DNA of 64,000 nt from an uncultured Flavobacteriales bacterium. GTDB taxonomy: Bacteria > Bacteroidota > Bacteroidia > UBA10329. The position numbers and the translations under genes were made by a program. Numbering within the stretch: position 1 is the stretch's first letter; the number at the start of each line of letters is the position of its first letter. The notes under the pieces were generated by a model. It worked only from the letters and a program-made list of their open reading frames with translations, was not told where the DNA came from and did no database searches. The stretch spans positions 4,334-68,333 of the forward strand of contig CALCGD010000268.1 in the NCBI GenBank assembly GCA_937900875.1, read 5' to 3'. Positions 1 through 64,000 of the stretch are shown here, piece after piece.

Positions 1-1373
1 TCAGACCTATAGTAGAACCGGTTTGGGTCATTCTCATCGTTAAACGTATAATCAAGTTCTAAACCACCATACGTTTTATTCATCTTTTCGCTAAGCGCAT
101 GTAGTTCTGTACTTAGCTTATCTGACCCAATTAGATAGACATAATTAGAATCAGGAGCGTGAGCTTCATCTATACGTCCTATCATGTCTACATTAAGATT
201 TGCCACTGTGTTTTTGAGCGGAAAAACTGGGTTGTCCGTATAGTACTCAGACCCTAGCAACCCTTTCTCTTCTCCAGAAACAGTCATAAAAAGCATGCTT
301 CTTTTCGGTCCATTTCCGTCTGCTTTCGCCTTCATAAACGCTTCGGCCAATTCTATTATCGTTGTTGTTCCTGAACCATCATCGTCTGCACCATTAAAAA
401 TCTCGTCTCCTTTTTTTCCAAGGTGGTCATAGTGAGCGGTAATTACAACCAACTCATCTGGTTTTTCACTTCCTTCCAAGTACGCCAACACATTTTCAGA
501 GATAAGTTCTTCCCTCCTTTTTTTAACAGTGATTTCGACCTTCTGCGGAACCTTAATACTAATTGATGTTCCAGTTTTAGAAATTCTCTTTTCTAAAACC
601 TCGTATCCGCCTCTTACGTTGGCCGCGTCTAAAAACTGGTTTGCTTTTTTAGAGCTTATATAGATTAGTGGAATCCCGCTTTGTTCTGCAGGGCTATCAC
701 CCAGCTCCAAATTTGGTCGCTTTATATATCTTCCATATTGAGAAACAGATGACGTTAGGTTGTCGTCAATTACCAACAATGCCTTGGCCCCTTTAGACCG
801 TGCAAGCTCAATTTTTAACGACCAGTCTACCGTCCAATCGCTCTTATCCTTACTCTTGGTGACTTGCGATACGCCTTTTCTGGTTACCGGTTCTCCAGCA
901 GAAATTAACAGCACTTTACCTTTTACATCAACCCCGTTATAATCGCTGTATTTTTCTGAATCTATGCCATAGCCTAAGTACAGAAGCTCGTCAGATTTAA
1001 CAACCATATCTCCAAATCCTGGGAAATAATACATGTCTTTTAAAAACCGCAAAGAATCTCCTCCTACCACAAGACTTACCGTATCGGGATAGGTTAGTTG
1101 CAACTTGAAGGGTTGGAAATATCCGTTCAGTTTTTCTATTGGCACAAAGCCAAATTCTTGAAAACGCTCCTTTATATACTCAGCCGCTTTTTTTTGCCCT
1201 GGTTGCCCTGTCTCACGGCCTTCAAAATTATCAGACGCAATAATTTCTAACCTGCTTCGTAGGTCCTTTACAGTTATCGTTTCAGCATATTTTACAGCCG
1301 TATGATTGGTTTGAGCCAAAGCCCCAACGCTGCTAAAAACCAGTGCAAGTAGTAACGGTAATCTTAACATGAA
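1..1373 (-). CDS. M28 family peptidase with PA domain; partial, C-terminus lies beyond the window start. Secreted.
   Basis: Reverse-strand translation from the ATG at 1373 gives a signal peptide (MLRLPLLLALVFSSVGALAQ), then a PA-domain-like region and M28 motifs (HYDHLG, DDDGSG, EEKGLLGS). There is no stop before position 1. Confidence 0.8.
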
Positions 1374-1798
1374 ATAGCAATTTTATCTACCCGTGTGGCG
1401 TGTCTTCCCCCTTCAAAACTGGTATTTAGAAATTTGTCTACACACTCGATAGCTGTTTTCTCAGATATGAATCTTGCTGGTAGCGAAAGCACATTCGCAT
1501 CGTTATGCAATCTAGTAAGTTCGGCAATTTCAGCAGTCCAACTAATTCCAGCTCTAACGTTGGCATATTTATTAGCAGTCATAGCAACTCCATTTCCACT
1601 GCCACAAATAATTATTCCAAAAGCTATTTCTCCATCATTAATGGCTTTTGCCAAAGGATGAATAGCATCAGGATAATCCATTCGGTCTGCCGTTGACGGA
1701 CCGAAGTCAGTAATTTTAATTCCTTTTTCAATCAATTCTTGTTTTACTCGCTCTTTTAGCTCAAAACCAGCATGATCGCACGAAATAGCAATGTGCAT
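1364..1798 (-). CDS. rpiB: Ribose-5-phosphate isomerase B
   Basis: 144 aa with RpiB/LacAB hallmarks (MHIAISCDHAGFELK, IICGSGNGVAMTANK). It overlaps the downstream M28 gene start by about 10 nt. Confidence 0.9.
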   Translation of the reverse strand: MHIAISCDHAGFELKERVKQELIEKGIKITDFGPSTADRMDYPDAIHPLAKAINDGEIAFGIIICGSGNGVAMTANKYANVRAGISWTAEIAELTRLHNDANVLSLPARFISEKTAIECVDKFLNTSFEGGRHATRVDKIAISC

Positions 1799-2314
1799 AT
1801 TGTGTTTTTAGTTGTTAATAACCTAATTCTAATATTTATTTAAAAAGACTGTAAATGCTAGTGGTAGCAAGGGTTTGTAAGTCTTTTCCAAAATTCTCAC
1901 TTATTCACATTAATTAGCGGTAAAACTAAATTGCTTGTTAACATCTTCTCAAACAAAAATTTGTGCCTTTGATTCTTTAATTGCAGTTGGGCAAATAGTT
2001 GGAATATGCAAACAAAACGATCGTAAAAATGTCAACAATCCACATATCAAAATCTGACCAACCTGCTGTTGTTAGTTACAAACAATTTCAGTTATGCACT
2101 CCTCGTTAATAAAAAGCTAACTGACTGATATTATGCAACAAACCAACTTTTAAACTTGTTTATTTCTTGTTAAGTAATGCTGATAAACTTGTTATGCAAC
2201 TTATTATTAAAGATGTTCTACACGAACTAACAAGCATATAATAATACCATAGGTTTTAAATAATCTCTTATTATATATTCTATAGAGTGTTCATCAAATT
2301 ATTAGGATTCTTGA

Positions 2315-3868
2315 ATGCAACTATCTTTATCGTTCTCAATGAAAAAATACTTCTCTGTCGTTTTTATTCTAGTCTGTAACCTAGGTTTGGTTATTGGGCA
2401 AGAAGCAGAATTTGTAAAATTCACTTACGAAAATGGTGCTGTTTCCAGCGAAGGTTACATGGTTAATAATCAACCAGAATTGTACTGGAAAACTTATTAC
2501 CCTGATGGAATGCTTAAATCAGAAGGCAATCGGTTAAATCACAAGTTAGATAGTATTTGGAAATTTTATGCACCTGATGCTACACTTACCAAAAGTATCT
2601 CCTACAGCGAAGGGCTAAAATCAGGTCTATCTCAATCGTTTTCTGAAGGCGGAATTCTTGTTCAGGAAGATACTTACAGAAGGGATATTCGTATTGGTGT
2701 GACTAAAAAATATTATGCTTCTGGCCAAATAAGTGAAACCATTCCTCTGGACACCCTTGATAAAGGAAAGGAACAAGGAATTGGGTATGAATATTCAGAA
2801 GAAGATGGGCGAATTACCGCTGTAATCGAATACAGAAATGGTTTTATTAGTGGTAGAGAGCGAATAAATAGAAAAGATAAATTCAATCAGAAACAAGGGT
2901 TGTGGCGCTATTTCTATGACAATCGACAAACAAAAGAGGAAGGGCGGTTTAAAAATGATAAAAGACATGGATACTGGAAAACATTTGATGATGAAGGAAA
3001 TTTGATAGAAACCTTCAAGTATGAAATTGGAATTCTCATCCCAGAACCAGAAGAGTTAGCTAAACTTGATATTAAGAGGGAATATCATTCAAATGCACAA
3101 GTAAAATCAGTAGGTAGTTACAGTAAGGGAGTGAAAGAAGGGGTGCATAGAGAGTATACACCAACAGGAGAAGTTACTTCAGCAAAAATTTACAGCAAAG
3201 GAAAAATAGTAGGTGATGGTATTGTAGACGCTGAAGGCAAACGACAAGGTCCCTGGAAAGAGTATTATGATACCGGTGAATTAAGAAGTGAAGGGAATTA
3301 TAAGAATGGAATTAGAGAAGGAACCTGGGTATTTTACTACACAGAAGGAAAAGAAGAACAAAGAGGGGCCTATCACAAAGGAAAGGTGGATGGAGAGTGG
3401 AAATGGATACATAGGAATGGTACTACTTGGAGAGAAGAAATTTTCTATGATGGTTTGGAGGAGGGACTTGCTATAGAATATAACGATACTGGTAAAGTAG
3501 TTTCAAAAGGTAATTACTTGTCTGGAGAACGTGAAGGGATTTGGTTTCTAGACTTAGGTGATGGCATAGAAGAAGGAAACTATGTCGCTGGACAACAAAA
3601 TGGTATTTGGAAATCGTATTACCTAGATGGAAAAATAAAATTTGAAGGAAAATTTGAGCAAGGATTAGAAGCAGGAACGCACAGTTACTACTATAATACT
3701 GGTCAAAAAAGTGTTGGCGGATTGTACAAGTTTGGCCAAAAAGAAGGAGATTGGGTATACTATGATGTTGCTGGGCTGATTACTCGAACAATAACTTATA
3801 AATTGGGAGTAGTTACCAAGGTTGATGGAGAAAGAATAGAACAACCAGAAAAAGTAGATGTGCGCTAA
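2315..3868 (+). CDS. Secreted MORN-repeat (variant 2, YwqK-like) protein. The true start is possibly at the MKKYF Met near 2339.
   Basis: Signal peptide, then more than 12 iterations of the G.W..YY.NG.l..EG.Y.NG...G.W motif. Its stop overlaps the start of the downstream histidine kinase. Confidence 0.75.
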   Translation: MQLSLSFSMKKYFSVVFILVCNLGLVIGQEAEFVKFTYENGAVSSEGYMVNNQPELYWKTYYPDGMLKSEGNRLNHKLDSIWKFYAPDATLTKSISYSEGLKSGLSQSFSEGGILVQEDTYRRDIRIGVTKKYYASGQISETIPLDTLDKGKEQGIGYEYSEEDGRITAVIEYRNGFISGRERINRKDKFNQKQGLWRYFYDNRQTKEEGRFKNDKRHGYWKTFDDEGNLIETFKYEIGILIPEPEELAKLDIKREYHSNAQVKSVGSYSKGVKEGVHREYTPTGEVTSAKIYSKGKIVGDGIVDAEGKRQGPWKEYYDTGELRSEGNYKNGIREGTWVFYYTEGKEEQRGAYHKGKVDGEWKWIHRNGTTWREEIFYDGLEEGLAIEYNDTGKVVSKGNYLSGEREGIWFLDLGDGIEEGNYVAGQQNGIWKSYYLDGKIKFEGKFEQGLEAGTHSYYYNTGQKSVGGLYKFGQKEGDWVYYDVAGLITRTITYKLGVVTKVDGERIEQPEKVDVR

Positions 3869-5693
3869 ATTAAAGCAACAAGAAAGCCCAACTCGCTATC
3901 AGAACTTGGTAGAAAGTTTACCAGTTGGTGTGCTAATTATCAAAGATGGCCTAGTTGATTACGCAAATCCGCATGCAATAAAAATGCTCGGTTTAGCGAG
4001 CATAGAATCTGGAATTATTAAACCAACAGAATTTCTACACCCGTCTTATAATAATGAGTTTGACCTGCTTTTAAACAACATTAAAAAGGGCAAAAATCCA
4101 GGCTTTATTGAACTTAAAGTTAGGGTTGCAAATCTTCGAACCATTCTTGATGTTGAAACAAGTGGTGGTCTTTTGGACGATGGTTCTATACAGCTATTGA
4201 TACATGATGTTTCCACACGGAAACAACTAGCGAGAGAGCAGCTTAGGGCTCAAATAGCTGAAGAAACAAACCTGCAGTTACAACGTGAAATTATTGAGCG
4301 TACTAAAGCAGAGAAAGAACTTCGTCATGCAAAACAGTATGCAAGAAGTATCATTGACAGTTCGTTAGATATGATTGTTGCTACGGACATAGACTACAAC
4401 ATAAACGAGTTTAATGCAGCTGCTGAGGAAACCTTCGGATATAGTAGAGAAGAGGTTTTAGGAAGTCCCCTGTCCATTTTGTTTTCGGACGAGGTAGAAA
4501 TGAAAAAAGTAGTTGGTCATATTACCAATCAAGGGTCTTTGGCCAACGAAATTATTAACCGTAAAAAGGATGGAACGTTTTTTATATCTTTTCTGTCAGC
4601 GTCAGTTTTAAAGAATGAGAAGGGAGATATTGTTGGAGCGATGGGTGTTTCGCGCGACATCACAGCAATTAAAAAAGCAGAAGAGGAACTTAGGTTAAGC
4701 GAAGAACGACATAGAGCAATCTATGACCAAGCCTACATTGGTATTGCTCGAATAGCCAAAATGGGTAGGTTTCTTTTGGTGAATGAAAGGCTATGTAGCA
4801 TGTTGGGTTATGAGGCCGATGAATTGTATAAAAAGACTTTTTATGAACTTGGCGTACCGGAAGAAGTAGAAGAGAGTTTAGTTGATTGGGATCAATTGCT
4901 TAGTGGAAAGATTAAAAATTTTTCTCGTGAACAAACTTATGTCCGTAAGGATGGAGATGTATTGAGCGCAAATGTCACTGTATCTTTGGTTCGTGACTCT
5001 AACGAAAATCCAAATTATTTTGTTGCTGTTTTCGAGGATATAACTGAGAGGAAAGAATACGAAAGTCAGTTAGAAGAGTCGATCAAAGAGAAAGAAGTTT
5101 TACTTAAAGAAGTACATCATCGCGTAAAGAATAATATGCAGGTGATTTCAAGTATCCTCAATTTACAATCGTCATATATTGATGATGAAACGGCTTTGGC
5201 TATTCTTCGGGAAAGTCAAGACAGGATTAAATCAATGTCTTTCGTTCACGAGAGTTTGTATCAGAGTAAGACCTTGTCGGAGGTAAATTTTTCAGAGTAT
5301 ATTCAGAATATTGCCCGTAATCTTTTTCATTCATATGGTAGACCGGAAGGAGGATTGTCGCTGGATTTTAATTTGGAGGAAATTTTCTTGAATTTGGATA
5401 CGTCAATTCCGTGCGGGTTAATCATTAATGAAGTGGTTTCTAATTCTCTAAAATATGCCTTTGAGGGTCGTAGAACAGGTCGGATTAACATAGATTTTTC
5501 TAGATTATCTGATGGTAGATTGAAACTTATTATAGGAGATGATGGTATAGGGTTACCAGCTAACTTCGATATAGAGAATGCGGAGTCGTTGGGATTGCAA
5601 CTTGTAACCACTTTGATTACTCAAATTGGCGGAGAGTTGGATATTGTAATAAAGGAAGGAACCAAGTTTAATATTCTGTTTAAAGAACAATAA
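3858..5693 (+). CDS. Cytoplasmic PAS-domain sensor histidine kinase (HisKA_2/HWE-type with HATPase_c)
   Basis: Coiled-coil plus PAS segments, an H-box (EVHHRVKNNMQVISSILNLQ), and ATPase G-boxes (IGDDGIGLP; GLQLV). No TM helices were seen. Confidence 0.85.
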   Translation: MCAKLKQQESPTRYQNLVESLPVGVLIIKDGLVDYANPHAIKMLGLASIESGIIKPTEFLHPSYNNEFDLLLNNIKKGKNPGFIELKVRVANLRTILDVETSGGLLDDGSIQLLIHDVSTRKQLAREQLRAQIAEETNLQLQREIIERTKAEKELRHAKQYARSIIDSSLDMIVATDIDYNINEFNAAAEETFGYSREEVLGSPLSILFSDEVEMKKVVGHITNQGSLANEIINRKKDGTFFISFLSASVLKNEKGDIVGAMGVSRDITAIKKAEEELRLSEERHRAIYDQAYIGIARIAKMGRFLLVNERLCSMLGYEADELYKKTFYELGVPEEVEESLVDWDQLLSGKIKNFSREQTYVRKDGDVLSANVTVSLVRDSNENPNYFVAVFEDITERKEYESQLEESIKEKEVLLKEVHHRVKNNMQVISSILNLQSSYIDDETALAILRESQDRIKSMSFVHESLYQSKTLSEVNFSEYIQNIARNLFHSYGRPEGGLSLDFNLEEIFLNLDTSIPCGLIINEVVSNSLKYAFEGRRTGRINIDFSRLSDGRLKLIIGDDGIGLPANFDIENAESLGLQLVTTLITQIGGELDIVIKEGTKFNILFKEQ

Positions 5694-5695
5694 TT

Positions 5696-6448
5696 ATGGC
5701 AAAAACAAGCGTACTTGTCGTTGAGGATGAGAGTATCGTAGCAAAGGATATACAAAACAGCCTAAAAAAACTTGGCTATGCTGTTCCTGCAGTAGTTAAT
5801 AGTGGTGAAGACGCGATTGATGCAGCCGGAGAACATCGTCCAAATCTGATCCTTATGGACATTATGTTGAAAGGTGATATTAGTGGTATTGAAGCAGCTG
5901 AACAGATTAAAAACCGGTACAGAATACCGGTTATTTTCTTGACGGCTTATGCAGATGAAAGCACATTGAGTAAAGCTAAAGTTACTGAGCCTTATGGTTA
6001 CATCATTAAGCCGTTTAAAGAGATTGACCTGCACACTTCAATAGAAATGGCTTTGTATAAGCACGGCAAGGAGCAGGAAGTCAGAAAGGAGCGTGATTTG
6101 TATTCCTCTATCGTTTTAGATAAGTCAGTTGAAGATTGCATATTCGTGAAATCTAATAGTCGGTTGGTTAAGGTTAAAACAAAAGAAATTTATTTCGTAG
6201 AGGCTTTGAAGGATTATGTCATCATTCAAACAAAGGATGCGAAGTTTACCGTTCACTCTACCATGAAAGATATGCTTACAAAACTTTCGAGCAGCGAGTT
6301 CCTTAGAGTGCATCGATCATTTATTGTTAGGGTTGACAAAATTTTAGCAATCGAACAAAATAATTTGGTTATTGAGGATGACAAAAAGATTATACCTGTA
6401 GGTGGTTCCTACCGAGATGAGTTGCATAGTCGATTGAAGTTTGTGTAA
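5696..6448 (+). CDS. Response regulator with CheY-like receiver and LytTR DNA-binding domain
   Basis: N-terminal receiver (VLVVEDE...LILMDIMLKGD...K), C-terminal LytTR region (IFVKSNSRLVKVKTKEIYFVEALKDYV...). It lies 3 nt after the kinase stop. Confidence 0.88.
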   Translation: MAKTSVLVVEDESIVAKDIQNSLKKLGYAVPAVVNSGEDAIDAAGEHRPNLILMDIMLKGDISGIEAAEQIKNRYRIPVIFLTAYADESTLSKAKVTEPYGYIIKPFKEIDLHTSIEMALYKHGKEQEVRKERDLYSSIVLDKSVEDCIFVKSNSRLVKVKTKEIYFVEALKDYVIIQTKDAKFTVHSTMKDMLTKLSSSEFLRVHRSFIVRVDKILAIEQNNLVIEDDKKIIPVGGSYRDELHSRLKFV

Positions 6449-6570
6449 CAGCCTTATTTTCAATAAGTTACATGTATAGGCATTAAAGCTCTATATTTCT
6501 CTGTAGAATAAAGATAAATGGATTTACATGGTCTGGCCCCAGGTAATCCGTAGGAAGCCTTTAGGTGCCC

Positions 6571-7485
6571 TTAAACGACCTTTTGAAAGACGTAGGTCAC
6601 GCTTGACGCCTTTTGTTTTTCTGATATCGCCCATAGGTTTGAAACGAGACCTATAATTAAAGCAGATCCCCACCCAATTACATTTTGAAGGAAACCTTTT
6701 TGACGTGAATTCTTTTCACTAAGCAGGCTGACGTAAAATGAATCAAACCACATTGGTTTGATTTGCTTTAAGATAAAGCCGTGTTTTTGTAATAAGGGCT
6801 CAATAGACTTTAGGTCAAAGTGATATAGATGTCTGGGTACATCATATGCGGCCCATGTTGTACCATAATGTTTGGCATCGTAAGATTGGTAATTCGGGAC
6901 CGCAATAATCAAAGTTCCTTTATCATTGGCTATTCGGCTGAATTCCGCTAGCGTTTCGTTGAGCGTATGAACATGTTCTAGTACATGCCAAAGGGTAATA
7001 ATGCTAATGCTATTAGAGTCGATTACACTAATACTTTCAATTAACTCAACGTTTGAACTTTTGTTTTTTATTCGTTCCCGCGCAGATAAATCTGGTTCAT
7101 ATGCGTAAACATACCAACCGTTTTTCTGAAGTTCAATGCTAAAATCTCCTGTACCTGCTCCGAAATCTAATGCGTTTTTTTGTTTCGAAAGGGAGTTTAG
7201 AAAGTTGATTTTTCTGCTAAGGGTGTAGCTTTTTACTACCCGGTATAAGGTAAAAAGCAGTCCAGATTTCGTATCTGTATGCGATACATATTCTGGGTTG
7301 TCGTAGTATTTTCCGATGGCCCCTGCTGTTGGGCGTGGGTTGGTGAAACAAAGACTACAGGATGAGCACCTGTCAATATTAAATTTGTTTTTAGAATAGG
7401 TGTAATCTATGGCGGAAATGGTTTTTACTAATTGTTCTGATCCGCATGAAGGGCAGAATTGAAGTTTTTCAAGAGATTGTTCCAC
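6571..7485 (-). CDS. Class I SAM-dependent methyltransferase with N-terminal zinc ribbon
   Basis: CxxC...CxxC near the N-terminus; SAM motif I (LDFGAGTGDFS); methyltransferase type 11/12-like core. Confidence 0.75.
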   Translation of the reverse strand: MEQSLEKLQFCPSCGSEQLVKTISAIDYTYSKNKFNIDRCSSCSLCFTNPRPTAGAIGKYYDNPEYVSHTDTKSGLLFTLYRVVKSYTLSRKINFLNSLSKQKNALDFGAGTGDFSIELQKNGWYVYAYEPDLSARERIKNKSSNVELIESISVIDSNSISIITLWHVLEHVHTLNETLAEFSRIANDKGTLIIAVPNYQSYDAKHYGTTWAAYDVPRHLYHFDLKSIEPLLQKHGFILKQIKPMWFDSFYVSLLSEKNSRQKGFLQNVIGWGSALIIGLVSNLWAISEKQKASSVTYVFQKVV

Positions 7486-7491
7486 GTGAAA

Positions 7492-9360
7492 CTATTTACC
7501 TAAATGAACTAAAAGTACCGATATGTCCGATGGGGATACACCGCTAATTCTGGCGGCTTGCCCGAGACTAGATGGCTTTATTTGGGTCAGTTTAATTCTA
7601 GATTCCATGGACAAAGATTTGAGGGAGCCATAATTGAAATCTGGATGAAGTTGAATGTTTTCAAACTTTAATATTTTTTCTGCGGAGTCCTGTTCTTTTT
7701 GAATGTATCCGCTGTATTTGGCCTTAATCTCCACCTGTTCAATCACTGCAGGGTCCTCGCTAATTGAGTGTATTGAATGACCCACAGATGGAATTGAATG
7801 AATCATAGATGGAAGGTCGACTTCTGGCCTTGTAATTAATGAATACGCTCGCAGTTTTTGGCTAACGACAGCACTGTTTTTAGATTTTAGGTATGCATTG
7901 CTTTCCGAAACCTCTAAGCTTAGTTTGCCTAGTGCCTTTTCAATTTGGAGGACATCTTCAATTTTAGCCTGTACATTTTTCAATCTTGTTTCCGATGCCA
8001 AGCCCAATTTGTAACCGAGATGGGTAAGCCTAATGTCTGCATTGTCTTGTCTCAATAAAATTCTATGTTCTGCTCTCGAGGTGAACATGCGGTATGGTTC
8101 GTCAGTTCCTTTGGTAATAAGGTCATCAATAAGTACACCTATATAAGCATCAGATCGTCCAAGGATGAACGGTGATTTACCGGATACGTTTTGATGTGCA
8201 TTTATACCAGCCATCAATCCTTGGCACGCAGCTTCTTCATAGCCGGTTGTGCCGTTTATTTGTCCAGCAAAGAAAAGGTTATTTACAATTTTTGTTTCTA
8301 ATGTATGTGTAAGTTGAGTTGGCGGGAAGTAATCATATTCAATAGCATATCCTGGTCGAAAAATTTTAGCCTTTTCAAATCCTTTTATTTCTTGTAAAGC
8401 TTGATATTGTACATCTTCTGGGAGGGAAGTAGAAAAGCCGTTTAAATAAACCTCTACTGTATCCCAGCCTTCTGGCTCAACAAAAAGTTGATGTGAGTCT
8501 TTACCGGCAAATCGTTCGATTTTATCCTCTATTGAGGGACAGTACCTAGGACCTAGTCCTTGGATTCTGCCGTTAAACATAGGCGATCGGTCAAAGCCGA
8601 GCCGAAGGGTATCGTGCACTTTTTCGCTAGTATAAGCAAGATGACAACTTCGCTGCGTAGTTAATGACGTGGTATTTGTGAAGCTAAACTTATTTGGGTT
8701 TTCATCTCCGGGCTGTTCTTCTAATACAGAATAATCAATACTTCGTCCGTCTATTCTAGGAGGAGTACCAGTCTTCATTCTTCCACTAGAAAAACCTAGT
8801 TTTTGTAGGCATTCGGTAAGACCAGTCGATGCCTTTTCTGCACTGCGACCTCCTCCAAAGTTTTTCTCTCCAATATGAATCAGTCCATTTAGGAAGGTGC
8901 CATTGGTAAGGATAACAGAACTTGATTCAAACGTCAATCCTAACGATGTTTTTACTCCGCTGATACAGTTGTTTATGGTACTAATAGAAACAACAGTGTC
9001 TTGCCAAAAATCAAGATTATCTGTTTGCTCTAATAACATTCGCCACTCGTAAGCAAATTTGTATCTGTCATTTTGGGTCCTGGGGCTCCACATTGCTGGG
9101 CCTTTTGAGCGGTTGAGCATACGGAATTGGATCATTGATCGGTCTGAGACGATACCAGAGTAACCACCTAAAGCATCTATTTCTCTAACAATTTGGCCCT
9201 TTGCTACTCCGCCCATTGCCGGGTTACATGACATCTGACCTATGGTGGCCATGTTCATGGTGATAAGGAGGGTTTTAGAGCCAAGGTTAGCAGCAGCAGC
9301 GGCAGCTTCACATCCTGCGTGTCCTCCACCAACAACAATTACATCATAGTGTTTTTGCAT
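7492..9360 (-). CDS. mnmG: tRNA uridine-5-carboxymethylaminomethyl synthesis enzyme MnmG (GidA)
   Basis: FAD-binding N-terminus (YDVIVVGGGHAGCEAA) and MnmG motifs across the 622-aa length. Confidence 0.95.
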   Translation of the reverse strand: MQKHYDVIVVGGGHAGCEAAAAAANLGSKTLLITMNMATIGQMSCNPAMGGVAKGQIVREIDALGGYSGIVSDRSMIQFRMLNRSKGPAMWSPRTQNDRYKFAYEWRMLLEQTDNLDFWQDTVVSISTINNCISGVKTSLGLTFESSSVILTNGTFLNGLIHIGEKNFGGGRSAEKASTGLTECLQKLGFSSGRMKTGTPPRIDGRSIDYSVLEEQPGDENPNKFSFTNTTSLTTQRSCHLAYTSEKVHDTLRLGFDRSPMFNGRIQGLGPRYCPSIEDKIERFAGKDSHQLFVEPEGWDTVEVYLNGFSTSLPEDVQYQALQEIKGFEKAKIFRPGYAIEYDYFPPTQLTHTLETKIVNNLFFAGQINGTTGYEEAACQGLMAGINAHQNVSGKSPFILGRSDAYIGVLIDDLITKGTDEPYRMFTSRAEHRILLRQDNADIRLTHLGYKLGLASETRLKNVQAKIEDVLQIEKALGKLSLEVSESNAYLKSKNSAVVSQKLRAYSLITRPEVDLPSMIHSIPSVGHSIHSISEDPAVIEQVEIKAKYSGYIQKEQDSAEKILKFENIQLHPDFNYGSLKSLSMESRIKLTQIKPSSLGQAARISGVSPSDISVLLVHLGK

Positions 9361-9423
9361 AGCTCACCTAACCGTTTCACGTGGAACAAACCTAACTAAT
9401 TGAAAATCAACTGGTTGAATCAA

Positions 9424-9846
9424 TTAGTGAACCCGCGAAGATAGATAAAAATCCTCTTTATGGGTCATCCGCTCTTTTTCTTCAGCAGATTTGTCTTTGT
9501 AACCAAGTAGGTGTAGAAGGCCATGAATCATTATCCGATCAAGCTCCTCTCTCACCGGTACACCAACAGACGCAGCATTATCAATTACCCTATCAATGCT
9601 GATAAACACATCGCCTGAGACGGTTTTTTCGTCAGAATAATCGAAGGTTATTACGTCAGTATAATAGTCGTGGCAAAGGTGTTTTTGATTGAGTTCTAAA
9701 AGATAATCATCAGAGCAGAAAATATAGGTCAGCTCGGACAGATTCTTTTGTTCGGATTTGCATACCGAAATGAACCAGCTGGTTGTTTCTGGTTGATTAC
9801 TAATAGAATATTCAGTTTGTTCTGAGGCGAACGAAACGGAGGGCAT
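9424..9846 (-). CDS. ybeY: rRNA maturation endoribonuclease YbeY
   Basis: 140 aa with the H..LHL.GYDH metal-binding motif (IHGLLHLLGYKD). Confidence 0.9.
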   Translation of the reverse strand: MPSVSFASEQTEYSISNQPETTSWFISVCKSEQKNLSELTYIFCSDDYLLELNQKHLCHDYYTDVITFDYSDEKTVSGDVFISIDRVIDNAASVGVPVREELDRIMIHGLLHLLGYKDKSAEEKERMTHKEDFYLSSRVH

Positions 9847-10248
9847 TTATCCGACTTTGAAAATCATTTCGACCTTAGTTCCGTTTTCTGAGAACTCAAC
9901 TTCATCGGCCAAGTGTTTCATTAGAAAAACGCCACGGCCACTAATCTTTTCTAGATTTTCAGGGTCAGTCGGGTCAGGTAAACTATCATGGTCAAAACCC
10001 TCTCCTTCATCGCGAACGCTAAAGGAAAGCCTGTCAGCGCGCTCAATAAATTCTAGGTGAACTTTTTTCTCTGGGTTTTGTCGGTTACCATGGTTTATCG
10101 CATTGTTAACTGCTTCAGTTACAGCGATAAGTATGTTTCCATAGTAGTCTTCGTCAACAGAGAATTTTTTACATACATCATCAACCAGCTTTTCGGCAAT
10201 TACGATGTTGTCGGCCTTTGAGTCGAAATTCAGGCTTTGTTTTTCCAT
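9847..10248 (-). CDS. GHKL-type ATP-binding protein (anti-sigma regulatory factor / Ser kinase-like)
   Basis: 133 aa with an N-box (EAVNNAINHGN) and a G-box-like segment (DEGEGFD). Its stop abuts the ybeY start. Confidence 0.7.
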   Translation of the reverse strand: MEKQSLNFDSKADNIVIAEKLVDDVCKKFSVDEDYYGNILIAVTEAVNNAINHGNRQNPEKKVHLEFIERADRLSFSVRDEGEGFDHDSLPDPTDPENLEKISGRGVFLMKHLADEVEFSENGTKVEMIFKVG

Positions 10249-10256
10249 TGGTCTAG

Positions 10257-13200
10257 TTATTCGACATGCTGTTTAAAGTACTCATCAACCATGTTCCGGT
10301 AGAACGGATTTAAGTTTGGAGGTACAGTTCTTAGCAGTTCAGTCTCATTATTTTTCCGTCTTATATACTCGAAAAATATCTCAGGGTTACCATAATCTTC
10401 ATTTTGTGCTTCTTTAGACTCTCTCCGCTCTTCTTGTTCCCTTTCTCTCTCTGCTTTTTCTGCCTCTAAGAGCTTCGTTAGAATTTCTTGTTGACGCATC
10501 AAGGTTTCTTGCGTAATCATTTTGTTTACGAGGTCGGTTTCAGTCTGCTCCATGAGCTCTTGTAGTTTTTTCATTTCTCCACCAGCCCCTGCACTTCCAG
10601 CTTTTCCGTCTTTTTTTAACTGAGATTCGTACTCCCTGGCCATGTTTCTTAAGGCCTCCTGTTGTGCCGCCATTTTTGCGAACTCTTTACTCATGCCTTT
10701 ATTTCCAGGAGACATACCGGGCTTATCGCCTGGTTTCTTTCCACCCGGACTCATGCCTTTTTTCATACTTTCCATCTGCTTGTTCATCTGCTCTTGCAGA
10801 CTTCGCATAGCGCCAGCGGAGGGTTTTCCGCTGCTACCTGGTTTATTACAAGAACCAGAACCAGGCATTGACGATGCCATGGCTTGCTGCATTTGCTGAA
10901 CCGTTTCACTTAGCATCAATGCTAGGTTGTTTATTGAGGTCAGGGCAAACTGTTGCCGCGACAAAGCATCTGAAGTCTTCCTATCCGCCATATTTTGGAT
11001 GGACTTCTTCATGTTGCTATTAACCGCTCTTATTTCCCGATTTACAATCGTTTCTATTTGTGGAAAACGCTTACTAAGTGCGTATAAAGAATCTTCAATC
11101 AATTTACTATCGTCTTTCAGCTTGAGCTGCTCTCGCGCCAAATCAGTGTACTTGGGATCGTTCTGATTGGTGATTTTTAAGGTGCTAATGAGTTTTTCTT
11201 CATCAAAAGACAGCGTGAGTAAATTCTCTACAATTTGTCGCAGCGCCTCTAAATCTTCTTGTTGCCCCTGCGCTTGCATTTGCATCATCATATTGCCCAT
11301 TTTTTGAGCCATGTTTTTCATTTGATCGGACGCCTTTTTCTGAGATTCTGACGCTTTTTTGTTCTGCTCTTTGTCTAGTTGTTCTTGACTTTCCTTTTGG
11401 CTGTTTTCAACCGATTCTTCCTCATTTTCAAAGTCCTCCATATCGTTAGGACTTTCTAAATCGCTGTTCTTTTTTTCTAAATCGTCTAACTCTTTCTTTA
11501 TATCCTCGAATTTCTCATTCAGTTTTTCTTGTTTATCTGAAAGTTCTTCATTCTCACCCGTTTTTTCTTTTGTCTCTTCAGATAACTCTTCTTGTTCTTT
11601 CGCTAACTCTTCTAAACGTTCCATCGTTTGTTCAAGTTTTTGTTCAAACTCTAATTGCTTAAACAATTCGAGGCTACGATCAAGCTCTTTTTCAAGGTCT
11701 TCATTGCTGAGTTCTATGTCTTCAAGAAGTTCCTGAGCCTTGTCTTTGGTCATTTCCTCCATCAATTTTTCCATTTCATCAAACAACTTCTTCATGTCTT
11801 CAGACATAACCTCTTCAAATAGTTTTTCAAGTTGTTTCTGCTTTTCAACCAACTGCGGGTCAAACTCCATCATCTCATTCATTTTGGAGTTTTTCTGTTC
11901 GCTCTTTTGTTGAACGTCTTCCATGCGGTTTTGCAGGCTTTTTTGCATTGCTAAAACCTGTTTCATTTTTTCTTTATCCTCCCAATCAAGATTCTTTTTG
12001 TCGAGCAAGTCTTTCTGAAGATCTTCAATTGACTTCTTCATTTCCTTAGCCATTTTCAGACTTTCAGTAAGGTTCTCTTTCAGTTTTTCGCTTTGTAAGT
12101 CATTTTCCTTGGCCAATTCGTCCATCGTTGCAATGCGGTAAGTGCTTTTTTCGGTCCGACTAGACTTGCTTCCGTTTACTCCATCATTGTCCCATACTTC
12201 GAAGTAGTATTCAATGGCATCACCTGGCACAAGTCCGATAGAAGAAAGGTCCCAGAAATGGTAAAACGACTCTGACCGTTGACCCTTAGAAACATTTAGA
12301 GCGACCTCGGATAATTCATTTGACTTATCCAACTTCTTATACTTGAAAACCAAAGAGGAGAAGCCGTAATCATCTTTAATCTGGCCGTTGAAATACATCC
12401 GCTTTGGATTTAGCGAATCTTCTACACCAATTACCGAAATAGATGGGTATAAATCTGGAATAATGGTTACCGTATAACGAACAGAATCACCAGAATTGAT
12501 GAATTTATTTGAACCGACTAACGCATAGTTTGTGCTTCTAGAGAATCGTTGAGAAAAACTAAATCCGTTTTCAGAAGTCCGATCAACGTTTTGCTTTTCC
12601 TTACCGAAAAACACAGTGACGGCTTCTGTTTTCGAAGTACTTAACTCCCAATTTACCTTAGTCCCTTCTGGAATCAAAAGGTCTCCTGTATTGGACAGAG
12701 ATTCATCCGTTCGTCCAATGTATTTTGGGAATTCAAGTGATATATGGAAGCCAACCAAATTCGGTTTTGGTAGAACGCTAAGTGTATGAGTTGGTGAGTT
12801 AAACCCGTTTCCTTCAAACTTAAAATCAACGTTTTCTCTTGGTTGATGAAAAACGTATGAGAATTTGGCTGCACTTAACTTGTTCATTAACGTGCGTTTG
12901 CCAGCTACCTCCACATAAAGATCGTTCGGAACTTCGTTTCCATCAAGAGACACAAGGAGTTCAAAATCTTGCATTTCAATTGTGCTTAGTTCTTCGTTTT
13001 GAATATTGAAAAGAAACGGGGCAAGATTTTCAAATGCCGTTCTGTGATTAACAATTCTTCTAGTTCCTTCTCTAACCAAAGTGGGCCAAAGCAGCAAAAG
13101 ACCAATAAGCAACAAAAGAGGAGGTAAAGCATACCGTAAAAAATGCCTGTTTTCTTTTAAATCGATGGCTGTTGAAAATGGAATAGGCTTTAGTTCGCCT

Positions 13201-13643
13201 ATTCGTTGGTCGATACTTGCTAATAGGAGTTCGGAACTAGAACCCTCAGCTGTTTGCTGAAGCTGAAGCGTATTTAGCAAGCGATCCTCAATGTTCGTAA
13301 AATGCTTACCAACAATTGATGCTGCTTCTTCGTAAGAAATACCTGGGCGGAGTTTCCAAATTCGAATAAGTGGCTCAATTATCCATCGGCCCATGGCAAG
13401 AGCAGAAATACCAATTAGAGAGTAGAAGAAAACGGTTCTACCAGTGATACCAAATCGAACAAAATATTCGAGAGAAACAAAGGCAACAAAAAATGCAACC
13501 AGCAAACCTGTTGTCAACAAAACCCCACGAATTAGCTGATTCAGATAAAACTTCTGAATAAACTCATCTAGCTTTTGCTTTAATTGTAATCCGTCTTCGC
13601 TCATTTTTAACTCAACGCTACTAACATTTCTTTGTTGCTGCAA
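10257..13643 (-). CDS. Large membrane protein with very long E/K/Q/M-rich coiled coil; DUF4175-like (family assignment recalled from memory, not verified)
   Basis: 1128 aa with N-terminal TM helices, a central globular region, about 450 aa of low-complexity charged coiled coil, and Gly/Pro/Ser-rich linkers. It is divergent from gltX. Confidence 0.7.
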   Translation of the reverse strand: MQQQRNVSSVELKMSEDGLQLKQKLDEFIQKFYLNQLIRGVLLTTGLLVAFFVAFVSLEYFVRFGITGRTVFFYSLIGISALAMGRWIIEPLIRIWKLRPGISYEEAASIVGKHFTNIEDRLLNTLQLQQTAEGSSSELLLASIDQRIGELKPIPFSTAIDLKENRHFLRYALPPLLLLIGLLLLWPTLVREGTRRIVNHRTAFENLAPFLFNIQNEELSTIEMQDFELLVSLDGNEVPNDLYVEVAGKRTLMNKLSAAKFSYVFHQPRENVDFKFEGNGFNSPTHTLSVLPKPNLVGFHISLEFPKYIGRTDESLSNTGDLLIPEGTKVNWELSTSKTEAVTVFFGKEKQNVDRTSENGFSFSQRFSRSTNYALVGSNKFINSGDSVRYTVTIIPDLYPSISVIGVEDSLNPKRMYFNGQIKDDYGFSSLVFKYKKLDKSNELSEVALNVSKGQRSESFYHFWDLSSIGLVPGDAIEYYFEVWDNDGVNGSKSSRTEKSTYRIATMDELAKENDLQSEKLKENLTESLKMAKEMKKSIEDLQKDLLDKKNLDWEDKEKMKQVLAMQKSLQNRMEDVQQKSEQKNSKMNEMMEFDPQLVEKQKQLEKLFEEVMSEDMKKLFDEMEKLMEEMTKDKAQELLEDIELSNEDLEKELDRSLELFKQLEFEQKLEQTMERLEELAKEQEELSEETKEKTGENEELSDKQEKLNEKFEDIKKELDDLEKKNSDLESPNDMEDFENEEESVENSQKESQEQLDKEQNKKASESQKKASDQMKNMAQKMGNMMMQMQAQGQQEDLEALRQIVENLLTLSFDEEKLISTLKITNQNDPKYTDLAREQLKLKDDSKLIEDSLYALSKRFPQIETIVNREIRAVNSNMKKSIQNMADRKTSDALSRQQFALTSINNLALMLSETVQQMQQAMASSMPGSGSCNKPGSSGKPSAGAMRSLQEQMNKQMESMKKGMSPGGKKPGDKPGMSPGNKGMSKEFAKMAAQQEALRNMAREYESQLKKDGKAGSAGAGGEMKKLQELMEQTETDLVNKMITQETLMRQQEILTKLLEAEKAEREREQEERRESKEAQNEDYGNPEIFFEYIRRKNNETELLRTVPPNLNPFYRNMVDEYFKQHVE

Positions 13644-13737
13644 TTAGCAAAAATAGGGCTATTCCAAGGCTTCTAACTTTCGAGCCTTCCATAAAGATGA
13701 AATAAGGCTAACTTCGCGCGCCCAAAATCAACCTCAA

Positions 13738-15267
13738 ATGGAGAACAGAAAAGTTAGAGTAAGATTTGCGCCTAGCCCAACGGGTCCGCTACATATTGGA
13801 GGCGTTAGAACCGCTCTTTACAATTATCTACTTGCGAAGAAAATGGGTGGAGACTTCATTCTTAGAATTGAGGATACCGACCAAAATCGATATATCGAGG
13901 CTGCCGAAGAACATATTCTTGATGCTCTTGAGTGGTGCGGAATGAAGATAGATGAAGGCCCCAAAACAGGTGGGCCGTACGGCCCATATCGGCAGTCTGA
14001 ACGCAAAGAAAGTTATCGAGAGTTTGCAGACCAGCTTATTAAAAGCGGGCATGCTTACTATGCGTTTGATACTTCTGAAGAATTGACCGAAATGCGAGAA
14101 AGGTTGACCGCAGCAAAGGTTGCGGCACCGCAGTACAACGCGGTTACACGTGAAACAATGAAAAATTCGTTGACCCTTTCTGAGGATGAGGTCAAAAAGC
14201 GAATTGATGAAGGAGAACCGTACGTAATTAGGATTAAGATTCCTAGGAAAGAAGAAGTACGGTTTCATGATGCAATTCGAGGGTGGGTTGTCGTTCATAC
14301 GTCTCAAATGGACGATAAGGTTCTTTTCAAGTCAGACGGAATGCCTACTTATCATTTGGCAAATATTGTTGATGACTACAAGATGAAAATCACCCACGTA
14401 ATCCGTGGAGAGGAGTGGTTGCCATCAGCACCTCTTCATGTACTACTTTACAGATACTTAGGCTGGGAAGATGTAATGCCAATTTTGGCGCACTTACCCC
14501 TAATTCTAAAGCCAGACGGAAACGGAAAACTGAGCAAAAGAGATGGAGACCGATTGGGATTTCCTGTGTTTCCTTTGAATTGGATGGACCCAAAGTCAGG
14601 AGAACAATCACATGGTTATAAAGAACGTGGCTATTTTCCAGAAGCATTCGTGAACATGTTAGCAATGTTGGGCTGGAATCCAGGAACGCCACAAGAAATA
14701 TTCACTTTTGATGAATTGGTACAAGCATTTTCACTAGAACGTGTTGGGAAGTCAGGCTCCAAGTTTGACCCTGAAAAGGCGAAATGGTACAACCAGCAAT
14801 ATCTTAGAACAAGAGATGATGCTGAATTAGCAGAGATTTTTTCCAAATCCCTTGTAGAGAAAGAAATCAATGTAGACTTCGAGTACATTAAAGCTGTTTG
14901 TTCACTTATCAAAGAGAAAACGCAATTCACAAACGAATTTTGGGATTTTGGGAATTACTTCTTCCAAAAACCATCCTCATACGATGAAAAAGTGGTGAGC
15001 AAGCGTTGGAATGAGAGTGCTGAAAGGTTTTTCCCTGTTTTAGCAAATGCTTTGGAAAGCTTGAATAACTGGAAAGCTGACGAACTTGAAGGAACTTTTA
15101 AATCGACCGCAGAAGACTTAGAGATTAATCCAGGCCAAGTAATGCAATTGTTTAGGGTATTGCTTAGCGGGCAAGCCGGAGGTCCTGTCTTATTTGAAAT
15201 GACTGAGTTACTCGGAAAAGAGGAAGTAATTTCTCGTTTACGAGAAGGAGTAGAAAAACTAAAGTAA
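13738..15267 (+). CDS. gltX: Glutamate--tRNA ligase
   Basis: HIGH (PTGPLHIGG) and KMSKS-like (KLSKRDG) class I motifs; full-length GluRS architecture. Confidence 0.95.
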   Translation: MENRKVRVRFAPSPTGPLHIGGVRTALYNYLLAKKMGGDFILRIEDTDQNRYIEAAEEHILDALEWCGMKIDEGPKTGGPYGPYRQSERKESYREFADQLIKSGHAYYAFDTSEELTEMRERLTAAKVAAPQYNAVTRETMKNSLTLSEDEVKKRIDEGEPYVIRIKIPRKEEVRFHDAIRGWVVVHTSQMDDKVLFKSDGMPTYHLANIVDDYKMKITHVIRGEEWLPSAPLHVLLYRYLGWEDVMPILAHLPLILKPDGNGKLSKRDGDRLGFPVFPLNWMDPKSGEQSHGYKERGYFPEAFVNMLAMLGWNPGTPQEIFTFDELVQAFSLERVGKSGSKFDPEKAKWYNQQYLRTRDDAELAEIFSKSLVEKEINVDFEYIKAVCSLIKEKTQFTNEFWDFGNYFFQKPSSYDEKVVSKRWNESAERFFPVLANALESLNNWKADELEGTFKSTAEDLEINPGQVMQLFRVLLSGQAGGPVLFEMTELLGKEEVISRLREGVEKLK

Positions 15268-15620
15268 TGCAAGAGCTTTTTATTGAAGATATAAGTCTAC
15301 ACGCATACCATGGTTGCCTAGAAGAAGAAGGGAGAATTGGGGGGAAGTACAGGATTGACATCAAGGCGGTTGCAGATTTTAATGATTGTGCAGACTCTGA
15401 TGACCTTACAAAAACGGTTGATTATGTGGTCGTTTATAATTTAGTAAAAGCTGAAATGGCAGTAAGATCTAAGCTCATCGAAACAGTTGCTAAAAGAATT
15501 GCACTAAAACTTCAAGAACAATATGCGTGGGTAAACAGTTGGGAGGTAAGCCTCACCAAGTTTAATCCACCTGTTGGCGGAAGCCTTGGACAAAGCCGCG
15601 TTGTTTGGAAGGTAAATTGA
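15267..15620 (+). CDS. folB: Dihydroneopterin aldolase
   Basis: 117 aa, FolB-like (HAYHGCLEEE...GKYRIDIK). It overlaps the gltX stop by 1 nt. Confidence 0.85.
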   Translation: MQELFIEDISLHAYHGCLEEEGRIGGKYRIDIKAVADFNDCADSDDLTKTVDYVVVYNLVKAEMAVRSKLIETVAKRIALKLQEQYAWVNSWEVSLTKFNPPVGGSLGQSRVVWKVN

Positions 15621-15660
15621 AAGTGCTCTCATAAGGCACGGATTATTACTTTTGCACCAT

Positions 15661-15731
15661 GGTCGAGTGGCCGAGCGGTTAGGCAGTGGTCTGCAAAACC
15701 ATCTACAGCGGTTCAAATCCGCTCTCGACCT
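15661..15731 (+). tRNA. tRNA-Cys (anticodon GCA); CCA not encoded
   Basis: Manual fold: acceptor GGTCGAG/CTCGACC, D-arm GCC-GAGCGGTTA-GGC, anticodon stem GTGGT/ACCAT with loop CTGCAAA, short variable loop, T-arm AGCGG-TTCAAAT-CCGCT, discriminator U. Confidence 0.85.
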
Positions 15732-15734
15732 CAT

Positions 15735-15775
15735 AAAACCCCACCCGTTAAGGGTGGGGTTTTGTATTTTTGATA
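15735..15775 (+). terminator. Rho-independent terminator after tRNA-Cys
   Basis: CCCCACCC-GTTAA-GGGTGGGG hairpin followed by TTTTGTATTTTT. Confidence 0.8.
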
Positions 15776-15798
15776 GGAGTTATCTAATTAAATTCATC

Positions 15799-16590
15799 AT
15801 GAAACACATCGTTATTGTAATCGGATTAACGCTTTTTGTTCAAGCGTCCTACGCTCAGTATGGTGATTATTCTGTGCGGGTAGAAGTGGAAGGAAATGGC
15901 TTCGCACATTTTACCGAGGTTTATTTTGAAGATGATGGATGGAACCCACCTACAACGATTCCTACATATGGTTGGGATGGCTGTTGTGATGCGTTACTTA
16001 ACATGGGTAATCCTTGGCAGCCACATATTTTCACTCAAGTTGTTGCTCCACCAGCCCCAACAAATAATCACCGAATTTCAATTAACGGATTGCCACATGT
16101 GTTTGAGCATACCGAAGTTCCATTAGGGTTCTTACCTGGAGAATTGGCCCAATATACCTTCACATTTGAAGAACTTTATACTCTGCCAATAGGTATGTCG
16201 GTAGAGTTGGAGGACCACACCCAAAATGTAATTCAAGACCTTCTTGTAGATTCTGTCTATACGACTTGGGGTGCAGTTTCTGATGACGAGGAGCGATTTA
16301 CCTTGCATTTTTATCCGGAAAACGTAACCTCAACCTTTAGTCAAGACTCAAGAACTCGAACGCTAACATCTTGGTCAAACGAAGAAATGTTGGTAATAAG
16401 CGGAATTGAAACCCTTGGGCTGAAAATGGCAAAACTCACCGACATGTTTGGAAGAGTAGTATGGGAAGGAGCAGTTCCTGAAGGAGAAAAAGTTTTTTCT
16501 ATGAGTAGAAATCAGATAGCCTCTGGTGTATACATTTTTGAGTTAATTACTGATAAAACGAAACACCAATCGTTGAAAATTAGTATTTAA
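15799..16590 (+). CDS. Secreted protein with T9SS type-A C-terminal sorting domain. The ORF-track start at 15652 is an artefact that overlaps the tRNA.
   Basis: In-frame Met at 15799 gives signal peptide MKHIVIVIGLTLFVQASYAQ. The C-terminus (...GVYIFELITDKTKHQSLKISI) fits the Por_Secre_tail pattern. Confidence 0.75.
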   Translation: MKHIVIVIGLTLFVQASYAQYGDYSVRVEVEGNGFAHFTEVYFEDDGWNPPTTIPTYGWDGCCDALLNMGNPWQPHIFTQVVAPPAPTNNHRISINGLPHVFEHTEVPLGFLPGELAQYTFTFEELYTLPIGMSVELEDHTQNVIQDLLVDSVYTTWGAVSDDEERFTLHFYPENVTSTFSQDSRTRTLTSWSNEEMLVISGIETLGLKMAKLTDMFGRVVWEGAVPEGEKVFSMSRNQIASGVYIFELITDKTKHQSLKISI

Positions 16591-16607
16591 CAAAAAGTTT
16601 TAACTTC

Positions 16608-16817
16608 GTGTTCAAGTATTTAACAATGAAAAAGGCCGCTTCAATATTTTCAGTTTTCGCATTAGCCATCGGTGAGGGTTTTGCACAGCCACTGCCGCCT
16701 CCACCGCCAAACACGGCAATTCCTTTAGACGTAATCGTTTCGTTGTTAGTGTTATCGGGAATTATTTTTGGCGCAATTAAGTTGTACCGCAAGACAAACG
16801 TTACAAATCCAGCATAA
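16608..16817 (+). CDS. Mini membrane protein made of signal peptide, Pro-rich linker and C-terminal TM with basic tail. The start may be at the MKKAAS Met at 16626.
   Basis: MKKAASIFSVFALAIGEGFAQ / PLPPPPPNTAIPLD / VIVSLLVLSGIIFGAIKLY / RKTNVTNPA. Confidence 0.45.
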   Translation: MFKYLTMKKAASIFSVFALAIGEGFAQPLPPPPPNTAIPLDVIVSLLVLSGIIFGAIKLYRKTNVTNPA

Positions 16818-16841
16818 TTCACTTATTGGTAGATGACACCT

Positions 16842-17888
16842 CTATTTTAGCAGTGTTTGATCTCCTAATGCTCGGTTAGCTAAATCAGATAATTGTTGTC
16901 CCATTTTGTCGATGTCGGGCTCTCGAATTGACAAGTAATCAAGAGTACCATCTTGATTTTTTACAATTTTCATGTAGAATAGAAAAGAGCCTTCTGGGGT
17001 TTCTGATTCAAATTTACTCCTACCAAATTTCAAAGTGTAGAAGTTTAGAGTGTCTGAAGAGGGCTGTGTCACCACATATAATTGGTCGCTAAACCAACGC
17101 AACCGCTCTACACCATATTCATCATTAATATCAGAGAGTAAAGAGTGATTTTTCTCAAACTCCACCCAAGAGACGTCTTTCGTCTCATCAAATACCGAGT
17201 AGTAACCAATATGAAAAGCAGAATCTGATTCTGCTACTCCATACCATAGCGCAATATTTAAGGGGGTTGTGCCCACAAAAACAAGCTCTTTATTATCGGG
17301 TTCTAAGGCAAGGTCTTGTTGAAAGACGCTAGAAACAATCATCTTGTTGATTAATCCAGCAATAAGATAAGCGGAGCTAAGAGCAAGACCTAGATAATTG
17401 ATTTTCTGTCGCCAACCATTAGTTCTTCTTATAAAGGAAACAGCAATTACGCTGAGTAAAAATGGTAGCGTGTAAAACAAATCAACCACAAAAACGGTGG
17501 CAATACTTACACGGTAATCAGAAAACGGCAAGAATAGTTGGGTGCCATAGGTTGTTAAACAGTCCAGTAATGGATGTGTGAAAACGGCAAAGAAAAAAAG
17601 TGTCGTCCATTGTTTGAAGTTGGCCTCTGAAGATTTGCGGTACAACCAATTAACCAACCAACCTAAAACGGGTGCCATTAAAACAGCGAAGGTGATTGAA
17701 TGCGAAATTCCTCGGTGGAGCACTATTTCATCAATAGCTCCTCCACCTTTCAACCAAATATAAGCCACGTCTAAATCAGGAATTGTGCCGGCAATTCCGC
17801 CCCAAAGTAACGCCTTGTTTCCAATCTTTTTCCCAAGTACAGCTTCACCCACAGCCGCACCTAAAACAATTTGCGTTAAACTATCCAT
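16842..17888 (-). CDS. Membrane-bound metal-dependent hydrolase (YdjM/DUF457-like N-terminal domain) fused to an uncharacterised C-terminal domain
   Basis: N-terminus MDSLTQIVLGAAVGEAV...IPDLD..HRG.SHS with multiple TM helices; about 150-aa soluble C-terminal extension. Confidence 0.6.
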   Translation of the reverse strand: MDSLTQIVLGAAVGEAVLGKKIGNKALLWGGIAGTIPDLDVAYIWLKGGGAIDEIVLHRGISHSITFAVLMAPVLGWLVNWLYRKSSEANFKQWTTLFFFAVFTHPLLDCLTTYGTQLFLPFSDYRVSIATVFVVDLFYTLPFLLSVIAVSFIRRTNGWRQKINYLGLALSSAYLIAGLINKMIVSSVFQQDLALEPDNKELVFVGTTPLNIALWYGVAESDSAFHIGYYSVFDETKDVSWVEFEKNHSLLSDINDEYGVERLRWFSDQLYVVTQPSSDTLNFYTLKFGRSKFESETPEGSFLFYMKIVKNQDGTLDYLSIREPDIDKMGQQLSDLANRALGDQTLLK

Positions 17889-17965
17889 TTCGCAAATCTA
17901 ACAACAGCGTTGAAGCATAGTTCAGCATTGGCAACAATTGTATCTCCTTTGGCTATATTTGGAAT

Positions 17966-18370
17966 ATGTCAGTACAGGTGAACGACAGAAAACGTGCCCA
18001 GCAATTTTACAATGAAACCCGTGAATGGCTATCTGAAATAAATTCATTGGTTATTGATTTAGTGTTCTTTCAACGGATATTAGATATCTACGGCCTTAAA
18101 GTGTCTGACCCAGTCGAAAAACGAGATATTGAGGGACTCAAAAGCACCCTACTTTCTTTTGTCGAGCATCGAGTAGAAAATCAGAAGCTGAGAAATAAGG
18201 CTCACGAAGAATATTTGCAAAAAGTGATAGAGGATCGTGTGCTTTTAAAAGATAAAGACCTACCGTTTAAGCATAAAGATTTGGCTGGGGAAATGCAAGA
18301 CCTACGGCAAGGTGGTGGTAGACTAAAAAACGAGCTTTACGAGAAGGTTGAGCAACTAAAACAATTTTAA
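17966..18370 (+). CDS. Hypothetical cytoplasmic helical protein
   Basis: 134-aa ORF with coding-like composition. Its stop overlaps the next ORF start by 1 nt. Confidence 0.5.
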   Translation: MSVQVNDRKRAQQFYNETREWLSEINSLVIDLVFFQRILDIYGLKVSDPVEKRDIEGLKSTLLSFVEHRVENQKLRNKAHEEYLQKVIEDRVLLKDKDLPFKHKDLAGEMQDLRQGGGRLKNELYEKVEQLKQF

Positions 18371-18822
18371 TGCTAAGATGCCAATCGTCAATTGTACTCT
18401 TACTAATAACGGTACTTATTTCAGTTAACATTTCGGGGTTTGCTCAGCGTAGACCCAAGGACAAGATTCTTCACGCCAAAGTTTTTGTTGTAACAATGGA
18501 GCAACAAGAAATCAAAAAGAAAAAAGAGCTGCCACCATTTGAAGATGAGCTTACGTTTAAGTCAAATAAGTTCACCTCAAAACACATGCGCCACCCAGAC
18601 ACTGGAGGGTTCCAGCAAGGCGAGTATGCTATTTCAAAAAAGGAAGAACTGTTAGGTGAAATGGTGTACCATTTTGAGGCCGTAAACTCAAATTCCAAAG
18701 GAATGTCTTTAAAATGGGAGGGGCGGGTATTCGGTAATCAGATTGAGGGTACGGCCATCGTATCAAAAAATGGAAAAATTAAACAAGAATTTACTTTTTC
18801 CGGTACGCTCAAGATTAAATAA
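18370..18822 (+). CDS. Hypothetical secreted protein
   Basis: 150 aa; signal peptide (IVLLLITVLISVNISGFAQ); translationally coupled to the upstream ORF. Confidence 0.5.
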   Translation: MLRCQSSIVLLLITVLISVNISGFAQRRPKDKILHAKVFVVTMEQQEIKKKKELPPFEDELTFKSNKFTSKHMRHPDTGGFQQGEYAISKKEELLGEMVYHFEAVNSNSKGMSLKWEGRVFGNQIEGTAIVSKNGKIKQEFTFSGTLKIK

Positions 18823-18828
18823 CCGCAG

Positions 18829-19284
18829 TTATTTAACTACCTCGGCTCTGAACAACTGGTAGGGTACAGCATTCATTTCGCCATCTTGGTTTATCTGTAG
18901 GATACCTTTAAAAGTCACGACTTGATCGGTGCCAAAACGTGGGAATTTACCAGTAGGTAAAAGCTCAACAACGGTTTCTGGTCCTGCGTTGCCGCAGAAG
19001 AAACAATTTGCAAACGGATTGGCAGAAACCATGTACATCCCGAGTTCTATGTCTACCGGAATTACATACCCCTTCACCTTTATTTCCTTACCATTTAGGG
19101 CAAGTAAGTCTTTCGAGAATTCGGGAGGCTTGATGTTTACTTCAAATCCAAATGTTTCAGAATATTGGCGATGGAATTTAACTTGTGAAAAAGAACTCCA
19201 ACTAACAGTGGTTTGCGCAAATGTGCCAGAAATGAAGAAACAGGTAAGGGCAATGCTCAGCATTATTTTCGTTAGGAATTTCAT
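18829..19284 (-). CDS. Small secreted protein, paralog 1, with conserved CFFCGNAGPE motif (possibly DUF3299-like; family recalled, not verified)
   Basis: Signal peptide; motifs GYVIPVD and VSANPFANCFFCGNAGPETVVEL shared with the adjacent paralog. It is the last gene of the ABC operon. Confidence 0.65.
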   Translation of the reverse strand: MKFLTKIMLSIALTCFFISGTFAQTTVSWSSFSQVKFHRQYSETFGFEVNIKPPEFSKDLLALNGKEIKVKGYVIPVDIELGMYMVSANPFANCFFCGNAGPETVVELLPTGKFPRFGTDQVVTFKGILQINQDGEMNAVPYQLFRAEVVK

Positions 19285-19718
19285 TTCAGCAAAGCACCAG
19301 TTAATATATAATTACAATGTTCTAGGTCGTCCCAGTTTAGCTTTAAACGCCCTTTAAAAGTCGCTATTTCATCTGTTTTGAAGGCTTCTTTTACTCCCTT
19401 AGGAAATTGGAGTTCCATTACACTTTCTGGGCCAGCATTTCCGCAGAAAAAACAAGACGCAAACGGATTGGCAGAAAGCACATAGTAACCAGACTCTACG
19501 TCTACTGGAATTACATATCCTTCAATTACAATTAAAGCACTATCTAAACCAAGTACTTCTTTGCTGTAAGCTGGATACCAAACGGTTTCATCATATTTTG
19601 GGTAGTACTTTTCTTCCCAGGTAACTTTTGCCAAAAGAGCCCAGTCAATTGGTTTATGCTGGGCCTGTACTAGTAGTCCTGCCAAAACAAAAAGAGAGGA
19701 AATCAACACTTTATTCAT
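19281..19718 (-). CDS. Small secreted protein, paralog 2, with conserved CFFCGNAGPE motif
   Basis: Signal peptide; GYVIPVD...LSANPFASCFFCGNAGPESVMEL. It has 4-nt and 8-nt overlaps with its neighbours. Confidence 0.65.
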   Translation of the reverse strand: MNKVLISSLFVLAGLLVQAQHKPIDWALLAKVTWEEKYYPKYDETVWYPAYSKEVLGLDSALIVIEGYVIPVDVESGYYVLSANPFASCFFCGNAGPESVMELQFPKGVKEAFKTDEIATFKGRLKLNWDDLEHCNYILTGALLK

Positions 19719-20934
19719 TTCTCAAAATGGTTGAGATGTCTGTTTTGTAGGCTCTTAGGGCAGGTATCAAGGCAGCCACAACGCCTACAAAAAGGGTTAT
19801 TGGTAGCAACCAAATTTCTATTTCGCTTATTGCTACTTGCGTTATAGAAAAGTGAAATTGCTCTTCGCCAAATGTTGAAAGAGTCATAACCGCAATGCGC
19901 CCTAGAATAATGCCAAACGCGTATCCCACTAAGCATAAAAGCAGACTTTCTTGTAATACGAGAGCAAAGAGTTTTGTCGGAGACGCTCCTAATGAACGCA
20001 TCAGCGCAAGTTCATATTTCCTTTCTTTTAAAGAATTAAGGAGGGAAATAAACACACTTAATGCTGCAATACACATGATGAGGAATCCAATTGCTTGAAG
20101 AGTTGAAAACCCAATTCCCATCAAATCGTAAAGTCGGTTTATCTCAATGGCTGGTAATGCTGCCTGCATAGATGTCTTTTCGTTGATAAAACGAGGCACT
20201 TGCATTATGCCCATTGGGCTCTTAAATTTCACCAGTAGGGCGGTAATTTGCTGATCATCTTCATAATGATTGGATTCCTCATCAGCATGGCCGTGTTGGT
20301 GTTCATCTGATTCTTCTGGATGATGATGAATATCCCAAACACTTGTTGTGGAAGTGAGAATTAAGCGGTCTGCCACGGTACCGGTTTCATTCAGGATTCC
20401 AACCACGGTATAATGTGCTTCTTCATGTGCCTCTCCTTCGGTTTCTAAACCATGAGTTCCGTGGAAGTGGCTGCCTATACTCATCTCAAGACTCTTCGCT
20501 ACGGTTTTACCAAGCACCACTTCCATGCTTCCAGACCAGCTGGTTCCGGATGAAAAAGTTGCCCCAAAATGACGGAGATAAACTGAATCTGTACCAACAA
20601 TCCGATAGCCACCATAACTATCTCCATAAGAGAGTGGAATACTGTATTTAACAAGTGGATGCGTGATTATTCTTCGGGCCTCAGAAACGGGAATATTACC
20701 GGTTGGATTGTCTATTTGATAAACAGCCGAGAGAATGAGCTGAAGGGGGCTGCCTTTTGCCCCAACAACCATGTCGATTCCTCGGATATCTCGATTAAAA
20801 CGGTCGTTGAGTTGATTGCTTACAGTAACGATAAAGGACACCATCCCGATACCGATAGCTAGTAGCATAACGCTCAGTGCAGTTGTAAGGAAATGCTCCT
20901 TCAGATTTGCGTATGCAAGGCCCAACATCCTCAT
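19711..20934 (-). CDS. ABC transporter permease, FtsX/MacB-type, with His-rich periplasmic insertions
   Basis: TM1 followed by a large periplasmic domain, then three C-terminal TM helices with FtsX-like sequence. Two His clusters: GSHFHGTHGLETEGEAHEEAHY and DIHHHPEESDEHQHGHADEESNHYEDD. Confidence 0.85.
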   Translation of the reverse strand: MRMLGLAYANLKEHFLTTALSVMLLAIGIGMVSFIVTVSNQLNDRFNRDIRGIDMVVGAKGSPLQLILSAVYQIDNPTGNIPVSEARRIITHPLVKYSIPLSYGDSYGGYRIVGTDSVYLRHFGATFSSGTSWSGSMEVVLGKTVAKSLEMSIGSHFHGTHGLETEGEAHEEAHYTVVGILNETGTVADRLILTSTTSVWDIHHHPEESDEHQHGHADEESNHYEDDQQITALLVKFKSPMGIMQVPRFINEKTSMQAALPAIEINRLYDLMGIGFSTLQAIGFLIMCIAALSVFISLLNSLKERKYELALMRSLGASPTKLFALVLQESLLLCLVGYAFGIILGRIAVMTLSTFGEEQFHFSITQVAISEIEIWLLPITLFVGVVAALIPALRAYKTDISTILRNE

Positions 20935-21557
20935 AGCGTTATCGAATTTTGAAAACGGTTTTTTAACCGCTGATCATGGGTTACCACAATTAAAGCTGCT
21001 CCGTGACCCGTCACTGTCCTCTGGAGAAGGTTTGCAACCAAAGCAGCATTTTCATCATCTAAGGCAGAAGTTGGCTCATCTGCCAGCACCACTTTTGGGT
21101 TGGTTACCAAAGCCCTGGCAATGCTCGCTCTCTGGCGCTCCCCAATACTTAAATCGCTTGGCTTCGCGTGCATCCTGTGCGTAATTCCCAACTCATTAAG
21201 AAGACTTTCCGCCAACTCATTATTAGCTGATAAACCCGCTAAAGAACGTGCAAGACTTAGGTTTTGAAACACGGTGATAGAACGTACAAACTGCGCTGAT
21301 TGAAAAACGATTCCAATGTTTTCTCCACGAAACTTATCTCTTTTGGAGCCATTAAGTTCCACCAGATTGACTCCGGAAATTTCAACCAATCCATCAGCAG
21401 GATTCATTAGTCCGGCCAACAAATGTAATAGTGTTGTTTTGCCAGACCCTGACTTACCAAGAACGAGTAAAGATTGGCCCTCGGTTATGTTCAGATTTGG
21501 AAAACTGAAAGTGGCACCTTGCGGATAATTGAATGAAAGGTCTTTGGTACTGAGCAT
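20931..21557 (-). CDS. ABC transporter ATP-binding protein (MacB/LolD-like)
   Basis: Walker A (GKSGSGKTTLL), signature (LSIGERQRASIARAL) and Walker B (LADEPTSALD). Confidence 0.92.
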   Translation of the reverse strand: MLSTKDLSFNYPQGATFSFPNLNITEGQSLLVLGKSGSGKTTLLHLLAGLMNPADGLVEISGVNLVELNGSKRDKFRGENIGIVFQSAQFVRSITVFQNLSLARSLAGLSANNELAESLLNELGITHRMHAKPSDLSIGERQRASIARALVTNPKVVLADEPTSALDDENAALVANLLQRTVTGHGAALIVVTHDQRLKNRFQNSITL

Positions 21558-21623
21558 TTTCTTATATAATGCAAAACTAAGGTGTTGAGCGGAGGTTCGT
21601 ACTTTTGACCGACATTCGTAGCT

Positions 21624-22607
21624 ATGCTTGAAAGACCAAGAAGAAATCGTGCCTCTGAGACCATTAGAAGTATGGTTCGCGAAACAAGACTAGATCTTGC
21701 AAACCTCATTTTCCCACTTTTTGTGGTAGACGGCACGGGAAAGAAAGAGCCGATTGGCGCCTTACCCGGAATTTTTCGATTTTCAGAAGATTACGTGGTA
21801 AAGGAGGTTGAGGAATGTATGAATTTGGGACTGAGGTCTTTCGTGCTTTTTCCAGCCGTTGAAGACTCTCTTAAAGACAAAACGGCAACCTATAGCTACA
21901 GCGAAAAGAATTTTTACTTGCGCATTATTTCAAGACTTAAGAAGGAGTTTCCGGAATCTTGTCTTATGAGCGATGTAGCTATGGACCCATATAGCTCTGA
22001 CGGGCATGATGGACTGGTGGAAAACGGCAGAATTCTGAATGACGAAACCCTCGGCATTCTGGGCAAAATGGCCGTGGCGCAAGCCGAAGCCGGAATAGAT
22101 ATCATAGGACCATCAGACATGATGGACGGTCGCGTACAGCACATTCGCGAAGAACTGGACGATGAAGACTTCGAAAATGTGGCTATAATGAGCTATTGCG
22201 CCAAATATGCTAGCGCATACTACGGGCCATTTAGAGAAGCTCTGGCAAGCGCTCCAAAATCTGGAGATAAGAAAACTTATCAGATGGACCCAGCAAATAA
22301 GTGGGAAGCTGTTAGAGAAGGAGAATTAGATGTGGCAGAAGGAGCAGATTTTCTCATGGTAAAGCCAGCTCTTTTGTACTTGGATGTCATTCATCTATTG
22401 AAAGAAAAATTTGAGCTTCCAATTGCCGCTTATAATGTGAGTGGCGAATATGCAATGCTTAAAGCAGCGGCAGCCAATGGTTGGTTAAATTACGATCAGG
22501 CTATGCCGGAAATGCTACTGAGCTTTAAGCGAGCTGGAGCAACCTCCATTCTTACTTATGCCGCAAAAGAATACGCACAAATGTTAAAAGAAGGCCGCCT
22601 TGCTTAA
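21624..22607 (+). CDS. hemB: Porphobilinogen synthase (delta-aminolevulinate dehydratase)
   Basis: N-terminus RPRRNR...; full-length ALAD architecture and conserved active-site region. Confidence 0.92.
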   Translation: MLERPRRNRASETIRSMVRETRLDLANLIFPLFVVDGTGKKEPIGALPGIFRFSEDYVVKEVEECMNLGLRSFVLFPAVEDSLKDKTATYSYSEKNFYLRIISRLKKEFPESCLMSDVAMDPYSSDGHDGLVENGRILNDETLGILGKMAVAQAEAGIDIIGPSDMMDGRVQHIREELDDEDFENVAIMSYCAKYASAYYGPFREALASAPKSGDKKTYQMDPANKWEAVREGELDVAEGADFLMVKPALLYLDVIHLLKEKFELPIAAYNVSGEYAMLKAAAANGWLNYDQAMPEMLLSFKRAGATSILTYAAKEYAQMLKEGRLA

Positions 22608-23607
22608 GATTGATATGCATACGCATATTATGCCGCATACTATGCCGGATTTTGCCCGAAAATTTGGGTATGGCGATTTTATAATGCTTGACCATGTGGA
22701 GGCTGGCGCGGCAAATATGATGCAGGGACGAAGGTTTTTCCGAAAAATTACTGAGAACTGCTGGAATCCAGAAATACGCATATCAGAATATGAACAGTAC
22801 AATACACAGGTTCAAGTTGTATGCACTATTCCTGTGTTGTTTTCGTATTGGGCTGAGCCAAAAGATGGGGCTGAGGTGTCCAGGTTTTTAAATGATGATT
22901 TAGCTAAATCAATAGAACCGTTTTCAAAGAATTACATAGGACTAGGCACGCTTCCTATGCAGGATACCAAACTTGCCATACAAGAACTCAAACACTGCAA
23001 AGAGTTGGGTTTCCCAGGGGTACAAATAGGCTCCAACATCAATGACAAGAATCTAGACGAACCAGAATTCTACCCAATTTTCGAAGCGTGTCAAGACCTT
23101 GGAATGGCAGTTTTTGTTCACCCATGGAACATGATGGGAATGGACCAAATGAAAAAATATTGGCTGCCCTGGTTGGTTGGAATGCCGGCAGAAACGTCTC
23201 GTGCAATTTGCTCAATGGTATTCGCGGGCATTTTCGAAAAACTTCCAAACCTTCGTGTTTGTTTTGCGCATGCTGGAGGCTCATTTATACCAACGATTGG
23301 TAGAATTGAGCACGGATTTGATTGTAGACCAGATTTGGTTGCAATAGATAATGATGTGAACCCGAGAGAATACCTCGGCAAATTTTGGGTCGACTGCATT
23401 ACGCACGATCCGGATTCGTTGCGCTTTATTTTAGACAAAGTTGGTTCTGAGAAAGTTTGTCTAGGAAGCGATTATCCATTTCCATTGGGAGACTTAGAAA
23501 TTGGAAGGTTTATTGAGGAAATGAATTTGCCTCAAACCGATATTGATAACATTTTCTGCAATTCTAGTATGGATTGGTTAGCTCTCGATAAAACCCAATT
23601 CAGCTGA
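22600..23607 (+). CDS. Amidohydrolase-2 family protein (ACMSD-like metal-dependent decarboxylase/hydrolase)
   Basis: N-terminal metal-binding motif KIDMHTHIMPH; TIM-barrel amidohydrolase-2 pattern (HAGG, GSDYPFP). Confidence 0.8.
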   Translation: MLKIDMHTHIMPHTMPDFARKFGYGDFIMLDHVEAGAANMMQGRRFFRKITENCWNPEIRISEYEQYNTQVQVVCTIPVLFSYWAEPKDGAEVSRFLNDDLAKSIEPFSKNYIGLGTLPMQDTKLAIQELKHCKELGFPGVQIGSNINDKNLDEPEFYPIFEACQDLGMAVFVHPWNMMGMDQMKKYWLPWLVGMPAETSRAICSMVFAGIFEKLPNLRVCFAHAGGSFIPTIGRIEHGFDCRPDLVAIDNDVNPREYLGKFWVDCITHDPDSLRFILDKVGSEKVCLGSDYPFPLGDLEIGRFIEEMNLPQTDIDNIFCNSSMDWLALDKTQFS

Positions 23608-23617
23608 ATCTTTCGGT

Positions 23618-24748
23618 ATGAATGTAATTTTCAATAAGCCGCTGGTTTTAGGAACGGAGCAAGAATTACTAGGTCAAGTGATTGCTTCCGGTCAGTTTTC
23701 AGCAAATGGGGAGTACACTCGAAAGTGCCATCAAATTTTAGAGAATGAACTAAACTACAGAAAAGCACTTTTAACAACCTCATGCACATCAGCATTGGAG
23801 TTAAGCGCCTTATTACTAAATATTGGCCTTGGCGATGAGGTAATAATTCCTTCATACGCATTTGTTACCACGGCAAATGTGTTTGCCAACAGAGGAGCCA
23901 AAATTGTTTTTGCCGATAGTAGAGAAGATAACCCTAACATAAATGAGGCACAGATTAGCGGCTTAATCACGTCCAAAACTAAAGCAATTGTAGCATTGCA
24001 CTATGGTGGTGTTGCTTGCAACATGACCGAGATTGTTGCAATAGCTAGAAAGCACAACATTGCTGTAATTGAAGATAATGCTCAGGGTATTGGTTCAACT
24101 TACCAAGGCTCTCCTTTGGGAGGCATTGGCGATTTAGGTGCAATTTCGTTTCACGAGACTAAAAACGTTCATTGTGGAGAGGGTGGGGCGCTTTTAGTAA
24201 ATAATCAGTCGCTTATCAATAAGGCAGATGTTGCTTGGGATATGGGAACCAATAAAGCCGATTATAAAGCTGGTAAGGTTGATAGTTATGGATGGGTTGC
24301 TACTGGCTCTTCATATTATCCCTCAGAGCTTAATGCTGCATTTTTATTTAGTCAATTACAGAAGCTAAGTAGCGTTAACGAACAAAGACTGATGCTGTGG
24401 AATCAGTATGACCGAGGCCTAGAAAATCTTGAGGCCAATGGTGTTATTAAAAGACCGTTAATACCAGAAAACACCACCCATAATGCCCATACTTTTTACC
24501 TTGTTCTCAATAACAGGAAGGAAAGAGATGGCCTAATTACTTTTCTTGCCGAGCAAGGAATTGGCGCTCCATTTCATTTTCAATCTCTTCATCAGTCTCC
24601 TTACTTCAAAGATCAGTATGAAGGGCCAGAATTGAGAAATTCAGACCAGTATACAGACTGTCTAATTAGACTACCTCTGCATCATGGATTAAGGCCAAAT
24701 GAGTTAGAGTATGTCGTTAATAATGTTCAAGCATATTACAAGAACTAA
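23618..24748 (+). CDS. wecE: dTDP-4-amino-4,6-dideoxygalactose transaminase (DegT/DnrJ/EryC1 family, WecE-like)
   Basis: Close alignment by eye to E. coli WecE along its length (SCT.ALE, PSY.FV.TANAF, GAKIVF.D, FHETKN PLP-lysine motif). Confidence 0.85.
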   Translation: MNVIFNKPLVLGTEQELLGQVIASGQFSANGEYTRKCHQILENELNYRKALLTTSCTSALELSALLLNIGLGDEVIIPSYAFVTTANVFANRGAKIVFADSREDNPNINEAQISGLITSKTKAIVALHYGGVACNMTEIVAIARKHNIAVIEDNAQGIGSTYQGSPLGGIGDLGAISFHETKNVHCGEGGALLVNNQSLINKADVAWDMGTNKADYKAGKVDSYGWVATGSSYYPSELNAAFLFSQLQKLSSVNEQRLMLWNQYDRGLENLEANGVIKRPLIPENTTHNAHTFYLVLNNRKERDGLITFLAEQGIGAPFHFQSLHQSPYFKDQYEGPELRNSDQYTDCLIRLPLHHGLRPNELEYVVNNVQAYYKN

Positions 24749-24749
24749 C

Positions 24750-26093
24750 ATGACGTTGAAGCAGGTTTTAGCTGGCTTATCCACTCTTGCATTTTTCATT
24801 TACCACTTAACGGTTGATTTCTACTATCGCCCAAATGCAGATGACTTTGCCGGAATGTATTATGCTTCAAATGGCTTGCCTGGTCTAGGCTATGCTGTAC
24901 GCTTTTATTTCGAATGGGAAGGGCCGTTTCTGAGTATGATAGTTCAAGGTCTATGGATGCGATTATTGTATTTAGGAGTACCAGGCATCATCATTTTAGG
25001 CTCAATAAAAGTTATGCTATTCGTCTCATCTGTTTATATGACAGAAGGCGTAATTGAATGGATATCTGGCAAAAAAGACTGGGCATTGGCTGTAATAGGC
25101 GGTGCAGCAATTACTACAACCATGTATCTTATTTCTAGCGAACAATCAGAGATTTGGCATTGGGTAATGGGGTCGGTTGTGTACCTGCACCCCCTTTTAT
25201 TTTTACAGGTAGCTATTGGCCTCTTATTACGGGGCAAATTCTACCATGCAATTTTACCGCTTGCCTATATTATGGAAAGCAGGGCAACCTATGCTGTTTT
25301 GTTTTTCGGGCTGATTACGCTTATTACAATTTGGGCTTGGGTAAAGAATCTTGAGTGGAAAAAGAGGGCACTTTTAATGGAAGCTATCCTTTTGGTCTCG
25401 TTGCTCATTTATATTCTAGCACCCGGAAATAGTAAGCGCGTTAGCCAAGGAGGATTTGATATGGAGCACTACCTCTACGAGTACTTTAAGGAAATTAGAA
25501 ACCTCTTTCTTTCATTCAATTTAGCTAAAACGGATCGCCTGTTAATGGGCCTGATGATGCTTGTACCATTATTGCCGAATCTCAATAGCCAGCGATTTCA
25601 AACAATAAAGAAGGGGATTGCCTTGCCAGGCCTAGCTTACGTGTCATTTGTTTTTGCCCATGGGGTAGTATTTGTTCTTGCTACAGGCTATGCTGCTTGG
25701 TTCAGGGTTTATTCCATGCACACTTTCCTGTTTATTATCTGTGCACTTTTTTACGCGTACCTGGGCTATCAATTTTTTGTGAAAGAAAGACTACATGCCC
25801 GAATTATCAGTACAATTCCGATAATTGGATTCGTATTAATGTGTTTCAGTTTGTACAAAAATTTCCCCGATTATATTACAAAGGGCAAAGCATATAGCGA
25901 AGCTTATGATGTGAGATGCGATAAGATTTTTAGCTATCAGGGTTTAGAATCTGACACGCTTAGAATTGCCAAAATGCCAGACTCAGGCGTACTCTATTAC
26001 TGGGAGTTTTCTGAAAACCCAAAGCACTGGATAAACAAGGACTTTCGAACACGGTACGACATACCGTTTTATGTAGCCTTGGAGGCAGAATAA
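24750..26093 (+). CDS. Polytopic integral membrane protein, candidate GT-C-like glycosyltransferase or polymerase. Start adjusted to the Met after the wecE stop.
   Basis: About 448 aa with at least 10 predicted TM helices; no soluble domains. Confidence 0.55.
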   Translation: MTLKQVLAGLSTLAFFIYHLTVDFYYRPNADDFAGMYYASNGLPGLGYAVRFYFEWEGPFLSMIVQGLWMRLLYLGVPGIIILGSIKVMLFVSSVYMTEGVIEWISGKKDWALAVIGGAAITTTMYLISSEQSEIWHWVMGSVVYLHPLLFLQVAIGLLLRGKFYHAILPLAYIMESRATYAVLFFGLITLITIWAWVKNLEWKKRALLMEAILLVSLLIYILAPGNSKRVSQGGFDMEHYLYEYFKEIRNLFLSFNLAKTDRLLMGLMMLVPLLPNLNSQRFQTIKKGIALPGLAYVSFVFAHGVVFVLATGYAAWFRVYSMHTFLFIICALFYAYLGYQFFVKERLHARIISTIPIIGFVLMCFSLYKNFPDYITKGKAYSEAYDVRCDKIFSYQGLESDTLRIAKMPDSGVLYYWEFSENPKHWINKDFRTRYDIPFYVALEAE

Positions 26094-26137
26094 AACACAA
26101 CTGAACACAAGCGGTATTATATCTTAGTTTTGTTACA

Positions 26138-26845
26138 ATGGCTGAAAAAGTTGAGCTTTCTGTAGTAATTCTGTGTTATAGATCTGGCGCAGGTGTAGTG
26201 GATTTCATTAAGAAAGCCGAAGACCTAATTAAGACGCTTACTGATAGCTACGAACTTGTGCTCGTTGCCAATTATATCGAGGGTTCGGGCGACCGTACTA
26301 GAGACTACGTATTAAAACTTGCTGACGACAATTCTAAATGCGTTGCCTTGTGTAAACCAAAGGAAGGCATGATGGGTTGGGATATGCGCTCTGGAATGGA
26401 CGCTGCCAATGGCAAGTATATCTGTGTAATTGATGGCGATGGGCAATTCCCAATTGAAAGTATATCTGCCTGTTTTTTGGAAGTAAGAAAAGGTCAGTAC
26501 GATTTGGTTAAAACGTATCGAACAAAACGCGGAGACGGAGCTTATAGAAGGCTAATAAGCAAGGTTTATAATTTCCTTTTTTCGATCCTGTTTCCCGGAA
26601 TCAATTCTGAAGACGCTAACTCTAAGCCTAAAATTCTGAAGGCGAGTGCTTATCATCAAATGAAATTGAAATCAGACGATTGGTTTATTGATGCAGAAAT
26701 AATGCTAAACATTAGAGATAAAAAAATGACATTTTACGAACTTCCCATAGAGTTTTATGAGCTTGAAGGCCGTTCGTCATTTGTAAAACCAGCAGCCATT
26801 TGGGAATTCATGAAAAACCTGTTTAACTACAGGTTTGGCAAATAA
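26138..26845 (+). CDS. Glycosyltransferase family 2 (DPM1-like, soluble)
   Basis: VVILCY...D.D GT-A signatures (VIDGDGQ); 235 aa. Confidence 0.8.
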   Translation: MAEKVELSVVILCYRSGAGVVDFIKKAEDLIKTLTDSYELVLVANYIEGSGDRTRDYVLKLADDNSKCVALCKPKEGMMGWDMRSGMDAANGKYICVIDGDGQFPIESISACFLEVRKGQYDLVKTYRTKRGDGAYRRLISKVYNFLFSILFPGINSEDANSKPKILKASAYHQMKLKSDDWFIDAEIMLNIRDKKMTFYELPIEFYELEGRSSFVKPAAIWEFMKNLFNYRFGK

Positions 26846-26848
26846 ACA

Positions 26849-27730
26849 ATGGAAAAAAAGCAGCGCATTTTTGTAACCGGAGCCTCATCCGAATTAATGC
26901 TGCACGCGCTTTCTGGATTTGACCACAATAAGTATGAAATTACTGGGCTTACAAGAAACCCTAATCCGTCTAATATTGACGGATTGCGATGGGTTATAGG
27001 AGCCATTGAATCGCCTGAAAGCTATTCGGAAGAAATAGCAGATGTGGACATAATAATTCACGCTGCAGCAATTACCCACACCAAAAAAGAAAAGGAGTAC
27101 TTCCGCGTTAATCATTTGGGTACAACAAACCTGATTAACGCAGTTTCAAAAGGCAAAAGCCCACTGTTCGTTTTTATTTCTTCAAGAGTTGCTAGTGAAG
27201 ACAGCGGTGCCTATGGAGTTAGTAAGTTGCGTGCAGAAGAGGAGGTTCAAAAGCTTGAAAATTGGGTGATAGTTAGACCATCTGAAGTTTATGGTGGAAG
27301 CAAGTCAGAGGGAATTGAAAAAACCATACAATCGGCCATATCAGGCGGAACCCAGCTTTGCCCTGTAGGCATACAAAGCAAATTGTATCCCATTCATATT
27401 TCTGATGCGGCTTTAGCTATCACTTCCGCTGTTCTAAACCAACAGTCACGAAATAAAATTGTGATTGTCAATGGCAGCAAAGGGTATACGTTTAAAGCAC
27501 TGCTATGGTCCATTCAAGCCATTTCAGGAAAAAGAATGACCATTATTCCTATCCCAAAATGGCTTTTGCAATTGGCGGCATTAGTCTCTTCTGTTTTACC
27601 ACTAAACATTGGCTTTGTACCTGATCAGGTGCAGCGCCTTTATTCCAAAAAAGAACACAATAAATTGTGCGAGTGCTTGGTGCAATTGGAAGATTACATA
27701 AAGCAAGAGGTTGAAAAACGAAATGGATAA
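26849..27730 (+). CDS. NAD-dependent epimerase/dehydratase (extended SDR)
   Basis: Rossmann-type nucleotide-binding motif (IFVTGASS), YxxxK-type catalytic region, 293 aa. Confidence 0.75.
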   Translation: MEKKQRIFVTGASSELMLHALSGFDHNKYEITGLTRNPNPSNIDGLRWVIGAIESPESYSEEIADVDIIIHAAAITHTKKEKEYFRVNHLGTTNLINAVSKGKSPLFVFISSRVASEDSGAYGVSKLRAEEEVQKLENWVIVRPSEVYGGSKSEGIEKTIQSAISGGTQLCPVGIQSKLYPIHISDAALAITSAVLNQQSRNKIVIVNGSKGYTFKALLWSIQAISGKRMTIIPIPKWLLQLAALVSSVLPLNIGFVPDQVQRLYSKKEHNKLCECLVQLEDYIKQEVEKRNG

Positions 27731-28616
27731 GATTTCGATTATTATTCCGTGCTATCAAAACGAAGAAAATCTTCCGGTTACCGCAGAAGCGCTGAAATCA
27801 AACGAAGGGTTATTTGGCGATAACACGTCATTTGAATATGTGCTTATTGATGATGGATCTACAGACAAAACCTGGCAATCCATTCTCGAAATTAAACGCA
27901 GATGGCCAGATTCGTTTTCAGGAATTCGTCTGTCTAAAAACACTGGTTCGTATAATGCTATTTGTGCCGGATTGAAACGGGCAACAGGGAATTGTATTGT
28001 GGTAATGGCGGCTGATTTACAAGACCCACCTAGCCATATTTTCACTATGTATGACGCGTGGACAAAAGGAGCTAAGCTAGTGCTAGCTAATCGAACTGAA
28101 AGATTGGACAAATGGCCATCTAGACAAATGGCTACTGCGTATCATTTTGTCATTAAAACAATGGCACTACCTAATTTGCCCAAAGGAGGCTTCGATTTCT
28201 GTTTGTTCGATAATCAGATTAAAGATGAAATGATTGAAAAATGGATTTCAAACACAAATTCATTATTTATTCTTCTTTCTCTTAAGCACAAATATGTCCT
28301 TGCTCCTTATAAAAAGCGAAAGCGTACAATTGGCCAATCTCAATGGACCTTTAGCAAGAAGTTGAAGTTGTTTGTTAATACAGTTTTGGCCTTTTCAATC
28401 ATCCCTCCGTTAGCATTTTATACGGGAAGTTTGTTTCTAGGAACAATTTGTTTGCTTGTAAATAGAAAGGTTTTCCAAGATCAGTTTCCATGGAGTCAAC
28501 TTCTCATTCTTTCTGCGGTACTCTTATTTGGATTGGGGCTTGCAATAAGAATTGCCTATTCCAGATTTCAAAATGCGCAGAAACAACCTCCGTTTGTTGT
28601 GGAAGAATCGGTTTGA
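27711..28616 (+). CDS. Glycosyltransferase family 2 with C-terminal TM helices (GtrB/ArnC-like polyprenyl-phosphate sugar transferase)
   Basis: SIIIPCYQNEENL...IDDGSTD...AADLQDP GT-A motifs plus two C-terminal TM helices. Confidence 0.8.
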   Translation: MKNEMDKISIIIPCYQNEENLPVTAEALKSNEGLFGDNTSFEYVLIDDGSTDKTWQSILEIKRRWPDSFSGIRLSKNTGSYNAICAGLKRATGNCIVVMAADLQDPPSHIFTMYDAWTKGAKLVLANRTERLDKWPSRQMATAYHFVIKTMALPNLPKGGFDFCLFDNQIKDEMIEKWISNTNSLFILLSLKHKYVLAPYKKRKRTIGQSQWTFSKKLKLFVNTVLAFSIIPPLAFYTGSLFLGTICLLVNRKVFQDQFPWSQLLILSAVLLFGLGLAIRIAYSRFQNAQKQPPFVVEESV

Positions 28617-28640
28617 TTGTAGAACCATTCCCCTAATTTG
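28612..28640 (+). promoter_or_regulatory. Candidate Bacteroidetes sigma-A type promoter (-33 TTTG ... -7 TAATTTG) upstream of the oligopeptidase B gene
   Basis: TTTG at 28612-28615, 18 nt spacer, TAATTTG at 28634-28640, about 33 nt before the ATG at 28673. Confidence 0.35.
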
Positions 28641-28672
28641 CAGCCCCGTACAAAACCGAATTATCATTCCTA

Positions 28673-30802
28673 ATGAACAACATGAGAACCAAGATTATTA
28701 CGAGTGTAATGGCGATAGCTTTTTTAGCTAGCTGCAACACAAAAAACACAAAATCAGATATGAAAGCGCCAATTGCCGAAATAAACCCACACGAAATGAC
28801 CATTCATGGTCATACACGTACAGACAACTATTTCTGGCTTAGAGAGCGAGAAGACAAGAAGGTCATCAAGTATTTGGAGGATGAAAATGCCTACACCGAC
28901 AACGCCTTGGCTGATACCAAGCAGTTTCAGGAAGACCTGTACAAGGAAATGCGGGCGAGAATAAAGGAAGACGATGAAACAGTGCCTTACAAAGACAACG
29001 GTTACTATTACTACACCCGATACGAAGAAGGAAAAGAGTACAAGTTACACTGCCGAAAGAAAGAGTCTCTTGATGCTGCAGAAGAGATTTTTATGGATGA
29101 AAATTTGCTTGCAGAAGGACATGATTATTTCTCATTAGGCGGATTAGAAATAAGCGATGACAATAAGATTGCTGCTTTTGGTATCGATACCGTAAGCCGC
29201 AGAATATATACCCTGTATTTCAAAAACTTGGAAACAGGAGAGATTTATTCTGACCAAATCACGGGCACATCTGGTGGAGGCGCTTGGGCTAAAGACAATA
29301 AAACGTTTTTCTACATAAGTCAAGATGAAGAAACCCTACGTTCAGACCGCATTCTTAGACATCAATTAGCAACCGAACAAGCCGCAGATGTGGAGGTGTT
29401 TAACGAGAAAGACGAGACGTTTAATTGCTACGCATGGAGAACAAAAAGTAAAGACTTGATAATGATTGGTTCTTTCCAAACAGTCTCTTCGGAATTCAGA
29501 ATGCTTGATGCGGGAAATCCAACTGGCGAGTTTAAAATAATTCAACCTCGTGAACGAGACCACGAATACAGCGTTTCGCATTTTGAGAACAAGCTATACA
29601 TCTCAACCAACTGGAATGCTAAGAATTTCAGATTAATGGAAACTACTATTGACAAACCAGGAAAGGAGAATTGGAAAGAGGTTATTGCTCACCGAGAAGA
29701 AACGCTGCTTGAAGGCATCGAAATTTTCAAAAACTTTATGGTTGTTAATGAAAGAACAGATGGCCTATCTCAGCTTAGAATAATTAATCATTCTACCGAA
29801 GAAGAGCACTATTTAGACTTTGGCGAAGCTGCTTATACCAGCTATATCGGCACCAATATGGATTTTGACACTGAAGTGCTTCGATATGGGTATTCATCTC
29901 TTACAACGCCATGGTCTATGTTGGACTACAACATGAATACCAAAGCTAAAAACCTGCTAAAAGAACAAGAAGTAATTGGTGATTTTGATCGAGCCAATTA
30001 CACAACAGAACGTGTTATGGTAACTGCAGACGATGGAACGCAGGTTCCTATGTCTATTGTTTACCGAAAAGGATTGAAGAAAGACGGTTCTAACCCCACG
30101 TTGCTATACGCGTACGGCTCTTACGGCTCAAGCATGGACCCATATTTCAGTTCTGTTAGACTGAGTTTATTGGATAGAGGGTTTGTTTATGCTTTAGCTC
30201 ATATCCGAGGAGGTCAAGAAATGGGTCGCGGGTGGTATGATGACGGAAAATTGTTGAACAAGAAAAACACCTTCACCGATTTCATCAATTGCGGAGAATA
30301 CCTGATTGCGGAGAAGTATACGACCACTGAAGGCTTGTTTGCCATGGGCGGATCGGCAGGTGGCCTTCTAATGGGTGCGGTAGTAAATATGCGACCAGAC
30401 CTCTGGAAAGGAGTTGTGGCAGCCGTTCCATTTGTTGATGTAATCACTACCATGTTAGATGAAACAATTCCGCTTACTACAGGTGAGTATGACGAGTGGG
30501 GTAATCCTAATGTGAAAGAGTATTACGATTACATTTTGAGCTACTCTCCGTACGATAATGTGGAAGTACACGAATACCCAAATATGCTGATTACAACAGG
30601 TTTACACGATAGCCAAGTGCAATATTGGGAACCAGCCAAGTGGGTTGCAAAACTACGCGTGAATAAAACAGACGACAATCTGTTACTGCTTCACACTAAT
30701 ATGGAAGCAGGGCATGGTGGTGCTAGTGGGCGTTTCGAAAGCTTAAAAGAAACAGCGATGGAATACGCCTTTATGTTCAAATTAGCAGGTATTACCAAGT
30801 AA
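28673..30802 (+). CDS. ptrB: Oligopeptidase B (protease II), prolyl oligopeptidase family S9A, lipoprotein
   Basis: N-terminal beta-propeller plus C-terminal alpha/beta hydrolase with GGSAGG around the catalytic Ser; lipoprotein signal (AFLASC). Confidence 0.9.
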   Translation: MNNMRTKIITSVMAIAFLASCNTKNTKSDMKAPIAEINPHEMTIHGHTRTDNYFWLREREDKKVIKYLEDENAYTDNALADTKQFQEDLYKEMRARIKEDDETVPYKDNGYYYYTRYEEGKEYKLHCRKKESLDAAEEIFMDENLLAEGHDYFSLGGLEISDDNKIAAFGIDTVSRRIYTLYFKNLETGEIYSDQITGTSGGGAWAKDNKTFFYISQDEETLRSDRILRHQLATEQAADVEVFNEKDETFNCYAWRTKSKDLIMIGSFQTVSSEFRMLDAGNPTGEFKIIQPRERDHEYSVSHFENKLYISTNWNAKNFRLMETTIDKPGKENWKEVIAHREETLLEGIEIFKNFMVVNERTDGLSQLRIINHSTEEEHYLDFGEAAYTSYIGTNMDFDTEVLRYGYSSLTTPWSMLDYNMNTKAKNLLKEQEVIGDFDRANYTTERVMVTADDGTQVPMSIVYRKGLKKDGSNPTLLYAYGSYGSSMDPYFSSVRLSLLDRGFVYALAHIRGGQEMGRGWYDDGKLLNKKNTFTDFINCGEYLIAEKYTTTEGLFAMGGSAGGLLMGAVVNMRPDLWKGVVAAVPFVDVITTMLDETIPLTTGEYDEWGNPNVKEYYDYILSYSPYDNVEVHEYPNMLITTGLHDSQVQYWEPAKWVAKLRVNKTDDNLLLLHTNMEAGHGGASGRFESLKETAMEYAFMFKLAGITK

Positions 30803-31504
30803 TTACTTAACAGCTCGTACGTAATACTGCGCTCCCAATGGGAGCCATTGTATAAGACGTTCAGACTTAAGCGCCCAGCGGAATAATTTATGTCGGGGAA
30901 GAAATAATGTGAATAGGGTGCGTTGACTTGAAAACGCACCCTTAATCAACATTTTGTTCGTATAAGTATGTGGTAATAGTATGGCATCATCATCAAAAGC
31001 ACATTCTCTCACAATTTTTCTTGTTACTGGATTAAGCGGATTGTGCTCAAATATGTAAAACCGCCCGTTGGGTTTAAGAATACGCGTAATCTCCGCTAAT
31101 AGATCATCATGCCTATCGAAACTGATATGATGAAAGACCATGGACGTGAAAACTACATCTAATGATTCATTATCGAACGGAAGAGTAGTTCCATCATATG
31201 GTTTAAAAATGGAGCCAGATACTTTCTTTTCTGTCGCTTCTTTAATGCTTAGTTCTGATACGTCAGTTCCAAACAACTCAGCGTTTGGAAAGTATTCCCG
31301 CATATATTTCACAGAGTTTCCGTCTCCACAGCCAAAATCAAGCATGGAAAGTGAGGACGACCGATCCTCGTGTCGGCTCATTTCCTCAATCTTGTATTCG
31401 CTGAAATAATCGCGATTAGCCCCACTAATGTCTAGAGTTTCAGCATGAACCTCGTCATAGTCCCTTGCAAATTGATCAAAGTTGTCGTGCTTTCTCGACT
31501 CCAT
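30803..31504 (-). CDS. Class I SAM-dependent methyltransferase
   Basis: Motif I (LDFGCGDGNS) and methyltransferase-11-like fold; 233 aa. Confidence 0.8.
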   Translation of the reverse strand: MESRKHDNFDQFARDYDEVHAETLDISGANRDYFSEYKIEEMSRHEDRSSSLSMLDFGCGDGNSVKYMREYFPNAELFGTDVSELSIKEATEKKVSGSIFKPYDGTTLPFDNESLDVVFTSMVFHHISFDRHDDLLAEITRILKPNGRFYIFEHNPLNPVTRKIVRECAFDDDAILLPHTYTNKMLIKGAFSSQRTLFTLFLPRHKLFRWALKSERLIQWLPLGAQYYVRAVK

Positions 31505-31638
31505 TACTTGATGGTTTTCAATAAAAGAATAGCGCCAAAATTACCCGAATTGCCCAAAACGTTTAAATTCTTTCATAATTGAGATTTTCACCTTAATAAA
31601 GACGGTTTAACTTTGACCTCTTCCAAATTCAGAAGTTT

Positions 31639-33501
31639 ATGCAGTTTATACACAGGCCATTACAGTCATTATCTATTTTTATCACTCTCTTTTTTGCATT
31701 CAACATTGCCCACGCCCAACACGGATATTGGCAGCAGCACGTGTCTTATCAAATGGAGATAGACATGGATGTTGAAAAACACCAATTTTCGGGCAAGCAG
31801 AAAATAGTTTACACAAACAATTCGCCAGATACACTGACCAAGGTGTTTTACCATCTGTTTTTCAATGCGTTTAAGCCTGGAAGCATGATGGATGTTCGAT
31901 CGCGAACAATTCCAGATGCAGACTCAAGGGTGGCAGACCGAATTTCAAAACTTAAGCCCGAGGAAGAAGGTTTTCATATCGTTAAAAAGTTGAGTCAAGA
32001 CGGTAAAGACTTAACTTTTCATATTCAAGGAACCATTTTGGAGGTAAAATTGGCAACACCTATTCTACCTGGAGCAAAAGCAGAGTTTATGATGGACTTT
32101 TATTCGCAGGTTCCTTTACAGGTAAGAAGAAGCGGTAGAAACAATGCCCAAGGCATCGATTACTCTATGACGCAATGGTATCCTAAATTGGCCGAATATG
32201 ATTATGAAGGTTGGCATGCCGACCCATACGTAGGGCGAGAGTTTTATGGCGTTTGGGGCGATTTTGATGTGAAAATATCCATCGATAAAAAATATGTGCT
32301 GGGAGGCACAGGATATCTACAAAACCCTAATGAAATAGGGCACGGTTATGCAACACCCAACGTAGAGGTTAAACAACCATTGGGAGAAAAGCTGACGTGG
32401 CATTTTGTAGCGCCTCAGGTACACGATTTCGCTTGGGCTGCAGACCCAGATTATATCCATGATGTAAAGCAAGTGCCGAATGGTCCAACACTTCATTTTT
32501 TGTATCAGCCAGATACCACAGGGCATTGGGCTCGTTTGGAAAATGAGATGGTTGAAGCATTTCATATCATGAATAATAAGTTTGGGAAATACCCTTATAA
32601 GCAGTTCTCCACCATTCAAGGTGGAGATGGCGGAATGGAGTATCCAATGGCCACTCTTATTACCTCTGGGAGAACATATGGAGGTCTGTTAAGCGTTACC
32701 ATTCACGAGGCATTTCATAACTGGTATTATGGTGTTTTAGCCACAAATGAGAGCAAATACCCATGGATGGATGAGGGATTTACATCTTACGCCCAAGACT
32801 ATGTTTTGAATGCTCTACGAGAATACGAGAACCCTAATCCGCATGCAGGTGATATAACTAGAATGGCAGAGCTTCATGCTAATAATTTACAAGAACCGTT
32901 GTCAACACATGCCGACCACTTCAGCACAAATTATTGCTACGGAATTTCGTCTTATGTTAAAGGCTCAGCTTTTCTCATGCAATTGGAATACATGGTTGGA
33001 AAAGAAGCGTTTTGGAAAGGAATGAAGCGCTATTTCAACGAATGGGGATTTAAACACCCAACTCCCAACGATTTTATTCGGGTAATGGAGAAAACTTCTG
33101 GATTGGAATTGAATTGGTTCATGGACTTATGGGTTGGAACCACCCAGCATATCGATTATAGTATAGACGATTTAGAGAAAGAAAAGAAAGGGAAAACCAT
33201 CGTAGAATTAAAGCGTGTTGGGCCCTTCCCAATGCCACTTGATATTAAGGTGGTAGACAAAGATGGAAATACGTATTGGTACTACATTCCTGTTGGGTTG
33301 ATGAGGGGGGAAAAACCTGCCGATGAGGGCCAAGAATCAAGAATAATTCTACCCGATTGGGAATGGACCAACCCAACCTATTCAATAGAACTTGACATTA
33401 AGAAAAGGAAGATAGAAAGTATAGTAATCGACCCGTCAACACGCTTAGCCGACTTGAACAGTTTAAATGGAATTTACCCCTTTCCGAAAGAGAGAAAATG
33501 A
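31639..33501 (+). CDS. Secreted M1-family zinc metallopeptidase (aminopeptidase N-like)
   Basis: Signal peptide; GMEYPMATLI (GAMEN-like); HEAFHNWYYG ... MDEGFTSY (HExxH + E). Confidence 0.85.
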   Translation: MQFIHRPLQSLSIFITLFFAFNIAHAQHGYWQQHVSYQMEIDMDVEKHQFSGKQKIVYTNNSPDTLTKVFYHLFFNAFKPGSMMDVRSRTIPDADSRVADRISKLKPEEEGFHIVKKLSQDGKDLTFHIQGTILEVKLATPILPGAKAEFMMDFYSQVPLQVRRSGRNNAQGIDYSMTQWYPKLAEYDYEGWHADPYVGREFYGVWGDFDVKISIDKKYVLGGTGYLQNPNEIGHGYATPNVEVKQPLGEKLTWHFVAPQVHDFAWAADPDYIHDVKQVPNGPTLHFLYQPDTTGHWARLENEMVEAFHIMNNKFGKYPYKQFSTIQGGDGGMEYPMATLITSGRTYGGLLSVTIHEAFHNWYYGVLATNESKYPWMDEGFTSYAQDYVLNALREYENPNPHAGDITRMAELHANNLQEPLSTHADHFSTNYCYGISSYVKGSAFLMQLEYMVGKEAFWKGMKRYFNEWGFKHPTPNDFIRVMEKTSGLELNWFMDLWVGTTQHIDYSIDDLEKEKKGKTIVELKRVGPFPMPLDIKVVDKDGNTYWYYIPVGLMRGEKPADEGQESRIILPDWEWTNPTYSIELDIKKRKIESIVIDPSTRLADLNSLNGIYPFPKERK

Positions 33502-34013
33502 ATAAAATAAAATATTTGGTTCCGTGTTTGTTAATCGCCTTTTTAGTGGCATGCGATAGCGAAACAAACACAAGCGACACACCTGCTACAAGTTCTGAAA
33601 CCAGGCCAACAGGGCCTCGGTTTAAAAAGGAAGGGGAGTTGTTTTTGGTTAAAGCAACAGGAGATACAATCCGCAAGATTGACATTGAAATTGCTGACAT
33701 TGAAAGCGAGCGCACTATTGGCCTCATGCACCGCAGAAGCATGCCCGATACTCAAGGAATGTTATTCATATTTGAAGAGGAAGAACCGCGTTCGTTTTGG
33801 ATGCACAATACCCTAATGGGGCTCGACATACTTTACGTAAAAGCAGATGGCGAAATAGAAAGTATTGCCAAGTACTGTGTTCCTAAATCAGACAAATCCA
33901 TACCCTCAAAAGGTCCAGCTCTTTACGTTCTTGAATTGTTTGAAGGGTTCTGCGACATTCATGGAGTGAGTGTTGGTGATCGCATTGAATTCAATAGAAC
34001 GGACGGTAAATAA
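33498..34013 (+). CDS. DUF192-family lipoprotein
   Basis: Lipobox (LLIAFLVAC); DUF192-like core (MLFIFEEEEPRSFWMHNTLMGLDILYV). It overlaps the M1 gene stop by 4 nt. Confidence 0.7.
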   Translation: MNKIKYLVPCLLIAFLVACDSETNTSDTPATSSETRPTGPRFKKEGELFLVKATGDTIRKIDIEIADIESERTIGLMHRRSMPDTQGMLFIFEEEEPRSFWMHNTLMGLDILYVKADGEIESIAKYCVPKSDKSIPSKGPALYVLELFEGFCDIHGVSVGDRIEFNRTDGK

Positions 34014-34021
34014 TTCCAAGC

Positions 34022-35200
34022 ATGTACAAAATTCCACCCCTTCTGTTACTGCCCATTTTCGCTTTTGGGCAGAACCAACTTACAGCTAACTCGTTTGAGC
34101 CAACAAGCGAAAACATGCTTCTATTAACCAAAGGACGCAAGTTTGTTGCCGACCATGATAGCTTAAATGAAGAGCTGGTGGATCTTGTAAAAGCATTCTC
34201 TGTAGACAGTGTATTGCCTAATAAAAGTCAACGACACCGAGTGGCAGCTGCAGGTTGGGTAATCAGTGTATTTGGTTACAAATGGAAGGCCATTAACATG
34301 ACCAAGCAAAAGTTTGTAGGCACTGAAAGAGATCACATTCGTGTTCCTGGTAGTCCACCGTTGTTTACCGAATATGATGTCAATTTTAACATCATTCCGC
34401 ACACCAGAAAATATGTTGATTTGGTGTGGATTGGCTACGAACGTCAACTTAAACGTAACCGTTGGAACCGAATAAAAAACCCAGATGAAGCACCTTGGGT
34501 TTACCCCGAAACACTGGAAAACATCAAGCACTACAGGATGCACTGTGAAATTACACCACCTGTTTATGCTAGGGCAATGCTAAATGAGAAGTTCTATCCG
34601 TGTATTCGTCCCAACTCATCAAGCGAACACATCAACATTGGTACCGACCACGCCACATTCGGCTTGTACGGACCATTTGTTGCAGACTTTAACCATACAG
34701 GGCATCCCGAAATACACCCTTATGATTGGTTGTGGTGGTATGACACTCACCCTGCAAGACTGAATGAAAAGTCTCAAACTTGGTTCTTTGGATTTATGAA
34801 AGAAGCCAGTAACCGTTTTAGAGGTTGGTATAAGAAAAAAGAGCCTCGAGTAGGACAGATTTCTGTGCCGTTCATTTTCGACTTGAAAAACGACACTCTA
34901 AAAGTGACACTAGAACACCTCGTGCACGATTTGTTTGACGCGGAGGGAATTTCTTTACTTGAGACGGTACCTGATAACGCCTCTAATCTTTATTTCTCTG
35001 AGAAAATATATACGTTTTCCGATACCGAATTAAACGGGAAGGTCATTCAGTATATTACCTCAAACCCTATCCAACAGGAAGGGCTGAAAACATGGTTTTC
35101 TGAGCTTAATTTGGACAAGGACGCCAACCTACTTTCTGGCTATCTGAACATTGGTGTTTCGGTAAGCCAGCTCTACAATGCAAAGGTTTCTTTTGAATAA
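34022..35200 (+). CDS. Hypothetical secreted protein (392 aa) with His/Trp-rich segments
   Basis: Signal peptide MYKIPPLLLLPIFAFGQ; segments such as HTGHPEIHPYDWLWWYDTHP. It lies 8 nt after the DUF192 gene. Confidence 0.55.
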   Translation: MYKIPPLLLLPIFAFGQNQLTANSFEPTSENMLLLTKGRKFVADHDSLNEELVDLVKAFSVDSVLPNKSQRHRVAAAGWVISVFGYKWKAINMTKQKFVGTERDHIRVPGSPPLFTEYDVNFNIIPHTRKYVDLVWIGYERQLKRNRWNRIKNPDEAPWVYPETLENIKHYRMHCEITPPVYARAMLNEKFYPCIRPNSSSEHINIGTDHATFGLYGPFVADFNHTGHPEIHPYDWLWWYDTHPARLNEKSQTWFFGFMKEASNRFRGWYKKKEPRVGQISVPFIFDLKNDTLKVTLEHLVHDLFDAEGISLLETVPDNASNLYFSEKIYTFSDTELNGKVIQYITSNPIQQEGLKTWFSELNLDKDANLLSGYLNIGVSVSQLYNAKVSFE

Positions 35201-35203
35201 ATC

Positions 35204-35812
35204 TTAGTCAAAAGCCTTGCGTATATGTTTCCACGCTTGATTCATTTCGGTGGAAAAACTATCCCATTTATCTGAAGCCTCTTCAGAGCGGTTTTCTAAG
35301 TCTTTTTGAAACGCTTGCAATTTGATTGACGCTTCTTTTTTGCGCTTTTCCCATTCAAGTTCACCGTCCATTTTAGCTAGCTGAAGTTGAAGCTTGAATA
35401 TGTCAAACTTCACCTGATAGTCGTGCAGTTTGAGAGAAAACTCCTCTAAGAGTTCATTAGAATTTTCTTTGGATGTTGCGTACACCAAGTCAATATCAGA
35501 GCGGAGTTGTTCCATACGGATTTTGAGTTCGTGCTGTTGCTCTTTCAGTAAATCTTTGGATGTGGCTTTTCCTAAAGCGGCTTGCAAACGAAGCTCGTCA
35601 AGAGCTATTTTCAGCCGTTCGGTCTGTTCTTTGCTCAAATTTTTTGCTTCATCAACACGCACGGACATTTTGATAGCCCAGTCCTGTAGATTGTCCTTTT
35701 GCTCTTCAAATGCGTCTTCGGCTTCGGCTCTGCCTAGGTGAAGCTGAACCTTCAACCCTTCAGCAACAGATTTAGCGTCTTCTAAATATTGTTTTGCAGT
35801 TTTCTTTTCCAT
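35204..35812 (-). CDS. Hypothetical cytoplasmic coiled-coil protein
   Basis: 202 aa, heptad-rich with no signal peptide; convergent with the upstream operon. Confidence 0.5.
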   Translation of the reverse strand: MEKKTAKQYLEDAKSVAEGLKVQLHLGRAEAEDAFEEQKDNLQDWAIKMSVRVDEAKNLSKEQTERLKIALDELRLQAALGKATSKDLLKEQQHELKIRMEQLRSDIDLVYATSKENSNELLEEFSLKLHDYQVKFDIFKLQLQLAKMDGELEWEKRKKEASIKLQAFQKDLENRSEEASDKWDSFSTEMNQAWKHIRKAFD

Positions 35813-35923
35813 GATAATTCTGATTTGGCGTGGACTAAGGTATTTGAAATGCTCCGGAAATCGAGTGACTTTGATTACCTGTTGGCATGACTAAAAAAAA
35901 GGATTTAAGGAACCGTATTTTCG

Positions 35924-36490
35924 TTGTTCATGTTTCCAACGTACTTCCAACTCGGGTTTGAGCACATTACGGACCTAAACGGCTATGATCACATGTTGTT
36001 TCTTCTCGCACTTTGCGGGGCATATGTGTATTCAAGCTGGAAGAAAATTCTGATTCTCGTTACGGCTTTTACCATTGGCCATTCTGTCACATTAGCATTA
36101 GCCGTGCTCAATATTATTCCTGTTAACATCGCTTGGATTGAGTTCTTGATTCCGCTAACCATTGTAGCAACGGCTGTTAAAAATATTGTGATTCAAATTG
36201 AGAAGGGAACTATTGTTACTTATTTCATGGCACTGGCATTTGGGCTCATCCATGGAATGGGCTTTTCCAATTATTTACGGTCGCTTTTAGGAGACGAATT
36301 GATAATGCCCCTTCTTGCTTTTAACGTAGGAATCGAAGTTGGTCAGCTGTTGGTTGTAGCGGCCATTTTCCTTATCCAGTTTACTCTTATAAAAGCAATA
36401 AGTGTTAAACACAAGACTTGGAAGCTTTCTGTATCCCTTGTTGCGGGTGGCATTTCATTACTTTTGGCCGCCCAGAGAATACCATTCTAA
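35924..36490 (+). CDS. hupE: HupE/UreJ-family membrane protein (Ni/Co transporter-like)
   Basis: N-terminal GFEHITDLNGYDHMLFLLALC matches the HupE/UreJ G.xH...G.DH signature; 6 TM helices. Confidence 0.7.
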   Translation: MFMFPTYFQLGFEHITDLNGYDHMLFLLALCGAYVYSSWKKILILVTAFTIGHSVTLALAVLNIIPVNIAWIEFLIPLTIVATAVKNIVIQIEKGTIVTYFMALAFGLIHGMGFSNYLRSLLGDELIMPLLAFNVGIEVGQLLVVAAIFLIQFTLIKAISVKHKTWKLSVSLVAGGISLLLAAQRIPF

Positions 36491-36492
36491 CC

Positions 36493-38805
36493 ATGAAATA
36501 CACGATAAACCTTTTTCTGCTACTTGTTTGTAGCTCTTTTGTTCTTGCACAAGAGAATGTCAACACAAATAAGTTCAGACAGCTAGGTCAGGAGCTACCA
36601 ACGCCAAACGTTTACCGTACGGCTAGCGGTGCTCCCGGACATGAGTATTATCAGCAGCAAGCAGATTACGACATGACCATTGAGTTGGATGACGAAACGC
36701 AGCGTTTGTATGGCACTAGCACCATTACGTATCACAATAACGCGCCAGATGAGTTAACATATCTCTGGTTGCAATTAGACCAAAACGTGCGCGCTAAGGA
36801 TAGCGACACAAAGGCCATCGCCACTGGAAAGATGGAGGACAAGATGGGCACGTGGGAAATGAATCGAATGCATAACGATTTTGATGGCGGGTTTAAGATT
36901 GAATACGTGAAGGATGCTGCCGGAAATGCTCTGCCTTACACCATTGTTAAAACGATGATGCGTGTTGATTTAGCCAAGCCGTTGAAGGCTGGAGCGAAAA
37001 CAAGCATTAAGCTGAAATGGTGGTACAACATTAACGACAGAATGGAAATTGGTGGTCGATCTGGCTACGAGTATTTTCCTGAAGACAAGAACTATCTGTA
37101 CACAATTGCTCAGTTTTTCCCTCGCATGTGCGTTTACAATGAGGTTGAAGGATGGCAGCACAAGCAGTTTTTAGGAAACGGTGAATTCACACTACCTTTT
37201 GGAGATTACAAGGTTGACATTACAGTTCCAGCAGATCATATTGTTGGAGCCACCGGCTTTTGCCAGAACTACAGTCAAGTTTTAACGGCAGGTCAAAAGG
37301 CAAAATTTGATGAAGCGAAAAACGCTGACGAACCTGTGATTATCGTTACGCAAGATGAGGCTGTGGAGAACGAAAAGGAAGGCACGAAAGACAAGAAAAC
37401 GTGGACGTTTAAGGCCACAAACGTGCGTGATTTCGCCTTCGCTTCTTCTAGAAAGTTCATTTGGGATGCTATGGGAGTTGACATTGCAGGGAAGAAGGTA
37501 ATGGCAATGAGTTATTATCCGAAAGAGGGAAACCCACTTTGGGAGCAATACTCAACCAGAGTAGTGGCGCATACACTAAAATCATACAGCAAGTACACAA
37601 TCGATTATCCATATCCTGTTGCTATTTCGGTTCATGCCAAGGCGATTGGAATGGAATACCCAATGATTTGCTTCAACTTTGGTAGACCAGAAAAAGACGG
37701 AACCTACAGCGAAAACACCAAAAATCGTATGATAGGTGTAATCGTGCATGAAGTTGGTCACAACTTCTTTCCGATGATTATTAATTCCGATGAGCGCCAA
37801 TGGACTTGGATGGACGAAGGCTTGAACTCGTTTGTTGAATACCTCACCGAAAAGGAGTGGGACAAAGATTTCCCAACGAGAAGAGGACCAGCGTATAAAA
37901 TCGTTGATTACATGAAAGGCGACAAGACCGGAATTAGCCCGATTATGACAAACAGCGAAAGCATCTTTCAGTTTGGCAATAACGCTTACGGAAAACCAGC
38001 TACAGCATTAAACATTCTTCGAGAAACGGTTTTGGGACGGGAGCTTTTTGATTATTCTTTCAAGGAATACGCAAGACGATGGGCGTTTAAGCACCCAAGT
38101 CCGGCAGATCTTTTCCGAACAATGGAAGACGCTTCTGGAGTTGATTTGGATTGGTTTTGGAGAGGTTGGTTTTATACCACAGACCATTGCGATATTAGTC
38201 TGGATGCTGTTAAGTGGTATCAAATGAGCACCAAAAACCCATCTGTGGAAATGCCACTGGCCAAAAAGCAGGATGAAGAAAAAGAGAAGTACATCAGCGA
38301 TATCAGAAATGATGAAGCTTTTCAAAGCGTTGTAGAAAAAGATGCCAAAACGCGAGATTTCTACAATAATGAGTACGATCCGTTTAAATGGACCATTCTT
38401 GATACCGAAGAATATGATAGGTACATGAATCGCCTAGACGAGAAGGAGAAAAAGATAATAGAAGAAGGTTTAAACTATTATCAAGTTGATCTTTCTTCTC
38501 CAGGAGGACTGGTTATGCCGGTTATTCTTGAATTCGAATATGCGGATGGCTCGAAGGAAACGCACCGAATTCCTGCTGAAATTTGGAGGAAGGGAGATAA
38601 GGAAGTAAGCAAGGTGTTTATGACTAAAAAAGAGGTTGTTCGCATTGTATTAGACCCGCTGCTTGAAACAGCAGACATTGACCGAAACAATAATTATTGG
38701 CCAGCCAAAGTGGAGCCAACTCGTTTTGAACTTTACAAAGGTTCTGACAGAACAGAAGAAAACCCGATGCAGCGCGCAAAAAGAGCTGCTGAAAAAGGCA
38801 AGTAA
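36493..38805 (+). CDS. Secreted M1-family zinc metallopeptidase. The start is set at the MKYTINLF Met, because the ORF-track start at 36418 overlaps hupE.
   Basis: Signal peptide; GMEYPMICF; HEVGHNFF...WMDEGLNSF (HExxH + E). Confidence 0.85.
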   Translation: MKYTINLFLLLVCSSFVLAQENVNTNKFRQLGQELPTPNVYRTASGAPGHEYYQQQADYDMTIELDDETQRLYGTSTITYHNNAPDELTYLWLQLDQNVRAKDSDTKAIATGKMEDKMGTWEMNRMHNDFDGGFKIEYVKDAAGNALPYTIVKTMMRVDLAKPLKAGAKTSIKLKWWYNINDRMEIGGRSGYEYFPEDKNYLYTIAQFFPRMCVYNEVEGWQHKQFLGNGEFTLPFGDYKVDITVPADHIVGATGFCQNYSQVLTAGQKAKFDEAKNADEPVIIVTQDEAVENEKEGTKDKKTWTFKATNVRDFAFASSRKFIWDAMGVDIAGKKVMAMSYYPKEGNPLWEQYSTRVVAHTLKSYSKYTIDYPYPVAISVHAKAIGMEYPMICFNFGRPEKDGTYSENTKNRMIGVIVHEVGHNFFPMIINSDERQWTWMDEGLNSFVEYLTEKEWDKDFPTRRGPAYKIVDYMKGDKTGISPIMTNSESIFQFGNNAYGKPATALNILRETVLGRELFDYSFKEYARRWAFKHPSPADLFRTMEDASGVDLDWFWRGWFYTTDHCDISLDAVKWYQMSTKNPSVEMPLAKKQDEEKEKYISDIRNDEAFQSVVEKDAKTRDFYNNEYDPFKWTILDTEEYDRYMNRLDEKEKKIIEEGLNYYQVDLSSPGGLVMPVILEFEYADGSKETHRIPAEIWRKGDKEVSKVFMTKKEVVRIVLDPLLETADIDRNNNYWPAKVEPTRFELYKGSDRTEENPMQRAKRAAEKGK

Positions 38806-38811
38806 GATTCA

Positions 38812-39255
38812 ATGAAAAAGCAGTTGTTGGCTCATTGCGTGGAGCTTGCCAAAAGCAAGGTTCGGGCGTTAGAAAACGAGCTGGATTCAACGCGCGAAGC
38901 CACAACATCCGAGAGTAAAAGCACAGCAGGAGATAAGCACGAAACAGGACGGGCTATGATGCATTTGGAGCAAGAAAAGCTTCACAAACAGTTAGCGGAA
39001 GCACAAGCCGTTTTAGCCGAACTAGGAAGGATTGACCCAGCAATTGTTCACACCAAAATAGGGTTGGGAACGCTAATAAACACCGATAAAGGCCCATTCT
39101 TTTTAGCTGCCGGGCTAGGTAAAGTTGTATTTGACCACACCAACTATTTCGTGGTTTCAACCATGGCGCCAATTGCAACACAATTCCTTGGTAAATCGAT
39201 TGGCGATAAAGTAAACATGAATGGTACGGTGTATGATATTCTTGCGGTTGAATAA
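38812..39255 (+). CDS. GreA/GreB-family transcription elongation factor-like protein (short form)
   Basis: N-terminal coiled coil; C-terminal FKBP-like segment VSTMAPIATQFLGKSIGDKVNMNGTVYDILAV resembling the GreA C-domain. Confidence 0.6.
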   Translation: MKKQLLAHCVELAKSKVRALENELDSTREATTSESKSTAGDKHETGRAMMHLEQEKLHKQLAEAQAVLAELGRIDPAIVHTKIGLGTLINTDKGPFFLAAGLGKVVFDHTNYFVVSTMAPIATQFLGKSIGDKVNMNGTVYDILAVE

Positions 39256-39738
39256 ATGAAAATCCTCGCCCTATCAATAGCCTTGTTTTTAGCCCCGTTA
39301 CACGAGTTTCATTCGTCTGTAACGCAAGTAGACTACAACGACAAGAATAAGTCGCTAGAGATAACGGTGAGGTTATTTACAGACGATCTATGTATTGCTT
39401 TGGAAAAGACAGGTGCTCCTAATTTGAAATTAGGCACACAAGCCGAGCCACCTTCCGCCAACGAGTATTTGGAAAAATACCTGCAAAAACACCTTCAGTT
39501 TGTGGTAAATGGAAAGCCTGTACAGTTCAAATATTTAGGCAAAGAAGCGCAACTAGACGCAACCTGGTGCTACATAGAAATTGAAAAAGTAAGCAACCTA
39601 AAAAAACTGGAAGTTGAAAACACCGTATTGCTTTCCGATTTTGAGGACCAAACCAATATGGTAAATCTCAACATAAACGGAAGGAAGAAAAGCGGCCTAG
39701 CCAGAAACGGCAATGCTAAGTTGAAGTTTGAACTTTAG
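39256..39738 (+). CDS. Hypothetical secreted protein
   Basis: 160 aa, signal peptide, 1 nt after the upstream stop. Confidence 0.5.
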   Translation: MKILALSIALFLAPLHEFHSSVTQVDYNDKNKSLEITVRLFTDDLCIALEKTGAPNLKLGTQAEPPSANEYLEKYLQKHLQFVVNGKPVQFKYLGKEAQLDATWCYIEIEKVSNLKKLEVENTVLLSDFEDQTNMVNLNINGRKKSGLARNGNAKLKFEL

Positions 39739-40772
39739 AGAACGGTTACAATTTTTTCCCCTCTTTCTACCATTTCACCAATTTTCCAAACCTGCTGATT
39801 TTCTTTTTCGGCCATTTGAAGGAATGTCTTCTCAGATTCATAATCCACGCAAATCAACAAACCACCACTTGTTTGTGGGTCGCAAAGCGTAAAGAGCTGT
39901 TCGCCACCGAGCGTGCTAGATTTAGACGAATATGTGCTGAAGTTTTTCATCGTCATATCGGGGTAGATAAACTGGTCGAGATATGTTTTTAGGTTCTCGA
40001 TTAGAGGAACATCCATGTAATTTATCTGAGCAGAAACACCACTTCCTTCGCAAACTTCAATAAGATGACCCAATAGCCCAAAACCTGTAACATCGGTCAT
40101 GGCAGAAATGCCCGCCAATTCTGAAACAACCCCTCCAAACGAGTTTAGCTGAAGCATCTGTTTTACGGCCCGCTGATGGTCTTTGGCATCCGCCTTACCA
40201 CGTTTTTGGGCAGTGCTTAAAATACCCACCCCCAAAGGTTTGGTTAGATAAAGTAAATCTCCAACCTGGGCTTTGTCGTTGGTTTTAAGATTGGACAGAC
40301 TTACAGAACCGGTTACCGCAAGTCCAAATATTGGCTCAGATGAATCGATGCTGTGCCCTCCTGCCAAAGGAATATTAGCCTGTGCGCAAACAGCCCGTGC
40401 CCCTTCCATTACTTGCTGTGCAATGGCGGTTGGAATTTTACCTACAGGCCACCCAAGAATTGCGATAGCCATCAAAGGCTTTCCGCCCATTGCATAAACA
40501 TCAGATAATGCGTTTGTAGAGGCAATTCCACCAAAACTGAAGGCGTCATCTACAATTGGCATGAAAAAATCTGTGGTGCTAATAATTGCCTGATCGCCAG
40601 CAATTTGATAAACCGCAGCATCGTCTTTTGTGCTGTTTCCAACAAGAAGATCTGTGAATTCTGCAGACTTATTTGGCGTGAAAAGAATCTCCTCCAATAC
40701 TTGTGGCGAAATTTTGCATCCGCAACCTGCGCCATGAGAAAATTGGGTCAGTTTAAACTCTTCCGTGTTCAT
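39735..40772 (-). CDS. selD: Selenide, water dikinase (selenophosphate synthetase), Cys-type
   Basis: N-terminus TQFSHGAGCGCKISP (Cys rather than Sec at the catalytic position); AIR-synthase-like fold. Confidence 0.92.
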   Translation of the reverse strand: MNTEEFKLTQFSHGAGCGCKISPQVLEEILFTPNKSAEFTDLLVGNSTKDDAAVYQIAGDQAIISTTDFFMPIVDDAFSFGGIASTNALSDVYAMGGKPLMAIAILGWPVGKIPTAIAQQVMEGARAVCAQANIPLAGGHSIDSSEPIFGLAVTGSVSLSNLKTNDKAQVGDLLYLTKPLGVGILSTAQKRGKADAKDHQRAVKQMLQLNSFGGVVSELAGISAMTDVTGFGLLGHLIEVCEGSGVSAQINYMDVPLIENLKTYLDQFIYPDMTMKNFSTYSSKSSTLGGEQLFTLCDPQTSGGLLICVDYESEKTFLQMAEKENQQVWKIGEMVERGEKIVTVL

Positions 40773-41833
40773 AGTTTGTGGTAATTTGCTAGGTCTATAA
40801 GTAGACGGGCGTTGGTCTTGGCGACACCGTTAGGGAGTTCGGTTGTTATTGGTTTTCTGTCGAGATATTTGTCCTTGCTAAACGCATAGCGTTTATCGTA
40901 ATAGCGAAGTAAAAGCTCGGTTACCTCGGGTAATTTTGCGTTTTCGAGCAATTCTAAAGCCTCATTCATGTTTTGGCCACCAAGGTTTTGCTGAAGTTTG
41001 CGAATGCTTTTTTCCAACTCAGATTTAGGGGCAGCACCATAGTCATCTACCAATCTTTCCACCCGAAATTCCATCGGAAGATGAATAGCAATTGCCTGTG
41101 CATTTCTCATAGTTGTCCAAAGCGGTTGAGGTAGATACACGCGTCCTATGGTCATCCCCTCACGCTCAATCCATATCCGCTTAGTAAGATCAAGCTTTTG
41201 TAATTTGTGGTGGAGGTTGTTCTGAAATTGCTGAGATGTTGGTTGCTCTGGCAGCCCTATATTCCCGAATGCAGAACCTTTATGATTGGCTAAACCTTCA
41301 AGGTCTAATATTTGCTCACCCTGATCTCTAATAGCGTGAAGAATGTCTGTTTTTCCGCTTCCAGTGGGGCCATCAATTACCAAGAGGTTCTTTAAGTCTA
41401 AAAACCCATTTAGCGCAGCGTTTCTATAAGCTTTGTAGCCACCCTCAAGCAACGTACAATTCAATCCTATTTGTTCAAACAACCAGGCCATACGATTACT
41501 TCGCATTCCCCCTCGCCAGCAATAAACACCTATGGTTCCGTCAACTGCAGCGTCTTTTGCCTTTTGTGCCAAAGCCGCCATCTTCGGACCAACAATTTCA
41601 AGTCCTTTTTCAATGGCATCTTGCTTTCCTTGCTGCTTATAGATGGTTCCAACAATCGCGCGTTCGTCATCTCCAAATAGTGGAATACTAATAGCCCCTG
41701 TTATATGACCCGAAGCAAATTCTCCGGGAGAACGGACGTCTACTAAAGGCGTTCCAGCTGTTGCAAAAAGATAATCTCGGGGTTTGAGGTACTCCATTTT
41801 AGGAGTAGCGAAGCTATCTGTTCTTAAGTACAT
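40769..41833 (-). CDS. selU: tRNA 2-selenouridine synthase (MnmH/SelU/YbbB)
   Basis: Rhodanese domain (DVRSPGEFASGHI) plus P-loop (GPTGSGKT). It overlaps the selD start by 4 nt. Confidence 0.88.
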   Translation of the reverse strand: MYLRTDSFATPKMEYLKPRDYLFATAGTPLVDVRSPGEFASGHITGAISIPLFGDDERAIVGTIYKQQGKQDAIEKGLEIVGPKMAALAQKAKDAAVDGTIGVYCWRGGMRSNRMAWLFEQIGLNCTLLEGGYKAYRNAALNGFLDLKNLLVIDGPTGSGKTDILHAIRDQGEQILDLEGLANHKGSAFGNIGLPEQPTSQQFQNNLHHKLQKLDLTKRIWIEREGMTIGRVYLPQPLWTTMRNAQAIAIHLPMEFRVERLVDDYGAAPKSELEKSIRKLQQNLGGQNMNEALELLENAKLPEVTELLLRYYDKRYAFSKDKYLDRKPITTELPNGVAKTNARLLIDLANYHKL

Positions 41834-41855
41834 CAGTACACTTTTTTGGTAGTAA

Positions 41856-42437
41856 ATGAGTTGTACCTACTTTCCATCGCAAATGATTACCCGAGAACAG
41901 GAACAAGAGCTAATAAGGAAGGCGCAAAAGGATATTAATGCCTTTGGCCCTCTCTATGATGCTCATTTCAGTACAGTTTTCGGATTCATTTTTAAGCGTG
42001 TTCGGAGTCAATCTTTAACAGGAGAGCTGACCTCGCTTGTGTTTGTAAAGGCCATGAATTCCATGTCTAAGTATGTGATTACTGGCGCCCCACTTTCGTC
42101 TTGGCTCATTCAAATCGCGCTAAATGAGGTGCGACAATATCATCGAAGAACTAAAAAGCAGACATCAGTGCCACTTAGCGAGGCTGATTTGGTTTCTGTG
42201 TTGAGTGAATTGGATGACAAACAAGAGAAAGAACGTAACATGGATGCGCTCATTGAGGCGCTTAATAAGCTAGACGATGAAGCATCCATCTACGTAGAAA
42301 TGCGTTTTTTTGAAGGAAGGTCCTTTAAAGAAATGGCAGAGATTTTGAACATATCTGCCGATAATGCCAAGGTGCGGACCTATCGCGCTTTGAACCGATT
42401 ACGAACAATAATGACCAACTTCGGCACAACAAAATGA
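41856..42437 (+). CDS. ECF-subfamily RNA polymerase sigma-70 factor
   Basis: Region 2 (FGFIFKRVRS...) and region 4 HTH (RSFKEMAEILNISADNAKVRTYRALNRLR). Confidence 0.85.
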   Translation: MSCTYFPSQMITREQEQELIRKAQKDINAFGPLYDAHFSTVFGFIFKRVRSQSLTGELTSLVFVKAMNSMSKYVITGAPLSSWLIQIALNEVRQYHRRTKKQTSVPLSEADLVSVLSELDDKQEKERNMDALIEALNKLDDEASIYVEMRFFEGRSFKEMAEILNISADNAKVRTYRALNRLRTIMTNFGTTK

Positions 42438-42658
42438 CGCGTTATCACGCAAATACCGAAACAGAAAAGAAGGGTTCTTTTAACGAAGTTCCGTCTCAAG
42501 ATGAGATGAACAAGTACAAGGACTTTGGCAAGCTGACGCATAATTACCAACGGATGACTAATCCGCTGTACAAACGCCCAATTTATAGATACAGAAAGGG
42601 GTTTCTGGTAATTCTACTTGTTTTGATAGTGCTTTGGCTTGTGCTAGAGTTCGGTTAG
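42434..42658 (+). CDS. Small membrane-anchored protein, candidate minimal anti-sigma factor
   Basis: 74 aa with a cytoplasmic N-terminus plus C-terminal TM (FLVILLVLIVLWLVLEF). It overlaps the sigma factor stop by 4 nt. Confidence 0.5.
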   Translation: MTRYHANTETEKKGSFNEVPSQDEMNKYKDFGKLTHNYQRMTNPLYKRPIYRYRKGFLVILLVLIVLWLVLEFG

Positions 42659-42791
42659 AAATTTTTTTCTGTTCCCTTTTTTAATTCCTGCATTCTATTG
42701 ATAGGACACTGAGAATTCCGGCCGGATATCAGTCCTGAAACACTACGCCAAATGGCGTGGCTAAGGATTGTATTAACCAAACTCTACTATC

Positions 42792-44405
42792 ATGGCTGGA
42801 CAGAAAGAATCTTCAAGACAAAAAATGATCGGGATGATGTATCTCGTTCTTACCGCGCTGCTTGCGCTCAACATTTCGAAAGATATTTTGGATGCATTTG
42901 TAATTGTAAACGAAAGCTTAGCGGCAAGCTCAGAAACTACTGCTAAAAAATTGGATGCTCTGTACTCCGATTTCGATTTGGCAAAGGCCGTTGACCCGAA
43001 AAAAGTCGACAACTATTGGGCACGATCTCGCGAAGCTAGAAGACGAGCTTCCGAACTCAACACGTTTATCGACAGTGTTAAAACCACACTCATATCAAAA
43101 ACAGAAAAAATAGACCGTTCCGTGGCCGATACACTTTCGATGGAGCTCATTGCAAAAAAGGACGATTACGATACGCCCACTAACCTTCTTATTGGCAGTA
43201 AAGAAGACGGATCGAGCGGCTTGGCTAGTAAACTCAAAAACAAAATAGTGGAGTATCAAGACGCAATGAGGGAGTTGTTAAATGAGCAAGACCAAACCTA
43301 TTTCAACGACCGAATTAATGTTGCAGATAGAAAACTAGTCGACAATACATCGACCTGGGAAACCAACAATTTTTACAACACACCATTGGTTGCGTCATTA
43401 GTGATACTCTCCAAGTTACAGATGGATGTGGCGGATGTTGAGTATGATGTGGTGAACAAACTTTACCGTTCGTTTAATCAGAAAGATTTCTTTTTTGACA
43501 CCATTGCCGCAACCGTCTTGCCTCAAAGTAATTACGTTTTGCTAGGGGAGGAATACTCTTCAGACATTATTGTAGCTGCTTATAGCACCACACGGTCACC
43601 AAAAATCAGAGTAGGAAAACTGAATAAAGAGGGTAACGAATTAACCTCGTTGGAAGACACAGTAGCTACCGAAAACGGAAAAGGCCTTTTCAGAAGACGC
43701 GCAACCGCTGAGGGAATTTTCAGCTATCAAGGAATGGTGGATTTGATAGATAGCGAAGGAGAAACTCAGAGCTACCCTTTTCAATCGGAATACATCGTTG
43801 CAAGACCATCACTGGTGGTTTCAGCGACTCAAATGAATGTGCTTTATAAGGGAATAGAAAACCCAGTTGCTATTTCTGTTCCAGGCGTACCGGCAGAAAA
43901 AATTAGGGCAACTATTACCGGGGGGAACACACTGAAAAAAGTAGGTTCTAATTCATACATGGTTCAAATGACACCAAGCTCTCCAAACCAAGTTTTTGTA
44001 AATGTTTCCGCTACAATGGCTGATGGATCAACCAGAGATATGGGTCGAATGGAGTTTCGAGCTAAGCGCTTACCAAAACCATTTTCTGCCATTAATGGGA
44101 AGGAAGGAGCAATCAGAATGTCGCCAAATGAAACCTGCGCTCAACTAGGGCTTTCTGCCAAATACGATTCAAACTTTGCCTTCAATCTATATTGCAACGT
44201 GACCAAATACCGTGTCTTGATAACTGACAACAAAGGTCAAATTGTATTGAATACTGGTTATGATGGCTCTCGCTTTGATGCAAGTTTGAAGAGCAAGCTG
44301 TGTGCGGTAAAGCCAGGTTACAGAATCACTTTCGAAAACATAAAAGCCGTTGGAAGCGATGAGGTGGAACATGAGTTGGCCCCAGTCATAATCATTGTAA
44401 AGTAG
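42792..44405 (+). CDS. gldM: GldM/PorM-family protein (T9SS / gliding motility), stand-alone copy
   Basis: N-terminus MAGQKESSRQKMIGMMYLVLTALLALNISKDILDAF matches the GldM N-terminal TM/signature; about 537 aa, typical of GldM. Confidence 0.8.
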   Translation: MAGQKESSRQKMIGMMYLVLTALLALNISKDILDAFVIVNESLAASSETTAKKLDALYSDFDLAKAVDPKKVDNYWARSREARRRASELNTFIDSVKTTLISKTEKIDRSVADTLSMELIAKKDDYDTPTNLLIGSKEDGSSGLASKLKNKIVEYQDAMRELLNEQDQTYFNDRINVADRKLVDNTSTWETNNFYNTPLVASLVILSKLQMDVADVEYDVVNKLYRSFNQKDFFFDTIAATVLPQSNYVLLGEEYSSDIIVAAYSTTRSPKIRVGKLNKEGNELTSLEDTVATENGKGLFRRRATAEGIFSYQGMVDLIDSEGETQSYPFQSEYIVARPSLVVSATQMNVLYKGIENPVAISVPGVPAEKIRATITGGNTLKKVGSNSYMVQMTPSSPNQVFVNVSATMADGSTRDMGRMEFRAKRLPKPFSAINGKEGAIRMSPNETCAQLGLSAKYDSNFAFNLYCNVTKYRVLITDNKGQIVLNTGYDGSRFDASLKSKLCAVKPGYRITFENIKAVGSDEVEHELAPVIIIVK

Positions 44406-44411
44406 GAAGCG

Positions 44412-45101
44412 ATGAGGCGATTGAAATTGATGGTAGGAAGTCTTCTACTTGCATTAATGATGGTTCAAACTGGGTGTTCTCAAAAGCCACCAGATTATAC
44501 TGAAGTAAAATCTCAAATAGCCGAAAGAAGGGTACAGCTTTGTGCAGCATACAGCAATGAAAAGTGTGACAAGGATTCTGTTGTGCGCTGTGCACAACAG
44601 TTCCTATTCACCACAATGACTGGACAAGTCTTTCCAAGCTGGTATGGGACTAAATGGGATTATAATGGCACGACCGAGGAACCAAGAAAAGGCCACATAG
44701 CCTGTGGGTATTTTGTCACCACCACGCTGCGCGATTTAGGGTTCAACATTCCTCGCGTGCGTTGGGCTCAACTTCCTTCAGAAACCATGATAAAAGAGAT
44801 GACCGAAAGCAGCCAAATAAAGCGGTATCGGTTTGCTGACATCAAACACATTGAAAGCGAAATCCGCACTTGGGGCGAAGGACTTTATGTGGTGGGAATG
44901 GATTCTCACACGGGATTCATTGTCAATATAAACGGCAAATGTCGCTTCGTTCATGCGGATTATTTCAATCCCTCGTTTGGGGTTATTTCGGAAGCTCTAA
45001 ACACGGACAATCCACTTAAGAGTTCGAAATACCGTGTCATTGGAAAGATTCTTACTGACGAAATGGTGCGTAAGTGGCTCGATAATCAGCGTTTTCCTTG
45101 A
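44412..45101 (+). CDS. Hypothetical lipoprotein
   Basis: Lipobox (MMVQTGC); 229 aa; 6 nt after gldM-like. Confidence 0.55.
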   Translation: MRRLKLMVGSLLLALMMVQTGCSQKPPDYTEVKSQIAERRVQLCAAYSNEKCDKDSVVRCAQQFLFTTMTGQVFPSWYGTKWDYNGTTEEPRKGHIACGYFVTTTLRDLGFNIPRVRWAQLPSETMIKEMTESSQIKRYRFADIKHIESEIRTWGEGLYVVGMDSHTGFIVNINGKCRFVHADYFNPSFGVISEALNTDNPLKSSKYRVIGKILTDEMVRKWLDNQRFP

Positions 45102-45144
45102 TTTGAACCAAGCTTTTATTGCGCAATTCTGATTACTTCGTGGC

Positions 45145-47265
45145 ATGCAAAATAAGATAGCTACGGAAGTTGGATGCAAGCCTAGTCAGGTTGCAAGCAC
45201 CTTGAGTTTATTAAACGGTGGTGCCACGGTTCCTTTTATATCGCGGTACCGTAAGGAAGCAACAGGTGGGTTGGATGAGGTTCAAATTGCTCGAATTAAA
45301 GAGTTAGCCGAACGTTATGCAGAATTGGAAAAGCGGAGGGAAACAATACTTGCCTCACTAAAAGAACAGGATGTACTCACGCAAGATTTAAAAACTAAGG
45401 TTGAGGGAGCTGCTACTATACAAGAGTTGGAAGACCTCTACCTGCCGTTTAGACCGAAACGCAAGACGCGAGCATCAATGGCGGTGGAGTTGGGATTGGA
45501 GCCCTTAGCCAAGATTCTGATGGCCCAGAATGAGCGTTTTCCACAACAAGCCGCTCAACGATTTGTGAAAGGAGATGTTGCTTCGGTTGGAGACGCACTC
45601 CAAGGCGCTAGGGACATTATTGCCGAATGGATGAACGAGAACGCGGCTTTGCGGGCGCGTTTACGCCAATTGTTTCTTCGCGAAGCAATGATAAGCTCCA
45701 AACTGGTGAAGGGTAAAGATGATTTAGGGGAGAAATTTCGAGACTATTTTAAGCATGAAGAACAACTTAAACGTATTCCCTCTCATCGTTTTTTAGCCAT
45801 AATGCGTGGCGAGAAAGAAGGGTTTTTAAGAGTCAACATATCTCCTAAGGAGGAAAGCGCATTGCAACTTCTAGAACGCTTTTTTGTCAAAGGTCAAACA
45901 GCCAGCTCTGATGAGGTGAAAACTGCAGCCAAAGACGCATATAAACGCCTTTTGCAACCCTCTTTAGAAACCGAAATGCGTAGTACGTTTAAGCAACAAT
46001 CGGATGAGCAAGCGATTAATGTTTTTGCCGAAAACCTTCGGCAGTTGCTCATGCTTCCACCGCTTGGCGAGAAGCGAGTGTTAGCACTCGACCCTGGTTT
46101 TAAATCGGGATGTAAAGTGGTGTGTTTAAGTGCACAAGGTGATTTGATGCATAACGAAAACATTTATCCACATCCACCTAGAAATGAGCGTTCTCAAGCA
46201 ATGAAAAAGCTTTCAACGCTAGTGGAACAGTACAAAATTGAAGCAATTGCCATCGGAAATGGAACGGCTAGCAGAGAAACGGAAGCGTTGGTGAAAGCCA
46301 TTCATTTTGACAGGAAAGTGCAGGTTTTTGTGGTAAGCGAGGCAGGAGCATCAGTCTACTCGGCAAGCAAAGTAGCAAGAGATGAATTCCCTCAATTTGA
46401 TGTAACCGTCCGCGGTTCTGTTAGTATCGGAAGAAGGCTGATTGACCCGCTTGCAGAGTTGGTGAAAATAGACCCTGCGGCAATTGGAGTTGGTCAGTAT
46501 CAACACGATGTGGATCAAAAGCAATTGCAAGCTTCGCTTAGCCGTGTTACAGAAAGTTGTGTGAATCAGGTTGGCGTAAATCTTAACACGGCTAGTAAGT
46601 TTCTGTTAAGCCACGTGTCCGGGTTGGGGCCACAATTGGCGGATAACATACTAGAGTTCAGGCTACAAAGCGGAACATTTTCATCGCGCGATGAATTAAA
46701 AAGTGTTCCACGATTGGGAGCAAAAGCGTTTGAGCAAGCCGCAGGGTTTCTTCGAATTCCGAATGCGAAAGACCCGTTAGATAACTCTGCGGTCCATCCA
46801 GAGCGCTACGGATTGGTAAAAAAAATGGCCAGGGACTTGAAAGTGACGGTGGCTGACTTGATTGGGAATGAAGCTTTAGTCAACTCAATTAACCTTCCAA
46901 ATTATGTGACTATTGAGGTTGGCTTACCAACGTTACAAGACATTAAAGACGAGTTACTAAAGCCCGGAAGAGACCCACGCAGAATTATTAAAGTTTTTGA
47001 ATTTGAAGCTGGAATAGCGAAAATCACTGACTTAATTCCAGGAATGGAGTTACCCGGTATCGTAACTAATATCACCGCTTTTGGGGCATTTGTAGATGTA
47101 GGTGTTAAGCAAGATGGCTTGGTGCATATTTCGCAATTGGCTGATAGATTCGTGAAAGACCCAACGGAAGTGGTGTCTGTTCATCAGCACGTGCGGGTAA
47201 AAGTGATGGAAGTTGATGCGGCTAGAAAGCGCATCGCTTTTAGCATGAAGGGGCTTAACGAATAA
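45145..47265 (+). CDS. tex: Transcription accessory protein Tex (S1 RNA-binding)
   Basis: N-terminal Tex HTH region (VPFISRYRKEATGGLDE), YqgF/HhH domains, C-terminal S1 domain. Confidence 0.92.
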   Translation: MQNKIATEVGCKPSQVASTLSLLNGGATVPFISRYRKEATGGLDEVQIARIKELAERYAELEKRRETILASLKEQDVLTQDLKTKVEGAATIQELEDLYLPFRPKRKTRASMAVELGLEPLAKILMAQNERFPQQAAQRFVKGDVASVGDALQGARDIIAEWMNENAALRARLRQLFLREAMISSKLVKGKDDLGEKFRDYFKHEEQLKRIPSHRFLAIMRGEKEGFLRVNISPKEESALQLLERFFVKGQTASSDEVKTAAKDAYKRLLQPSLETEMRSTFKQQSDEQAINVFAENLRQLLMLPPLGEKRVLALDPGFKSGCKVVCLSAQGDLMHNENIYPHPPRNERSQAMKKLSTLVEQYKIEAIAIGNGTASRETEALVKAIHFDRKVQVFVVSEAGASVYSASKVARDEFPQFDVTVRGSVSIGRRLIDPLAELVKIDPAAIGVGQYQHDVDQKQLQASLSRVTESCVNQVGVNLNTASKFLLSHVSGLGPQLADNILEFRLQSGTFSSRDELKSVPRLGAKAFEQAAGFLRIPNAKDPLDNSAVHPERYGLVKKMARDLKVTVADLIGNEALVNSINLPNYVTIEVGLPTLQDIKDELLKPGRDPRRIIKVFEFEAGIAKITDLIPGMELPGIVTNITAFGAFVDVGVKQDGLVHISQLADRFVKDPTEVVSVHQHVRVKVMEVDAARKRIAFSMKGLNE

Positions 47266-50200
47266 GCGCTACACGGCCCAGCTTTTTTAAGCCCCGGCCC
47301 CGATAATCTTCATACAAAATTTGGTAGGTGTAAATTCCCGTTTTTACCTCTTTACCTGTTTTTCTGTCTGTTCCGTTCCATCCAACGGTAATGTTGTTGG
47401 TATAAAAAAGCACTTTTCCCCAACGGTCGAAAACACGGAAATCTATGTTGTTAATGTCTTCTCCGTACGCATAGAAAACATCGTTAGCTCTATCCTGATT
47501 GGGTGAAAAAGCGCTCGGAACATAAAGCGTTGTGAAGGGCGCTATGTACACAGAATCTGAGTACGAATCTGGACAACCGAAGCTGTTAAAAGTGGTAAGC
47601 GTAATTACTTGATACCCTGTATCGCTAAAGAAGTAAGACGGGTTTTGCTCGTCAATGAGAGCTGACCCATCTCCATAATCCCAACTCCAAGAGATTGCAT
47701 TTTCACTTAAGTCTTCAAAATGAATGAGTGGCTCAAGAGCTGTTGTGTATGTAGGGTCTGCACTAAACAACGAGTTAGGCGTTGGGTTTACCGTAATGGT
47801 TCCGGAAGCATCATCGGTGCAATTTCCGAGGGTCGCCACCATGGTTACATCAAACGTTCCTTCAGACTGATACAAAACAGAAGGGATTGAATCTGTAGAC
47901 GTTTGCCCATCGCCAAAATTCCAGACGAAAGTGACTCCCGTAAGTGGAGTAGTTAGGTTTTCGAAGAGCAGTGTATCACCAATACAAACCGAATTTCCAG
48001 AAAATGCTGCTGATGGAACTGGCTCAACGTCAAGAGTGGTTTGGTCTGAGTTCAAGCAGCCAAAAGCGTCTGTACCAATTACGGTGTAAGCAGTTGTTGC
48101 AACAGGCGAGGCTGATGGGTTTCCGATTGCCGCATTGTTCAAACCAGTTGCTGGGTCCCAGACGTAAGTTGCTGCACCAGAGGCATTGAATCCAACACTT
48201 TCTCCAGCACAAATAGGACCGTAGTTACCGGCTAAAACTGTCGGTAGATCGTGCACAGTAGCTGTAATGGTTTCGGTGGTTGTGCAGTTAGCATTAGCCA
48301 CCGAATAAGAAAGGGAAAACACTCCAACGCCCGATGTAGCTGGCGAAAATATACCTGTCGGATTAGAGATTCCCGTGCCTGCCCAAGTCCCTCCCGCTGG
48401 TGTAAATCCTGCTAGCGTTTCGTCTGGACTATCAATACAAAGATTAATGTCTGAACCAGGATTAACCGTTGGAGATGTTATGATATTCGTAACAATTGCT
48501 GCACTTGCTAGGCTCGTACAACCATTGTCGGTGGCTTCTACAGTAATGCTGTTACCAGCAACCAATCCAGTTGTGGTCCATGTTTCGGAAGCAGAATTCT
48601 GTACGGAAGTAGCACCATCAAAGAACTCATAATTGTCAAATCCAGACGGGTTGGCCGTGAAGGTTATCGATTCTCCTTGGCAAATTTCATCATCAGGATC
48701 TGAACTGCTTATTGTAACGCTAGGGAAAGGACTAACCACCGTAGTTATAACGGCACTTGCCGCGCTAACACATCCTTCGGCACTGGTTCCAACTACTGTC
48801 ACCCCAGTTCCAGAAACGAGAGTATTGGTTTGATAAAAGTTTGATACGCCAGTTTGAACAGAGGCAAGAGCTTCGAAGAATTCATAATCTGCGAGTCCCA
48901 ATGGCAATGCAGTGAAAATGATATCATCCCCTTCGCAAATACTATCGTTTAAATCTGAGCTGACTAACGTGACTTGAGGAATTGGATTGACTTGCGTAAC
49001 AATTGCGGCACTTTCTGCACTTGGGCAGCCATTATCTGTTGCAATGACAGTGATGCTATTGTTAATTGGAATCGTTCCAAAAAGAATTTCGCTCACTCCG
49101 TTTTGAAGAGACGTACCGCCATTGAAAAACTCGTAATTACCGAGTCCTGCGGGTGATGCTGTAAACGTGATTGTTTCACCTTCGCAAATCTCATTGTCCA
49201 GGTCGTCTGAAGCCAGAGTAACGGTCGGAATTGGATTTACAGTAGGTACAATTGTATCGCTTGGATTCGCAAAACAGCTGCCTACAAATGCTTCTACGTA
49301 AATACTATCTCCTTGCTGAATAGAGGAACTAGTGTAGATGGCAAGCGGACCGTTTTGAACGGATACACCATCAATGAAAAACTCGTAATTGTCGTAAGTG
49401 GCGGGTGTTGCAGTAAACACAATAGGATCTCCTTCGCAAATTGCAGTAGAACTCGCGGTAAGTGTGACATCATAACTATTGAGCTGAACGATTACTTGGG
49501 TTGAGTCCGTAACTGGTCCACAGCATTCTGTTTGCACCGTAACCTTAATCCAATACGTTCCGGGGGTGGTGAAAAACACATCCGAAGTAGTGGTAAGCGC
49601 TGGTCCGGATTCGATGGCAGGATTAGCCGCTGGTCCAAAACTCCAATCGTATTGGGTGCCTGTTAAAGTTGTTGAGAATTGATTAGGGCATCCGACATCA
49701 ACCGTTCCATTTGCAGGAGTTATGGTGGGCAACGTAGGGCCATCGCTAAAAACTTCGATGAAGTCTGTAAATGCAGTTCCACTAAAAGTGATTGTTCTCC
49801 TTCCGTAGGTAGAATAGATAACCGCGAATGGACCACTGCCATTAGCTGTGGCGGGAGTAGCGCCTAATCCGAAATCCCAAGCACCACCACTAGGTGATGT
49901 GAAGGTGATATCTGCGTTAGTACAGCCATAATTATCTACCGAAATGATTGGTGGATTGCCAGGTACTCCTGCAGTTCCATTTGCGCTTATGGGCGTCCCT
50001 CCACCTTGCTCAGAAACGGCTACACTAGGCCCTGCAATTCCTGCTCCTCCAGCCCCGCCTGCACCTCCAGCTCCACCAGCACCTCCAGGTGCGCCATTAC
50101 TTGTACCACAACCAAAACCAGGACCACCAGCCCCTCCGGCCCCTCCAACACCACCTGCTCCGCCTGCCCCACCAGCGCCTCCTGTCCCACCGGGTCCAGG

Positions 50201-51343
50201 GTTTGCAAAGCAGTCAGTTATTGCACCCCCAACTCCATTATTCCAAAGAAAAACAGCAAAAGAACCACCACCACCTGTGCCACCAGTGCCACTGGTACTG
50301 CCACCACCTCCGGCACCACCACCACCACCGCTACCTCCGGTTTGGTCGTTTCCGCCTTGCTGTCGGCCGCCACCGCCACCGCCACCGCCACCACCGCAGC
50401 CATCGCCACCAGCAGTGCCGTTTCCACCAGGCCCGCCTAATGTGTAGTAGCCACCAGCAAAAGCGCCAGCGGTTCCGATTGAACCTGCGCTACCTGCCAA
50501 TCCGGTTGAACCAGGTTGTCCAGCAACAGGATTATTGCCCTCGCAATCGTTATTGTTACTGCTACCAAATAGTCCGCAACCACAATTAGCTCCCGATCCA
50601 CTGTTTCCACCTGCTCCTCCGCAACCTCCAGGTCCACTACCAGCTTGCCCACCTGCGGACGAACCGTTCCATCGAGCACTTATGCCGCCATTTCCTCCAT
50701 TGTTAACTCCAACACCACCTGCTCCACCAGGAGGAGGAGCGTTTTCATATCCCGCAGGAAGTCCAGGGCTACCTGGGCTGCCAGGCGTTCCTGGAATGCC
50801 AGGAGAGCCAGGTAAGCCAGTGCCGCCTGCGCCAGTAGTTATTTCGCAACGAACGATGTTGTAGTTGGAGCTTACAGCTAAATAAATTCCGTAAACCGAA
50901 ATACCAGCTGAACCAGCATCTGCCACATTAATGGTCAAATCCTGCAAGCGAAACCCGCTCGCGTTAAGCCCCGCAAATCCAACCAATGCATTGGCCGGTG
51001 GAGGTAACGCATTTGCATTGGTTCGGTTGATAATTGTGGGAGTTCCATTGCTCTTTACCCAAGTTACAGGGTCAAAACCACCCTCAATGGTAACATCGTT
51101 GGGAATAGATATGAATTCTGTTATTGTGTAGGAACCAGCTGCTAACCACAGAATATTATCAGTGGCATTTAGCATACTAATACCGGTTAATAAATTGGCC
51201 GGGTCCGTTCTAGTTCCACTTCCGGCTGGGGTAGCTGTGGAGGTCACATAAATTGGCCCACATGTAGTCTGAGCCTGCGCCTCTACATTTTGCAGAGCTG
51301 AGATAAACGCCACTATGAGAATAAATGTAAATGACCTAAGCAT
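47255..51343 (-). CDS. Giant secreted cell-surface protein/adhesin with T9SS type-B C-terminal domain
   Basis: Signal peptide; N-terminal beta-helix-like domain; about 265-aa collagen-like Gly-rich tract; four tandem 83-aa CEGD...YEFF repeats; PKD-like (FGDGQ, YGDGS) domains; C-terminal FSPNQDRANDVF...type-B CTD. Confidence 0.88.
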   Translation of the reverse strand: MLRSFTFILIVAFISALQNVEAQAQTTCGPIYVTSTATPAGSGTRTDPANLLTGISMLNATDNILWLAAGSYTITEFISIPNDVTIEGGFDPVTWVKSNGTPTIINRTNANALPPPANALVGFAGLNASGFRLQDLTINVADAGSAGISVYGIYLAVSSNYNIVRCEITTGAGGTGLPGSPGIPGTPGSPGSPGLPAGYENAPPPGGAGGVGVNNGGNGGISARWNGSSAGGQAGSGPGGCGGAGGNSGSGANCGCGLFGSSNNNDCEGNNPVAGQPGSTGLAGSAGSIGTAGAFAGGYYTLGGPGGNGTAGGDGCGGGGGGGGGGRQQGGNDQTGGSGGGGGAGGGGSTSGTGGTGGGGSFAVFLWNNGVGGAITDCFANPGPGGTGGAGGAGGAGGVGGAGGAGGPGFGCGTSNGAPGGAGGAGGAGGAGGAGIAGPSVAVSEQGGGTPISANGTAGVPGNPPIISVDNYGCTNADITFTSPSGGAWDFGLGATPATANGSGPFAVIYSTYGRRTITFSGTAFTDFIEVFSDGPTLPTITPANGTVDVGCPNQFSTTLTGTQYDWSFGPAANPAIESGPALTTTSDVFFTTPGTYWIKVTVQTECCGPVTDSTQVIVQLNSYDVTLTASSTAICEGDPIVFTATPATYDNYEFFIDGVSVQNGPLAIYTSSSIQQGDSIYVEAFVGSCFANPSDTIVPTVNPIPTVTLASDDLDNEICEGETITFTASPAGLGNYEFFNGGTSLQNGVSEILFGTIPINNSITVIATDNGCPSAESAAIVTQVNPIPQVTLVSSDLNDSICEGDDIIFTALPLGLADYEFFEALASVQTGVSNFYQTNTLVSGTGVTVVGTSAEGCVSAASAVITTVVSPFPSVTISSSDPDDEICQGESITFTANPSGFDNYEFFDGATSVQNSASETWTTTGLVAGNSITVEATDNGCTSLASAAIVTNIITSPTVNPGSDINLCIDSPDETLAGFTPAGGTWAGTGISNPTGIFSPATSGVGVFSLSYSVANANCTTTETITATVHDLPTVLAGNYGPICAGESVGFNASGAATYVWDPATGLNNAAIGNPSASPVATTAYTVIGTDAFGCLNSDQTTLDVEPVPSAAFSGNSVCIGDTLLFENLTTPLTGVTFVWNFGDGQTSTDSIPSVLYQSEGTFDVTMVATLGNCTDDASGTITVNPTPNSLFSADPTYTTALEPLIHFEDLSENAISWSWDYGDGSALIDEQNPSYFFSDTGYQVITLTTFNSFGCPDSYSDSVYIAPFTTLYVPSAFSPNQDRANDVFYAYGEDINNIDFRVFDRWGKVLFYTNNITVGWNGTDRKTGKEVKTGIYTYQILYEDYRGRGLKKLGRVALIR

Positions 51344-51543
51344 GGGGTGGTGGAGACAAAACGTGCTATTAAATTCGAGTTGCCTGATGCAAATTACAAA
51401 TTTGGTAGGTTGCTGGCGAAAAGTGATTCAAGGCATGAAGGTGATTGCGAAAGCTATGAAACACTCATAGTGAATAACATTCCAATTCTGATTAAAACTG
51501 GTCTGTTGTTAAGGATAGTTTTGAATGAGCAAAACTCGCTAAT

Positions 51544-52458
51544 ATGAAAACCCTAAATATTTCTAGAATCTTGTTGCTGGCAGCGGCTGCGGCATTCATT
51601 TCGTCTTGTGCATCGGTCAAACCATGCGGAGATGTTTACACTGAGCAGCAACAATTTTTTCAATCGAAAAAGTTTAAGGAGGCTGTTAACGAAAGAGACT
51701 CACTTTGTGTTCGAACGTCTGATTTGGAAGGCGTTTTGGCAGCAACGGAAAAAGATTTAGAGCAAACCAGTTCTGAATTAGCGGACATCTCGAAACAGTT
51801 AGACAATGCAAAGAAGGAATACGACCAGCTTAATCTGGCTTCGGGCGCAAAAGTGGCAGGATTAAGTAGCGATTTAGCGACTAAACAAGCAGAACTTGAT
51901 GCAAAGGAGGAATTATTGAAGAACAGAGAAGAACGATTAAAAATGCTTGAAGAGATTGTCCGAAAGCAAGATGAGCTTATGAATGCTCTTTCTGATCGAG
52001 TGAAGAAGGCATTGATGGGCTTTGATGCAGATGAGCTAAGCGTTGAAATGAGAGACGGAAAGGTTTACGTTTCGATGAGTGATAAACTGCTGTTTAAGTC
52101 TGGTAGCGATGCTGTGGAGCCAAAAGGAGTGGAAGCACTTCAAAAAATTGCTGAGGTGATGATTAAAAACACCGACATTAACATGGCTATTGAAGGTCAT
52201 ACCGATAGTATTCCAATTAAGACGAATAGGTTTAAAGACAACTGGGATTTGAGCGTTGCACGTTCGGTTTCTGTAGTGCGTTTGCTACAAGATAGCGGCC
52301 TAGACCCTCAGCGAGTTACAGCGGCCGGAAAAGGCGAGTATACACCGATTAGCGATAATAGCACGAAAGAAGGTAGAGCTAAAAACAGAAGAACTGAACT
52401 TGTACTTACTCCAAAACTGAATGAATTGATGCAGTTATTGGGTCAGTATGAGAGGTAA
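51544..52458 (+). CDS. OmpA-family lipoprotein with N-terminal coiled coil (MotB/Pal-like peptidoglycan-binding C-domain)
   Basis: Lipobox (FISSCAS); coiled coil; OmpA_C motifs (GHTDSIPI...NRRTELVL). Confidence 0.85.
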   Translation: MKTLNISRILLLAAAAAFISSCASVKPCGDVYTEQQQFFQSKKFKEAVNERDSLCVRTSDLEGVLAATEKDLEQTSSELADISKQLDNAKKEYDQLNLASGAKVAGLSSDLATKQAELDAKEELLKNREERLKMLEEIVRKQDELMNALSDRVKKALMGFDADELSVEMRDGKVYVSMSDKLLFKSGSDAVEPKGVEALQKIAEVMIKNTDINMAIEGHTDSIPIKTNRFKDNWDLSVARSVSVVRLLQDSGLDPQRVTAAGKGEYTPISDNSTKEGRAKNRRTELVLTPKLNELMQLLGQYER

Positions 52459-52459
52459 A

Positions 52460-52843
52460 TTAATGTTGTTTTTTACCTAAAAACGTTGAGCGGCTACCTC
52501 CGCCCAACCCACCCGTATTCATGTCTACTTCGAGACTATCTCCAGAGAAAAATTGGACAGAATAAAAGCTTGACGCGCTAGCACCTCCTTGTTGGTAAAA
52601 CTCTCCGCTAGGTGGAATTTGAATTTCTGTTGCATCAATTAAGATGAGCGAATCACTTAGGGCGGTAACAAAAACAGTGTCCTCGGTAATAGATGAATTC
52701 TGGGTTCCGCCCATGACCCATGTATAGCCGCTTCTTGTTCCAATGTATTCCCCCTCAAAGGCATCTCGATAGTCCGTGTCAACAGGAGATTGGGTGTTGC
52801 AGCCAATTCCAAAAATGGCAAGTAGAAGTATTATGCTTCTCAT
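52460..52843 (-). CDS. Hypothetical secreted protein
   Basis: 127 aa with signal peptide; overlaps the upstream PAP2 gene by 4 nt. Confidence 0.5.
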   Translation of the reverse strand: MRSIILLLAIFGIGCNTQSPVDTDYRDAFEGEYIGTRSGYTWVMGGTQNSSITEDTVFVTALSDSLILIDATEIQIPPSGEFYQQGGASASSFYSVQFFSGDSLEVDMNTGGLGGGSRSTFLGKKQH

Positions 52844-53643
52844 AATTGATAGCTAAGATACAAGCCACCACCGCCATTTAACCCATAAGGTGAAATGGTT
52901 AACACTTTTGTAATTGACTTTCTTCTATGCAACCACGGCACTAAATATCCAATTGCTCCTCCAACGAAATATCCAGCAATAAGGTCTGTAGGGAAATGCT
53001 GACCAGATTCAAAACGTAAGTAACCGACAACGATAGGAACTAAAGCAGCGCCAGTCCAAACAAGTGCCTCGTGTACGTGGTTTTCGGAATAATCTGAGAA
53101 GACTTTTGCGGTAGTAAAGCATAATGCTGCTGTAAGCGATGTATGACCAGAAAAGAACGAAAAGCGCGCGTCACGTTCGGTTTTATGATGCATGCTAACC
53201 GAAGGATTGTAGACAAATGGTCTAGGGCGCTTAACCCCCGCTTTGGCAAATTCGGTAATACCAAGGGTTATCATGGCAACCTCAGCATAAATAAAACCAA
53301 CAACTAGGTAATCCTTTCGTGCACGTTTGTTTATCATCATAAAAGCGGGAAGAGCAAAAGAGGCATAAAGGACTGCATCGCTGGCCGTTTTCACCTTCGG
53401 ATTCCAATTGTTTATAGCAAATCGATCAATGCCAGAAAGCGCGTAAGAATCTAACGAATTGACTTGGGCGGCAGTTAATGGCCTTGTCTGATAGTCGGCA
53501 AAAACGCCACCTGCTAAAATTAGACCCGCTCCTGACGAGTAGATAAGATCCTTTTTCCAGTTGAAGTTATAGGGACTTTCTTGCGATAGGGCTGAATTCG
53601 ATAAAATGGCGCACGAAAGAAGAACGAATAGGCCGAATTTCAT
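52840..53643 (-). CDS. PAP2-superfamily phosphatase, secreted
   Basis: KX6RP (KAGVKRPRP), SGH (FFSGHTS) and SRX5HX3D-like (ESGQHFPTD) motifs. Confidence 0.8.
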   Translation of the reverse strand: MKFGLFVLLSCAILSNSALSQESPYNFNWKKDLIYSSGAGLILAGGVFADYQTRPLTAAQVNSLDSYALSGIDRFAINNWNPKVKTASDAVLYASFALPAFMMINKRARKDYLVVGFIYAEVAMITLGITEFAKAGVKRPRPFVYNPSVSMHHKTERDARFSFFSGHTSLTAALCFTTAKVFSDYSENHVHEALVWTGAALVPIVVGYLRFESGQHFPTDLIAGYFVGGAIGYLVPWLHRRKSITKVLTISPYGLNGGGGLYLSYQL

Positions 53644-54932
53644 TTGGCTAAAATTAGTTGTTGCTTGTAAAGCTTTCCCTTTTCTATGAGCACCGCAAGA
53701 TAAAGTCCATTAGGCAACCAAGATAGGTTCATCGATTTGTCAGCAACGATATTTTCAGTCGCCACCAGCAGCCCTTGAGAATTAAAGAGCTGAATTGTTC
53801 CAGGTTTGAACGAACGTATAATACCATTCGATGGATTTGGGAACAGGTTTGCAGTTTCGTTTATGCTGTTTTCATGTGTCGAGAGGGTTCCTTGGTAGTT
53901 GAGTTCTAAAACGGATGAAAGCACCGTTCCGTTTGGTCCTATACCGCCTATCAGATACTTTTTGGTAGTGCTAGTGTTTGCCATACCCCTTAAGTCCATT
54001 GGCAGTGGCAAATCGGTTTCGTTACCCCAATCTCCAGAAGTAGGGTGGTAAAACACGGTTCTGTTTATGGGCGGTACTTGTCCAGAACCATTATAAGCCA
54101 CAGCATTGAAATTGTACGTAACGGTTGAGCCACCCAACCAATGCACGGCTTCTGAAGTGGTACAGGCAGCAGCCCTATACCCGCTTATTATGGGTTCGGG
54201 TTCAGCCTCAGACCATGTAATATCGGCTGGATTTAATGGATTGATAAACCCCTTTCTCAGTTCGGTTTGAGCCACAAAATTGAATCCAGCAGCCCCTCCG
54301 AAATAGTACAGCGTATCCCCCAAAATTTCTCCCGAAGCCCCAAAGCACTTATAGTTATTGTTGTTGGGAACGGGCTCTCCAACCGACCAAGAATCTAAAT
54401 AAGTATTGTAAACCTGCACGTTTGGCACGTTAGCATTGTTGCTCCACCCAGTAACTACGAAGATTAAACTGTCTTGGTAAACGGCCTGTACATGGTCATC
54501 AATCGGCACGGGAATTTCAGTACCATCCGTAATAAACTGATTCTGAGTAATGTCAAATCGATGTACCCGATGAGATGATATTTCATTTCCGTTTGGAAGT
54601 ACATGGTAGCCACCAATAATGTAGATGATGTTTCCTACTCGACTGGCAGCAGCGGCAATTTTGCCAAGGGTATCAGGCAGATTATCCAGCTCCACTACTT
54701 GTAAAGTTGAAGTATTTACTCTCCAAGATTTTAGGTGAATCCCACTTGATAAAAGCGTAGAATCAATACCTGAAAACGAATAAATAAACGAGCCCTCGGA
54801 AGAAAACCCCTCACAAACAGCATTGTTGGATACTGGTTCGGGTAAACTAGCCACCTCGGCAACAGTCCAGTTTTGCCCTACGGATAGAAATGGAATTAGA
54901 AGCACAATAAACAGGGAGAGGATCTTCATCAT
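53640..54932 (-). CDS. Secreted beta-propeller (Kelch-like) protein with T9SS type-A C-terminal sorting domain
   Basis: Signal peptide; repeated propeller blades; C-terminus LFPNPSNGIIRSF...GLYLAVLIEKGKLYKQQLILAK. Confidence 0.75.
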   Translation of the reverse strand: MMKILSLFIVLLIPFLSVGQNWTVAEVASLPEPVSNNAVCEGFSSEGSFIYSFSGIDSTLLSSGIHLKSWRVNTSTLQVVELDNLPDTLGKIAAAASRVGNIIYIIGGYHVLPNGNEISSHRVHRFDITQNQFITDGTEIPVPIDDHVQAVYQDSLIFVVTGWSNNANVPNVQVYNTYLDSWSVGEPVPNNNNYKCFGASGEILGDTLYYFGGAAGFNFVAQTELRKGFINPLNPADITWSEAEPEPIISGYRAAACTTSEAVHWLGGSTVTYNFNAVAYNGSGQVPPINRTVFYHPTSGDWGNETDLPLPMDLRGMANTSTTKKYLIGGIGPNGTVLSSVLELNYQGTLSTHENSINETANLFPNPSNGIIRSFKPGTIQLFNSQGLLVATENIVADKSMNLSWLPNGLYLAVLIEKGKLYKQQLILAK

Positions 54933-54940
54933 TCATAGAT

Positions 54941-54965
54941 ACAAAAAAAGCGACCGAAGCCGCTT
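54941..54965 (-). terminator. Rho-independent terminator (minus strand) after the 54989-55651 gene
   Basis: AAGCG-GCTTCGGT-CGCTT hairpin followed on the minus strand by TTTTTTT. Confidence 0.6.
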
Positions 54966-54988
54966 TCATTTGTCAATCTCATCGGGTG

Positions 54989-55651
54989 TTATTTGATGGC
55001 CTTTAGCTTAACCTCTAACTCGGTTATTATGGCTTTCATTCCTTCAATTTCCTTCTTTTTGTTGGCTTGGTTACCCAAGTTTTGTTCAATAGCCGTTTTA
55101 GCCTCCTCAATTTTCTTCTCGTAATCCCTGATGCTAGACTCCTGATCGGCTTTTTCTTTTTCCAGTCCAACCAGCTCTTTTTCAAAGCCCTTTAAAAATT
55201 TAGCGGATGCTTCAATTTCATCTGAGACAACTTGTCTGGCTTGTTCTATCGCAAAATCATATACTAGCTTTTCTGCAGCAGGATACTGGCCCGGATGGTT
55301 GGCGGTGCTTAAATAAGCTCCTCCAAGGTCGAACGCGACAACTAAACGAACGCCTTGGTCTGTAGCTTCTTCAACCAATGAATACACGTCAAACGAGTTG
55401 TCACCCATTTCTTTTAACTTACAATTGTCACCAAAAATGATTGTTTTATCAGAGACTTTTCCTTTGAGATCCTTCAGCCTTTTCTTCCAAGCTTTCTTAA
55501 TGTCATCGGCATTAGAACCCGAAATTATTACGGCAAGACTGTTTCGACTCGTTCCGTCAATGGCAACCACCGCCTCGGTAATTTTTATTTGCTGCTGAGA
55601 AAAGCCTGCTGCTGAAACAGTAAGTAGTATGAGGGTGAATAGTTTTTTCAT
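54989..55651 (-). CDS. Hypothetical secreted protein with C-terminal coiled coil. The start is set at the MKKLFT Met, because the ORF-track N-extension overlaps the tRNA.
   Basis: Signal peptide MKKLFTLILLTVSAAGFSQQ. Confidence 0.55.
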   Translation of the reverse strand: MKKLFTLILLTVSAAGFSQQQIKITEAVVAIDGTSRNSLAVIISGSNADDIKKAWKKRLKDLKGKVSDKTIIFGDNCKLKEMGDNSFDVYSLVEEATDQGVRLVVAFDLGGAYLSTANHPGQYPAAEKLVYDFAIEQARQVVSDEIEASAKFLKGFEKELVGLEKEKADQESSIRDYEKKIEEAKTAIEQNLGNQANKKKEIEGMKAIITELEVKLKAIK

Positions 55652-55756
55652 TTTTATTGTTTTTTGATTAAAACCTGCTTGTTTATTGTTTAGACCCAAA
55701 AAATAGATGTTGGTCACGTCCAAATACAAGGTATACTCAAACACGTGACTAGACAA

Positions 55757-55783
55757 GTAAAAAGCCCCCTCAAATGAGGGGGC
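55757..55783 (-). terminator. Hairpin plus U-tract terminator downstream of tRNA (CAU)
   Basis: GCCCCCTC-ATTT-GAGGGGGC followed by TTTTT on the minus strand. Confidence 0.7.
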
Positions 55784-55786
55784 TTT

Positions 55787-55863
55787 TGGTGGGCCCACCA
55801 GGGCTTGAACCTGGGACCCCTTGATTATGAGTCAAGTGCTCTAACCAGCTGAGCTATAGGCCC
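55787..55863 (-). tRNA. tRNA with CAU anticodon (elongator Met or lysidine-modified Ile2); CCA encoded
   Basis: Manual fold: acceptor GGGCCTA/TGGGCCC (one G-U pair), D-arm GCTC-AGCTGGTTA-GAGC, anticodon loop CTCATAA, T-arm CCAGG-TTCAAGC-CCTGG, discriminator A, then CCA. Confidence 0.85.
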
Positions 55864-55889
55864 GCACTTTATGTGCGTTTCCGTTCAAT

Positions 55890-56564
55890 TTGAACGGACG
55901 CCAAAAGTATATATTTGACCGCTCTGATACAATACGACAATTGAAGCCATCTGACTACAAAAACATCATCTTCGATTTAGGAGGAGTGATTCTGAATCTC
56001 GATTATCAGCGGACAATTGATGCATTTCGGAAATTGGGCATTGAGGAATTTGACCAAAGCTATTCACAGCTTAATCAGACCAATTTGTTCGACAAGTTTG
56101 AGAGGGGTGAAATCGCATCATCAGCGTTCAGAGATGGATTGAGAAGTGTATTTAATGAAACCATTTCTGACGAAATACTTGACAATGCTTGGAATGCAAT
56201 GTTGTTGGATTTACCGGTTGAAAGACTTAAGGCTTTGGGGAAGTTGCGTGCTGAGAGGCGCATTTCACTTTTGAGCAACACAAATGAAATACACGTTCAA
56301 TCTTTTGAAACAGCGCTAAAAAAAGCGCACGGTTTGAGGAACCTGACTGGCTATTTTGATTATGTGTATTATTCATGTCGAATGGGGATGAGGAAACCAG
56401 AACCGAGCATTTTCGAATTTGTGATTAAGGATCAGGACTACGTTCCAGCGCAGACTGTTTTTATTGATGACTCATTGCAACACATTGAAGGCGCAAGGAA
56501 GGTTGGACTAAACGTGTACCACCTAAGGGCAGATAAGGGAGAAACAATCCTAGATTTATTCTGA
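55890..56564 (+). CDS. HAD-superfamily hydrolase (subfamily IA)
   Basis: Motif I (IIFDLGGVIL); motif IV (FIDDS) near the C-terminus. Confidence 0.8.
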   Translation: MNGRQKYIFDRSDTIRQLKPSDYKNIIFDLGGVILNLDYQRTIDAFRKLGIEEFDQSYSQLNQTNLFDKFERGEIASSAFRDGLRSVFNETISDEILDNAWNAMLLDLPVERLKALGKLRAERRISLLSNTNEIHVQSFETALKKAHGLRNLTGYFDYVYYSCRMGMRKPEPSIFEFVIKDQDYVPAQTVFIDDSLQHIEGARKVGLNVYHLRADKGETILDLF

Positions 56565-56960
56565 AATTTCCTGGCAGAGCTCGATAAGTACGCCAGAAGA
56601 GTCCTTAGGGTGGACAAAACAGATGAGCTTGTTGTCTGCACCTCGTTTTGGTTGTTCGTTCAAAAGATGAAATCCTTCAGCCCTTAGGCGTTGCATTTCG
56701 ACATGAATATCATCGACTGCGTAAGCCACATGGTGCATGCCTTCTCCTCGTTTTTCAATGAATTTTGCAATGGCGCTAGTCTCAGACGTTGCTTGTAACA
56801 GCTCAATCTTGTTGAAGGAGGTTTTAAAAAAGGCAGTGATTACGGACTCTGACTCGACCGTTTCTTGCTTGTAGCAAGGCGTGTTTAAAAGCTTTTCATA
56901 AATAGGAATTGAATCTTTTAAGCTCCTGACTGCAATTCCTAAATGTTCGATGTGGTTCAT
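56556..56960 (-). CDS. Methylmalonyl-CoA epimerase / VOC (glyoxalase) family protein
   Basis: 134 aa; N-terminus MNHIEHLGIAV and HHVAY...; two-module VOC fold characteristic of MCE. Confidence 0.75.
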   Translation of the reverse strand: MNHIEHLGIAVRSLKDSIPIYEKLLNTPCYKQETVESESVITAFFKTSFNKIELLQATSETSAIAKFIEKRGEGMHHVAYAVDDIHVEMQRLRAEGFHLLNEQPKRGADNKLICFVHPKDSSGVLIELCQEISE

Positions 56961-56966
56961 GGCGCA

Positions 56967-57000
56967 AAATAAAAAAGCCGACTCTTATGGCCGGCTTTTG
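56967..57000 (-). terminator. Hairpin plus U-tract terminator after the 57020-57889 gene
   Basis: AAAAGCCG-(11 nt)-CGGCTTTT stem with flanking A/T tracts (bidirectional appearance). Confidence 0.55.
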
Positions 57001-57019
57001 ATTATCTATGAAGATGATT

Positions 57020-57889
57020 TTAGTGCTTAAAGGTAGCCGTGGCAGTTCCAAAATTCAGGTAGTATTCTCCCTTGTCAAGACCAGAAACATCCACTCGTTT
57101 ACTAACACCTTTGGCAACAATATTTCCGTACCCGTTGTAAATCTCATAGAGCGTAACATCTGAAAAGTTAATGGCGTCCGTTGCTTTTTTACCATCTCCA
57201 GGTTGGAATGTGATTTCTGGAAGCGGAGAGTTTAGTTTCGATTCGAAAGAATATCTTGGTTTACTTCTATGGTCTTTTTGCTTAACTCTGAATCTATTTT
57301 GACCTGAGTGAACCGTAGAAAGCTGAACTTCATATTCGTTCTTTTCTGGGTTACCTTTTCCTTCAAACTCACCTACCTCAACCCACTTATTCCAACGAAA
57401 TTGCTCAATTATATATGGCAGTTTTCCTGTTTCATTCGTGGTAGTAATTTCTAATAGACCCTGCTTGCTAATGCCCATTGACGCAACATCGAAGGTGCTC
57501 ATTGGCTTTAAAACTTCTGGGTTAACAACCTTTGGTTTGCAGTCGTCCTTGTGCGAAATTCTAATCTCTACAGCTGCGCCAAGTTCAAGTTGAAAAAAGC
57601 TTAAATCAATCTCATAAGCACTAGAGTTAATTTCGTCCGTAGTCGTCTGCCCATTAACCTTTACTTCAAATGTGCAAAAACCAACACCTTCTGAGGCAAA
57701 AGGGTTTTGAACGTAAAGGTTTCTACCATGGTAGTTTCCTTCTAGAAGGATTGTACCGGCCAGTGAAGGCAATGCACAAAGAGCAAATAATAGTGGAAGA
57801 ATTTGCTTAGTGGTAGGTGTGAATCGTGTCATTTTTGTGGAAAACATGTTAGTAACAGACAATATTACGGGGTTGCAAAGATAATTCAA
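57020..57889 (-). CDS. Hypothetical secreted protein with possible divergent T9SS C-terminal domain. The start may be at an internal Met near 57832.
   Basis: Signal peptide; beta-rich; C-terminal about 70 aa loosely fit the type-A CTD pattern. Confidence 0.5.
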   Translation of the reverse strand: MNYLCNPVILSVTNMFSTKMTRFTPTTKQILPLLFALCALPSLAGTILLEGNYHGRNLYVQNPFASEGVGFCTFEVKVNGQTTTDEINSSAYEIDLSFFQLELGAAVEIRISHKDDCKPKVVNPEVLKPMSTFDVASMGISKQGLLEITTTNETGKLPYIIEQFRWNKWVEVGEFEGKGNPEKNEYEVQLSTVHSGQNRFRVKQKDHRSKPRYSFESKLNSPLPEITFQPGDGKKATDAINFSDVTLYEIYNGYGNIVAKGVSKRVDVSGLDKGEYYLNFGTATATFKH

Positions 57890-57947
57890 AACACGTGCCT
57901 AAGTACAAATTTGATTCTGGTCACTGAATATTCGACATAATACCGCC

Positions 57948-59033
57948 TTGCATTCCTTGCCCATAACCGTTAAACTTGTGTACACACTCAATACAATGAA
58001 ACTTTCATTCACGTCAGCACTTGTACTCGTTTTTATCGCTACGGTTACGTTTTATTCTTGTGCCCGCATGGGCTCAGGTAGCGAAGAGCGTGTTTCTCAT
58101 GGAGATGTTTCTGTTGGGGGGGTCTTGACAGTAACGGTTTCTACCCCAATTGGGTTTGTAATTCCTAGTGCCATCACGGATGCGTCTTCTTCCGAGATAG
58201 GAACACATATTCACTGTGGGCTTGTAAACCTTGACCCCGGTTTATTAGATGTTGTTCCGGCTATTGCCGAAAGCTGGTCTATTGACGATAAGAAGACCTC
58301 CTACGTATTCAATTTGCGAAAAGGCGTTTTGTTCCACAAAGACGCTTGTTTCGGAAGCGGTAACAGAGAGATTACAGCTGAAGATTTTAAATACAGCTTT
58401 GAGCAACTTTGCGGCCAGGACGAACTTGGAGCATTTGAAACAACTTTTGCAAATAGAGTTGAAGGGGCTGATGCTTTTCATAATGGAGAAGCCTCTGAAA
58501 TCTCGGGGGTTCAGGTTATTGATGATTATACACTCCGTATTCGGTTAATAAAACCAGAACAGTCCTTTCTGTTCGTGTTAGCACAGCCTTCAACAGCGGC
58601 TATAGCTGAGAAAGCAATGCTTAAGTACGGGAGTGAGTCGAAGATAGGAGCAGGCCCGTTTGTAATGAAAACAGTTGGAAAAGAAATGCTCTTGGTTAGA
58701 AATGATGAATATTATCAGACTGATGCTTTTGGAAATCACCTTCCGTATTTGGATACGTTAATCGTTAAAACCGTCTCTACAAAATCAAACCAATTAGAAC
58801 AATTTTTAGAAGGTCAACTAGATGTGGTTTCTGGGCTCTACCTAGACCCCGTAAGAGATGTTTTGGAAAGTCAAATGGCTAATTTTTCAGGCAAAAACCC
58901 GAAATATATAATGGTTAGGGAAGAAGAATCTGCTGGGTATGAATCCTACACAATTTACCGAGCCAACCTTAAGGGATTTGGGAGCAATTTTATGGGCTAC
59001 AGAAATTTTTCTCAGGTTCAGATCGAACAATAA
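57948..59033 (+). CDS. Lipoprotein resembling the N-terminal two-thirds of an ABC substrate-binding protein family 5 (peptide/nickel), apparently truncated
   Basis: Lipobox (TFYSCA); SBP_bac_5-like N-region (AIAESWSIDDKKTSYVFNLRKGVLFHKD...TAEDFKYSFEQL). It is only 361 aa (canonical forms are about 520) and the next gene starts 23 nt later. Confidence 0.55.
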   Translation: MHSLPITVKLVYTLNTMKLSFTSALVLVFIATVTFYSCARMGSGSEERVSHGDVSVGGVLTVTVSTPIGFVIPSAITDASSSEIGTHIHCGLVNLDPGLLDVVPAIAESWSIDDKKTSYVFNLRKGVLFHKDACFGSGNREITAEDFKYSFEQLCGQDELGAFETTFANRVEGADAFHNGEASEISGVQVIDDYTLRIRLIKPEQSFLFVLAQPSTAAIAEKAMLKYGSESKIGAGPFVMKTVGKEMLLVRNDEYYQTDAFGNHLPYLDTLIVKTVSTKSNQLEQFLEGQLDVVSGLYLDPVRDVLESQMANFSGKNPKYIMVREEESAGYESYTIYRANLKGFGSNFMGYRNFSQVQIEQ

Positions 59034-59056
59034 CTCAGGATCAAGATTTTATAAGA

Positions 59057-59761
59057 ATGGAATTAAAGAATCAGGTAGCCCTTGTAACCGGGGGTAGTAA
59101 TGGCATTGGTAAAGAAGTCGCTAGGCAGCTTGTAAATGCTGGAGCTGTGGTTTACATCACGGGTAGAAATGAGGAACGGCTTAACGCTGCTGCTGCAGAA
59201 ACTAAAGCGACTGGAGTACTTTCTGACGTTTCTGTACAAAAAGACATTGACCATATTGTTTCTACCATCATGGAAAACGAGGGTAGGTTAGACATTTTGA
59301 TTAACAATGCCGGATTTGGTGCAGGTTGGGCAGAAATAGGAAACTTAAACATGGAAGATATGCTTCGAGTTTATCAAACCAACGTTTTTGGTGCCGCAAT
59401 GATGGGGCAGGCAGCAGCAAGCATTTTTAAGGATCAAAAATCAGGGAACATTGTGAATATTGGCTCAACAGCTTCTTTGAAAGGGTATGCTAAGGGCAGC
59501 ATTTATGCGTCTTCAAAATTTGCGTTACGCGGTCTTAGCCAATGTTGGCAAGCGGATTTACGGCCGTATAATGTTCGTGTTATGCATGTTAATCCTTCTG
59601 AAGTTACTACGGCCTTTGGAAAAACAGATGGATTGCCTCGAGATGAAGTGGCAAATAAACTACGACCAAAAGAAATAGCGGATCAAATTCTCTCGCAGCT
59701 CAGAATTGATAATCGAGGCTTTGTGCCTGAAGTGACAATTTGGGCCACCAATCCATGGTGA
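59057..59761 (+). CDS. SDR-family oxidoreductase
   Basis: TGGSNGIG cofactor motif, NNAG, YASSK catalytic Tyr/Lys. Confidence 0.88.
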   Translation: MELKNQVALVTGGSNGIGKEVARQLVNAGAVVYITGRNEERLNAAAAETKATGVLSDVSVQKDIDHIVSTIMENEGRLDILINNAGFGAGWAEIGNLNMEDMLRVYQTNVFGAAMMGQAAASIFKDQKSGNIVNIGSTASLKGYAKGSIYASSKFALRGLSQCWQADLRPYNVRVMHVNPSEVTTAFGKTDGLPRDEVANKLRPKEIADQILSQLRIDNRGFVPEVTIWATNPW

Positions 59762-59792
59762 TGTACGAGATTCACGGAACAAGCATTTATAT

Positions 59793-61283
59793 TTGGACTA
59801 TACTTCAAAACTCATGATGAAAATATTTACGATTTCAACAATTCTTTCTTGTCTAATCTCTCTGGTTGCACTTGCACAACCAAGCACTCTTACCGTTGGC
59901 AACACTACACTAGACGTTAGAGTTGTTATTCAGGGGTCAAACTCATCTAATGGAATAGATATTCCTTGGGAGATTCAATGGGGTCCGGATAACTTTATTT
60001 GGATGACTGAAAGATCAGGAAGAGTAAGCAGATTAAACCCAGAAACGGGAGCGAGAACTACCATTTTGGATTTGAGCAATGCCGTTTACGATCAATCAGA
60101 GGCAGGGTTGTTAGGCCTTCAACTTCATCCAGATTTTGAGAATAATCCGTATGTTTTTCTTGCATACACATATTCAAGTGGAGGCGTGAAAGAGCGAATT
60201 GTGAGATACACCTACAATAGCACAAGCAACACGCTAGGGTCTCCAATGATTTTGTTAGATAACATCAACGGAAACAGCACGCACATTGGCTGCCGATTAT
60301 TGATTCTTCCGGATAATACCATGTTAGCTACAACAGGAGACTACCAAAACCAGTCTTCTCCTCAAGATGATAACGCGCTGAATGGAAAGATTTTGAGAAT
60401 GAATCTAGATGGCACAATCCCATCTGACAACCCATTTGGGCCTACGAGCTACGTTTATAGCAAAGGGCACAGAAATGCTCAAGGTCTTTTGATTGCGCCA
60501 AATGGTACCATTTACAGCTCGGAGCACGGACCAACGACCGATGATGAGTTCAATATTATTGTTCCTGGTGGCAATTATGGCTGGCCTGATGTTGCTGGAT
60601 TTTGTAACTCCACAAGCGAAATGGCAGCTTGTAATACAATGACTGATTATCAGGACCCTTTAGCAATTTGGTATTCTGGCTCAACAATAGCACCATCCGA
60701 TATCGTTTATTACAATCATCCAGCAATTCCAGAATGGCAAGGGAAAATTTTGATGGCTGTTCTTAAGGCGGAACACATCAAGGTTATTGAGTTAGACAAC
60801 GTGGACGGAACCACTGTTGTGGACCAAGAGATAATGTTCAATACTGCACATGCAAACAATCCAACATCAAGTTTCAATCAGGGTCTTTTAAATAGGCTAA
60901 GAGACCTTTGTGTTGCCCCTGACGGCCGAGTGTTTGTTGCTACCAGTGGCTCATCATGGTCAAACACATCTCCTTTTACTCATTCAATCCTTGAGTTAGA
61001 AAACTCCAGCTATTCCCCTACGTCTATCGAAAACGAGCAACTTGCCGTCAGGACTCGGGTATATCCAAACCCAACTTCTGGATTAACGAAAATTTCTTTT
61101 GCTTCAGAATTAGTCGGTGCGGACTACGTAATCACAGATTTTACAGGACGAATTATTGCAACAGAGCAAATTACTGCGGCCAATGTGACTGCTGATTTTT
61201 CCGCTTTGGCATCGGGTTTGTATATTATCCAATCAACAAATGGAAATTATACAACCAGCGAGAGACTCGTGATTAGTAAATGA
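59793..61283 (+). CDS. PQQ-dependent sugar (glucose/sorbosone) dehydrogenase beta-propeller with T9SS type-A C-terminal sorting domain
   Basis: Signal peptide; soluble-GDH motifs (PDNTMLATTGD, HGPTTDDEFNII, GGNYGWP); C-terminus VYPNPTSGLTKISF...LYIIQSTNG...RLVISK. Confidence 0.8.
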   Translation: MDYTSKLMMKIFTISTILSCLISLVALAQPSTLTVGNTTLDVRVVIQGSNSSNGIDIPWEIQWGPDNFIWMTERSGRVSRLNPETGARTTILDLSNAVYDQSEAGLLGLQLHPDFENNPYVFLAYTYSSGGVKERIVRYTYNSTSNTLGSPMILLDNINGNSTHIGCRLLILPDNTMLATTGDYQNQSSPQDDNALNGKILRMNLDGTIPSDNPFGPTSYVYSKGHRNAQGLLIAPNGTIYSSEHGPTTDDEFNIIVPGGNYGWPDVAGFCNSTSEMAACNTMTDYQDPLAIWYSGSTIAPSDIVYYNHPAIPEWQGKILMAVLKAEHIKVIELDNVDGTTVVDQEIMFNTAHANNPTSSFNQGLLNRLRDLCVAPDGRVFVATSGSSWSNTSPFTHSILELENSSYSPTSIENEQLAVRTRVYPNPTSGLTKISFASELVGADYVITDFTGRIIATEQITAANVTADFSALASGLYIIQSTNGNYTTSERLVISK

Positions 61284-62020
61284 AACCAGTTTTAGTAGCC
61301 TTATTCCCCTTTTTATTAGCCACCAATGTATTTGGGCAGATAGATAATCCTGAATTTACGGCTGTCGCCAAAAAATTTGAGAAAGGAAACTTTGAGTCAG
61401 CACTTGAGTCTGCCGAATCTCTGATTGACAACGATAAGCATCGAAAAAAGCCAGAGCCCTATTTGTGGGCCTCTATGTGCTATTACGCAATACATAATTC
61501 TGACCTTGAGAAGCTACAAGAGCGGTTCTCTGCACCGTTAAAAAACGCCTTAAAATATGCTGGTAAGGCGGTTCAAAAAGATAAGGACAATACTATTGTT
61601 GAGAATAATCTAGAGTATTTTGAAACGATGAAACGAGAAGGTGTTGCTTTCGCTAAGGAATACGAAGCAAGTGACGACCATCGTAAGGCTCTTTACACTT
61701 ACAAGCAGATTTTAAATTTTGTGCCAAACGATCCGTATGTGCTATTCGCCAAAGGAGTTTCTGAATTGCGGCAAAGCGCTACGTATGATGCCGAAAAAGA
61801 TATAGCGGAGAGTTTTCCGGTGCTTGACCAACGATACAGGGACATTGATTATGTGCCAGACCCGGCAACATCGCCATTACTGAAGGATGCTGTGGTTTAT
61901 TACATAGACCATCTAATACTAAACGCGTACGTTGATTCTGCACGTACTGTGGCAATGACAGCACGTGTATTTTTCCCTTTAGATGAAGGAATTAAAGCTA
62001 CGCTGGAAGGAATAAAGTAG
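61280..62020 (+). CDS. Hypothetical secreted helical protein
   Basis: Signal peptide; 246 aa; overlaps the upstream stop by 4 nt. Confidence 0.5.
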   Translation: MKPVLVALFPFLLATNVFGQIDNPEFTAVAKKFEKGNFESALESAESLIDNDKHRKKPEPYLWASMCYYAIHNSDLEKLQERFSAPLKNALKYAGKAVQKDKDNTIVENNLEYFETMKREGVAFAKEYEASDDHRKALYTYKQILNFVPNDPYVLFAKGVSELRQSATYDAEKDIAESFPVLDQRYRDIDYVPDPATSPLLKDAVVYYIDHLILNAYVDSARTVAMTARVFFPLDEGIKATLEGIK

Positions 62021-62088
62021 CTAGCTGTAAAGGTCTTAAAGAGATGCTTAGCGCCACTCGTTCATTTAACAATTTGGTTGTGCTCGGC

Positions 62089-64000
62089 TTAGTTACCTAG
62101 CATCCCAATTATCATGGCATTCGATTCAGAAGCTTTGACCTTTTCAACTATCATTCCTATTCGCTCTGTTAATGATTTTGCTTCTGGAGAATCTACAACT
62201 TCGGCAGATTGACGCAATCCCATTAACACTTGAATTGCGGAAAGTCTCATCCACCAAGCGCCTTCGTTAAGAGAGATATCCTCCAACATATCTAAGCCTT
62301 TTGCTTGAGTGCTCACGTCTTGGTTTAGCAAGTATTTCCCAAAAATTTGTACGTACACGTACTTGTTATTCGGGTCTGAGATTTGGTCGTAAGCTCTTGA
62401 GAAGAATGCCATTTCCTCTGTGCCTCCATGTTGTGAGTAAAGAGTTGCAATAGCCGAAATGAGCGAGCCAGAAGCGTCTGCTTCAATCTTTTTTGCTTTT
62501 GCCAATGCCATTGGTTGGTCGTATTTAGCAACACCGCTAAGTGCAGCTCCCAATACCAGGTAAGATTGATCTTTCATGGCCCCTTCTATCACCGCTTGCA
62601 CATTTTTATCTGAACTGAACTTTTCTGCTAAGGCTGTAATTGCCTCTGCTCTAACTGATGATTTTTCATCTTTCTGAGTAAGCCAAATAAGCTTGTTCTT
62701 AAGTAGTGATGTATCAGTGATTGTTTTTGCTTGAATGCTTTGAAGAGCCTTGCGTCTGGTTGCCCAATATTCATCTTCAAGTGTGGCAAATAAGACTTCA
62801 ATCACCTCAGGACTTGAATTTGTCTTTAGACTGTTCATTGCTTTCGCCTTATCGATATAAAACGGAGAATTCTTCAGCATAAAAAGGCTCTCATCATCCG
62901 ATAATGTTTCGTTGATGGTGCCTAATACCATATTCTCAGCGTCAACCTTTACAAGAGATGGCTTGCCTAAAACAGCGAACTCAAAAACCTGCTCTTGCTC
63001 AGTTAGGTCAATTCTGGTTCGATTAACTGCCCCTCCGAAATAGATGTCTACATCCATCGGAATTCTGTACAACGGAAACTCTTTTATATCTTGATTTTGC
63101 GTGATGGTAACCGCATATGTCTTGCTAGCGTCATCATAGTTGTGCTCAATTTTCAAATCTGGATGTCCCTGATTGAAAAACCATTGATTGAAAAACCAGT
63201 TCAAATCTTCGCCAGTAATTTGCTCCATGGCTAATCTTAGCTGGTGCATTTCTACAGCTTTGTATTCGTTTTGGCGGAGGTATAAATTCAGTCCTTTAAA
63301 AAAGGCTTCATCACCAATTGTTTTACGAAGCATGTGAAGAATTCGTCCCCCTTTGTTGTAGGAGTGGGCATCGAACATGTCTTCCTTATTGTCATAATAG
63401 AATCGAATCATGTCAACATGACCCGTTTGTTTAACAGAGGCGATGTATTGTCTCATTTGTTCGTTTCCGTGCTTATCGGCAGCATCTCTACCGTGGCGAT
63501 GCTCCAGCCATAAATATTCTCCGTAGGTGGCAAAAGATTCGTTTAGAGGCAGGTTACTCCAACTTTCGCAGGTAACTAAATCTCCGAACCAATGGTGAAA
63601 TAATTCGTGTGCAATGATTTCTTCATTATCACCGTCTATTAGCTCTCGTTGTGTCTTATTAAGAAACTCGCCATGAATGGTAGCCGTTGTGTTTTCCATA
63701 GCACCCGAAACGTAATCCCGTACAACTACTTGGCTGTACTTTTCCCAAGCATAAGGGTAATCCAACACGGTAGAATAGAACTCTAGCATGGTAGGTGTTT
63801 CGCCAAAAATGGCTTTTGCATGAGGCTCGTAAGCTGGCTCAACATAGTAATCGACATCAATGCCCTTCCACTTGTCTTTTACCACAGCAAATTCTCCGAC
63901 AGCCATCATAGCCAAGTACGGGGCATGCGGCTTGGTTTGCTTCCAAGTGTCCGTTCTTGTGCCGTCACCATTCGGTTTTGAACTTGTAAGTAGACCATTG
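62089..64000 (-). CDS. M1-family zinc metallopeptidase with C-terminal HEAT-like repeats; partial, N-terminus beyond the window end
   Basis: GAMEN; HELFHHWFGD...WLNESFATY. The reading frame stays open upstream of the ORF-track TTG start through to position 64000. Confidence 0.85.
   Translation of the reverse strand, partial: NGLLTSSKPNGDGTRTDTWKQTKPHAPYLAMMAVGEFAVVKDKWKGIDVDYYVEPAYEPHAKAIFGETPTMLEFYSTVLDYPYAWEKYSQVVVRDYVSGAMENTTATIHGEFLNKTQRELIDGDNEEIIAHELFHHWFGDLVTCESWSNLPLNESFATYGEYLWLEHRHGRDAADKHGNEQMRQYIASVKQTGHVDMIRFYYDNKEDMFDAHSYNKGGRILHMLRKTIGDEAFFKGLNLYLRQNEYKAVEMHQLRLAMEQITGEDLNWFFNQWFFNQGHPDLKIEHNYDDASKTYAVTITQNQDIKEFPLYRIPMDVDIYFGGAVNRTRIDLTEQEQVFEFAVLGKPSLVKVDAENMVLGTINETLSDDESLFMLKNSPFYIDKAKAMNSLKTNSSPEVIEVLFATLEDEYWATRRKALQSIQAKTITDTSLLKNKLIWLTQKDEKSSVRAEAITALAEKFSSDKNVQAVIEGAMKDQSYLVLGAALSGVAKYDQPMALAKAKKIEADASGSLISAIATLYSQHGGTEEMAFFSRAYDQISDPNNKYVYVQIFGKYLLNQDVSTQAKGLDMLEDISLNEGAWWMRLSAIQVLMGLRQSAEVVDSPEAKSLTERIGMIVEKVKASESNAMIIGMLGN

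Follow-up and report, generated by a model that had tools for sequence, protein, structure and literature searches.

The gene at 47255..51343 (minus strand) of the analysed window, a 64,000-nt stretch of DNA from a freshwater Flavobacteriales bacterium, is best read as encoding a large cell-surface protein composed of a head and an Ig/PKD stalk. We give a rough probability of 0.6 to this reading, in which the product would be a surface-anchored adhesin, possibly active on glycans, whose head would combine a beta-helix with packed polyglycine-II-type helices. The ORF starts with ATG and encodes 1362 aa, exactly reproducing the coordinates and length of the original prediction. [quoted passage not shown] From the N- to the C-terminus, the gene is organized as follows.

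51275..51343, minus strand: Sec signal peptide, aa 1-23, read by inspection as MLRSFTFILIVAFISALQNVEA/QA
50834..51274, minus strand: N-domain, short right-handed parallel beta-helix, aa 24-170
50018..50833, minus strand: Gly-rich region, aa 171-442, delimited by period-3 Gly conservation and the model
49478..50017, minus strand: linker and two beta-sandwich domains, aa 443-622, from AlphaFold2 and conservation
48473..49477, minus strand: four tandem Ig_7 (CHU_C-associated Ig-like) domains, aa 623-957, PF19081
48251..48472, minus strand: spacer, probably Ig-like, aa 958-1031, conserved in orthologues
48026..48250, minus strand: fifth, diverged Ig_7-like domain, aa 1032-1106, PF19081 below cut-off
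47534..48025, minus strand: two PKD domains, aa 1107-1187 and 1188-1270, the first matching PF18911
47255..47533, minus strand: T9SS type B C-terminal sorting domain, aa 1271-1362, plus stop codon, PF13585 and TIGR04131

A long ORF across a low-complexity, GC-rich Gly tract might be an artefact of mis-assembly, and short tandem repeats (9-27 nt) do coincide with high GC at 50040-50410. Such an origin is nevertheless extremely improbable. The same 1362-aa protein, identical throughout, is encoded on 9 independently assembled contigs (four of these loci, L001-L004, each trace to a different ENA sample), and orthologues at 54-74% identity have equal length and an equal layout of Gly runs. An assembly error breaking the ORF, named earlier as one finding that would overturn the case, is excluded by the identical protein on the 9 contigs. 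Between 49850 and 50750 the GC content is elevated (0.56-0.62) and the GC skew negative, simply an effect of the GGN glycine codons. Horizontal transfer was considered as a source of this anomaly and rejected, since the anomaly matches the Gly codons exactly and the orthologous gene order is conserved. The Pro-rich plus-strand ORFs at 49944-50864 (109-167 aa) merely mirror the Gly codons of the opposite strand and are not genes. Tandem Repeats Finder reported only Gly-codon repeats of 3-27 nt, at 50040-50410, and no paralogue of the gene was found in the window.

Both ends of the protein carry export signals. The signal peptide (aa 1-23), as read from the sequence, has a hydrophobic core followed by V-E-A; this region is poorly conserved among orthologues (7% invariant). 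At the C-terminus, the predicted type B CTD was verified by matches above curated cut-offs to both Pfam CHU_C PF13585 (~aa 1275-1347, 50.1 bits, cut-off 27) and NCBIfam TIGR04131 (42.5 bits, cut-off 35); the string FSPNQDRANDVF quoted in the original prediction corresponds to aa 1279-1290 within this sorting domain. The genomic context includes a PorM/GldM equivalog at 42792-44405, 3 kb from the gene (TIGR03517, 309.5 bits, cut-off 180), whose proximity is conserved in the synteny of orthologous loci, and two genes for type A CTD cargo in the window. A porP/sprF-like gene directly downstream of type B substrates is common, albeit not universal. Here the gene downstream is tex, in convergent orientation, and a search of the ORFs within about 10 kb of the gene revealed no PorP/SprF family member. 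By the usage of PMC12618676 the protein is therefore an "orphan" among type B substrates. [quoted passage not shown]

The stalk consists of diverged Ig-like and PKD domains. The four ~83-aa repeats of the original prediction proved to be Ig_7 domains (PF19081, 69.2 bits, cut-off 27.3; E 3.8e-19 when five stretches are included and E 1.5e-19 with four). The IC(E/Q)G(D/E) anchors at aa 635, 719, 802 and 887 and the (N/D)YEFF motif in each copy agree with what was described, while the spacing of 84, 83 and 85 aa (249-255 nt) is slightly above the 245 nt that had been given. The copies share 31-59% identity in protein and 40-48% in DNA, and Tandem Repeats Finder gave no ~250-nt repeat, so we rejected the notion of DNA repeats in favor of diverged protein domains. 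The same two observations argue against the anticipated repeat-driven length polymorphism, as do the narrow length range of close homologues (1346-1384 aa) and the scarcity of insertions in the Gly runs (see below). The following segment, aa 958-1031, had no Pfam family at E<0.04 and is conserved in orthologues. Next to it lies a fifth Ig_7-like copy (aa 1032-1106), which shares 19-31% identity with the other four and scores below the PF19081 cut-off (E 4.6e-4, 20.9 bits, cut-off 27.3). The PKD-like modules expected after the repeats were identified as two PKD domains, the first matching PKD_4 PF18911 (aa 1107-1185, E 3.9e-20, 72.1 bits, cut-off 27) and the second spanning ~aa 1188-1270 (E 1.5e-8).

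This architecture invites comparison with SprB, with which the protein shares the type B CTD, a repetitive beta-rich extracellular organization and, presumably, a Bacteroidota cell-surface location. It could be imagined as a mobile gliding adhesin, loaded onto the track and propelled along the cell while its head grips the substratum. The type B CTD, the nearby gldM with conserved synteny, the occurrence of SprB repeats (PF13573) in some members of the family and the status of an orphan substrate are all in line with that role, inasmuch as the three F. johnsoniae orphans are, like SprB, routed to the gliding machinery (PMC12618676). On the other hand, no PF13573 match was found in the protein at E<=1, the head differs from that of SprB, and there is no adjacent sprF. 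SprB is about 6500 aa long, and the 1362 aa of the present protein amount to approximately one fifth of it. Moreover, other family members, such as P0081, P0087 and P0090, end in a type A CTD, which shows that the head has no fixed link to the gliding track. We consider the gliding role rather unlikely, and the earlier designation "SprB-like" is not sustained, given the missing PF13573, the length and the missing downstream sprF-like gene.

The head (aa 24-622) is one conserved and portable module of ~600 residues, previously undescribed. An exhaustive phmmer search found it in 177 clusters (at 50% identity) at E<=1e-30, mostly as one stretch matching query residues 4-616, and located either N-terminally or at ~residues 470-1200 in proteins of up to 4813 aa. 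The best 120 homologues all share aa 28-640 at 36-77% identity and differ in their C-terminal parts, which contain Ig_7, PKD or SprB repeats and a CTD of either type A or type B. The module is under purifying selection (for codon data see the Gly-rich region below). The AlphaFold2 model has a mean pLDDT of 89.5 and a pTM of 0.77. The module had no match in Pfam, NCBIfam or the PDB, and proteins bearing it are named in databases only as "PKD domain-containing" or "gliding motility-associated C-terminal domain-containing". A literature search for T9SS, glycine-rich and beta-helix in combination found no paper. The module occurs in abundant freshwater and marine Flavobacteriales. A single-protein search of genome contigs recovered only close relatives, all from MAGs save one, a marginal match in Aequorivita vitellina (L017; 89 residues, E 8e-5); a profile search of genome contigs with alignment A1 used the poly-Gly pattern alone and confirmed nothing.

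The N-domain of the head (aa 24-170) adopts a right-handed parallel beta-helix of the pectate-lyase-like type. The query itself had no match at E<=10 to profiles of beta-helix families (e.g. PF12708, PF13229); PF12708 was matched weakly by 18 of 29 homologous N-domains (best E 7.8e-5). Its known counterparts include Pel9A (1ru4), the adhesin PfbA (4mr0), alginate lyases and phage tailspike depolymerases, from which it differs by a sequence identity of only 8-17%, by a much shorter helix, and by long Gly-run excursions splitting the last rungs, a feature with no counterpart in the solved beta-helices among the matches. Residues C28, P48, G70, Y72, G88, W95, K97, D135, Y151 and R165 are invariant. 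The K/D/R/Y/W residues of this set would fit an enzyme as much as a binding site. The head may alternatively be an enzyme acting on polysaccharides (a lyase, hydrolase or epimerase), secreted or bound to the surface, with a catalytic beta-helix, in which case the Gly array and PKD-like domains would be accessory and the Ig/PKD stalk would merely space the enzyme from the cell. We regard this alternative as improbable, though less so than the gliding role. The head is completed by aa 443-622, conserved across all module-bearing homologues and retaining the motifs VPGNPP, GCTN and CCG; this part is modelled as all-beta with pLDDT 91-97, and its second beta-sandwich is weakly PKD-like (Pfam PKD E 1.9e-4, below cut-off, aa 543-605).

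The Gly-rich region between them (aa 171-442) is apparently a conserved, folded part of the head and not a sloppy spacer, as judged from sequence and model. Glycine accounts for 44% of its residues (120/272), and the period-3 Gly signal exceeds that of 2000 shuffled versions of the region by 8.6 SD. Seven period-3 runs can be delineated (171-197, 206-220, 274-293, 303-326, 336-360, 383-407 and 417-437), the first containing the previously quoted string PGSPGIPGTPGSPGSPGLP (aa 177-195). Between them lie variable Cys-containing loops (198-205, 221-273, 327-335 and 408-416), together with one short beta element (294-302) and one rung of beta-helix type (361-382). Gly positions at strict period 3 are >90% conserved. 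Among orthologues, 45% of columns are invariant, with synonymous codon changes at 97% of those. In a comparison of 47 sequences (37-79% identity), only 0-2 alignment columns were inserted per Gly run (9 in run 206-220) vs 7-64 in the loops. AlphaFold2 assigns ~pLDDT 88-98 to the runs and 47-79 to the loops, and the region modelled on its own reaches pLDDT 83 and pTM 0.76. The tract had been called unusual even among such proteins; it is in fact present in all 120 best homologues and in the 177 clusters at E<=1e-30.

The original prediction described this tract as collagen-like, which would imply a triple helix, possibly trimerising, or else an elastic disordered spacer. Pro-rich Gly-X-X triplets are indeed present (GLPGSPGIPGTPGSPGSPGLP), as they are, in short stretches of Gly-X-Y, in Scl-type bacterial collagen-like proteins, and collagens, with weak E-values of 0.01-10, are all that PDB profile searches retrieve. 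However, the longest unbroken Gly-X-X runs comprise 8-9 triplets, most runs are GGX and not GXY, and conserved Cys loops as well as beta rungs interrupt them. There is no long unbroken GXY array as in Scl-type proteins, and the region lies inside a confidently predicted monomeric fold. No match to Pfam Collagen (PF01391) was found at E<=1, and the run length is fixed across the 47 sequences. A collagen or disordered-spacer interpretation is largely refuted by these observations, and we consider it very improbable.

Instead, the most probable arrangement of the seven Gly runs is a packed array of polyglycine-II/polyproline-II (PPII) helices. In the model the runs are essentially devoid of DSSP helix or strand, which is consistent with (albeit not proof of) a PPII conformation. 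Bundles of PPII helices built from GGX/GXX runs have been solved in snow-flea and springtail antifreeze proteins (3BOG, 7JJV), phage S16 gp38 (6F45), ALK/LTK (7LS0) and Bxb1 gp33/gp29 (9D93), and AlphaFold confidently models the GGX/GXX runs of PE_PGRS proteins as bundles (PMC11364801, PMC13243192, PMC9436101). The present region shares with these domains the period-3 GGX/GXX runs with conserved Gly, the bulky or variable residues in the loops between them, the AlphaFold confidence without assigned helix or strand, and a presumed extracellular binding context. It differs in that the predicted runs interleave with beta-helix rungs, and in its setting in a Bacteroidota T9SS cargo; no sequence or structural match between the head and PPII bundle domains was detectable. 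The Gly region as such had no match in Pfam, NCBIfam or the PDB, and PDB searches with the head, the Gly-region profile and a 138-aa Gly fragment returned collagen or low-complexity noise only, or nothing. More tentatively, aa 171-442 might provide perhaps 14-16 polyglycine-II helices between beta-helix rungs, making up a rigid platform with disulfide-locked loops for receptor recognition, similar to the rigid loop display of phage gp38 and the ALK glycine-rich domain. Binding of ice or another ordered surface by a flat Gly/Ala face is less likely.

For the preferred reading of a surface-anchored adhesin, the following scheme can be envisaged. After Sec export the protein would pass through the outer membrane via the T9SS, directed by its type B CTD, and would be held on the cell surface by a PorP/SprF-type shuttle/anchor encoded elsewhere in the genome. 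Four to five Ig_7 and two PKD domains would constitute the stalk. The head would be assembled from the short beta-helix, the 270-residue Gly-rich region, whose two further beta elements may stack on the beta-helix, and the two PKD-like beta-sandwiches. A rigid Gly scaffold would display the variable disulfide-containing loops, and these, together with the beta-helix face bearing the invariant Y72, W95, K97, D135, Y151 and R165, may form the ligand face. The ligand would most likely be a polysaccharide or the surface of another cell, with cleavage a possibility.

Solved structures of PPII-helix bundles are few (springtail antifreeze proteins, ALK/LTK, phage gp38 and Bxb1 tail proteins), and the mycobacterial PGRS domains are still disputed as predicted bundles. 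If the Gly region is not a PPII array, the protein would be no more than a common kind of multi-domain T9SS adhesin in which one domain is uncharacterised. If it is, Bacteroidota would gain their first family of PPII-bundle domains, and its beta-helix/polyglycine-II hybrid would be without solved or described precedent. A family of at least 177 clusters would then add a tractable system for the stabilisation and ligands of PPII-type folds, its attraction being that the Gly runs lie within a confidently predicted beta-helix scaffold and that the secretion pathway is known. For the biology of the T9SS, the analysis defines an unannotated portable head module that occurs with both type A and type B signals.

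The target ORF was recovered exactly as the original prediction had placed it, at 47255..51343 on the minus strand, with an ATG start codon and a length of 1362 aa. Mis-assembly of its Gly tract can be excluded, since an identical protein is encoded on nine contigs (each of the four loci shown is from a separate ENA sample) and the target length is kept among orthologues. The local GC of 0.56-0.62 and the strong GC skew over the Gly-rich region (aa 171-442; 44% Gly) are due to its GGN codons, which also account for Pro-rich shadow ORFs on the opposite (plus) strand. Four of these (49944-50864; Pro/Thr/His-rich, 109-167 aa) were rejected as genes, as they mirror the GGN codons opposite the Gly tract. 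Profile searches of the protein identified the following C-terminal features:

aa 635, 719, 802 and 887: IC(E/Q)G(D/E) anchors of four clear Ig_7 repeats (PF19081, E 3.8e-19 over the "83-aa repeats"), spaced by 84, 83 and 85 aa
aa 1032-1106: fifth, weak Ig_7 copy
aa 1107-1185: first PKD domain
aa ~1188-1270: second PKD domain
aa 1275-1347: T9SS type B sorting domain (PF13585, 50.1 bits, cut-off 27; TIGR04131, 42.5 bits, cut-off 35)

The type B sorting domain and the PKD modules proposed earlier are thus both confirmed, the former by two models above their cut-offs. The tandem 83-aa repeats hold at the protein level, as four Ig_7 copies 83-85 aa apart, but not as a DNA repeat: Tandem Repeats Finder detected no 250-nt period in the target, only short Gly-codon repeats, and identity among the four clear copies is 31-59% for protein and only 40-48% for DNA.

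The N-terminal half is the best-conserved portion of the protein family, and no Pfam or NCBIfam model matches aa 1-620 beyond a PKD signal at aa 543-605 that falls short of its threshold. Each of the 120 best database hits shares aa 28-640 with the target (36-77% identity), while their C-terminal parts vary (Ig_7, PKD, SprB repeats, type B or type A C-terminal sorting domain, CTD). Our exhaustive phmmer search of the target against 1.84 billion cluster representatives matched 177 clusters at E<=1e-30, a number rising to 539 at E<=1e-10, usually in one stretch covering query residues 4-616. Judged by this one-stretch match, its presence in all best hits and the varying C-terminal parts, aa 24-622 (the head) are a single portable module. 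In homologues it is located directly after the signal peptide or at ~residues 470-1200 of proteins of up to 4813 aa. A type A CTD (PF18962) rather than type B accompanies the 600-aa head in the homologous proteins P0081, P0087, P0090, P0095-P0098 and others; in P0085, P0086, P0088, P0089, P0092, P0110, P0115, P0118 and P0119 the head is internal, after an N-terminal extension of 470-560 aa. In NCBI, homologues carry no more specific name than "PKD domain-containing" or [quoted passage not shown]. Uncultured Flavobacteriales MAGs are the closest genomes (65-72% identity); other homologues are labelled Bacteroidia, Chitinophagales or Bacteroidota.

Our 47-sequence alignment of homologues divides the Gly-rich region as follows:

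aa 171-197, 206-220, 274-293, 303-326, 336-360, 383-407 and 417-437: seven Gly runs, with Gly >90% conserved strictly at every third position
aa 198-205, 221-273, 327-335 and 408-416: four indel-bearing loops, containing conserved cysteines

Nearly all indels fall within the four loops and the Gly runs are fixed in length; for Gly, the period-3 power exceeds that of shuffles by 8.6 SD. Among five orthologues, 45% of the columns in this region are invariant and the codon differs in 97% of these, pointing to purifying selection on the protein rather than homogenisation of a DNA repeat. The AlphaFold2 model of the head, built with the same alignment, has a mean pLDDT of 89.5 and a pTM of 0.77. 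It predicts beta strands in the N-domain (aa 24-170; pLDDT 91-98), beta elements at aa 294-302 and 361-382, and two beta-sandwiches at aa 443-622; the Gly runs (pLDDT ~88-98) are essentially devoid of DSSP helix or strand, and the loops between them score 47-79. Modelled without the rest of the head, the Gly region gave pLDDT 83 and pTM 0.76. The rung at aa 361-382 (SFAVFLWNNGVGGAITDCFANPG) matches the last N-domain rung (SVYGIYLAVSSNYNIVRCEITTG) in length and anchor residues, with a Gly run of ~25 residues after each of the two. From the sequence and these alignment lengths we infer a beta-helix whose rungs would be separated by Gly-run excursions. PF12708 is matched weakly by 18 of 29 homologous N-domains (best E 7.8e-5).

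In several solved structures, including the snow-flea and springtail antifreeze proteins, phage S16 gp38 and the ALK glycine-rich domain, GGX/GXX runs in which Gly is conserved fold into packed polyproline-II/polyglycine-II (PPII) helices, and such bundles are modelled confidently by AlphaFold for mycobacterial PGRS domains (PMC11364801, PMC13243192, PMC9436101). With helices of 4-11 residues, as in the solved bundles (PMC13243192, Table 1), the ~160 run residues of the target would suffice for some 14-16 helices. Packed PPII helices would fit the fixed length of the runs, the variability of the loops, the high pLDDT and the lack of helix or strand, though these features fall short of proof. 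The only Foldseek match was non-significant (E 0.42) and carries no weight; its subject, a mycobacteriophage Bxb1 tail tip entry, is reported with PPII bundles (PMC13243192). Sequence and profile searches of the PDB returned only collagen or low-complexity noise. The "collagen-like" label of the original prediction would imply a triple helix, or else the region might be a disordered spacer; both are unlikely, as uninterrupted Gly runs reach at most 8-9 triplets before a beta rung or a conserved Cys loop intervenes, most of them follow the pattern GGX and not GXY, and the head gives a confident monomer model.

The boldest reading, put at a probability of roughly 40%, is that of a beta-helix/polyglycine-II hybrid serving as a receptor-binding platform. 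The head would bind its ligand through two elements, the variable Cys loops on the Gly scaffold and a face of the beta-helix, the putative binding face bearing invariant Y72, W95, K97, D135, Y151 and R165. The main competing possibility is that the head is an enzyme with lyase or hydrolase activity.

Secretion of the target was considered in its genomic neighbourhood:

41856-42437, plus: ECF sigma factor, upstream of gldM
42434-42658, plus: 74-aa ORF with a C-terminal membrane helix, possibly an anti-sigma factor, after the ECF sigma gene
42792-44405, plus: gldM, a full PorM/GldM equivalog (TIGR03517, 309.5 bits)
45145-47265, plus: tex, convergent, downstream of the target, their 3' ends overlapping by 11 nt (47255-47265)
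51544-52458, plus: OmpA-family lipoprotein gene, divergent, upstream of the target
53640-54932, minus: Kelch beta-propeller cargo gene with type A CTD (PF18962)
59793-61283, plus: glucose/sorbosone dehydrogenase cargo gene with type A CTD (PF18962)

The PorM/GldM equivalog and the two type A cargo genes indicate that the organism has a T9SS. The usual gld operon is gldKLMN; the arrangement on this contig differs, neither gldK nor gldL being seen immediately upstream of gldM (41856-45101), and a 229-aa ORF of no family follows gldM on the plus strand within the same interval. The overlap with tex leaves no space for an intergenic terminator. Orthologous MAG loci keep the order PAP2 - OmpA - target - tex (- 229-aa ORF - gldM). 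At one of them, L009 (JACJZQ010000001.1, 9327-11643), where tblastn revealed no tex, the target converges directly on the 229-aa ORF and gldM, so that the target-gldM linkage holds without tex. The divergent neighbour in every orthologous locus (L005-L011; 70-80% identity) encodes the OmpA-family lipoprotein, which combines a coiled-coil region with a peptidoglycan-binding domain of OmpA/MotB-like type and might have a PorE-like anchoring role. A 66-aa GTG-start ORF of no family (51347-51547, plus), called in the public annotation of identical contigs (L001, 2797-2997), occupies this divergent intergenic region, starting 3 nt from the target start codon on the opposite strand; it is probably a spurious call.

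Type B substrates of F. johnsoniae depend on a cognate PorP/SprF shuttle, whose gene usually lies directly after that of the substrate; three "orphans" have a single distant shuttle in common and are delivered to the gliding machinery (PMC12618676). The target is an orphan of this type, no PorP/SprF family member being detected within ~10 kb. Given a T9SS and an orphan type B substrate, the target would be exported by Sec, carried over the outer membrane by the T9SS, captured by a PorP/SprF-type protein encoded at a distance, and displayed at the surface on an Ig_7/PKD stalk with the conserved head outermost. As to location, a mobile, SprB-like role is a rival.

Overall, a T9SS adhesin-like cargo protein is already a known kind. 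What is new and unannotated, as read from sequence and model, is the predicted head, a beta-helix with terminal rungs interleaved with conserved period-3 Gly runs and followed by two PKD-like domains, the significance of which hinges on the predicted Gly array being a true PPII lattice.
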